From the NCBI GenBank assembly GCA_002633005.1, contig NMRA01000317.1, positions 237,366 through 301,365 on the forward strand: a stretch of 64,000 nucleotides of DNA. The letters run 5' to 3'. Numbering within the stretch: position 1 is the first letter of the stretch; each line of letters opens with the position of its first letter. The notes under the pieces are model-generated. The model did not search any database and was not told where the DNA came from. It saw only the letters and a program-made list of their open reading frames with translations. This document shows positions 1 through 64,000 of this stretch, one piece after another. Origin of the DNA: Phoronis australis. Its lineage: Eukaryota > Animalia > Phoronida. Made by a program: the position numbers and the translations under genes.

Positions 1-605
1 GTTTCATTTTTCAAGGGCTTCTAAAATCATTGTGAATCCCCACAATTTTTTAAAATATTGACTGGTGATAACTATGATACAGAAATGGAAAAGCATTAGT
101 TTGGAGCTACATATCTAAAGGGAAAAATGAGTATCACCATGGTCAAATCAATCCTTAACCTTACACTTATTGTTATCATAATTGTTGTAGAGAAGTTGCT
201 TTTAGATGCATTTGGGAATAATACATCTTACAATAAAATAACTAGTAGTACTTCTACTCAGGAATCTGAAAAAAGATGCCATTGGTTGTTATATGAGATC
301 TGACAGAGATGCGTTTTACCATTTCAAGCCCGGGAAACAGGCTGTATCCATTTGCCTGTCTACTACAGCTAAGTGCCACCTTTGTATTCTGAACCTATTC
401 ACATTTGAACACACGTGTTTCTGGTGCACTCATATTGAGGCCTACGCCTCGATTTCTCAGTTTCTCAATTTAAATACCCCGAGATTCATTGTGAGCGTTA
501 CAGATCGCAAAAAACTAATTGCACATTTTAACAGACTTAATGTCCCTTATCAAGTCTGTTTCAGTATTTACAGTGGAGGGATGAGCAGTACATATCATGA
601 CTTAC

Positions 606-3600
606 TTGTTGTGGAGTCTGAGTTGAGGGCAATATCCAGAGCACTGGTCACCGACTGGAACAGATTCATTCGCTGAGTCTCACCTAAGAAATGAATACAT
701 GAACAAATAAACATTTAGTTTACAGAAAATATGGGCTAGAAAAGCGCACAATTTATACAGTTGTATAGAACTTCATTATCAATATCTCCCCTTCAGTTTC
801 AAATGCAGATATTGGTCTAGTTTCTTGTTAAGCACTCTCTGCACAGTCTTAAATCCAGCATCCCATGCACCCACATTGATACAGAAATCATTATAAATCC
901 ACCATGTTTCAAAGAGTTACAGCTGAAGTTGTTGCTGAAGTGATAATTGCTCTGCTTCAAACAAAAGCAACATGGAATGCCAGCATTCATGATAATGCCC
1001 TGGGTTGCTGCAAGCACTTTTTGTACACTGTATCTAAGGATAAACTGCAAGGTAATGTGGAACAGGCCACATTTCTAATGTTGCACTACGACCCTCACGG
1101 ACAACACAATTGGCAAATGTGTCACAGTATTCATGCATATTCTGCAATTTCTAAATGGTTAAGACAAGAACAGCAAAAAAATAATGCCCAGCATCAGCTT
1201 CATGGCAGTTATAGAACAGGTCAAAAACTCCAATGACTTTCTGTTATGTCAGTCACTTACTGACACAGTGGTGGCAACATCTTTTGGATCATGCAAACAA
1301 AATGATGAGCAATAAGCAATATATGTGTTTAGATAATAGTGCACCAGTTTGATTTACTGAATAGCACTAAACAAGAACTGTTCAACAAGTTGCCTAGTTC
1401 AGATAACCAATGTGTTTGATCCATCACAATACTCGCTTTGAATACATTTGAGTACACTTCACTTTAATGAAAACATGACTGTCTGCACAACGCAAGGGAA
1501 AAAACAAATATTCCCAAGATGCCAGGGGTGTTACTCTCAAGGAAAACTGGCTCACAGGACATGCTGCTTGCGACTTATCAAAACCAATTTCCCTACAAAA
1601 AGGGTGTCTAAATTCCATACAAATGGGTGTGTTTTCTGAATTCATTCCAGACAACAAACTGGTCATAACTCTACAAAAGGCTCCTTTCCAATCAGACAAG
1701 TTTTAAAACTGTGCTTGCAAAACATGGCATCTTTTTCATGGTTTCAGGTTTTATAGGTTAAAAAGACACCTGTCCAAAATCCCAATGTACCACTAGGGGT
1801 GTTGATTTTTTAACAAAGATGACTTTTTATTGGAAGTTCTCAACAAATGGGTCCCTTTAGTGCTTTCTACATGTTCTGGACATCTTAATTTTCCAGATGA
1901 ACCAGAACTAGTTAATATGACTGATATCAGAGCTGGGTTGCTAGTTGAGCTATCGTACCAGCTAGGTTTCAAAACTTTCAGGGTGATTTTTTCACTATCG
2001 CCAGCCACCGGCGATAACTATTGATAGGTATAGCTACCCAAGCAGACCTCCAAATATGCCCCACATTCCACGCACAGGGTGCATGAACTTAAAATCCTGC
2101 ATAATCTCAAGATTGCGTATGTGTGAATTGAATATTCATTTGGGCAATAAGGTGAAATTTTTGTTGAGTATAAAGATTTTTTTTGTAATTGTCGGCCTCA
2201 TGATCACCCATTTTCTCCTATTCCATAATTTGTGTCAAATACTCGGAAGAATATGTGAATTGTTGAATCAATCATAATGTTTGGTGAAAAAGATCACCAA
2301 TAGTTGAAAAAACTTTTGGTAAAATCAAAATTTACAATATTTTTATACATTTAATTTTTTTTTGTGCAGTGCAAATTTTTATTAACGAGAACATGATTAT
2401 TTGAGTGAACTTGTCACATTTCGTCGTGTATTCCAAGTTTACATACACGCAATCTTGAGATTAAGAAGGATTCCAAGTTCATGCACAGCAGACCAACATG
2501 CGTCTTGTCCCACTCCTAACGGGGTTTTCCGTAGATTAGCCCACTCGATGAAATGCCCATGGGCGTTTATTCAAAAAATTATGCCAAATACATGCCCATG
2601 GGCGTTTATTTGATACGTGTTACAACTTGCGGTGTCAAGTGTGCAGTGCAGTGGGACCTTTAATTTTAAATTTTCCTCTTAAAAGCCCACTTAGTGTCAA
2701 CTTTTCATAACAAATTTAGTTTTGTGGAGCATTTATCATTTATGAAAACAAACAAGGCGTTGGCGAACTATGTGTTACAGATGTGCTTCCGGTGAATCAT
2801 ATGAGCCTTTGTTATCTACTTGCTAACGGGCAATTGCCTATTAGCTGAATGGTTAGCACGCTCGCCGGTTTTATGAGAGTCGCTGGTTCGATTTCCGGGT
2901 CGGGTAATCTCAGCTATTACTACAAATGGCGCAGTTGGCAAACGGATGATCTACTGATGAAGCACTGTCAACTAGTACCCGCGGACCTCGGGACGGCGCG
3001 CATGGAGGGTTCCAGGAGTCAAGAACCTGTATGAGAGACTACCTTGTATTCACCTGTGTTGTGGTGGTAAAGGTACCAAGGGATGCTGATGACCTGCATG
3101 CGAGACATCCTGGTGTTCACCTTCCTGGTGGCGAGCCTGTTCCGCAGGAAAGGGGGGAATGTTGTAGATGTGCTTCCAGTGAATTATATGAGCTTCTGTT
3201 AGCTACTCGCTAAGGGGCAATTGCTTATTAGCTGAATGCATGGTTAGCACGCTCGCCGATTTTATGGGAGTTGGTGGTTCGATTCACGGGTCAGGTAATT
3301 TTGGCTATTACTTAGTATTACTACATATGTCGTCCGGTTACCTATTTTCGTCAGGCTCCAAAGTTCGTCCGCCATCTTGTTTCGCGTGCAGCGCAACCAC
3401 GCGGGACTTAGCGTTCCAATTTGGAGTGCTCGTCTGCACGTTAGGTACTAACTTATCGGAAGAGACACGTATCAAAGTAATGAGACAAAAATCGGTGAGT
3501 TTACCGATTGTTTTTTAAAACCACTTAAAAATCAGTAGATTTTACTAATACACTTTTTTGTGCGTTTTCAGAAGATGTTTTCGAATTTAAATTTTCTTCC

Positions 3601-4531
3601 GACGGGACACAAAACATGATCCAGGGTTTGTTTATGCAATGTATCTGTTTTTCCCAGGCACTAGTAGGATCTAGAAGGCCAAAGGAAAAATCCGCAGACA
3701 AATGCGATACGCTGGGTTCTTAACATTTTGCCTCACGCATTCACCATTAAACTGCATTGAAATGTTGTCCAATTGGCTTTTATTGGAAACCACAGTGCAG
3801 AGCTCAACATCAAAGCTTCAAATCGAGTTTATGTCAATAAAAACAGGCTGTTGCAATTTTCATTACTTCGTTGGCCTTTTTCTGCATGTTTCTCAGTTTT
3901 TACAAAAGGGGGCAGCATATGACGAACTTAGGTTTCACAATAAAATGGCTGCCGAAGGCAGTGCACATTTGAAATAACTCGGCACAAATTAAAGAAAACT
4001 TCCGAATCGATGAATGCGGTATATCTGTGAGAGTTAAATCGAATCCTATTCAGATCATAACTTTGAAGTGGAATAATTCGGTGAGTACAACAGCAAGTCG
4101 GTTTTATGCTTAGGCGGACGAACATTGGGTTCCCCAGTATGCATTTTAATAAAAAAAGTTTTAAAACGCAGCTTTAAGTAAAAGAGTGTCAAGTCAAGCA
4201 AAACTATGGCTTTCCATTTACATGCCTCCTTTTCCAAATAAACGCCTGGGCGTTTATTTGGTGTTGCTAAATCGCCTGAAATTTTTCATTTTCCGAATAC
4301 ACGCCCATGGGCTTACCTACGGGCAAGGCCAAAACACAAGGTCATTTCAGTTTCAAATGTCAAGACTCAGTAGTCCAAATCACAATTACCTAAAGCAGGA
4401 GAGGGTTCATCCTGTACGTATGTGAAGTGTGAGTATTTTCTACAGAAACTGTAACCAACTTGAGAGCGATTTTTCAATTCAGGCAATAAAGGTCTTGCTC
4501 TTACAAGTGTACGCATAACCCGTAAGGCCAT
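606..4531 (-). CDS. BCKDHB: Branched-chain 2-oxo acid dehydrogenase E1 beta subunit, mitochondrial; 5' part only (coding exons 4531-4390 and 683-606), gene continues beyond the left edge
   Basis: Exon 1 gives MALRVMRTLVRARPLLPELKNRSQVGYSFCRKYSHFTYVQDEPSPAL-G (Arg-rich transit-peptide-like start) with a GTAATT donor. Exon 2 (78 nt, TTAG acceptor, GTAAG donor, matching phase 1) gives GETQRMNLFQSVTSALDIALNSDSTT, matching the BCKDHB signature HFTF..GQTQKMNLFQSVTSALD. Confidence 0.93.
2529..4322. mobile_element. Probable non-autonomous DNA transposon in BCKDHB intron 1 that hosts the TRIM
   Basis: Imperfect inverted ends (CCGTAGATTAGCCC... and ...GGGCTTACCTACGG) with repeated subterminal palindromes of the AATAAACGCCCATGGGCGTTTATT type at 2550-2612 and 4236-4312. 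No clean TSD. Confidence 0.5.
2773..3325 (+). mobile_element. Non-autonomous miniature LTR retrotransposon (TRIM) with tRNA-like LTRs
   Basis: LTR1 2773-2924 and LTR2 3160-3325 both run TGT...ACA; TATG TSD on both sides; PBS TGGCGCAGTTGGCA at 2927; PPT AGGAAAGGGGGGAA at 3146-3159; A-box TAGCTGAATGG (2842-2852) and B-box GGTTCGATTTCC (2885-2896) inside the LTR. Confidence 0.9.
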
Positions 4532-4809
4532 CGTCGCTGTTTTCAGATGTGACAATTATTCCTTAAAGCAATAAAAATAATAAATAAACCTCAAATAATG
4601 AAGAATTGAATTGCAATTAATTTAAGTAAAATTGTTATTAAAATAACAAGTATGTTTTTGAAATAGGAAAGAGAAAATGAAAATCAACAAATAAACATAT
4701 GTATGTTTGTTGTTGCTTGTGGCGGTGGAACATGCGACCTTGACCTCTTGGAAAAGGTTTGGTTGGAATTTGTTGTTTGTGGAAAAGGCTGTCTTATTTT
4801 CATGAAGAG
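4532..4809. promoter_or_regulatory. Probable bidirectional promoter between BCKDHB and a putative shared ATE1 5' leader exon ending at 4809
   Basis: BCKDHB ATG at 4531 (minus). Strong plus-strand donor GAG|GTAAGC at 4809/4810. Both ATE1 start exons have acceptors and so need an upstream exon. GACCTTGACCT motif near 4736. Confidence 0.5.
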
Positions 4810-5705
4810 GTAAGCGTGTCTTGAATCCGGATCTTAAATGTTGACGCTGTAACTGATTGCTGTAAAACGTATACCCGGTATAGTACTTTAGTTACACATT
4901 GACAACATTTTAATGACTTAATGTTTATTAGGTTGAAGTCTCTGCAACTGATTGGTTTTTGCCTGGCAGGTCTGATGTTGGTCGGATATGGTGGTCCCTG
5001 ATGCTGATTTAGGGAAACAGTTTCCTCCACTGAATTACGGGCATGTTATTCAGTAAGTACCTGGTTCACTAAATCAGAGACCTCTATAAGGTGCTTTATC
5101 CAACCAATGCCTGATCCATCGGTTTGGTGACCCATTTTGAAAGTGAAAATAAAACCATGACTGAGGACTTTTTTACGACAGATTGGGGTTTTTAGTACTA
5201 GAGTCAAACGTCCAAAACATTTGGCCAAAAGGCACATTGCCACTTGGCGAGTGTATCTTACAGTCATCTGTTTGTACTCCATGCCCGGAAGTAACGTGAT
5301 ACACCAGTCCTTCACTTTCCACAGGCAGACAAACCTGGGTACAGAGCTCAGAAGCACCCTAGTGTCCTGTAATATGGCCTCATCAACCCTCTCCTTATTG
5401 TGTTATGGATCCACCACCATCAAGTCAGTGCCCTCTCCATCTGCCACTTAGAACAATACGTCTCGGGGGGGTTTTCATGAGACTACACTTAGTTTGCATG
5501 GTGTCAAGTTAGTATTAATTGAAATATCTGGTGACGCCAAGACTTGAATTTGGGCACTTAGCTTGAGAGTCAAGTGTCCAAATTGTTCTGCTAAGAGGTA
5601 ATTGCTACTTGGCAAGCAGCTTGGATCTAGTCTTCATTGGACTGTATGTCAAGTTCTCAAGTTACATGATACAACTGTCCATAACTCATATACTTTTTTA
5701 GTTGG

Positions 5706-6005
5706 TTCAGCAGGTAATAGAACCAGGTCTCCTAAACCAAAATCTAACATCCTAACCAATTGACCAAAGAGCAACTGCCCGTTAGTAAACAATTTTGAGA
5801 CACCCTTGTAGCGTGACACAACGGGAAGTCAGGTGATGCAACTCTTTTCCCTTTGGAAAACAGGTATGCTTCAGATCTAAGCAACACATCTGTACTATTT
5901 TAGTTTAGCCAGGAATTGAACCAGAGACCACGTGAACCACAGTCTAGTATCTAAACTGGTTGACCACAGACCATGTGTTCGTTAGGGAGCGATTTAGAGA
6001 AGCCG
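5706..6005 (-). mobile_element. Two decayed tRNA-like, LTR-like repeats related to the TRIM LTR
   Basis: Minus strand reads CTAACGGGCAGTTGC-TCTTTGGTCAATTGGTTAG...CTGGTTCTATTACC (5790-5706) and CTAACGAAC..TGGTCAACCAGTTTAG...CTGGTTCAATTCCTGG (6005-5905). Shares the CTAACGGGCA[A/G]TTGC pre-A-box motif with the TRIM LTR. Confidence 0.55.
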
Positions 6006-6797
6006 ATCAGTCCAGTCCCGACAATGGCAATGGCATAGACACGATTTTGAGTCCCGCCTGCTGGACCTGAAGTTTTTCTTCAAAATCTTGTCACAAGATG
6101 AGTACAGGCCAACTAACGAACCCCATGTATAAAATTACAAGATTATAAAATCTCAGCATTCATAGTGATAGTGTAAAAGTAGGAAGCTACTGCATTACAG
6201 AAATGAAAATGCTTTAAAGCCGCTATAACGTGTTCTGGTGTCAATATCCAGTTTTTCACAGTGGTATTTTGTTCTTATCTTTCATTTGAATTGAAATTAG
6301 TTGTTATAAAACTCACAGAATTTCCTTGGCGACCATACTGCTTCAGTGGCTGAAACAATCCCGGCATGTTAAGTCGACTTCATGAGCCAAGTCAGAAGCA
6401 ATAACGAACCATCAGTGATTTGTGAAGTCTAGAAATTGTTTCTAATCTGAGTGAGGAACCAGGAGACCAATTTGTAAATCTGTGATGTGGCCAATTGGTG
6501 GCGTGCAGACCAGACTCAAAATGTTTGTGATGGTAAATGACCTTAATCAAAAGTTGGATTTTGACATAGCGCGCATTTATTTCCCCTTTAACTTAGAATA
6601 TATATGCGGTATAAATTGTGAGCAGCTTCAGAACATCATGTGTATCTGTTGCGCTTAAACTAAGATTCGAAGCCCATGCAGCTCTCATCTTCGAAATCAT
6701 TGTTTTGGTTCATTTGGGACGGAATGCTTGTTTTAATGCTGGAGTTATTTGAAGGGCAGATGTTTAATTGTGTATTTTCCACCTTTTCAGGTGACCA

Positions 6798-16542
<9,745 letters not shown>

Positions 16543-19336
16543 CCATGCTTCTTAGAGACGATGTGCTCATTTTGGGCAAAATTTTTTAGCAACCGTGTTT
16601 TATACTTCACATTTTGTAAGTGTCAGAACTTTAATAAAAGCAGTCCAACCATGTTGCAATGAACCACATTCATAACACATTCTTTTTAATATAGTGCAAT
16701 TTAATATAGTACAAGCTAATAAAAATTATTCAAAAATGGTCCCCTTCATGGGGGCTGGTCAGAAGCTGAATTTGTCGTCAGAGTTGTCTCCCCTGATGAC
16801 TGAGAATGAAGGGGAATTAACTGGAAAGTTACTAGCAAGGTGGCTGAGCCATTTTGTAATTAGAAAATTTTGATGCCCTAATAGTTATTACCGGTAATTT
16901 TTGCTGTTAACAGAATAAGCTGTCATGAGGAGAAAATGTTTTTTTTGTCTGCTTTTTTGTGTTTTGCTGTAGCGTTCATTTTTGCCATTTGCTAGTCAAC
17001 TGTACAGTTTGAATTGTTCACGGGTACCTTCTGTTGTAACTGATAATTTTAGACGGGTATTGGTAGGGTTTGCTGTAAGACAGTTCAACTGAATTTTGAT
17101 TTTTTGTATCGATAGTCAATAAAGTTGGTTGAAGACAATACAGTGTTGTCTACAACTTGAATGCAGTGCATGCTTTTGAGTTGTAAACCGACAACACTAC
17201 CGAGTCTTCAACCAAATTTGCCTACAAGATGGCCGCTGCCACATTGTATTGTATCATAGTCAGTGTAAAAACAGCTTCAGTGGGTGGTTTTTCTTGGTGT
17301 TCTTTGTCCACGCTTATGTATTAGACTGTTTTCTCTGTCTTTTTAAGTCACACTGATCATATCATTGATACAACTGCAAAGTCTCGATAATTTCAGACAG
17401 ATGCAATTGCTGATGTCAGGATTTTTCGTTTTTCAAGCTTTTCTAACATTGTGAATGCCAACATTTTTCAAAATATTTTGATGCTAGTCATGGTGCAAAA
17501 CTTCAACATGGTTAACGGTTGATTTTATCTTTTTATGAAAATGATGAGAAACACGGTTTCTCTTTTCCGCCCTATTGTGTCCTAAATTATTGAGATTTTG
17601 CCTTAAATCGATGTTTATTGACGCTTAGATGACAATGTTCAGCCTAGTTAACTCGTTTGACCCTGGATTTTCCCTCACTATGGAAACAGATGTCTAGGGC
17701 CTTGGAGTCCGACAGATATTGGGCCAAAAATAGGTCGGTAATACCGTTATTTCAACATTGTAATCATGCAAAATTTTCTGTATTTGGCCTCTCAATGAAA
17801 ATGCTTGTCAAATATAATTTTCATCCACATTGATTTTAATTATGGATGTGAAAAAACAAGATTAACTCAAGTGTTTATAAAAACTTACATTTTTGTCTTT
17901 GCTCTTCCAAAATACTTAATATAGTGTTTTCTAAAAATATTCCTATGTTAAGACTGCGTTAATCTTCCAAATACCTTACACAGATTGACTGGAAGTGAGA
18001 CAGGTTTCCCCACCAGCAAACAGGTGAGGATCCTTATTTGGCCTTTCCAAGAAAGAAAATCTTTGTACAAAAATTGCAGCAGTGTGTAACAACATTAAGG
18101 CAGACAGGTTTAAATGTGCAACTGTTTTAACAGTTAAAACTGGGGAGATCCTAACAAGGAATGGATGGTTTGTAGTGGATCTGGGCTTCAGAGTTAAATG
18201 AGTTACAACAGATGACTGTTTTAAGAAACATGTCTATCAGAGTTTATTGTAGACCAACTTGGCAACACAGTCAGCCTATGTTCTACTGTGATTTGAAAGC
18301 CTTCTTTCAATCAATATTTTCGAGTTATCCAGATAGTCCAGCAATGCTTTGGCAGCTGAATGACACAACATGGTGTAATCGCACAAATATTGGTACATTA
18401 AACAGTACCTGAATAAGAGCCATTTTTACATCAAACTGTGTGAACACAGAGCTTAGATGTTAGTAGTAGTATAGAACTCACCATTGTATACATGTTGTCC
18501 TTGGCCTTTTGAATTGTCTTGCGACCAGTTTTGGAAGCATTGTTACAAATTATGACGCTGATGTGGTCAGAGTGATGTACTAAACATATTGGTGGGAAGC
18601 AAATTTTTATGGTTATCTATTCAACTAGTTAGTCATGTCTTAAGGTCTTTGCGATTTTTATCATGATAGGGTCTAGAATCTCAGACAACACAAAAGTAAG
18701 CTCCAAATATAACTCGTGGGCATCCTTTGACAAGTTGCCTCTATGAATACTTTTTGTGTTGTTCACAATATATTTGTGTTCAGTTTGTGTTTAATACTAA
18801 ATACCTCCAACTCTGAATACTTGGTCTACCCGTAAGGTGTTTTTGTGCGAGATCTCTGATCGTTACATTACTGACAACTCTGTGATCAAAATTTGTGCCA
18901 TGGCTGGCATATTTTTGCTATATCTACCCAATAAATTTCTTCTACATTAGTTTTTGTACTTTCTGCAAAAAATACCAACTATTAGAATTTAATTAAGTAC
19001 ATATATTTATTGCTTTGTGAGATTTTACAAATTTAACATTTACAGCAAACAACTACCCAGTTATGCAAATTTTTTATTTATCAGTTTCATGCCACCAGTA
19101 CTGACAAAAAATACAACTTTGATTTTGCAGCATGAACTTTGACAAAACATTCTATACCTTGGGAGCAATTGTAGAATAATCTCATTCACACTCATCTTAA
19201 AACGGGAAGTCTAGATGACGTATAATTATTCACAGACGCTGAACACAGTCATTTAGTCAAACACCAGCTGACTGCAATTCCTTTCATTTACATAACAGCG
19301 AGTATGGCAGATTGTAATAACTAGTGTTCAACTGGG

Positions 19337-22300
19337 TTAATACAGTTTCGCAGAGCGCTTTTTCTTCATTGGTTTTCCACGAAGGGTCATAGACCTTTGT
19401 GGCACAAGTTTCACCACACGCTGTCGGGTTGGAGCTTGGGAGTCGGTTTGAGTTCCAGGCGATATAAAGCTGATGACTGATTGGTTGGGGGAGGACTCCT
19501 CTTCAATATCCAAGATGGCCTTTCTGCTTCTAAAACAAATTGTAATAGATTATGTACTCTTTCATCACTAGCATACAACCCCTAACATATGTCGTACAGA
19601 GTTTCAAGTTAAATGGTTCTCAAAGCACTTCCCAAAAGAGGTCGCCAGGTGTCTGGTGGGCAAAAATGTGAGTTTTTGGACAACAGTTGTAATAGCCATC
19701 AAGTACACATCTTGAAAATTCTGTTCATTTCCTTTCGAATGTTGCCACCAACTGTAGACTATTAGAATTTAAGTCTCGAAAAGATTTTGACATTACAGCA
19801 TAATTTGCAAAAAGTGAGTCATTTCCAGCAACTGGTTGTATTTTCCCATCATAACTGCAGTATTCTTAATGACATGAAATCAACCCCACAAAACTAAACT
19901 TTTACGACTTTCAAATGGACCTGGCACCAGGCAACTACAAAGTGATCGTACCTGGTGACTGCCTTTTTCTGTGTGCGTGCTTCCTGTTGCCTGGTATTGC
20001 GTTGTGCCGGCTGCTCCTTATCTGTGGACACGCTGCTAGCGACGGAGCGCGTCCTCGTGATTGGTGGAGAGAATACAAACAACGGTTCCAGAAGTTGGTT
20101 GTCGACAGTGACAGGTGCCGACTGGACAACTGTGGGCTCAGAAAAAGTGAAGACATCTGCAAAGTATGCCACAAAACAAAACAATTCAAGCACATAAAAT
20201 ACAGAGATTGAAACTTCAAAGGATTTCAAGCTAGACTAAAACTGTCCTAGTCATAACGTTCTAGAACAGTCCACAGTGTGCACACAACTGTAATATTTAG
20301 ACTCAGCTACATTTTCACAAAGTTCCATCAACTTCATGCGATGTGGTGTTAGGAGATAAAAATTTACTACGTGGCGATTGTATTAGCAATACCCAACACT
20401 CTCAAGTAATACATTTTCTCTCAAAAATTCAAACTTTTAATTTTCCCAGACCTGAAGACGAGAAGGTTCTTTGTAACATATCCATTAAAGGTTAAGTAGG
20501 ACCCTAGATAAATGTTCAGATTTGGCTAACTTTGTAACATTTTTGAAACGGCCGGTCGAATTCATGTGAAACTATTTGATTCTTTGCTTTATGCATCGTT
20601 CTCCAAAATGCTGTTAGGAACTGTTTTTAAATCGGTTCACTTTCACATGAGGGGCTATCAAATTATAGGACTTTTCTTATCTTTATGAAAATATTGAAAA
20701 CTTGTATAAAATAAAACAAAGTTATTACTATGAAAACTGTAAAGGAATTTTTTTTGAGATTTAATCTTGAAAAAGTATTCAAACAAAATTTGTTCATGCC
20801 ACTGAAACCAAAGTTTTTATCACGATTGTACCATTCTTCTGTGTTAAATTTCACTAAACAGATATGGTCGCTGGGCCGGTCAACAGCAGATTCGCACAAG
20901 TAAAAAACAAATTTCTACAGCACTTCTACACACATTGGAATAACACACTTTTCTGTAAAAACTCAGGTTTTTAATTTCATTTAGGTCACTTGGCGTTGTG
21001 AAATTGGTCTTAAATTGTTTCCTAGACAAAATAGTTCTCAACTCTGGGCACGACAAGAACTGGTACTTCACTGTTGTTTCTACAGACAAAAATCCTAAAA
21101 TATCACAAGTCATCCACAATTTCACGCGCTTCCTCTGAAACAATAATCTGTCAGTTCTTCCAAAGCCCAGAGACAACGTCTCAACTCAGTAAGGTACAAG
21201 ACAAGACTAATTTTATAGCGCTAAGTAGCCCAAATCAAAACTGGTCTCTCAACACAAAGCAGGGGTTTAATGCCCCTTGAAGCTCGTTACCATCATCCCC
21301 TATCGTCTCCATCTCGTCGTCCCCTTTCCTACTCTTCTTCTGCCTTGTACCCTTCTTCACGGTTGACTTCCTAGGTGGCGCCACCTCACAACTTCCACTG
21401 ACCTCTTCTCTTGATCGTGCGCTGGTAGTCATTCTCGTAGTCTTCTTAGCTGTCCTAGAGGGCGTTGTGGTAACCTCACTGGTTACTTCACTGACCGGGT
21501 AAGCCCGGGTTGACCTCCGGCTGGGCGACACTCCTACTCTACTAGCCTCCTTGCCAACCACTGATTTATTATGTAACACCGGAGTTTCAGTTATCAGATC
21601 ATCAGCAGGTTTACTTCTTGCCTTCCTACCAGGGGATTTCCTAACTGTACGTACTGGTGACTTAGTTCCTGATTTTTCAGGAGTTTTATCTACAGTTTCT
21701 TGCTTGTCCAGTTTCGGTTTGCGAACTGTGGACTTTTGACCCGTTCTTGCGGCAGATTTCCTACTGGATGATACTTCCAGAGTTTTGGAAGTAGATCGTC
21801 GACTAGGAGACCTAATATTGGATCCCTCTTTTGTTAAAGTTTCCTGAGGCAAGTTTACAATGTTATCGTCAGTAGTTTTATTTCTAAGTGACCTACGAGA
21901 TGGACTTTTTAAATTAACGTCCTGATCACTTTCCATGTCTACGGTACTAGGATTATGTAGCGAAGATCGAAGAATTCTTGAAGGTGACACAGGTACACTG
22001 TCCATAGAGGGCGCCTCAGCAACACCCTCTGATTTAGAACTACCCTTTCTCCGAGTGGATTGTCTAACTGATTTATGAACACTTTCACTGACTTGGCCAG
22101 GATTGCTAGTTTCACTCTCAGAAATCTTCTTTATCCTAGTCCTGCGTACTGGGGTTCTCAATACCTCATCTTTACCAACACTATCTGTAGACCGAGTCTT
22201 AACCTTCATAGGGCTGGAAGACTTAACACCTGTAATCTCAGTGGTCGTCTCACTCCTAGTTGACTTAGAGAGTTGAGGGGAGTGGGGTTCCACTTCGTGC

Positions 22301-25300
22301 TGCAATGAGCTCCTGCGCGGAGACCGGCCTTCTTGATGTGAAGAAATTCGTGCTGGTGAAGGACTTTTAGAACGGAGAACCATGTGAATGGGTGAGGACG
22401 GTTCTCGTTGCGACTGTCTGGCGGAGACTGCCTCATGCTGAGAACTGGATGATACTGCCAGGGTAGACTTTTTCTTGGAACCCTACAAAATGACAGGATT
22501 TAATCAGTTCATTTCTGATTCCATGCTGGTAAATCTGTAGTTAGCTAGGGTGCCACTAAAACAGGTCTCGGTGGTGTCCATTTGTATGTGGCAAGAATAA
22601 TTTTTTTCTTGCTTCTGTTGGTTTACATTCATAAATGCATAATATGACAGTTGTTTACTCTACGTTTTTTAATCATAATGTAAATCATGGTTGAACTCTA
22701 ATAAACATATCAAGAGAAAAAACTTGTTGGTGTCCTTTGAAAGGCCTCAGCTACATTGATGAGCAACAATAACATACAGTTAAAGCACCTTAAACGGTAT
22801 TGTACTCATTGCATGTGAAACACCCTTTTAGTCCAACATGGACATACCTTACAAGACTTGAGACAATTTTTCTCGACATTGAAAGCGTTCAACCAGTGTG
22901 CCTGAGGCATTTGGTGACCACAATGTGTTTATCAGCCACGCTGTGGAAAGGTATAGAGAACGAAAACAAGTCAACACTTCAAATTCAAAGCACACAATGA
23001 AATGCACTGCAGCAGGAAATCGCGGTTGATGTGCGACTCCAGTGACAGCAGTAATAAGTACTTGCCCGAGATGGCGATGGTTGATTGGACTCTGGAGAGG
23101 TAGGCGGAGTCATCACTAGAATCTGTCTGGTGGGTTGGGGTGGAGTTTTGAACACACCGTCAGCCTCAGCAGCAGCTTCCTCCTAATACAATATTCATGT
23201 GTTAAGACTGCTGTGTGCGCCTGCTCAAGACTTGGATTACAAGTAACAACAACAACTGAGTGTGTATAACACGTGTACGAGTGTTGTGTTGAAAACCCTA
23301 CACTACAACACCCTCGATGACTTGTTTTTGGGGACAAATGTCAAGTCCATTCCCGTTTGAAAAATGTTTAAAATTACACAAAATTGCCCTCACCGGGCCC
23401 CACAATTCCCCTCTTTATAAGGCACAGGAATCTTTCTCCTCAGGTAAGCAAGGGCCCTATCATAAAATACCACTCTACCCCACACTACCATAACCAACTC
23501 AAGCTTAACCTACTCTAGGTTTATACATTACATTACAGAGGTGCTGTTAACTAATGCCAAAACACAACAGTGTATCTAGATGGACATTTTTGTCACAATA
23601 ATCCTTCACTTGTATTTCCCTTCAATCCGCTTAGTACTAATATTGGCAGATTACTAACCTGTTGCTCTGGGGCTGTGCCGCTACCTGTGGGAGATGTCTC
23701 AGGAATCACAGCGTCATCAGAATGGATCACCTAAAAAACATCAAAAGGCAGAGTCATTTCTGTAAATGTCCCAGTAAGCAGAACTTGTGTTTGAAATGTC
23801 ATTTGGTGCATAGTCTTCCTATTTCAACTGATGTTAAGATTTAGAGATACATTTACATCACGTTTTATTTACTCTAAGCTCGATTTATCCCAAGTTCCCG
23901 GAACAGTAGTTTTTAAACACTGTCTGAACTGAATGTTCCATTGACAAAAACTTTGTACACAACTGAGCAAGAGACTTGGTATTCACTTATCAATGTCTTG
24001 AGCTGAAAGCAATTTACCCACAAACCACAGCGTGGTCAAATATCAAGTTGTCAAAACCACTACAAATGCAATGCCTTGCCATTATTTATTATACTACAAA
24101 ACACAGGAAAACGCGCAACAAAATGTAGACAACTTTTCATACTAAACACAATGGAGGTTGACTATAGTGCTGCAATTGGTTGTCCCAATTAAATGTATCT
24201 CGAGATCAGTTAATTGACGTATCATCTGATGATGATCTAATTTGACATCCGATTGACTGGTGGGGTTGCTCTTCGGTGTTTTTAAGCACTTTTAAATTAT
24301 TTTCCTCTAAGTTGTGCATTTGGAAATGTAGTATTCTAAACCTTAACTCAGGGAAGGAACATAAGTTTACATGAAACTAAAACCAAAGCGTTTATCAGAC
24401 AAAACTACTTCAATATCGTACCACAGCAAGACTATCCATTTTCTCAGGTGAAGAGGTTGAGGTCTGAAGTAAATTATCCTCTTCCTCAGACCCTGTGACC
24501 ATGTGACATGAAGCGCTTGTCCACTCAACTCCAGCCACACCAGGACTGACAGTAGACACTAAGGACTGTGTTGACACCGCAGGGCTGACAGTGGAGGCTA
24601 AAGACTGTGTAGATGTACCAACAGTCAGACCTGCCTCATCTTCGGAGATAAAAACAGCAGACACGCTGGAAACCGTTGACACGGCATCGTGAGATGAGCT
24701 TGGGGCGGCACCTGACAGTGTAGCCTTGCACACTGCAGCCATCGACGCCAGAGACTCATTAGCAGCAGGTACCGTAGCTGGAGACTCGTCCTCAACCTGG
24801 GGACCAGATTGCGTCAATACTAGGGGCTCAGAAAGTTCCACTGGTTCATTAGCATCACCATCTTGAGGACCTGAAATCTGCACTTCCTCAATAGGACCAT
24901 CTTGGCCACCAGCAGCCAAGCCAATCTCTCCAACAGATTCCAACTCGTTTCCCGATTCAGATTTACTAAGCTCACCGGATGCTTGAACTGGCTCCGTTTC
25001 CATGACAGAGGGAGAAGTGCTTTGGGTCTCTACGGCGACATGCGAGTCTGCTTCGGCCATCTCAACATCTGCTGTAAAACAATGATAAACAAAATGATTA
25101 ATAAGGGTTAACTGTATCTGCCACTTGTATTGATGCAAGAGTGTCCACAGAGGAAACAACCTTAAGTGTCATAGACTTCCACAACAGTACAACTAAGTAA
25201 TCATGTCCTTAAGGATGTGTAGGACGATCACCAAGTCCGTGCCAAATATCTACAAACCTATGGATTTTAACTAAAAAGCAAAAGTACGTATTTTCTGACA

Positions 25301-28300
25301 GAAAAAGCCTTTAGAACTTGATTCTTTACTTTATGCCAATCTGCCACGACTCAGGTCACATGACCAAGTAAATTTAGCAAAACAAGAAAGGCCCATCCAC
25401 AACAAGGCGATAGTATCAATAACAGATCCATATTTCATTTGACGTAAACGTTCAAGACGAAATCTCAAAAATGCCGAGTTACACTTTTTAATAGCCTTTT
25501 CATTTTCACTTTATGCAACTTTTGAATTTTTTCATAAAATCGCAAGTCTTGTTTCTCTTTGCTAGCCCCAAACAAAAGTGAAACATTTGAAAAACAAATC
25601 CTAACAGTGTATTGCAGCACAGTGCATACAGGACAGTGTATTGCAGCACAGTGCATACAGGATAGTGTATTGCAGCACAGTGCATACAGGACAGTGTATT
25701 GCAGCACAGTGCATACAGGATAGTGTATTGCATCACAGTGCATACAGGATAGTGTATTGCAGCACAGTGCATACAGGATAGTGTATTGCAGCACAGTGCA
25801 TACAGGACAGTGTATTGTAGCACAGTGCATACAGGATAGTGTATTGCATCACAGTGCATACACGATAGTGTATTGCAGCACAGTGCATACAGGATAGTGT
25901 ATTGCAACACAGTGCATACAGGATTAGAATATGATCTGACTTTTCTGAAATATTCCATTTTTCTAGGATCCTACAAAACTTTAAAGTAGGCAGACATTAT
26001 CCATTTCAAAGTAAGATTTGAACAAACATGATGACCACACAATCAACCTGCTTTCTAAAATTTCAAACCCACCGTCAAAATCAACTCGAGATGTGTGATG
26101 AATGTGGAATGTGATGTCTTCATCGACAACAACATCAATATCCTCGCCTTGTGATTGGCTGTTATCGGCATTGACCTCCTTGACCTCATCGTCGCCCATG
26201 GCAACCTGTACAGCTTCTTCTTCGGCACTATTATCCTTCCTAGACTGCACTTGATTTTCTTCCTCAACTTCGGATTCAGATGAGAACTGGGGAGGATTCA
26301 GTTTGGGCTCAGTCGCCTCAAATGCCAACAAAGGGGGCAAGTTAGGGTCTCCAAGTCTGCGAATAAACATAATCAGAATTAGTAATATAACTGTTTATAG
26401 CTGACTGTAAGGACGTACGCACATATCATTAGTTATAACTCATATAACTTCTAGTGTTCAATACAGTATGTTTTCAATACTTTCCCAGTATTGAATAATA
26501 TTCTTAAGAAATACTGTGTAGGCACTGGCATGTAAGCACTAGCAGAAGTGAGAAGTGATACTGTATTGCATGGTCAGAACTGGAACAAGCACAGTGACTG
26601 TCCATTATTGTAATGCTCGATGTTCGCTTGGTGATGTCCGTGAAAAAAGGTCCTCTACTTAGTATCAGAACAGATTAAGAATGGAACAGATTCACAGGCT
26701 CAGTGGCATTAGTGAGATACGGGTACAGTGTGACCACCTGAACGCATGCATTTATGCACTAGGAGCTTTAGATTACCAGCGCCACCTTGTGAATGTCCAG
26801 CTCATCATAGCTATTCTCAATATTATATTGTAACAGTAAATGTCTCTCGTGTTTTTTCAAAAACATTACCAAGTTCAAACTGACAGATAGAATACTGTAA
26901 CCGCAAATCCAGGAATCAGTCGAAATCATGAGCCATAGTTGAACAGAGACGGTGGATATGAATTACCTGCCATTAACGAGCGCTTCCTCTCAAGTGACAG
27001 CCACAAAGTGGTGTTTGACAACCACCAAGCACCGCCCTCAGGAGGACACGCGACAGAAATTCCCCGCTAATACCTCGACGAAGGGCCCAGGACGGGCCCA
27101 AATGCAAGGTTCTCAAACATAACAATCTTCATTTCTACACCAAGCAATGGCGCCATCTATGAACAATCATTCCACAAGATCAGACTTACTTGTAAGGATA
27201 TGGACTCCTGTTCAACTGTACTTTTACAGGACTTTCTTCCAGACTGGACTCACTCGGCAAATCAAACCGTATATGTCTGTCAGACGTAGACACTCTTGTG
27301 GTCACAGGGGGTGATGGATCATGGCCCATTTCCGATATGAATTCGGCGCCAAACGTGGGCTTGCCAAAGTCAAGTGGTTCCTGAGGACTACGAGGTTGGG
27401 AGTTGGTCACCAACAAACATGGTGCTGGCTTCGTCTCTGTCAAAAACTCGGCACCAAATTCGGGCTCAGCAAAAGCAATCTTCTTACGCTGGAACCTGGG
27501 TGGCGTGGACAGACCGACGTCAGAGTTGATAACACCTGAAACAAAATACACACGTGGTGCTCAACATTCATCAATCAGTATTACCTCAAGGCAGAAAAAT
27601 TGTACATATCTTGATAGATGTGACAAATTAAGTCTTATACTTACACAACAAACAGATATTGATCAGCCGCTGAATGGCTTTTGATATTCAGGAAAATGGT
27701 ATTCACAGACTCTTTTACACATCAAACAATGAGAGGCGCACAGCTTGATGGCATCCAGTAGCCAACACCACAGCCAGTCACAACAGTTGTTAGATGACAT
27801 GTACCAAGTAAACTACATGAGCACCAAGTACTTACTAGTAATCTGCACATGCTTGACTGATGGTTCGCTAGTAGGAGTGGGACTGGTGGGCTTACGGACT
27901 GCTTTCCTCACTTTCAGAATAGACTGTGGGGTAGCTTGTGGGATGCTGGTCTGCTGAGCTCGAGCGGGCGATATCCGCTTGATGACGGGGGATTCCAACA
28001 GCGAATGAGCTTCATTGAACGAAACCAGCCTTCTGAAATACATGAAGCAGACATTGATGTCAGTTGATCCAGTGAAACTTAAAAAATCAGAAATCAAACA
28101 AGTTGAAAAATATTCAACTGGTGGTATATATCACAAATACTTAAATAATTGAATTGTTTCAGAATGACTTTGTAACACAACATTAAACAGAAATTTGTAC
28201 AATGCAAAAGCCATTTTTCCTAGTCTATTCAGAGTACCTGTTGGAATGCCAAGTCTTGACATTTTCAGCTCTGCCAAGACACATAGCCCTTTATTGATAA

Positions 28301-31300
28301 TAGACAGATCGTAGACCAAACAATTACTATCTCGAACATCAATGTAACAGACCTAATTATTATTATATTGTCATTCTAAACATATGGGAACCTTCAACCA
28401 TTCCACACGAGTATTTTTAGGACTGTCTCCCGAGCTGTGCAATAACTTAATGTGTACCTTTTCAAAGCAGCTACACCTAAATTATTCCCAGGTGAGTATG
28501 CCTGTGACTTCTTTACAGGTGACAAAGACGACGCTGCTTCAGGGACCGTTCTTACTGCGGGAAGCCCTACAGATGGTACTGCTTCAGGAGACTTCTCTAC
28601 TGTGGGGAACACAACATCTACAACATCTCTGAAAAAAGGAAGGCGCAGAACTAATAGAGATTGTGGGTACACTCATATACACATGACACTTCGGCCGGGT
28701 CAACGAGCTAACACATCTCGTAAGTTCTCGATTACGACTTCTGGCTTTTAAGCCAATCAGACGTCCAGGCCGTTTTATCTGGGGGAATCGGCGATGTGCA
28801 GCCTCTAATTAACGACGGAAATGCAGTCAAATACACGTGTGTTCATAGTCAAGCCAAATTGTGTCCTAAATTAGGGACATTTTAACATAGTCTGGAAGTA
28901 TTCTCATAATGCAACATAGATGCGTTTACCTGACTCGATTGGTGAGCCTGGGGGTTACAGGAGTACACACAAATGGCCCTGTCCCTAAGGCACCAGCACC
29001 CCCTTTGGGAGATTCCGCCACTTGAGGTTTGGTCTCATGCACCTTCTCCAGGACACTCTGAATGAGGCTTGAGTGAGAGATCACGTGACTCTTCTTGGCT
29101 TTGTTTACTACAGTGGACAAGGGCTTGGGACGACTGACTAGAAATGATAAAAACAATTTTCAGTTAGTTTCAAAATTTCAGTGTCAGAATGAATTTGATT
29201 TTAGTGTTACAAGAATATGGGATGGGCCATGGCAAATTTAGGCAAAAATACACAAGATTTTCATAAAATAAAAAAGCCAGAACAAATGACACCTGAATAT
29301 GATTGTCAGTAGCAGACTAAGACTAAAATCGAAGCTTCTTACAAATTAAGTACAATACTGTTATATCTTTTTGTCTGCAGACTCTAAACATTCCACATAT
29401 AAAAAAGCCAGTTCAAGAAGTACTCACCTTCTCGCCTCAATAAATGCGACCTTTTCCTAAACTGTTGACTTCCCCCGTAAGTCAGTTTCCGTTGAACACT
29501 GGGTAGAACGCGGGAATAACAGTCCACTATGGCACTCCGCGCGGTCGATCTTTCTCTGGTGCGCACATCTTTTTCACTCTGCAAGTGAATGGTTGTTATG
29601 CACAGGCATTTTAGCAACAAGAAACTCATAGCCTACAAGGTTGCAATAGCTGGAGCAATACAGTCGCAAGCAACAACAATAATTTTGCAAAAACTATGCG
29701 TAATGTACAAATACTTAAATGATTAAATCTTTTGATGGGTGGTAAATAACAAATCAAAGCGCTTCAAGTTATAAATCCTGTTCTCACACAACCCTTGCCA
29801 TTCTACACTTCAATGCACCCCCTAAACACGCTCACTTACTGAGCAGAACCAATACTTACCTCTAGGCTCCCATTGAGTTACACCGTACAGCATCCACATA
29901 TTTTGCCCTCTGTAGATAGTGCATGACAAGTATCTCCTTAGTACCAATACTCACCACTAGGTGCCCCTTGAGTTGCTCATTACACCGTACAGCATCCACA
30001 TATTTTGCCCTCTGTAGATAGTGCATGACAAGTATCTCTTTAGTACCAATACTCACCACTAGGTGCCCCTTGAGTTGCTCATTACACCGTATAGCATCCA
30101 CATATCTTGCCCTCTGCAGATAGTGCATGACAAGTATCTCTTTAGAGCCAGGCTCACTACTCTCCTGCAGGTAGTTTATAAAATACTTCTCTTCTAATTC
30201 ATTCATAGGCAGTTGTAGTAAGGCGTCAACTGTCTTGGCTGTCAGAGAGAAACAGATATTTAGCCACAACAGAGTAGGGAACGCTGACAGTATTTGATGC
30301 AACATAAGAGCCAGGGCTCATCTATTCACATGAGTAACACAACACATGATACAGAGTACATTTTCTTCCTCTCCGCTCTGAGGTATTTGTCCAGTCAAAA
30401 AATTTCAAAAGTGATTATGTGACCGACCACTCATACATCACTCTTTACCACATGAATGAAACTATTCAAGTTTGATGCACCTTTTAAGGAAAACAAGGGT
30501 TGTAAAAAACAAAAACCACAAAACAAGGGACATCTGCAATAGTAGCCACATACCAAAATACCACAGCACCCTATCTGATTCCGTGATATTTACCCACAAT
30601 GCTGCGCACCAGTAAGGCACATGTCACCCAGATGTACACTGATGACATGTTAAACACTATTTTACAAAAAAATCCAAAATCAGTATAGATTTACTAAAGC
30701 AGTGAGTTGCCATGCTGACTAAAAGCTGTAAAGTTGCACGGGGTGTAACAAATTGTTCATTCTTCCAATCCCACTCAAGAGACATTTAGCAGCTTAACCT
30801 TTTGAGCACTAGGCCATTCATACAATGAACTTTTCTAATCCCGCAAAAGAAGAGAGTTGAATCTGTGATGTGACTATACCACCCCACTGAGTTTAGAATA
30901 CAATTTCATATATTAGTTATAAAGGCAAGAACTGTTGGGACATACTTTGTTGACAGCCGAGAAAAAAATGAGAAAGTATATCTTCAGCACTGAAAGGATC
31001 CCTGCATACCCTCTGGTAATGGAATGCTTCTGAAGTCAGTCTGAAAGATAAAACATAACTTTATTGTACAATTTCATTCAAGCTTTGGCAATTTTGCCTG
31101 CCTTATGAACACAGAGTGTTTATGTGAATACCATGCGTGCTGCTTGAGTCAGTCGAAAAGATGTTCCATGACATCCATGTATTACACCATAACAGCACAA
31201 AGCTGTCACAGCGCCACCTGTAACATAAAATGTTCACCACAGTAACCACTTAATGACAGTATACACTTGGTAAACGAGCAACACTCCAACAATCCCAATA

Positions 31301-34300
31301 TCCTTGAGACTATTACCTATTAGCCAGGAGTATGGTCAGCTTCAACTTGACATCCTCGGGTTCCGCCATGACTGGCTTCTTAACTCTCATGTACTTCAAG
31401 GCTAATGAACTTTGACCCTGGTAAAGGAAGGCCTTCAATATGCGACGGTGTTGCCACGGTAACAGCTCTGTGTCAATCAACGGATCGAGCAGAACAGCTA
31501 GAGCTTCCTACATGGAGTACAGCGGAAAAACCATTTAATAGTTGGTTTGATATTGAAACACAAATGGCAAATGACAAGCTTGGAAAATAATCGACACAAA
31601 TACTCTTAAAAAATTCATTCAGCACAATAAGATTCAATTCTTAACTTGGACCTAGTTTCAAAGAGCATATCGAGTGGTTAGTAATGAATTTTAAAGAATT
31701 GGTGTATATACCTCGAAGTCTTTGTGATCTAGCAGCCAGAAGCCCTGTACAAGGCGCGGTGTCTTCTGGCCAACACCCATTGCTTCACAGAACTTTCCCA
31801 AGTCTTCCACAAACTGGAAAAACACAACAAGTATGAACTTGAGGAAAACAAGGAGCAGGTAAACATTCAGTATGTGAATGTGTTTAATAACCCTGCCTTG
31901 TGACCTTATAAGAAGACAGAATAAGACAAGGAAATATATAGTACTAAGTGTAACAGTCACAGAGTAAAAAATGAAACGAGCCATGATTTCAAACTTGTGA
32001 TGAACTAAAAGAACCATTGCAGTGACAGAAACTACTGCCTTGATAATCGAAACATTGGTTTATATTGAATTTAAGCAAACCATCTCTATATTGCAAGCAG
32101 GCACACAAAGAGACTAAACACCTCCTAAACACACGCGTGCACAAATACACTAATAAGTACACACACAAACCTTTTCATCTGTAGACAGGGAGATGAGATC
32201 AATCAATAAATACATGACAATGCTGTGCTTGAGCTGAACAGACACACCTTCCAGAAGGTACAGGTTTAACAAAGCCTGCAACACAACAATAGTGACTCAG
32301 GTGTCAATGACGGGTTAACACAACAGTAAAGCGTACAATTTACAAAAAAAACTGACACATAGAAGATATTACGTTGCAATACTACAAGACCAAAAATCCT
32401 CTGAGAATAGATTGAATAGAGAAAAGAATAGTTCTCCACGGTAACTAAATCATTGAGCACGGTAATGCTTCATCGATTCAGAACAGAATATGGCTAAATA
32501 GAGAAATTTCATTTTATCAAATTCCTCAACAAAAAGAAAGAGGAAGAAGTTTAACTTCATAGTTAGAAGAAGTTTAACTTCATAGTTAGAAGACGTTAGT
32601 ATTGTACATTTGCTATTAACCATTACATTTAGTTTAGCTGTTACGAACTGCAGTAAGTAAGTGAACCTTTGAAAAATGAAGACATTTCCAACAATTACTT
32701 GCGTCTGAATTTGAAAAAAAATTAACTACGCCATACATTTCTCAGAAAGTTAGCGCCATCTCTCCTGGAGATGCCAACAGCCAATAACACCAAGAGGGTG
32801 GGTGAGACCCACAGTACTCACATAGAGCCCCGGGGGCGGGTAGCGTTCATTACCCCCAGCTTTACACCACACGTTGCACAATGCCTGGCCGGCTTGTTGC
32901 ACCAGACCATCTATCAGCAGAATATCATCACTGTCTATAGAGCTGAAATGAGAAAACAGCATGTCAAATCTCAATCAGAGACAACGACTTAGAATCGAGT
33001 CATTAACCACCCTGTTGAACACTGTTGAACAATAATGACAGGAAAGCGACCTTTTGATTTTGTTTTTACTAAAAATACAAATCCTCAATTAACCTAGAAA
33101 CATATTGATTGTTGTACAAACACGAATACACGAGGAAATATATTTTTTAGCAAATAAACAACACCAAAACATTCACTGGTTTTCTTATACAAGACTATGT
33201 AAACGTATATCATAAGAAAACAGCGTACCTGTGTAATTTCTTGATTTCTTGCCGTCTGCTACTGTAAGACTTCGATAGTGACTGGATTGGGAAACTGAAC
33301 TTGGAGTTAGACCTCTGGGATTCTGCAAGTGATCACAGGAAGAAACATCAACCAACTTAATGTTATGATAAATAGGACAGAAAAACACAAACACAAACAT
33401 CTATAAATCTCTCTACAACTATCAGTAATATATATTGTGTGCAAACATTTCACACTGGACAGTAACTGAGAGTGCTGAATCACTGGTTTAAGTCCAGTCA
33501 AAAATAGCAGAGGGAAGGAATGTCATTTTTTAATTTCCAGCGCAGTCAAGCCGAATGTCAAACAGAGACGGACCATACCTGGGTACTCAGGTAGGAGTCC
33601 AGTAGACAGGAACCAGAGAACGAGTTGAAAGTGTTGACAGATGAGAGTGACTACGCTCAGCTTAGTCTCCAGGTCTTGAAGGCCTGCAATGAAGGACACA
33701 ACTACATGATACAATGTGACTATGTTTAGTAATGCTCTCACTTTAGCACTGGCGAAGCTGTCTTCAAAATCAAATGTCAAAGAAATAATAAAAACATTAA
33801 ACAATGCACAAATTATTCAAAATGATACATGTCAAGACCAGATAAATTTAGACATGCAAAAACTTCAAAATCAACTAAAAATACGCATTAAAAACACCAA
33901 GCTTTCGAGCCTTAATGGGTGTGGCTCTTCGTTGTTAAGCTGTACTCATTACAAATTATTCAAACACTTGTGTACAAATACACTTGTGTACTAATATCAT
34001 GAACTTCCTTTCCCAATGTCAAAGAAACAATACTCATGGACAAGAACTTACCCTGGTCTGTAGTAGGCGTAGAGTGGTTACTGAGGCACTGAATAACAGA
34101 CGTGAGTCGACACAATTGTAGGTGATTGTTCTGTAGCTGCTGTAGTGTCTGACTGTCTGGCTGCAGACCACTCCAGTCATACAGTGGCGTGCCTAATAAA
34201 GGTAGGAGAACACTGACGTAAATGTGCAGAAACAGCAAGATCAGAGGGATGCTTTTTTAAATTATGTAAGGTCAGGGGACAAGATGGTTCCACCCATTCA

Positions 34301-37300
34301 ATTGCAAACCCACTGCTGTTTTTCTACAAAAACATTGCAAATATGACAAAATTAACCATTCTCGATATTCACACGAAACAACCACTTAGTTGGTGGACAA
34401 ATGATCTTTCATAAAACATACCTTAGAAGTGACTACCTGTAGAAAATCTGTGGTGCAAATGTTCCATATGGCAATACATAAACTAGCGCAGTGTCCAAGA
34501 AGCTAGTTTTGTATTCAAACCACTTGCCGCTATATAACTCAGTGATTTCTGACTTTACAAAAAAAACACCAGGTTGTTATTTCATGAGACTAAGCTCGGC
34601 GCACAACATGACCCGCCGTAACAAGTCAACTCGTAGAGTTTGGTTTCACGCAATAACGAACTGATAAGTTCTTTTGAAGTCCTGATATTACCTTCAACTT
34701 GACCAAGGGACAATTTGAGACCAATTTCGTAACAGCAAGTGGCTTAACTTTGTTTGGTTTGTATTATAGCTGAATTAAGTATTCTAAACTTAAGACAACA
34801 AAGTTCAGTAACACACTACTCTCTAAATTAACATTCACACTATGTAGAAGCACTTTAAGCAAGACACCAAAGAGACAGTGGTGGTTTAAAAGAAAAGCCT
34901 GAAGACATAATGAAGACATACACAGCTTATTGCAGTGTTCCTTGATCTGAGCTACACGTGACCACGCCCAGTCCAGCAGAGTGCGCAGAGTACAGCCAAC
35001 ATGAACAAACTCTGCAATGAGAAAAAGATGATCAATTTTGAGTGTCTGCCTGCGCAAACGTTTGATGAAAAAGCAAATACCAAAAAACTTTGCCAGTTAA
35101 TTAAAATTTGATTGTTATTTGAAATTCACAAACACTTTTCAGGCCATGGCATGAATTTTCAATATAAGTGGCGCTCAAGAAAGTGTTTCTTTTTATTATC
35201 ACCTGATGCACCACTTAATCACTTAATTATTAAGGTATGCCTAAGTCAATGACGCATCTGTAAATTTAAGCAGTACTTCCTCACAACCTGTATTATGTGA
35301 ACAGGAAACCAAGAAATACAACAACTAAGCCTCAGAGGTTGGATGTAACTACTAACATTTGAAGCAGACAAATTTTAGAAGTGCTGGCCAGCCCATTGGC
35401 TTTCTGAACGGGGATGTTTTACGTGGCAAAGGAAACACGTCCTGTCACGTCAATAGGATACCAAACCCAGTTTTGGCCTGTTAAGATACTAAAAATGACG
35501 TTCCCACCCTGTTCTCTGAAACCACCAACAACCCTCAAAAGTTTGATGGAAAATTGGAAAACTAATACGCTTTTAGCAAATTGCACAACTGTGGGAAAAA
35601 ACACCCACCAAGGACCATTATGTCCAATCTGTGACATAGGGAGTATGAGTTTTTACTTGATTTCTGCCTTTAACTTGGAAGATTGACGCCAATGATGCAT
35701 TAGCAGGGGACAGAACGAGGATTGGTTGAAATCATCAAAACAGAGTTTAGTATCCTTTTAAGAAAAATTGCGAAGCTGGTCTTATGGGGTAAAAGACCCA
35801 ATTCTGACTTAAGTTTCTGGTGGAAAGAGCAACTTTTTAAACAATACCAGTATCAGTGAACTGCTGGCAGCAGTGTGTGATGAAGTCTAGTAATCCATAC
35901 TCCAGGGCCACACAGAGAATGACTTCGCGCTGTTGATGCTGAAGAATATGTATAAATAAACAATAATACACTTCATTGAAGATTGTAATAAAGCAGAAAC
36001 CACAATAATACGTGTCACAGACTTGGAAAACCTGAGTGGAGGGCTAACAATGCAAGACTCACAACGTGTCACAAAAACATGGTTGCAATACGTTACCAGG
36101 TCGTACACCTGCTTTTTATACATAGTCATTGATAAAATAATATACACTTTTGTTATGATAACTGATATTAATAGTAATGCAGATACCAGTGACATGTGCT
36201 CAAACTTTTTATTCCTGTATTGAGAAAATAGAATTAAGATCAATGAACAACTACATTTCAACTACCTGCTTGTTCAAATTCAGTTTTTGGTGAAGTAGAG
36301 AAAACTACATACTTTAGAAGTCGATCTTGTTCCGGATGAGGAATTATTTGTTTTTAGTCTATGATATATTTATCAAGCCCATCCCTCTCAAGATACCTGT
36401 GTAAGCGATGCTGTGGCCAATTGATCCATCGACCTGGGCAAGAGTCCAGCATAGACAGCCATATTAAATATATCCTGAGGGTTCATGAGCACAACGGGGC
36501 CATGCAGACTCATGTCGCTCAACACCTGCCTCTGGAGTCCCAGGTATTTAGAGTGGACCACACCCGTTTCAGACAAGCAGCATGTATCTGTAAAAAGAAG
36601 TTAAAGGCTGAGTGTTGCAATTCAACAAGTGAATTATTATAGGCCCACGGCTGCTTAAAACTGCATTGACTTAGAACTCTGAAAGAGTTTCCTTTGTTAA
36701 AAGACATCCTTGTATGTATCTGCATTTCTCATTAGCAAATTTCGAAAGTTCATAGAACAGTTCAGTCTTTCCACGCTGACAGTTCTGGTAGTCACCAACC
36801 AGAAATTCAAAATAATACCAACAGTTCAGTGACACATTTTGTACAGTTACAAAAGCCCATCATTTTGGACTGAACTGCTTCCAATTGCAGTTCAATTCAG
36901 GATGTTTTTAACAATACTGCTTCACTGTAACGTACATTGTTTAGATCATATGGTACTAAAGTATTCCAATGGACCTAGAAATCCAACTCAAAATGCAAGG
37001 TAACCTCAGACCTATAACCGCATTGTCCACTAAACTCACACAACATACAACCCAATGATCCTGAATTAACAAGACATGAACTCAATCACAGGTTCTTACT
37101 GAATGATAGTGACGATGGGAAGGCATGCAGCTCGGGTGGAGGAACTGAGCTTGAGCTGAACTTGGTGACTGTCTCAGGTCCAATGGAGAGGGAAAGGAGG
37201 CAGTCGGGGGCGCATGCCTCCATGACACCGGACAGGGTGTAGAATGAGAAGAATGAACATGGCTCATGGCCACTGTTGAAGAACCTGCACACAGATGAAG

Positions 37301-40300
37301 ACACGGTTAAGATCTCTAGGGAATGCACAACAAAGTCATGTACTTTGGGATAATACAATATTGCTAAATGAGACTGTTTACGAGTTTAAAAGAAGTTTGG
37401 CTATATTTATAGTTAAAGAGCAGTTATGAGTTACCACCAATAACTGGTTCCCATCCTAAAAGCTCGCAGTTTTGCTATATTGGATGTGTATAAAAACCCT
37501 GCTTTGGGGGATGAAGTTTATAGGAAATTGTACAATGGAGAATTGTCACACAGATTAGATTGGTCAGCAATACAGTAATAATCAAAGGAATTAAATCTGT
37601 TCAACTGGACTATGGTATTTACGGATTAAATGCCTTAATAGACACGGAAGTGGCAGGTTTGCTCAGTCCACTGCTTGGAATGCCACTATAGATCACAGTG
37701 GGAAGCTGCATCAAGTGTCCAGTCATTTCCACCATTCCTCAGGAAGGAAACCAGATGCTGCGGAGGGCTTAAGGATTTTAGAAAGTAACACAGTCCAGCT
37801 CAACAGGTTTAATGTCTTTCATTATGAAGCAACACAGTACCTGAGTGAGCCTGGCATTTGTGCATGATACCACCGATTGATATCAAACAACGCCAAGTGG
37901 CATGTTGTTCGGGCCTGGGGGTCATCTGCCACTGCCTCCCAGGTGAAGGCACACAAACCCAGGTCAGGACCATGGAAGCCTGAAAAACAGAGAGAAGAAA
38001 GTAGGCGTGGGCTATAAACAGTACAGCGAAATATACACCATACAGTAAACACGAGAACGACCATGGAACGCTATGTGACTGAGAGCATTCATTAAACATT
38101 GTGGAAACCATCTTGGTGTACATTCTTTGACGTGCTTGGCTGGTCGAATTTGTTGGCTTACAATGTTCAAAACAAACAAGTCCCAGGTAAAATGAGTTGG
38201 TTTAAACCGGTTTAGCTACAGTTTACAATAATTACAACACGTTTGTTTTAACGCAGTTCAGGTAAACAATATAACATAAATAGCAAGAGAAGTTACATAC
38301 GCGACTACAACCTGTTCAAACAAATGTAATATTGGCACTGGTTCACAATTGACCTATCGCCACGACTTTGAGCGACGGCTTAACTGACCATTTAGAACTC
38401 ATCATTCTTGACACACCAAGCTGCCATTTTATCCGACAAACAACCCATTGCCGAGTAAAACTTATTGTTTGTTAGTTGACATTACGCAAGGGGGCGGAGC
38501 TTACGATAGGTCAATTACCCAGCTGTATTTGAAAGGACAATAAGGTTTACTATAATTGTACAAGTGAGCACTCTTGTTGTGTCACCATTTACCTTCATCA
38601 AAAGAGTCTTCATTTGACAGCCTTTGGGAATGACTGCTGAAGGGGTCTTCAATAGTGAAGCAGGACAACACACGGCTGCAAGCTGTGCCTGGACTGTTGG
38701 TCAGCATGTGGTCAAACCGTTGACCAATGGACATCATGTCCTGAAACAGAGGAGTGTACTCATAAATGGACATGTAGTTAAAGCCCTTTTCCATAAAAAT
38801 GATCCTGTGACATCAGTAAGCTGTAGCAGTTGCACTTGATCACATAATAAAACACACCTGTGGTCACTTCACAACAACTCTCTTGCACAAAATTTTTAAA
38901 AAGTTATACGTAAATCACATCTATGGCAAATATTGAAAGCGACTCATTCCTTTAATGACGCAACAACCTTGTGTAGGAAAGATCTGGAATGCAACAGCTG
39001 TACTATTCACATATACAACTAAAAGTGTAACAGATATTGTACCTACCTCATAATAGACCCCGAACTCTTCCGTCCATGATTTCCTATTGTATACCATTTG
39101 ATAAAGCTGTATAGTGGAAATCCATTCATCCCTACAAGAGACACTGTGGCAATAAGCATAGGGAATAATCAAGTTGACAACAAAACCACTGTCATATGTC
39201 ACACATAGCTGAACAGACCAAATGTGACCCACCACGACAAAATGAGTCTTAAGTCGGAAACTCTATTTGCTGACAAGACTGCAAACAGTCGCTATCGGTT
39301 AAAATTAGGTCAAATTTTTTTATTGCAGATTATGATTATTTATTCATTCTACTTCACAAAACAATACTTTAANAGGTAAGATTAACCGCCCAGGGCGGTT
39401 GCCTGTCGTAATAAGCGCCCATGTTCAGTTAACCGCCCCTCCCCCCCGATTTCTTGAAATTTCACGTTTAAGCGCCCATGTCTGGTTAACCGCCCACCCC
39501 CGATTTTTTGGGTTCGCCAATTTAACCGCCCAGGGCGTTAACCCGAACGATTACAATACATAAATTACATCTATGGCAAATGTTGAAAGCGACTTATTCC
39601 TTTAATGATGCAACAACCTTGTGTAGGAAAGATCTGGAATGCAACAGCAGTACTATTCACATATACAACTAAAAGTATAACAGATATTGTAGCTACCTCA
39701 TAATAGACCCCGAACTCTTCCGTCCATGACTTCCTATTGTATACCATTTGATAAAGCTGTATAGTGGAAATCCATTCATCCCTACAAGAGACACTGTGGC
39801 GATAAGCATAGGGAATAATCAAGTTGACAACAAAACCACTGTCATATGTCACACATAGCTGAACAGACCAAATAGACGTCATGTAAATAGTGCAATCCTC
39901 TCAGTGGTGGAGCCAAAGCATGCCTGGTGCGTTGCAAAAGGCATTAGATCACCTGCTACTATATAAAAATACTTATTAGATATGCCTGCTAATACCCATT
40001 CTTTGAATGTCTAAAACACGGTACAGTCATTTTTGGCTTGGGCGACATCGCATTTCAAGCACCTCTGGATGGTTACACATATGTATAACAGTTACCACTC
40101 GACGGTAAGACCACACAACAATGAAAGCAATGTTCTTGCGTTTTGCTGCACCTCTACCAACACACAACTTACAAAGGGTCCGAGGGGAGTGGGCCCCGGG
40201 CTACCCACAAGTAGCAGAAACTCCTGGGGTCATTTTCGGGCTCCTGATACGCCATGTGAGTAACTGGGGCCATGTCCGGGTCGCATCGACTGCTGTAGCT

Positions 40301-43300
40301 AGAAACACATAACACACTTGATGAACAACCAAAAAATTGAATTACACCTCTGGTGTTCAACTCTCTACGCTACCTTGATCTGTAATACATGCAACATAAC
40401 ACAGAATACACAAAAGATAATAAAACGGAAAATGTCACAACTAAACTGCGATAGCGCAATACGTCCAATTGTTTTGATTAGATTGTTTTAATGCAAAATT
40501 ATTTGAAACTTTTTATCATTTGTGAACATACATTCGACAAACATGTGATTACCTGTGGTATGAGCCCCTCACAAATACAAAACCAGCAAAATGTTTTGTA
40601 TTTCATAAATTACAATTCTGTCCAACAAACACACTGGCCGCAGCTAACACCTCAAATACATACTCTATAGCGGGTGCTGAAAGCCTCCAGAGCTGAAAAC
40701 AGCCAAAGTTGAAGCCGACGGCCAGAGTACCAGCTTGTTTAACATACTTCAGACACGTAATGGACACATCATCTGGAACACAAACAGAAATTTAAACGAC
40801 TTGTAATTATCGGATCACGTGATGTAACCATGTTCACTTTAATGAAGTACCTCATATATCAGGGCTTGGAATGACCAAGGACAAAAAACGCGGAAACTTT
40901 GAAACTTTTACGGCCCAAATCATGCGCGCTACCCAGCCTTGAAATGGTCGATGTGAACCTTTCCCCGACAAAAATCGGGAGAACTAAAAAAAAAAAAAAA
41001 ACGTTACCACCATCAGTAGCATGCGTCTGCTACCTTTTAGCTTGCCCGTCCGCTCCCAACCCACACATTTCTGGCAGCAGAGCCGTAGTATTTGTTGTCG
41101 CGGTTTACAATATCACGAGACGCCACTGAAAATTCCACCACGCTATCCCAGATGCCCCGCCAATGTTGACAATTTACGTTCCTCCGAAACATAAAGAGCA
41201 ACTTCCGCTTTTCGAGATGAACGCCGTCTGCAACGCCGTGGTAAGAAAGGAATTTGCCGCGGAAATTTTATATCAAATCTGATTTTTTTTACATGGAAAT
41301 ATTATAAAATACGCGGACAGAACATTTGAAAAAAGCGGAAATCCGCGTTTCCGCGGAAAATTCCAAGCCCTGATATATGTAAACAATTTTGTTCAGAATA
41401 ATTTCAATATCAATATGATTCGAATTAAGCCAACACACAATTCTAATCGACATTACAAACAGCACAAGTTAACTGACATTCAAGATTAAGCAAGACCACC
41501 AGCCCATTTGATGCTGGGTTGCTCCCTGATTTTTCCTCAGGCAGACCAGGGACCAATATTAGTGAAGAGGTGCTGTCATGGAAACTTGGTAAGACTCTGC
41601 CAAGGTTCTACTGAACAAATAGTTCAAGACAGGAAATCCAACTTGCAATCTCTTGGTTGAGAGGTAAGAACTTCCCAACTCGGACACTAACCTTCATTAT
41701 TATGGCACAGAGAGACCTTCCTGTGTATCGTGCCGTTGAACCCAAAACCGACACAGGTTTTCCACAACTAACGCATAGAATAAGAACAACAAGGGCAAAC
41801 AGTGAAGTATTAGCAGAATGGCTTACCAACATCAAAACTTTTTATCACAGAGTTGTCAGGTTTACGGTACAGAAAGGTGCCTCTTCGGTGACAGTCATCT
41901 GTGAAACAAATTATGAACCAATGAGTGAACATGCCACAAAGCAAATAAACACAACACTGCCCAGAGGAGACAGTGTGGCTCTATGGAGGATGCAGTGTGG
42001 CCCAGAGGAGACAGCCTGGTCCAGTGGGGATAAGTGTTCGCTTCCGTTACATAGTACTGAAGAGGGTCTATTGATATATATTACTCATTAATAATGCAAT
42101 CTCGTAAGTGCATACAAACTTAAAAATTCTAAGTCCAAAGTATGAAAAACTACCGTATTCCTACACCTGATAAACATTTGAAACCACTCAACTTACCATC
42201 AAATTGAAAACAAAGGTGTTCGCCTCTTCTCAGCGCTTCATCTCTCTTGCGCAGGACATCTTGCGTTAAAGGATTAATGAAGCAAAGGCGAGTGGGCGTT
42301 GTCTCGTCAGATGTCAGATGGTCACCGTCTAAACATGCATCTGGAAATGGAACAGTCAATATCTCGTTCACAGATCTTTTCCATGTTGTGGTCTCCCCAA
42401 CACTTCACCAGAGCTTAACTGAACTGAATCTTGAGATGTTGAATATAAAACACATCTTAGTTTTCATGTTAGCTGCTCTTATCCAGATCCTGATTACCTA
42501 AACCTAAACTGACATAGTATGTGTGTTATGTTGTTGCTTTCCAACTCACTGAGCAAACACTAGGACTGGCTGAACTCAGACTGTGATGATCCCGGGTGAA
42601 ATGTACTGCAGAAACAACACAGTTATGCCCACTACTCAATTTCACGCACACTGCACACTATATAAGGGCCAGGGGAGCACTGATTGACACTAAAATGTCT
42701 CTACCACAAGACGGGTTTGTATTTTTTAAACACTAACTTTGCAAAGGTGACTTTCCTCTTAAACAAAATTGCTGATAAAAAAGACAAGATTAAAAACCAA
42801 TACACAATGATTCGATTGCAATGCAAAGTTCATACATATTACAACAGTTCATTGACAGTCACAGGCAGAAAGAATCCATATCTCCGCAATCAAGTAAGTG
42901 TATTTTGGCTATCGTGAAAGAAAAAGACTTTTAACTATATCGACTGCGTGAGCAAAATTACCTGAACAAATTGGTTGTTAACGTACTTTAGGCAAGGCCC
43001 TAGATACAAATAAAAGTATATATGCAGACAGTACCTATGATGTAGATGCGGCCTCCCTGAGTACCCACAGCTATTATACCACAGAACCGTCTCAAGTGAT
43101 CACACATGGTGTGAACGGGGGCATGGTATGACATCACGCTGTGGATGGTCTCCAAGGCAGTAATCTGAAACAAAAAGAGCACTTGAGCAGTTGAAAGCTA
43201 AAATTAGTCGATATAGGGATAAATCAATTTGTTGATCGGATCTGTTTAAAACTACCGAATATTAATTTTCATTCAATATCCAATTTGAATAATTTAAACA

Positions 43301-44128
43301 TCGCAATAATTATTAACACGTTCATGTTGTACTGTTAATGAGCTATGAGATATACTTATTGTATTTGCCCCATTCTCATTCACTGTTCTATGTGCTAGAA
43401 CACCTTCCATCATATTTAACCATGTATACGTAACACGTCCACAGAAACTTATCCATACTAAACATTACCACTAACACCATACATTGTGCAAGAATCACCT
43501 TCTGTGCCTGTGAAACTTCTATGGCTTGGATCACCTTGGATGAACACACGTCGAAAACACACAGGAGCCCGGCACACGAGGCTAGTTCAACAGCCACGAC
43601 CAGCCGGACACTGTTCTCGTACTTGAACTGACACACACAGGTGATTGTGGCTGTCTCGTCGTTCACAGCCACACCAAAGTTCCAGGCGGCTATACGCTCC
43701 CCAGTGGTTGTATTGACCACCTCCAGGGCACCCCCTCGGGCCAGCCAGCCAATACGACAACCTGTGTAAGATCAAAGAGAACATTACTGATCTAGGGTCT
43801 GACATACAATCTGTAACAGTGGACTATCCACAAACTCTAATCCATTGGTTCTTTACCTATTTCGAACCTGCTTTAAATATTCAAGTGATATCTAGCAGAA
43901 GCAAATAAAGTCTCTTTTCAAGTACTACACAGTCATGCCATCTAGTGGCTGTAATGTTAAGCGTTAAATCTAATTGATAAAATTCCCAATTCCTCTACCT
44001 TCACAGACACCACCAAGTATGTTGTTCTCATTTTCGCCACCAATTCGCCTCTCCAGGCAATCCACCGATGCTGATGAATATGATATCAAGCGTGAGGTAG
44101 CACTAGCAGGTATTTCATGGGGCTTCAT
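19337..44128 (-). CDS. AHCTF1: Nucleoporin ELYS / MEL-28, about 33 coding exons. Examples: 44128-43999, 43761-43499, 43164-43035, 42340-42197, 41898-41827, 40772-40664, 40298-40173, 39781-39697 (or 39131-39047), 38740-38593, 37979-37841, 37284-37100, 36587-36397, 35938-35848, 35011-34922, 30238-30057, 25071-24422, 23730-23659, 23182-23066, 22482-21291, 20156-19952, 19529-19337
   Basis: Beta-propeller motifs WLARGGALEVVNTTTGERIAAWNF, YQEPENDPRSFCYLWVARG and LFDINRWYHAQMP; helical ELYS-domain motifs YPPPGL, VQGFWLLDHKDFE and LVMHYLQRARYVDA; long acidic then S/T/R/K-rich disordered tail ending KKKRSAKLY*. Splice phases were checked for most of the listed exons; the middle exons (about 26-34 kb) were not all resolved to the base. 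Confidence 0.93.
25604..25923. repeat. 29-bp minisatellite, about 11 copies (A[C/T]AGTGTATTGCAGCACAGTGCATACAGG), in an ELYS intron
   Basis: Period of 29 visible directly (25621 to 25650); accounts for the periodic Cys-rich ORFs at 25465-25958. Confidence 0.95.
29848..30144 (-). repeat. 102-bp tandem triplication of the 3' end plus donor site of an ELYS exon
   Basis: The unit encoding KEILVMHYLQRA[R/K]YVDA[I/V]RCNEQLKGHLV followed by GTGAGTATTGGT recurs, with exon ends at 30057, 29955 and 29860. The third copy has a 7-nt deletion and a stop. Confidence 0.92.
38347..38516. mobile_element. MITE with AATTGACCTATCG terminal inverted repeats (copy 1)
   Basis: AATTGACCTATCG...CGATAGGTCAATT; a second copy lies in the opposite orientation at 56465-56643. 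Confidence 0.85.
38912..39872 (-). repeat. ~310-bp direct duplication (38912-39222 and 39562-39872) containing an 85-nt ELYS exon; copies separated by an N and a partial MITE
   Basis: Near-identical copies offset by 650 bp, both encoding DEWISTIQLYQMVYNRKSWTEEFGVYYE; single N at 39373. Confidence 0.92.
39374..39557. mobile_element. Partial MITE end with repeated TTAACCGCCC / TAAGCGCCC motifs
   Basis: Several TTAACCGCCCAGGGCG and TAAGCGCCCATG subterminal repeats; truncated at the N. Confidence 0.6.
40860..41372. mobile_element. hAT-like MITE, 513 bp
   Basis: Perfect TIR CAGGGCTTGGAAT...ATTCCAAGCCCTG, flanked by ATATAT on both sides; CGCGGAAA subterminal motifs. Confidence 0.85.
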
Positions 44129-44349
44129 TACTGAAATTATAATCACAGTCTATAACATAATGTACATATTTTTGTGCTAGGCTGTTACCTAGACCATAGT
44201 TTCCTTTTCACGTAATAATCTTCAATACAATATTGGGGAGGAACTATGTTTCACAGTAACATAGTTCGTTTTCTTCAACAGTTCAAGCACTCATTGGCAC
44301 ACAAATGTAATGCTGCATATAAACTCCAATCTATTTAACCAGTCTGTAA

Positions 44350-44852
44350 CAGGCCTTTATGCAACCTAGGTCCTGGGCGTCCAAATGGACGGCGTCCAAA
44401 TGGACGCCCTAGCACTAATTTGGACGCCATGGCAAGGATGCCCAATGCATCATTTGGACGACCACTGTCAATAGGAACCTCTCAAGTTTGGAGTCACACA
44501 TTGTAATGAATACTAGGAAGCCTCTGAATGCTCACAGTGGGGGCTCTTTTTTCAAAGCAGGAAGAAATATACAATGTGTACAAAGCATATGCATTGTTGC
44601 TATTTTGACACTTGATTGACAGCATTGTAAAAGTCTTGGTCTACAGTTTTTTTAGTAAAAATGCTCACCATAGAAGGCTGTTTTATAAACTTAGATGTAA
44701 AAACCTTGATCTATGCATTTTTTTGTAAAAAAATCTGTGTGTTTTAGGGTATTGCTGGGGGTGGGGGGTTACGCGTCGGAATCATTGACGCCCTGGAATA
44801 GTGGGAACCCCATTTTGGACACCCTATTTTCAAAATCCTGGATAAAGGCCTA
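44350..44852. mobile_element. hAT-family MITE with 8-bp TSD
   Basis: TIR CAGGCCTTTAT...ATAAAGGCCTA, TSD GTCTGTAA on both sides, repeated TGGACG subterminal motifs. Confidence 0.9.
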
Positions 44853-46424
44853 GTCTGTAACAGATTCCACTAACAGACACATACAAAGTACACCTGTGGG
44901 TGATACCTTCTCCCGATTAAATGTTGTTCAAAACACTTTAACTGTGTACAAAGTAACACACTATTCCACTTCAAGATCTTTAATCTCAGACAAAAGAAAC
45001 AATAGCATTATTTTCTGTATCCGAACACCCAGGAAATTTTAATGAATCATAATAAATGTGGAAATTCCAGCTCACTACTTTTCTGAACATTGGACCATAT
45101 GGACGACTTCAAAACAAATGAAAAAGGTAATCCCAAGGTGTCTTAATATGCTCAACTGGCGAGGACTATACTGTTAGCTGAACCTAAGAATCCCATAGAT
45201 ATTCCATATTATTCACAACCATTCTAATCACTGGAAAGTACTTATCCTGACTTCAACCCTTCTGTCTAAAGTTGGCCTATACAATGAGACTTCCAAGATT
45301 ATAACATGATTTGCTGTTGTCAACAAATGTAAATCCTGAGGGCTTCAGTTCTAGTGAGTTTTAAACGCAGTATCTTTAAATTACAATTTTACATTTTTAT
45401 ACTTATTAATGTTATCATATAATTCACAAAGCTCCAACAAATTCACGAAGTTCAAAGAAACTTTTCATTTCTAAGAGCACCTAACGTCACAAAATTGGTC
45501 CGACTAAAGTGAAATTAGGTTTGATTTCTGGGCTTGGAAATGACTGACACTTTATTAAAGTGGTTCTCAACAGGCTCAACAAGCTGGATCATTTTGTGCA
45601 CAGAGCATGGTCAAGAATTGATCAACTGTCAGTTCTTTCCATCACACAGTTCCCATACGAGTAAGAAACAAGCCGTTTTACATAGGAATATAGTGTTTCA
45701 AAATGAGTTTCCTTGATGGAAAGCAAGTTTAAAGCAGAGCCAAGTACACAGGTCAATCAGAGTGCACATCTGAAGACTAGAGTCCAATGCGTAAAATCAT
45801 TAAGCACACTCAAATAATGAAGTGATTATTTCTCAGCTTTTTATGTTGATCCACGTCTCCATTGTAAAATCCCCATCCAAAAATTTCAAGGGTTGTCTGC
45901 TGAGTGACCAATAAAAACAACTGGGCAGCACAATATTCTGGAACACTAACAGACTCCACAAGTTGACTAGACCGTGCCACATCTTAATATGACGTGAATG
46001 TCGCTAAATTTTCTTAAAATTATGGTTCACCTGGGCTAAATCACAAAAGGGACAGGGATATTCATGGACTGTGTGCTCAAGATAAAACAGAAATGTTCGG
46101 AGGGATGGGGGAAATCCCCCATCTGCAAACCACGCCAAGAGGAAGCAGCAAAGACGGGAGACATGTCTAGGCGTTATTTTGCACGACTCCGAGAGCTTCA
46201 CAATAAACAAGATTTGGTGAGAACTGACTTGCATGTGAAAAATCAATAAAATTGACATCAATGCCCCAAAAGTCCCTTTGGAGTGGGGAGGGGCTCGATT
46301 ATGTGAAACAGTTTCATCGACTGAATAATTTAGTGGTTGGCCGATTCTCAAAATGAGAGACTGGAATGCATGTAGGCAAGAAAGTGAATAGACAGTGACC
46401 ATAATCTCTACTGGCTCCGCAGTA

Positions 46425-46945
46425 GTGAATGTGAAGCTTCTATAGGCACTTCAAATGCCGGAAGATTTCCGGCGAATTATGCCTCGCACTGTTTAAAACA
46501 TCAATGCTACGTTGTTATAAATACCTTTTGTGCATATATGAACACCTTAGGAGGCCGTCGATGTATTTAATTCCTTCCAACTTGAACAAATACTCCCGTT
46601 ATCAAACTTTTTCTTCGAGCAGTCCCTCGTTCAGTTCCCAAAATCGGTAACTAACCATTTTTGACACTGCGTGCCAAGAGATATGACGTCATACCACCTG
46701 GTGTGCACAGAGTTAAAAATGGTGAGTTACCGATTTTGGGAGCTGAACGAGGGATTGCTCGAAGAAAAAGTTTGATAACGGGAGTATTTGTTCGAGTTGA
46801 ATGGAATTACTTACATCAACGGCCTCCTAAGGTGTCCCTTTGTGAGCAAAAGGTATTTATAACAACGTGACGTTTTAGTCAGTGCAAGGCATAATTCAAC
46901 GAAAAACTTCCGGTATAAGAAGCGCTTCTAGGAGCTCCACCGTCC
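46425..46945. repeat. Long imperfect palindrome (foldback element) centred on TATGACGTCATA
   Basis: Arms are reverse complements, e.g. GAACAAATACTCCCGTTATCAAACTTTTTCTTCGAGCA and TGCTCGAAGAAAAAGTTTGATAACGGGAGTATTTGTTC; centre at 46687/46688. Confidence 0.93.
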
Positions 46946-47199
46946 TATGTGTCAGTAGGACGGTGGTCACTGTCTAGCACTAGCAGGTGAATTGACACAT
47001 GTCACAGCACTACACCAACACTCCCAACAGGCAATTTGGTAATAAGTTAATGAGTTTTTAAGCAGTCTCCTGGTCTCAACAAAAACAGTGTCGATGTCAA
47101 TTCCTAAGTGAAAGGGGTTTGACAAACTAGTGGCATTCACTAGTTGCACGAAGAAGTAAGTTAACTCTACCGGTTCAGACACACGGAACACACGCGTTT

Positions 47200-47640
47200 G
47201 CAAAATTTATGATCGTCAAACACGCCGAAACAGTCACTCCAATATCAAATACATGTTCGCACAGGATACGAAAAAATCTTTGTCACACGTAGCAAGGGAA
47301 ATCAAAGAATACTATACCTACTTTCAAATAAAATTGTGCAGCTGAGTGACTGAAAACAGCTTAAATCTCAAGCCACTTTCGGCCCACTCACGTCTTTTGA
47401 AACATGGCGGCTTTCAAGAGGAGTTAGCTGTGAACATCACCGATAGCAAAGTATTGCGTTCTTAACGTTCATTTTTGAAGTTATATCAAACATGATACTC
47501 ACAGCGACAAATATATATTAAAAAAATAGGCATTTTACACAAAGGAAATTTCTTATTGGGTTAAGCAAACCGAAATATATTTTAACTTACATAAAGTTCG
47601 AAACTATATGCATGCTATTGATTTTATCTTTAGACCGATA
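47200..47640. promoter_or_regulatory. Probable divergent promoter and non-coding first exons for ELYS (minus) and GTF2H2 (plus)
   Basis: Both start-codon exons are preceded by acceptors (TTTCAG at 44131; TTTAG ending at 47633). YY1-like AACATGGCGG at 47401; candidate minus-strand donors near 47320 and 47390. Confidence 0.5.
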
Positions 47641-50600
47641 ATGGCAGACGAAGAGCCTGAGAAGGGCTACACGTGGGAGACTGAATATGAAAGAACATGG
47701 TGAGCTTGCAGCGTTTTAAAGTCAGCAGTGTAAAATTAACATTGTTATGTATGTATAAATCTCATTTAAATAGTCCTGTACGCCATGGATTGTTCGACAT
47801 ATAATTACTTTCGTGACCTGTCACAGACACAGTCACGCAGTCGTTCAGGGGTTCACTGACTGGTCGGATGCAACCGCGGTTCCTGATTTAGAGAACCAGG
47901 CAATCACTGAATAATGGGTCCTTTGTTCGGCGGATGAAACTGATTCTCTAAATCAGAGGCCACTACATTCAACCAGCTCTTCATTCATCATGTTCACCAC
48001 TCACCAGTCGTCAATAGCATTGCGTGGTCTATCCGGGAAGTGCAAAGCCTATACAGTACATTGGGCAGTTACATCGCCCTAGACGCTGCAGTCACACAGG
48101 GAGGATAGTACATCTCCACAAAAAGTTACGAATTTCAAAATATAGGAAATCAAATCTAATGAAACATTCACGTACCACAAGTCTGGACTGGAGACGATCC
48201 AGTCAAGATAATTTGAACTAATCCATGAAAATCTGTTGCGGTTTGCTAGAGTTTCTCTTACCGGGTGCCATTTTGAGGAAGTTTTGTGAAATCACGCATT
48301 TTGACGATTAAAAAGTCCCAGGGACACAAATCTCACCTGATAAATTCCCATGCTATTTTGCAAATGTTACGTGCCAGTGTCACACGCTTCGCAAGTCTCG
48401 CCCTAGCCTTTGCCCTACTCAAGTGACTCAGTTGAAATACTTTGTGGTTATCGCGCGCGTAGTGAAAAAGTTAACGGTGACCAAAAAATTGGAGTTGGAA
48501 TTCTTCAACAAAGTCACCTTAATTCTCGTAACTATGCTTCACCGAAGATATGTATAGAAGTAGAAAGGACCAATGAAGAAAGTAAGCGCTTTTTTAAGTG
48601 ACAATTTTAAGTGTGGAATATATTTTTGACAAGGTGAAAACTCAAAATCGGTTGCCGGACTTGGCCTACTGCTTATTTAAAATACATGGAATGAAATGCG
48701 TACAGAAAGCGATGGGAAGTATTGTAGTCCCTAACCGGCCAACCGAGGGGCTACGTGTTGCCTAACAGTACATTAGCGTAGAGGGACATGCTGCTGCCCA
48801 AACTGTTGTCTGCACCAAACTGATTTGGCGCGCTTCACTTTGGTGTGGGTTGGTGAGCCAAACTGACACCTCCGCCAAACTAAAGCTGTCGTAAGTTCCT
48901 AAATACATGCTTGTGGTTAATGGCAATAATGGGTTTTTTAATGGTTGTGAGAGCTGAAATTGACGACAATAAGTGCTCAAGTATGCAGGTCATTACGATT
49001 AATCACATCGGGGAAAGTGTCCTGAGAAACTATGTACCCTGCCCTCATTGTCGTTAATTTCGGTTCTGATAATCCTTGTAAAACCCATAAACCACTGTCC
49101 ATAATTTGAGAACGATAGCTACAAATTGGCACAGGCATCAGTTTGGGCTGCAACATACACACATCCCAATACTCATAGAAAAATCCACGGGAGATTCGAA
49201 CAGGGTATCTTCAGCATGTGAGCCAAACGTCCAAACCGTTTGACCAAAAGGCAACTATATTACCAAGCGATTTAGGGAAGCTTTAAGCCTTTGTATGACT
49301 ATATCACCTGTCACACGTGTAACTGGAAATTCACAACACTGCCTACACGGCAAATTACCCTGCACCCTGGATAAACCATAAAGGTCATCATTTTTGATCA
49401 GGGGCCCACCTCTCTGACTATTATCATGTCAAGTTGCTTTAAGTACATTTTGGCTTTATTGGCAATTGACCTTAAAGTGGTAATAAACCAGTGTTCCGCT
49501 TAGCGTAACGTCAATTCGCCAAATGTGACCAGGCAAAATTCGAAGGTCGCCAAATGGTAAATGAGCTTGCAAAAACAAGGAAACCTTGTATGTGTTCGTA
49601 CGGAAATCCTGACCTTCACAAATTTGAAAAAGCAGGATACTGGAATTATGCCAAAGTGTAAAGGACAATCAGAAACGCCAAGAGGTTATTGTATTTTTGT
49701 GTTTTTTGTTTTTTCTTAGTCGAATAGGGAATAAATTGTGTACTAGGCTTTCAATAAATTACGCCTCACCCTGGCGAAAACACCAAAGTAATGTTGCTAT
49801 TAATATCTTTTGAGCATAGAGGGTAACCTTTGCTTTGTTCTCCACAACAGGAAATTAAAACTTGACTCTAATTAAAAAATCCATGAACATGTCAAAAGTC
49901 CAAGTCCATAGTGTTGGGAGTCAAGTGAAGTCTTGGATTAAATGCATTGCACTGGTACCAAAAGTCCAAAATACTCTAATTTGAGACGTCTGATCTCCCA
50001 ATACTTCAAACTCGATGCTCGTAAGCCAAACTCGTCTCAGTGACAAATCAAAACAGGAGAACACTGCTTTTTAGGCTGTCGATGTTTGTAGTCCAACTTG
50101 GTGAGTACCAACTTGTGAAATGTCTTCCCAGCCTCAGCCTTACTCACTAAATGCAATTTCCAATTTTGTTGTCAGTTCAATGTGGCATTAACCACGCAAG
50201 TATGAATTATAGGGAAGCTTTGGAAGAAGACGCGTCAGGGTCGCTCCAAGCCAGTGTGGACGAAATTGTGCACAGAGCCAAGAAAAGGAGACTGCTGGAG
50301 AAACGGACCAACGTCCGCCTGGGCATGGTAACTGTTGCTACGGAAACTAAGGACATTTGTGTAGCGTAGCCTTAGTTGTTAATAGAAGGTCGTTCAAAGA
50401 AATGTGTGCAATGCATCTTGTCAATCATGGCTGACTATTGTTAACAGCTCTGCCAACTTTCATGGAAAAACACTGTTTGTAGCTTAAAATATGTGAATTT
50501 TGTTAGTCACATTTGCTGCTTCTAGCTAGTACTTGCTCGCTTTATTTGAAGTTAATTTTTTCAGATACGTAGCCATTGTTGGTGGTAAGCTTTGAATGCT

Positions 50601-53600
50601 GCATGCTCTCTTATGACCCTTGGAATTCTATGTGGATTCTTTTGATGGTATTGAAATCAATCAGAAATGTCTGTAAAACACAACTGTGGCGACATTCTTT
50701 TTAGCGTTACCCCTTCCTTCTCCTTGAACAGAATCGAATGTGTTGATAAATAAAATGTCACTGTGCCAGTATTTCCAATAATAGCTGTGTTCATAAATGA
50801 GAAACGGATTAAAAGACATGACTGTTGACTTCACTTAATGTTGCTGGTGCTTGATTGCAAAACTTCGACTTGGTTGAACACAAATGTTATGCTCGAATAC
50901 ACTGCTTTCACTAGATGCGACACCTGTTTCTCACCATCGACATGTCTCTGGCCATGGAGGACCAAGATCTCAAGCCCAACAGACTACTGTGTTGTTTAAA
51001 GCTACTGGAGAAGTTTATAGATGAGTTCTTCGACCAGAATCCCATCAGTCAAGTGGGAGTGCTTATTACTCGCAACAAGCGTGCAGAAACTGTTACACAG
51101 CTGGGAGGTAAAATTAACTAGTGCTGGTCTGCAGTTGTGTTTAAAAAATAGTGTTGTTACTTAATAACTTTTAAAATTTATGTACAATTTGTTGCTTGCA
51201 CTAATGTCTGTAAAATTTGTCATTATAGAAATACCTGATTGAATAACCAGCAGTCTCTTGTGAGGCAGTGAGTGTGAAATTTTGGCTGGGACATTGAAAA
51301 TATTGAATGTGTAGGGCATTTTGTACCAACTCCCATAGTTCAACAATCTGATGTAGCTATCCAATCATTTTCAGTGGCGGTCATTTTGCTACATATGTTT
51401 GCAAGGTTCCAAGTTTAATATGAAATGGTGGAGAGAGATTCCTAGTGTGATGTTGCCAAAGATTTGTGCCAGAGATCTCTTCATATATTGTTTGTTTCAT
51501 GATTGAATTCTACATTTTATGTTCATTTTGAAGCCATTTGCTATTGACTGTCCGTTATTCTAAAACTTTATGTAACTCTTCCTGCATAATGTTTGTCCTG
51601 CTTTTTATGGCACTTCATAACTCATATTCCAGGTAACCCCAAAAGACACATATCGTCTGTAATGAAACTTTCAGACAAACCGTGTGTTGGTGAACCTTCC
51701 CTTCAGAACTCCCTGGAGCTCGCTCTTCAAACACTGAAGCACATGCCCGCTCACGCCAGCAGGGAAATACTGCTAATCTTTGGCAGTCTGACCACATGTG
51801 ATCCCGGCAACATACACGACACCATTAAAGTAAGGCCACTACTGTAGTGTAGTCAACACTCGTCTTATAAACGCTGCTTTTTACATTGGTGGAGATTGTT
51901 CACCAAGTAGTTGGTGAAGTATTCACTTGGTAGTAGGTGAAGTTTGATCCGAGAAAAACATAGATCTTTACTAGACTACTTTGGAAGTTGACAGCTGTGT
52001 TTTATCAGCCACTGCTGATCAAGATCGACTTGCACCGCCAAATGGCACAAGAGGTTCAAAAATTGTCAAAAGAAATGTATCTGTCAGTTCTCAAGTATAA
52101 AGAATATTCTATGATTTTCTAGCTTTTTACTGTTGAAGTGACATATTTTTGGAACATAGTAGAGAACAAATGTTGCATCTCCGTGTATGGTGTCAAAAAT
52201 TTTTCTTTCTCCGTTTGTAACAGGAAACTTTATCTATACATTTTTGTCTGTAGTGAATATACACATGATAGAATGAACATTTTTGTATTCTCAAGTCAAC
52301 ACAAAGCTGTGGAACAAGTTGTTAGTGGCTATTTTTTGTGAATGTAGACATCTTTGATGTTTGCATTTAGTGGAGATTCTCATTTTGTGTAAAAACTAAA
52401 AATGGAAATTCAAAAAATCTTTTTCATGGAATTTGAGGTTGAGAACAGAATTAACATATTTTAATATTTTTGGAGTTCAAAGAACAAGACTAATCCATCC
52501 AATTCAACTGTTCTGGCCATAAATCAACTACACTTTTGCCGCAGAGATGTTCAGGTAGTTGTTCATTCTTTCTAAAGGTGACACTTTTTTCCGGTTTTGA
52601 AAAACAATAAACATGACGTGCAGGATTTTAAAACAAAACAGAGCTGCAACATAATTCAGTGGAAAAGTAAACGCAACCTCCAGATCATTTTTATTAATCA
52701 CTTTGACGCCGTGCAATGGAAGTTTCTAATTTACAAAAATGGTCTTTATTACAGAAATTAATTGTTTGATTGAAAAAAGCAGAATTTTATATTTGCTAAA
52801 ATGGGTTTCTCTGTTTTTGATATGGTGTTGCTTTGCCATTAGAGATGCCATTCTGTGAGAGAAAGAGAGTTTTAGATTGCTGCTATCCTCAGTTAAACAA
52901 CTGTGTTCTATTTCTCTTTAGATTCGAAAAACAGCTTCCGAAAAACAGCTTCCGAAAAAGTACCACCGGTTACAAACGTAATACAAAAATGTTAGGCTAA
53001 GCAATTGTGTGTGTAGAAGTGGTATGGTGTGCTATTGCAGATGAACTGTTGATGGCATCTGTTTGTTTCAGAATCTCCAAGACAACAATGTTCGCTGCTC
53101 TGTGATAGGTCTGTCCGCTGAAGTCAGTGTGTGCAAACACCTGTGTAAACAAACTAACGGTGAGATGTTTTCAGATACACATAAAAATAGCCTGATCCTC
53201 TAACTAAAAATTTACTTTAGTTTGCGTAATGTTTCGGAAATGGCAAAAGTTCTTTCCAAATTTTGTCAGCACTCTTCGATATTAACTAGTGCCTTTTACC
53301 CAAGGGCACTTTTCAGCCTCGTTTTTGTGTCGTTGGTTTTCATATGTTAATACAACACTGGTCTGTGTTTTAACAGTCATAAAGTTATATTGGTTGTTAC
53401 AGTGCAAGAAATGTGTTATTGTTGTGCCGTAGGTTGCAATGACTAAGCGAGAGAGTTTGTGGAACTCGTTCTTGCATGGCCTATCATTCTTTACGCTTCC
53501 CACTCAGAAACTTCCCACTGCTGAGTGAACCGCTGTTGTCTAGTACCAATTTTCTTCCTCACAGTCACTGCCTGGAAGAAAATATTTTGGGATGTATCAA

Positions 53601-56600
53601 TTGGTCAATAGCTTGGTTTTGTTTGGTGTGGCATCTATTGGCCACTACCTGGTTTTACTGAATATTAAATTATCAGCCAATAATGTCAACTAGAGAGATA
53701 GCAACACACGACTGATAGTTGTCACTCCTAAGAAATATCATGGTGACTTGTATTATGTTTTCAGGCCAGTACAGTGTGATAATAGATGAGAACCACTTCA
53801 AAGATCTGCTGAACACTCACGTTACCCCACCACCGGCTCTGGTATGTGTTGACCAGTGGTCAAATAGGAATCTATGCCTAATCTCTTTCTATGCATGTTG
53901 AAAAGCTTGAAAGCAGTGGAAGAAGTCTTATTAGTATTCATGGGCAGTACTTGTCAGTTGTCCAAGGCTAGAAATGTTGGTGCTGATAAATGGATGTTTT
54001 AGTAAAAATAAGAGAATCTTTATTTGTAAAACAGTAACCTTTTTGAGAGCTGGATGCACCGTGAACGTGTTTGGTTAGCTAATTTTGTCAGTGGTGACAT
54101 TTTGTGATTTCCTCACTAATTACACTATGCACTTAAAAGTAATCGGAATCCAATGTCAAAGTAGCTGTCCGTCTTGACCAGCAGTGACGTGAAATTTACT
54201 AGAAAGTTTACAAAGTGGAAACGCTATTCTATAATTTGTTGCTGCGGTGGCAAGCCTTGGACAGATATTTGCGCTTAAGTGGAATTTAAGTGGTTCCAAA
54301 CCCGCCGTCTGACACAAAAGATGACTTTCAATTTAGACCACTAGCCATTGTGAAATTGGCCTCAAAATTTTTCCTTAGTCTAAATAGATGTGATTTCAGT
54401 CTGGGCTTTGAAAATGATAGTTCATTGCTTGATATCAGGCTCTGCAAGTTGGCTTGTCACAATGTGTCATTTAATTTACTAAGCATGGTCTCGAGCAATA
54501 ACGAACTCTCAGCTCTCGGCAAGTCTAAAAATCTCCTCTCGCTTTAGTAAGGAGCAAGTTGAGACCAATTTATTGCAGTGAATGATCTAATTGAAAAGTT
54601 AGTCACTTTAATGGAATGCAGGTTTTTAGCAGTTTAATTGTCATTACAAGGAAATCTCATTTTATCTTTTTACTTTTGTCTCTGTTTACAGTCCAACATG
54701 GAGTCCTCATTAATTCGTATGGGATTTCCACACCACCAACTGTTGGCTGGAGAAGGACAGATGGATAGGCCTTCTATGTGCATGTGGTTAGTTATAGTAT
54801 TGGAGTTACTACTGAAACGAAACAGCAATAAAACTTGTTTATGTAATATGGAAGTTCTTCACTTATTTAGCACACAATTTGGCAGAAAGATGGATTTTTT
54901 TAATCAAATTTCTTAGTGAAAATGTGGAATGGGATTGGTACAAACCATGTTTTAGTCTCAAAGACGTGCATTTTCGCTATCAAAGGAATGTCATTGTGTT
55001 TTCTGAGTTAGAAACAGAATAAGACTGATTTCGTAACTAACTGGTTTAAATGGAGTGAATTTTGACAGACGATGCAGGTTTGTTGCACAGTAAGAAAATT
55101 TGACATTATTAAGAACATATGTTGTACTGTGTTGTTATCACAAAACAACACTTGATAAATTGAGGCGTGTTTTGTAGCACTTCAGTTTGCATTATATACA
55201 TGCATGTTTACTTGTATGAAAGACCTCTGGCCCAAAGTATTTCAACAGCCAATTTATAGGGGCACATATAGAGTCAATATATTCTTGTTTTCTATAGGCA
55301 ATCTACATTTAAAACTCAACAAATTGTCATTTTTGTGTGAATTAAGTGTAAGTCAGCACTGAAGTTGTAGCATAATTTAACACGCACAAAGCTCCACTGG
55401 ATGGTTGTTCTTGTTCATGCACTTGGCTCATCAGATTTTCAAATCTTGCAATCCCTTGATTTAATTTCTCGATCCACTTGGGGTATGACTCGTGCAAGAT
55501 TTACTGCATTCCAAGTTTGTTTTTTAGTTGATATGTATAAACGCGAGTGTTTATTAGTTATTTTTAGGTCAATTTTTACATGCTTGGAGCAGGTCTAAGC
55601 TCGTGCACGAGCTTGTGGCCTTTTTGTTGTTTATGCGTTTGATTTCTGTTTCAGTCATCTAGACAGCAAAACTAGCCAGGGATTTAGTACAAGTGGTTAT
55701 TTTTGTCCTCAGTGCAAAAGCAAGTACTGTGAACTGCCTGTGGAATGTAGAGCATGTGGTGGGTATTGCTGTTGTATTTATAGTGTTACAAGTAACATTA
55801 ACAGCCAAATATTTAGTCAAATACAAGTGTCTGCTCAACTCATCACCTTTGGAACCGGAAAAAGCGACGACTTATCCGTTTTGATGATTTAAGTGCAGTG
55901 TACATGTACTGACATAGCAATAGTGGCCGGGTATGTCAATTTCCACATCATCGATTTCTGATGATAAGAATGTGTTGTTGGGGACTGTTCCAATAGTTGA
56001 AACTTTAAAATTCTTTTTTTAGTGACACGAAGTCTGACTTTGAGTGACAGCTCTTTGCAGCATTTCTTGTTACGAGCGCTACTTAGCACAAAGTACTGTT
56101 GTCACGATCACACTTGCCATGAATACATGACTTTATATGTGAAAAAATTTGCATGCAAAAATGCCAAGACAGATGACACTTTTGAATGACGAGTTAATTG
56201 AAAACGACGACTTGTAAACAATGACTTTACTGCCAATTTTTACATGTGAATGAATGGGCGTGTCATCGGGACCAAGAGAAAATGACGAGTTATGGTGATT
56301 AATGATGAGTCAGTGACGGTTGTATCCACATAAATTCAGAATTAAAAAGGTCATTTCTTATGTATTCATGGCCTAACAATGGAAGTCGGAATCAATGACA
56401 TGCCCAAATTGCTGTTGCTCTCATAATTTATGGTCAACGTTACATAGGAATCTTTTTTGTTGGAAATTGACCTATCGCAAGCTCCGTCCTCTTGCATAAT
56501 GTCGACTATCAAACAATAAGTTTTACCTGCCAGCGTGTTGTTTGTCGGGTAAAATGACGTCTTGGAAACGAAGGTGTGTCAAGAATGATCCATTCTGATT

Positions 56601-58486
56601 GGTCAGTTAAGCCGTCACTCAAAGTCCTGGCGATAGGTCAGTTGATGTGCAGTGCTATAAAAGGGCGAAAATATATCATGCCGTAACACGAGTTAACACT
56701 GTGCTAGGCCAGATCTTACATCTTGTTACCATGTGATCCAGTTTGTATGTGTCCTATTTTCCCATTTCTCCTGTTTTGATTTTTGTGTCAACGTCACAGG
56801 TGTTCGGCTCTTATCGCCTTTTCCCATGTGATACAGTTATCGCCAGATTGATCCAATAGTTGGCTCATCTGTTTGGGTATTTTGTTATATTTGATCTTAG
56901 TATCACCTCCAGATGCAACTATATTTTATCATATTTTACTATTTTGTACAGTTGTTATGACACGTCTATTGTGTTATTCCATCAGGTTTAACCTTGGTGT
57001 CGGCTCCACACCTGGCCAGATCCTACCATCATCTCTTCCCATGTGATCCGTTTAAAGAGGAAGAGCGAGACCTTTCTAGTCAACACCACTGCTGTTTCTC
57101 ATGTCAAAAAAGCATCAAAGAAAATACTGTAAGTTACCATTATTTTGTGTTGTTTTTTGTTTATTGAAAATGACGCATCAAAAGAGAACTCCTTGTGAAA
57201 GCTAATGATTAAATTGTTCAATGTAATGTTGAAATCTTTTTATGCAAGAGTCTGTGGAGACAAAATACACATTTGACTGCATTTAAATGTAACTAAATGC
57301 AGGAGCTGCTATGTATCATAACTTTTGGATTTAGACCAATTAACTTTCCTGGTCTCAATCTGTTCCTCTGCTGTGATTATTTGGTTTTGGATGCACTGCC
57401 AGTTTGTTGCTCTGTGCAAAACGGGATTTTTCTGGTCTGTTGGTGATTTCTAAAAGAGCCCCACCAACACAAAGCACCCATGGTGGCTCTTTCAGAAACA
57501 AAGAACTGAAAAAGTCCTCATGTGGGCTGTTTCAGGATTATCTTGCAATTCTGGCTCGGGACAACTGTAAAAGAAATGTGGGTGATTGATTGTTTTCTTA
57601 AATGTTGGTCCTTATAAGGGTTGTGTAAATATTTCTAGTTTATTAATGACTTGACAATGGAGGCATCATCGGATTACTTCTAGTCAAAGTGCTGATTAAG
57701 TGAAATCTAGTATTTCAAGTTAACCAAAGTTACAATCAAGGTAGTAGAAAAAAATTACTGACTCTAATGCCAACACCATGGCTTGAATTTCCTTATTTAA
57801 AGTACAGTCACTTCCAGCACTTAAAAGCCCATGGAGGGCACAATACAAGTTTCTGAAAAAACACCACCATTTTTCTAAAAGAGACCCCTGAAGGCTTTTT
57901 TGGATGTAAAATCTTTTTGGGAAAATGTACGTTTCCAAAAGTGCCCGATAGCCTTCATGAGGCTGGTTTCTAGCAATAAGGAACTAACAGTTTTGTCTGA
58001 AGCACAGAAAATACAGTTAAAGTCTCACCAATATAGGACATCATATGGCCGACTATGTAGTGAACATGTACCACCTAATTAAATGATTTTACGTATTCAG
58101 GTTTTGTACTGAGTTGAAAAGTTGTATGCGTCACAATAATGTTAGCAGCCATTGAAAAATAAGAAGGCATTTTTGGCAATTATTTTTCTCAGAATTTTGC
58201 GAGATTTTACCATCATATTCTGATTCAGGAAGAATTAAGACCATTAAGGAACCCGTTTTGATGGCAAGTGGTCTAAACATTTGAAAATCGGTCCCTACAA
58301 GCTTCAATTAAGTGTATCGGTATTAACAGTGTGCTATAACGCGAGTTCTTTTTCTGATTTCAGCTATGTAAATGCACCCATTGTGAACACATTTTCTGCA
58401 TAGATTGTGATTTATTTATCCACGAGACCTTACATTCCTGTCCTGGGTGTGCTTGTAAAAGAAAACAACCAACTGCCGTGTCATGA
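47641..58486 (+). CDS. GTF2H2: TFIIH subunit p44. Exons 47641-47699, 50213-50327, 50915-51107, 51633-51829, 53072-53159, 53765-53841, 54692-54786, 55655-55758, 56986-57128, 58364-58486
   Basis: [67 protein letters not shown] (vWA domain); [36 protein letters not shown]; C-terminal [19 protein letters not shown]. All junctions GT-AG and in phase. Confidence 0.97.
49185..49290 (-). mobile_element. Decayed tRNA-like repeat of the same family (solo LTR-like)
   Basis: Minus strand CTTCCCTAAATCGCT..GTTGCCTTTTGGTCAAACGGTTTGG...GTTCGAATCTCC; shares CTAAATCGCT and the A/B-box layout with 5905-6005. Confidence 0.5.
56465..56643. mobile_element. MITE with AATTGACCTATCG terminal inverted repeats (copy 2, inverted)
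   Basis: Interior is the reverse complement of 38347-38516 (e.g. GGTGTGTCAAGAATGAT, TGGTCAGTTAAGCCGTC). Confidence 0.85.
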
Positions 58487-59666
58487 CAGTAATGATATAC
58501 TAGATGTATACCTCAACTCAGCTGACTAGCCTCGTTGGTTATCGCGGACGTCACTTGTACATTTGCACCTACTATGTGCATGTTGTTAATGATATTGAAT
58601 TTTGGCCATATTTTGAGGATAACAAATTGTATAACGGTCACTGTTATCACACCAATTTAATCACAATCGTTGTTCTCCACAACCTGCTTCAAGTCGCCAT
58701 TGCGTCGAGTTTGAATTTTGCTGTAGTGAGTTTGGCCGACTTGCATCGAGTTATAAATATTGGGTGATTAATCATTTTTTAAGCAAATTAAGACATTTTG
58801 GAATTCTGGTACAATTTCAATGCATTTATTCCAAGACTTACCTCACAAACTCCTTGCAATAAGGACGTGGACTTTCTTACACGTACATCAACTTTATTAT
58901 TCCAGTCGAGTTTGAAAGTCCTGTTGTGGAGAACACTGACAATGTCACCAGGAAGTTAATAATACACTATTGTTTAATGGCAATAGATTGTGTCATTATG
59001 AAGGTAGTAGTATTGATATTGTTTAATGGGATAAGAATGTCTCAGCATTTTACTTAAACTTTGATGATGGTCATGGTAAGACATGACTTTTGACTTAGCC
59101 AGCATGCAGCGCACGAATATACAAGGAGTTTGAGCGAACATCCATTAACTTAGAAGCAATAGACAGGACTGTCGTGCAATAAACTGTATACAAGAGGACT
59201 GCTACCATGTAACTATTGTGTTATAGTTAGTTGAAGGTCCCAAAACACTTTCTATTTGCTGGTTTATGTGGTAATTATACGAGTGGCTTGTAGTCAGATG
59301 TAACGCTACACGATCCAGTGTAGGTATCATGCCATTTTTGTACCGTTAGATTAAGACTCGTTGATTTGGTGTACAGATTTTTCCGAAGTTGTGCTATGTT
59401 AACAAAGGCGAACAATAGTTGTGTCAGTCGACACAAACACGTTTCAGGTAAAAATTAACTTTATAATCAACTTTTTTGTACGTTTTCGTAACAGTGTAAC
59501 AATAAAAGTTATAAATTCGAAAGTGGTGTTTTCCTCTTTAAACTATTAACCTTTAACATATACAATTCATAAAAGTTTACAAACACCTTTACAAATACTT
59601 ATAAATACATTTTGGATTCACTGAAACAAAGATACACAGGTTCCCTTTCATCTTTTTGTGTAATAA

Positions 59667-60950
59667 TTACACGTCAAGTATCTCGAATAATTTTTTCACA
59701 GGAGTAACAATATGTCTTACAAGCGACCTTAGCCAGCTGTCATTGGAAGCATTCTTATCATCCTTCTGAACCATCTTGTGTAGTTTACGGTCTTCCTCCA
59801 TTTCATTTTCTTCCACAAGGTGGCGGTCCAGTTGAACATGAACTGGGGGCCTGGCACTATTTTTCTTGTGAGACTTGAACACGACTGACTTGTACCGTCT
59901 ATGCTGGTATTTATTTTCCGCGTTGACGGCAGGAGACTCTCCCACACGCTGGTTTCCTGGAAATTTAATCAGCCTGGTTTTGGATTCATTGTGCTTCACA
60001 CTTGGTGAATGTGTAGACAGTAGCTGAATACCACTCGACTCTTCTTTACGCAAACATTGTTTCTTAGAAGAGGGACCTTTACCTCTACCTGCATCTTTTC
60101 TCTTCACTCCACGGTACACATCACTAAATTTTCGTAGAGGAGTAAGCTCATTTTCTGGGGTTGGTCTTCGAAGTGCATTGCCAGCAGTGGTATCTGCATA
60201 GCTCATCCCCTGTGAACCTCCCTGCCTCGGATTGTCAAAGCAGTTGTTTCTTTCTGCTGAAACTAAAGCAAGCGCTTCACTAAAACACAAACCAGGCTTT
60301 TTAAACGTGTTCGCAGGATCTGTGTATTTCATTCTCGGTGTGGCATCTTGCACGGTTCTCTTCATGGTTGGTGTTGCGATGCCAATGACACTTCTGGGTT
60401 TAGTTTGGTACTGTCCATTCACAAAGGACCACTTACCAGGTTCCAGAACTCTTACTGGGACACTTGGTGATTTGGTCCAGTGATATTTTCTTTCTGTTTT
60501 GTACCTCGACGAACACGGAGATGGTGCAACCACACAGCGAGACCGGTCACTGCAGGTTACAAAGTGCCTAGCTTGCTTGTTACGTGGAGTTTCCTTATTC
60601 AAACTGTTGCTGGGTGCAGGATTTCTGTTTGTTACAGAAACATTCTTATACACGTCTAACACATACATGTGAGAGTGAACTTGCATCGGTCGGTCATATT
60701 TTAGGAACTCGTAATGTTCGACTTCATCCCAAGCAGCAGTATGAATATAAATAATAAAATGCCTTGTAGAAACTGGATGAAATGACTCCATTGTAACGAC
60801 AGCTCTGATGACTTGAACCAAATCATGATGATCGCTGTCGGAAAGCTGATCAGTGGAAATATGGAAGTTGAGTTTAACTTTAAAGACTGTCGCTCCTATT
60901 GTTAATACAAAAGTGTTTCTGCATTTAAAATCCAAACATAGATAAGCCAT
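59667..60950 (-). CDS. MAJIN: Membrane-anchored junction protein homologue (meiotic TERB1-TERB2-MAJIN telomere complex); single coding exon, 427 aa
   Basis: The first ~105 aa align co-linearly with the MAJIN core as I recall it: NTFVLTIGATVFKVKLNF vs ETRFLHAGPNVYKFKIRY; DLVQVIRAVV..FHPVSTRHFIIY..WDEVEHYEF vs ELEDSVRVVL..LQPFATEHFIVF..WERVSHLKF. A basic disordered linker and a C-terminal amphipathic helix (WLRSLVRHIVTPVKKLF) follow. TTTTCAG acceptor 16 nt upstream of the ATG. Confidence 0.8.
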   Translation of the reverse strand: MAYLCLDFKCRNTFVLTIGATVFKVKLNFHISTDQLSDSDHHDLVQVIRAVVTMESFHPVSTRHFIIYIHTAAWDEVEHYEFLKYDRPMQVHSHMYVLDVYKNVSVTNRNPAPSNSLNKETPRNKQARHFVTCSDRSRCVVAPSPCSSRYKTERKYHWTKSPSVPVRVLEPGKWSFVNGQYQTKPRSVIGIATPTMKRTVQDATPRMKYTDPANTFKKPGLCFSEALALVSAERNNCFDNPRQGGSQGMSYADTTAGNALRRPTPENELTPLRKFSDVYRGVKRKDAGRGKGPSSKKQCLRKEESSGIQLLSTHSPSVKHNESKTRLIKFPGNQRVGESPAVNAENKYQHRRYKSVVFKSHKKNSARPPVHVQLDRHLVEENEMEEDRKLHKMVQKDDKNASNDSWLRSLVRHIVTPVKKLFEILDV

Positions 60951-61752
60951 TCCTTACAGTCCATTCCTGAAAATAAGGATTGTGTTAATCATATATGTAT
61001 ATTGACAACAGATTAGGTTGAACAAGCTTGCATTTGTAATGATGTACTGTTCAACTTAATACATGATTTCCCCCAGTCTCTGAAATGGTGTTCTATACTT
61101 GTGTCTCAAGCGATTGATGACCTTAACTGAAGTAAAAGCAACATCAGGGTTAGAATCAGAGGGATAAAATGTCATTAATCCTCAAACCACACAGTTCCGT
61201 AACAAGAACAGAAATAAAACATAAAAGTCCCTGTCAGTAATTTTACAAAATGGTAATTTACCATAATAGTTGCTCAGGGAGTTGCATAGACATCAGACTT
61301 TCTGTGGCGGGGTCCTGGATGTCTCAATTTTGGAGCCAAATATCGGATCCATTCCCCTCCATTAGTCAAAACTTATGCCAAAAAGATTTGCATGCAAGTG
61401 AATGGGAAAGCCTGCACCATTCACCCCAGAGTGTCCAGCGAAGTCCTCGGTTCATCAAAGGCTTGATGGTACCGTCACGGATTGAAGTGAGCTAATCTCT
61501 ATTGATGGGCTTGGCTGAAGGTGCTGCATGAGATAATTGCGGTCGCAAGCCAACACACTTGTTTAGCGTACAAGTTTCAAAGTAAAAAACCAGACAACAA
61601 GTAAGGTAAAAGACCAGCATGTCTTTTTGAATTGAAAAGAAAACATTAGACATCTTTCAAAATTTTAAAATCTAGGCATTATAAGAGAAATTAGCGAATA
61701 GATTGTCTTTTCTTCAGCACCACAGCTAAGCAACTAGCATTAATGTGTGAAA

Positions 61753-61977
61753 CGGAGGCGGATCTACGGGAGGGGCTTAACCCCCCCACTGGGACAGGAT
61801 CAAAATTACAAATTAAAAAAAAACGTCACCAGGAAAACGAAATCAGCTACAAAAACCAATTCTTACATGGGAGGGGTTTAACCCCCTACCAACCTTCCCC
61901 CACTCAGCGCTACGCGCCTAGGATTTGTGTGAATCCTCAGTAAACCCACCCTTACTGAAAACGTAGATCTGCCACTG
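61753..61977. mobile_element. MITE of the CAGTGGCGGATCTA type (copy 1)
   Basis: Ends CGGAGGCGGATCTACG...CGTAGATCTGCCACTG; a homologous inverted copy lies at 62466-62701. Confidence 0.8.
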
Positions 61978-62465
61978 TCGATTGTGACTGGTTAGTCAGT
62001 CTGGCTTAGGCTCACTTAGGCGTTGGGGTAACAAAACCCTAAATGTTAGCTTATGATTTGTCTCATGTGTTGAAAAATATTTTAAAATCATAGTGCAATT
62101 CCCCTCGTCAGGCTGATGGAATAGTCTGACCCTTATTCGAAGGTAAACGAGTTAAGTACTTTTTGGTAATTAAAATTAGACTCAGACACGTAAAAAATAA
62201 AAGTGGCAAATTTTGAGGGTGAGCGGTCAGCTAAGTATGGGCATTAACCCAGACAAGTACGGTAATATTACTGTAGTTTGGCCACTAATGATTTGTTCGT
62301 TTTCGATACTGTCTTGATTTTTTTGTTCAATTATAAATGCAGTTAAACTCACATTCCACTGACAGTAACAAGTTTTAGCGTAGTGAGGATAAATGACGTA
62401 ACATCTCCTGGCATGCAATATTAAAAATGGGCAGTTGCCGATTTGGACAATTGAACAAAGGAGTA

Positions 62466-62701
62466 CAGCGGCAGATCTACCTTTTCAGTAAGGGCGGGTT
62501 TAGGATTTGAGTTAATCCGAGGCGCGTACACCGAGCGGAAGGAACGTCGGGAGGGGGTTTCCCCCATCCCGTGTAGGATTTTTTGTGGATTTTCATAGCT
62601 GATTTCATTTTTGTGGTAAAATTTTTTTCAATTTTTATTTTTGATCCTGTCCCGAGGGGGGGGGGTTTGAATTCCCTGAACCCCCTGTAGATCCGCCTCT
62701 G
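62466..62701. mobile_element. MITE of the CAGTGGCGGATCTA type (copy 2, inverted)
   Basis: Ends CAGCGGCAGATCTAC...GTAGATCCGCCTCTG; interior TTTTGATCCTGTCCC and TAGCTGATTTC are reverse complements of copy 1. Confidence 0.8.
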
Positions 62702-64000
62702 GAGTGCTCGAAAAAATGTTTGATCCCCGTCGGGAGTAATGTAATTGCTCGAGTTGATAGGAATTAAAGACATCGCTAGCTTCCCAGCCAAGGAAGGTGT
62801 CCCTCTATGCGAGGCATAATTCACCAAAGCGGTGTATGAAGCGCCTATGGCTAAGTATGTGAGCATCACCGTCTCTACTGTGGCTACCTGGCTTAGCCTG
62901 ACTTATTACTACGCCAGTTGAAACGGTGTTACTGTCAACAGAATGTGCCTGAATTCATTTTTGCTCAGAATGTAAAAAGCTCAACAGTCATAGTACCGTA
63001 CCTCGTTAAGAAGACGCCACACAGCAAAATCTATAAATCTATCAAGGTTTACACTCGTAATGTAAAAGGCACTAAAAGCTGAAAAGTGTTGTCTGCTAAA
63101 CTTTAAAAATGGCCGCTCTTGTCTAAACTAGTGCTTAAAAAAGAAAAATTTTCACAATTAACATAACTTTAAAAACATTTTCTTAGAAATCTAAAAATAC
63201 TTATTAATATATATTTCAAATAAGTAAATGGTTTTTGCTTTCGTATTTGAGAACTGGTATTTTTAAATTAAAACTTATTTCATAATTCTCAGCACTATGA
63301 TCCAGGCTATACTTACAACACTGTCCAACAGGCGGTGTAATGTCGTCTGCTAGCCTTTGGCTTCGTGATGTTTGATGTTTTGGTAGTCGAACTATGTGCA
63401 GGGTGTTAGCAGTCGTTCGTCACGAGTTTAGCAAGCTCGGGATATTGTAAGTACTCTAGTATGCATTTGCCTTTTACTTGGTATATCGTACTAGTAACAA
63501 GTCTCTTGACAGCATATTGATGCCGTTTGGAGATCTTTTGTATCGCTTAACACACTCTCACTGTCTCACTCTCGTTTCACTCAGTGCTTGATGCAAGATA
63601 CGCAGTCGCAGCTTTTTCGAAGGTTCCCGCCCGCAGCCGTTATACAATTAGTGGGTCAATTGTCTGCTAGTAAGTATAGTATGGTGTTGCAACACAATGT
63701 GTACAGCCTACATAACACTCAGGCTAGCTAGGTCTGCTGGCTGCCGATTTGGCGACACTGTCACTAGTCTAGTGACTAGTGTACGGACTACGTCTATTCG
63801 ACTATTGTCACGCTCCTCGACACCCTAGGGCTAGGCTACATAGTCCTTGACAGTACCACTGACTGTCTCAACTAGTTGTAGCGACGGTGGTCATCCCATA
63901 GCCAGGCCCTTAAAATTCTCCCAGATTCCATTTGGCAGTTCAGGGGTGCGAATGTGCAGGTGGGCAAAATCCTGGCTAATACTCTGCCCTGGCCCCCTTA

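What the first reader, a model, noticed from the sequence alone, without database searches (positions are those of the whole stretch)
2773..3325. Complete miniature LTR retrotransposon whose LTRs carry a tRNA-derived Pol III promoter
Seen: two LTRs of 152 and 166 bp (TGT..ACA), a 4-bp TATG TSD, a PBS 2 nt after LTR1, a PPT abutting LTR2, a 235-bp non-coding interior, and an A-box/B-box pair with tRNA-like spacing inside each LTR. Established: TGGCGCAGT[C/T]GG is a tRNA-Ser PBS and 4-bp TSDs are typical of Ty3/gypsy integrases; plant Cassandra TRIMs carry 5S rRNA in their LTRs. I also recall tRNA-bearing animal TRIMs being described as 'Ajax', so the class may be known even if this family is not. 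Inference: a SINE-like promoter on an LTR chassis, transcribed by Pol III and mobilised in trans by a gypsy partner. Visible LTR-LTR differences, including two small insertions, suggest an older insertion.
Basis: partly seen in the sequence, partly recalled or inferred. Interest (0 to 1): 0.8.

Follow-up and report, generated by a model that had tools for sequence, protein, structure and literature searches.

The report
tRNA-bearing mini retrotransposon (Helenus family)
This is a real, aged copy of an abundant 553-base gene-less jumping element whose end repeats carry tRNA-type promoter boxes; it is a new family of the Helenus type described in 2024, likely transcribed by RNA polymerase III and likely copied by a gypsy partner, so it extends a known kind rather than opening a new one.

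Summary
Observation confirmed base for base: TATG duplication, LTRs of 152 and 166 bp, tRNA-Ser primer site, purine tract, 235-bp interior, A and B boxes in both LTRs. Public DNA runs show a multi-copy family, and reads from other loci stop at the same LTR ends. Other copies of the host repeat carry TATG once, so the duplication is real. The class is published: tRNA-bearing TRIMs are Helenus (Kojima 2024, PMC10886601); Ajax carries 5S rRNA. No family in the paper's Data S1 matched 11 exact motifs at the expected places; the closest by eye are the mussel Ser-primed Helenus-2 families. The host is an invertebrate whose ATE1 groups with a ribbon worm on long branches. This scan found the type before on other DNA (81 notes, at least 17 genomes, hold the search words). 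Pol III transcription and the gypsy partner are inferred, not shown. Two extras: a two-state hairpin just upstream of box A that recurs, by eye, in bivalve, nemertean and coelacanth Helenus and is not mentioned in the paper's text; and one contig that closes exactly one element unit. Verdict: new member of a known kind, interest 0.3.

The parts
2769..2772 (+). 5' target-site duplication TATG
   Evidence: sequence; other copies of the host repeat run on from here without the element (loose ends at 2771-2772)
2773..2924 (+). 5' LTR, 152 bp, TGT..ACA
   Evidence: reads from other loci stop at 2924 and begin at the LTR start (table 7)
2808..2845 (+). two mutually exclusive hairpins sharing the arm 2822-2830: stem 1 with 2808-2816, stem 2 with 2836-2845 (overlaps box A)
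   Evidence: 8 of 9 and 9 of 10 positions pair, G-U counted; folding energy not better than shuffles (z -1.13); role inferred
2842..2852 (+). box A (TAGCT..TGG)
   Evidence: fits TRGCY and YGG of Kojima 2024
2869..2872 (+). T4 run between the boxes; candidate leaky Pol III terminator
   Evidence: present in both LTRs; role inferred
2885..2895 (+). box B (GGTTCGA..), 43 nt after box A
   Evidence: most other copies read C at 2894
2927..2940 (+). primer-binding site complementary to the 3' end of tRNA-Ser (AGA/TGA/CGA)
   Evidence: 122 of 140 tRNA-end matches are Ser; 12-14 of 14 bases pair
2925..3159 (+). 235-bp interior without coding capacity, with a 67-bp-period internal repeat (3025-3055 / 3092-3122)
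3146..3159 (+). polypurine tract, 14 purines
3160..3325 (+). 3' LTR, 166 bp, with private 4- and 10-base insertions; boxes at 3229 and 3276; T4 at 3260-3263 and 3299-3302
   Evidence: the 4-base insertion is missing in reads of other copies (table 4)
3326..3329 (+). 3' target-site duplication TATG

Best explanation
This is an aged copy of a multi-copy, non-coding LTR retrotransposon of the Helenus type, likely transcribed by RNA polymerase III from the A and B boxes in its 5' LTR and likely reverse-transcribed and integrated in trans by a Ty3/gypsy element that uses a tRNA-Ser primer. Shown: structure, Ser primer site, purine tract, 4-bp duplications at two loci, many genomic copies, LTR copies with unrelated flanks. 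Inferred steps: (1) TFIIIC binds the boxes and Pol III starts near 2835, about 7 nt before box A (tRNA numbering, recalled); (2) it reads through the weak T4 at 2869-2872, crosses PBS, interior and PPT, and stops at the same T4 in LTR2 (3260-3263), giving an RNA of about 425 nt with a terminal repeat of about 38 nt, as Cassandra does with an 18-nt repeat; (3) the partner's particle packages the RNA, host tRNA-Ser primes the minus strand, the PPT primes the plus strand, and the partner's integrase makes the 4-bp duplication. Most speculative step: the arm 2822-2832, present in the RNA only at its 3' end, would pair with the RNA's first 11 bases and hold the ends together for strand transfer, like CYC5/CYC3 of Ty1. 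This copy has decayed in place and is probably inactive; a younger repeat later inserted at its 3' duplication.
For: Structure and statistics. Family: 2,560 and 3,225 contig pieces laid on 2400-3700 from two DNA runs of one sample, with up to about 90 different contigs over single LTR positions and 10-59 over listed interior positions. LTR ends confirmed by reads that leave at 2924 (43 and 100 reads) or enter at 3160 (53 and 54 reads); one other locus has GCCC on both sides (X10), and a 394-base contig holds a solo LTR with that upstream flank (X6 record 17). Empty site: other host-repeat copies continue TATG then CATTT, and the window resumes that way at 4138. Primer. Ageing: at 13 of 16 listed LTR positions the majority letter equals the other LTR of this copy. 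Class definition, 4-bp TSD and gypsy-type PBS of animal Helenus: PMC10886601, whole main text read. One contig of run X5 is 416 bases = one 386-base unit + 30, its ends overlapping by 30, which a terminally redundant unit-length RNA would give if k is 31 (recalled).
Against: No transcript with a defined start or end is seen: in three RNA runs (18-19% of each read) 66-73% of laid reads run on into unlike sequence, both orientations occur, and the flanking repeats are covered as deeply, which fits passive read-through. The T4 in LTR1 lies before the PBS and should stop part of Pol III; the difference tables are cut, so its state in the family is not certain. The tRNA origin rests on two short boxes (negative). 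No autonomous partner was found, and no host assembly was available. X5 being RNA is the tool's guess, and tandem arrays or many near-identical DNA copies would give the same closed contig. The hairpins do not fold better than shuffles.
Confidence: 0.8

Rival explanations
1. An ordinary TRIM whose LTR once took up a tRNA-SINE head; the boxes are passengers and the genomic RNA is made by Pol II, from the LTR or by read-through from host genes.
For: RNA reads look like read-through on both strands; T4 runs lie inside the unit; many published Helenus LTRs carry a T-run right after the tRNA-like part, before the PBS (seen by eye in Data S1); Kojima states that promoter function is not validated.
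Against: U3 upstream of the tRNA-like part is only about 62 bp; both boxes are kept in both LTRs and the family majority is closer to the box B consensus at 2894; the boxes are what is conserved across Helenus.
Confidence: 0.13
2. The element replicates through a circular RNA or from tandem arrays, as retrozymes and arrayed Cassandra do.
For: The closed 416-base contig; contigs that go back about 350-390 bases (tables 5); arrays are reported for LTR-11_DR and Cassandra (PMC7215508, passages); decayed tandem LTR-like units at 5170-5870; earlier scan notes report twister-bearing relatives (unchecked).
Against: No ribozyme family matches this copy at E up to 10; the two CTGATGA words in the interior are changed at 2955 and 3086 in most other copies; back-joints arise from two similar LTRs alone.
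Confidence: 0.05
3. Not a retrotransposon: two SINE copies or a local duplication inside a nest of repeats.
For: The site is a nest of three repeats, and TATG occurs three times in it.
Against: TGT..ACA ends, PBS, PPT, repeated interior, sharp LTR ends at other loci and a second 4-bp duplication.
Confidence: 0.01

Closest known systems
Helenus (TRIMp3), Kojima 2024, PMC10886601; whole main text read, supplement parts 1, 5, 6, 7, 10, 11 of 11 read, figures not seen
   Same: Under 1 kb, two LTRs with TRGCY/YGG box A and GGTTC box B, PBS, PPT, no genes, 4-bp TSD as in animal families, no functional tRNA, no self-priming, solo LTRs.
   Different: None of 11 exact motifs matched at the expected place in Data S1; this Ser primer-site sequence is not in Fig. 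S2; the host does not look like a listed species with annotated proteins.
Helenus-2_MyGa, Helenus-2_MoPh, Helenus-2_LimFor (mussels; LTR/interior 144/226, 156/268, 141/251)
   Same: By eye: similar sizes, a tRNA-Ser primer, an interior GAGGTTCC..GAGT word followed by ACCTG, an A/G-rich PPT, and the hairpin-palindrome before box A; Helenus-2_MyGa begins TGTTGTAGA like LTR2.
   Different: Different Ser isoacceptor end, little other similarity; the comparison could not be scored because the paper's sequences cannot be loaded.
Ajax (Kojima 2024) and Cassandra (as described in PMC10886601 and passages of PMC7215508)
   Same: TRIM with an internal Pol III promoter in the LTR; Cassandra starts and ends inside the small-RNA part of its LTRs.
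   Different: They carry 5S rRNA (box A, IE, box C); Ajax has 5-bp TSDs and a Leu primer; Cassandra is a plant element.
biv-TRIM of bivalves (PMC6934838, passages read)
   Same: Animal TRIM with solo and tandem forms.
   Different: No canonical PBS there; a clear Ser PBS here.

Membership tests
Helenus | TRIM: under 1000 bp, two LTRs, no protein-coding capacity | tested here: met
   553 bp; LTRs 152/166; six-frame translation of the 235-bp interior
Helenus | PBS just after the 5' LTR, complementary to a tRNA 3' end | tested here: met
Helenus | PPT before the 3' LTR | tested here: met
   14 purines 3146-3159
Helenus | Box A (TRGCY, YGG) and box B (GGTTC) in each LTR at tRNA spacing | tested here: met
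   2842/2885 and 3229/3276; 21 of 20,000 shuffles
Helenus | Sequence similarity of the LTR to a tRNA beyond the boxes | tested here: inconclusive
   ARAGORN, Rfam and alignment to 81 mostly Ser tRNAs negative on this decayed copy; no host tRNA set available
Helenus | 4-bp TSD in animals | tested here: met
   TATG here with an empty-site check; GCCC at a second locus, its two sides seen on separate reads
Helenus | Interspersed multi-copy family with solo LTRs | tested here: met
   tables 1-3 and 8; table 7
Helenus | tRNA-like part does not prime its own PBS | tested here: met
   no 5-base stretch of 2835-2924 is complementary to the PBS
Helenus | Pol III transcription (proposed, not validated in the paper) | not testable with these tools
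   RNA runs of unspecified library show read-through only
Helenus | Gypsy partner with the same PBS | tested here: inconclusive
   no host assembly; 5 viral-contig matches show no LTR repeat, and the two with a full-length primer match no retroelement domain
Helenus | Identity with a named Repbase/Dfam family | not testable with these tools
   Repbase and Dfam not available; Data S1 searched with 11 exact motifs, 2 hits of one motif, neither at a PBS
Ajax / Cassandra | 5S rRNA-derived promoter in the LTR | tested here: not met
   no 5S match in Rfam; tRNA-type boxes instead
Ajax | 5-bp TSD and tRNA-Leu primer | tested here: not met
   4 bp and Ser
Retrozyme | Self-cleaving ribozyme in the LTR | tested here: not met
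   no ribozyme family at E up to 10 on this copy; only about 25 bases follow box B; a decayed copy can hide a fold

The most novel reading that the evidence does not exclude
The two-state hairpin before box A marks one ancient lineage of animal Helenus shared by this host, bivalves, nemerteans, coelacanth and ostariophysan fishes, against the published view of separate origins per host group, and it is a conserved signal that pairs the two ends of the Pol III RNA so that a very short terminal repeat suffices for strand transfer.
Probability: 0.3. Interest if true: 0.55.

Novelty: new member of a known kind. Interest (0 to 1): 0.3.

Why it matters
It adds an abundant Helenus family in a host that appears not to be in the 2024 list, with a Ser primer. 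The open question for the class is how a promoter near the LTR's end yields a replicable RNA; this element gives a concrete prediction (start near 2835, stop at 3260-3263, 38-nt repeat, ends paired by a conserved arm) that 5'/3' mapping can test. If the upstream hairpin is homologous across phyla, much of animal Helenus has one very old origin or has spread horizontally.

Tried and rejected
No host assembly is held, so no copy census. ARAGORN and Rfam found no tRNA, 5S or ribozyme. Exact LTR motifs gave nothing in metagenome or viral contigs. The tRNA-end pattern gave nothing in viral contigs. Partner search: 5 matches in viral contigs, no LTR repeat, no retroelement domain in the two tested. 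Runs labelled organisms B and C hold pieces of the element but also near-identical copies of the neighbouring repeat (1 difference in 266, 2 in 242 bases), so they may hold the same species' DNA and were not counted as wider host range. No listed holder of the stretch is on record as RNA. A place where 8 molecules end at 3224 appears in one of three RNA runs only and was not used. A loose pattern for the hairpin motif is not specific (mean 1.9 hits in shuffled windows), so it gives no support. Hammerhead reading of the two CTGATGA words rejected. Host: the MAJIN-like ORF has no close relative; the Atlas gave no answer; the first tree timed out and the FastTree tree left the host unplaced. An 18-base probe for the host repeat's continuation found nothing at 3 mismatches; the continuation was found by reading. 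Paper searches showed no later survey of Helenus hosts; only the open-access library was searched. A search of scan notes by sequence and by 'nemertean' gave nothing.

Full report
Observation. The LTRs differ at 20 of 152 columns (K2P 0.149) and by two small insertions in LTR2. The A/B box pair (43 nt start to start in LTR1) occurs on the + strand of the window only in the two LTRs, once elsewhere on the - strand, and in 21 of 20,000 shuffles (box patterns recalled). Beyond the boxes this copy is not detectably tRNA-like: ARAGORN, Rfam, folding and alignment to 81 fetched tRNA genes were negative.

It is a family. No assembly is held, so I laid public runs. Two DNA runs of one sample gave 2,560 and 3,225 contig pieces on 2400-3700; up to about 90 different contigs cover single LTR positions and 10-59 cover listed interior positions. 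Summed depth over the LTR is in the tens of thousands against 4-15 for single contigs in X1; the tool warns that this is no copy number, so I read it only as hundreds to thousands of copies with LTRs in excess of interiors. RNA reads from other loci leave the alignment at 2924 and enter at 3160. One locus has GCCC on both sides (separate reads in X10), and a contig of X6 spans a solo LTR with the same upstream flank. At 13 of 16 listed LTR positions the majority letter equals the other LTR of this copy: the two LTRs started alike and decayed separately. The difference tables are cut (111 and 125 rows not shown).

The duplication is real. The element sits in a MITE-like repeat whose other copies read TATG and go straight on with CATTT. 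In the window that continuation resumes at 4138-4146, after a second, younger repeat at 3330-4137. The simplest order is host repeat, then this element duplicating TATG, then the younger repeat at the 3' copy.

Primer. The LTR cannot prime itself.

Host. Neighbouring genes are ATE1, ELYS and a MAJIN-like ORF. An ML tree of nine ATE1 exon pieces with 30 chosen homologues groups the host with Lineus longissimus (96/92) on long branches, at 52% identity; a FastTree run on 55 rows gave no supported place. No phoronid, brachiopod, annelid, echinoderm or amphioxus row was in either tree, so I say only: an invertebrate, probably a lophotrochozoan near nemerteans. The lack of any close relative of the 427-aa ORF argues against a species with annotated proteins, such as most hosts in Kojima's Table S1; the three published nemertean and three Lingula families do not resemble it.

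Known class. Kojima 2024 (PMC10886601; main text read whole; supplement parts 1, 5, 6, 7, 10, 11 of 11; figures not seen) defines Helenus as TRIMs with tRNA-like LTRs, in six animal phyla, with 4-bp TSDs and gypsy-type primer sites; Ajax is the 5S type. Promoter function is stated there as unvalidated. Eleven exact motifs found no matching family in Data S1; unread parts 2-4, 8 and 9 (mostly fungal and wasp families) were covered only by those searches. By eye the nearest are the mussel Ser-primed Helenus-2 families. A 2026 meeting report still cites only the 2024 paper (PMC12859917, passages); other searches showed no later survey (listings). Repbase and Dfam could not be searched. Earlier notes of this scan report Helenus in many other genomes, an annelid among them (unchecked); none matched this sequence.

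Mechanism. Inferred: Pol III starts near 2835, reads through the T4 at 2869-2872, and stops at its twin at 3260-3263, giving about 425 nt with about 38 nt repeated; a Ser-primed gypsy element supplies particle, RT and integrase. For: both boxes are kept, and one contig of run X5 is 416 bases, spanning 2876-3296, equal to a 386-base unit plus a 30-base overlap, the form an assembler gives to a terminally redundant RNA (k = 31 recalled). Against: X5 is only guessed to be RNA, and arrays, circles or many similar DNA copies give the same contig; in three true RNA runs 66-73% of laid reads run on into unrelated sequence, both orientations occur, and the flanking repeats are as deep. No partner was found. 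No ribozyme was found, a lead taken from two earlier notes.

An unreported feature. Directly before box A each LTR can form two exclusive stems that share one arm: stem 1 pairs at 8 of 9 positions and stem 2, which takes in box A, at 9 of 10 (G-U counted). The single mismatch of stem 1 in each LTR (2815, 3214) is a place where most other copies carry the pairing base. A like arrangement (GCTA, a short GG..CC palindrome, then TTAGC or TTGGC of box A) is visible in 31 of 51 bivalve, 3 of 3 nemertean and 2 of 2 coelacanth families, in variant form in most fish families, and in 0 of 3 Lingula families (my count by eye; exact-word counts). The paper's text has no 'hairpin', 'palindrom' or 'inverted' and favours several origins. 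The stems do not fold better than shuffles, a loose pattern for them is unspecific, and the cross-family comparison could not be scored. If real, the shared arm at the RNA's 3' end would pair with its first bases, as CYC5/CYC3 cyclise Ty1 RNA (PMC7969010, passages).

Verdict. A genuine, decayed copy of a new family of Helenus: new member of a known kind, interest 0.3. The most novel reading, one old animal lineage marked by an end-pairing hairpin, has probability 0.3 and would deserve 0.55.

Noticed in passing
window 5170-5870, - strand: Three decayed LTR-like units with the same palindrome-plus-box-A motif. Units starting at 5673 and 5303 (370 apart) enclose a PBS-like site at 5539-5528 of a different tRNA type and a purine-rich tract: an older, second Helenus-like family in tandem form. 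LTR1 aligns to each unit above all 200 shuffles.
   Followed up: partly
window 3330-4137: A very abundant, young non-coding repeat with subterminal inverted arms (3358-3373 / 4113-4128), inserted at the element's 3' duplication so that TATG occurs three times; contigs match it with 1-2 differences. Its ends recall CryptonV-type elements (recalled, not tested; listing only).
   Followed up: partly
window about 2520-2772 and 4138-4320: MITE-like host repeat with inverted arms 2555-2579 / 4288-4312, split by the two insertions.
   Followed up: partly
window 9059-16536 (+), 21235-43771 (-), 59667-60953 (-): ATE1 exons, ELYS exons and a 427-aa single-frame MAJIN-like ORF with no close database relative.
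   Followed up: partly
window 29845-30145: Part of an ELYS exon is repeated three times in tandem, in frame.
   Followed up: no
window 46389-46976; 38906-39873; 25604-25924; 2079-2486: A 590-bp palindromic repeat, a 318-bp direct duplication at 97%, a tandem array, and a 49-bp inverted pair.
   Followed up: no
L139:1974-1992 and L140:3380-3398: Two viral contigs hold an 18-base match to a tRNA-Ser 3' end without LTRs, perhaps an attachment site.
   Followed up: no
window 2773-3325: 7 of 30 listed differences from the family majority are CpG-type changes, a weak hint of methylation.
   Followed up: no
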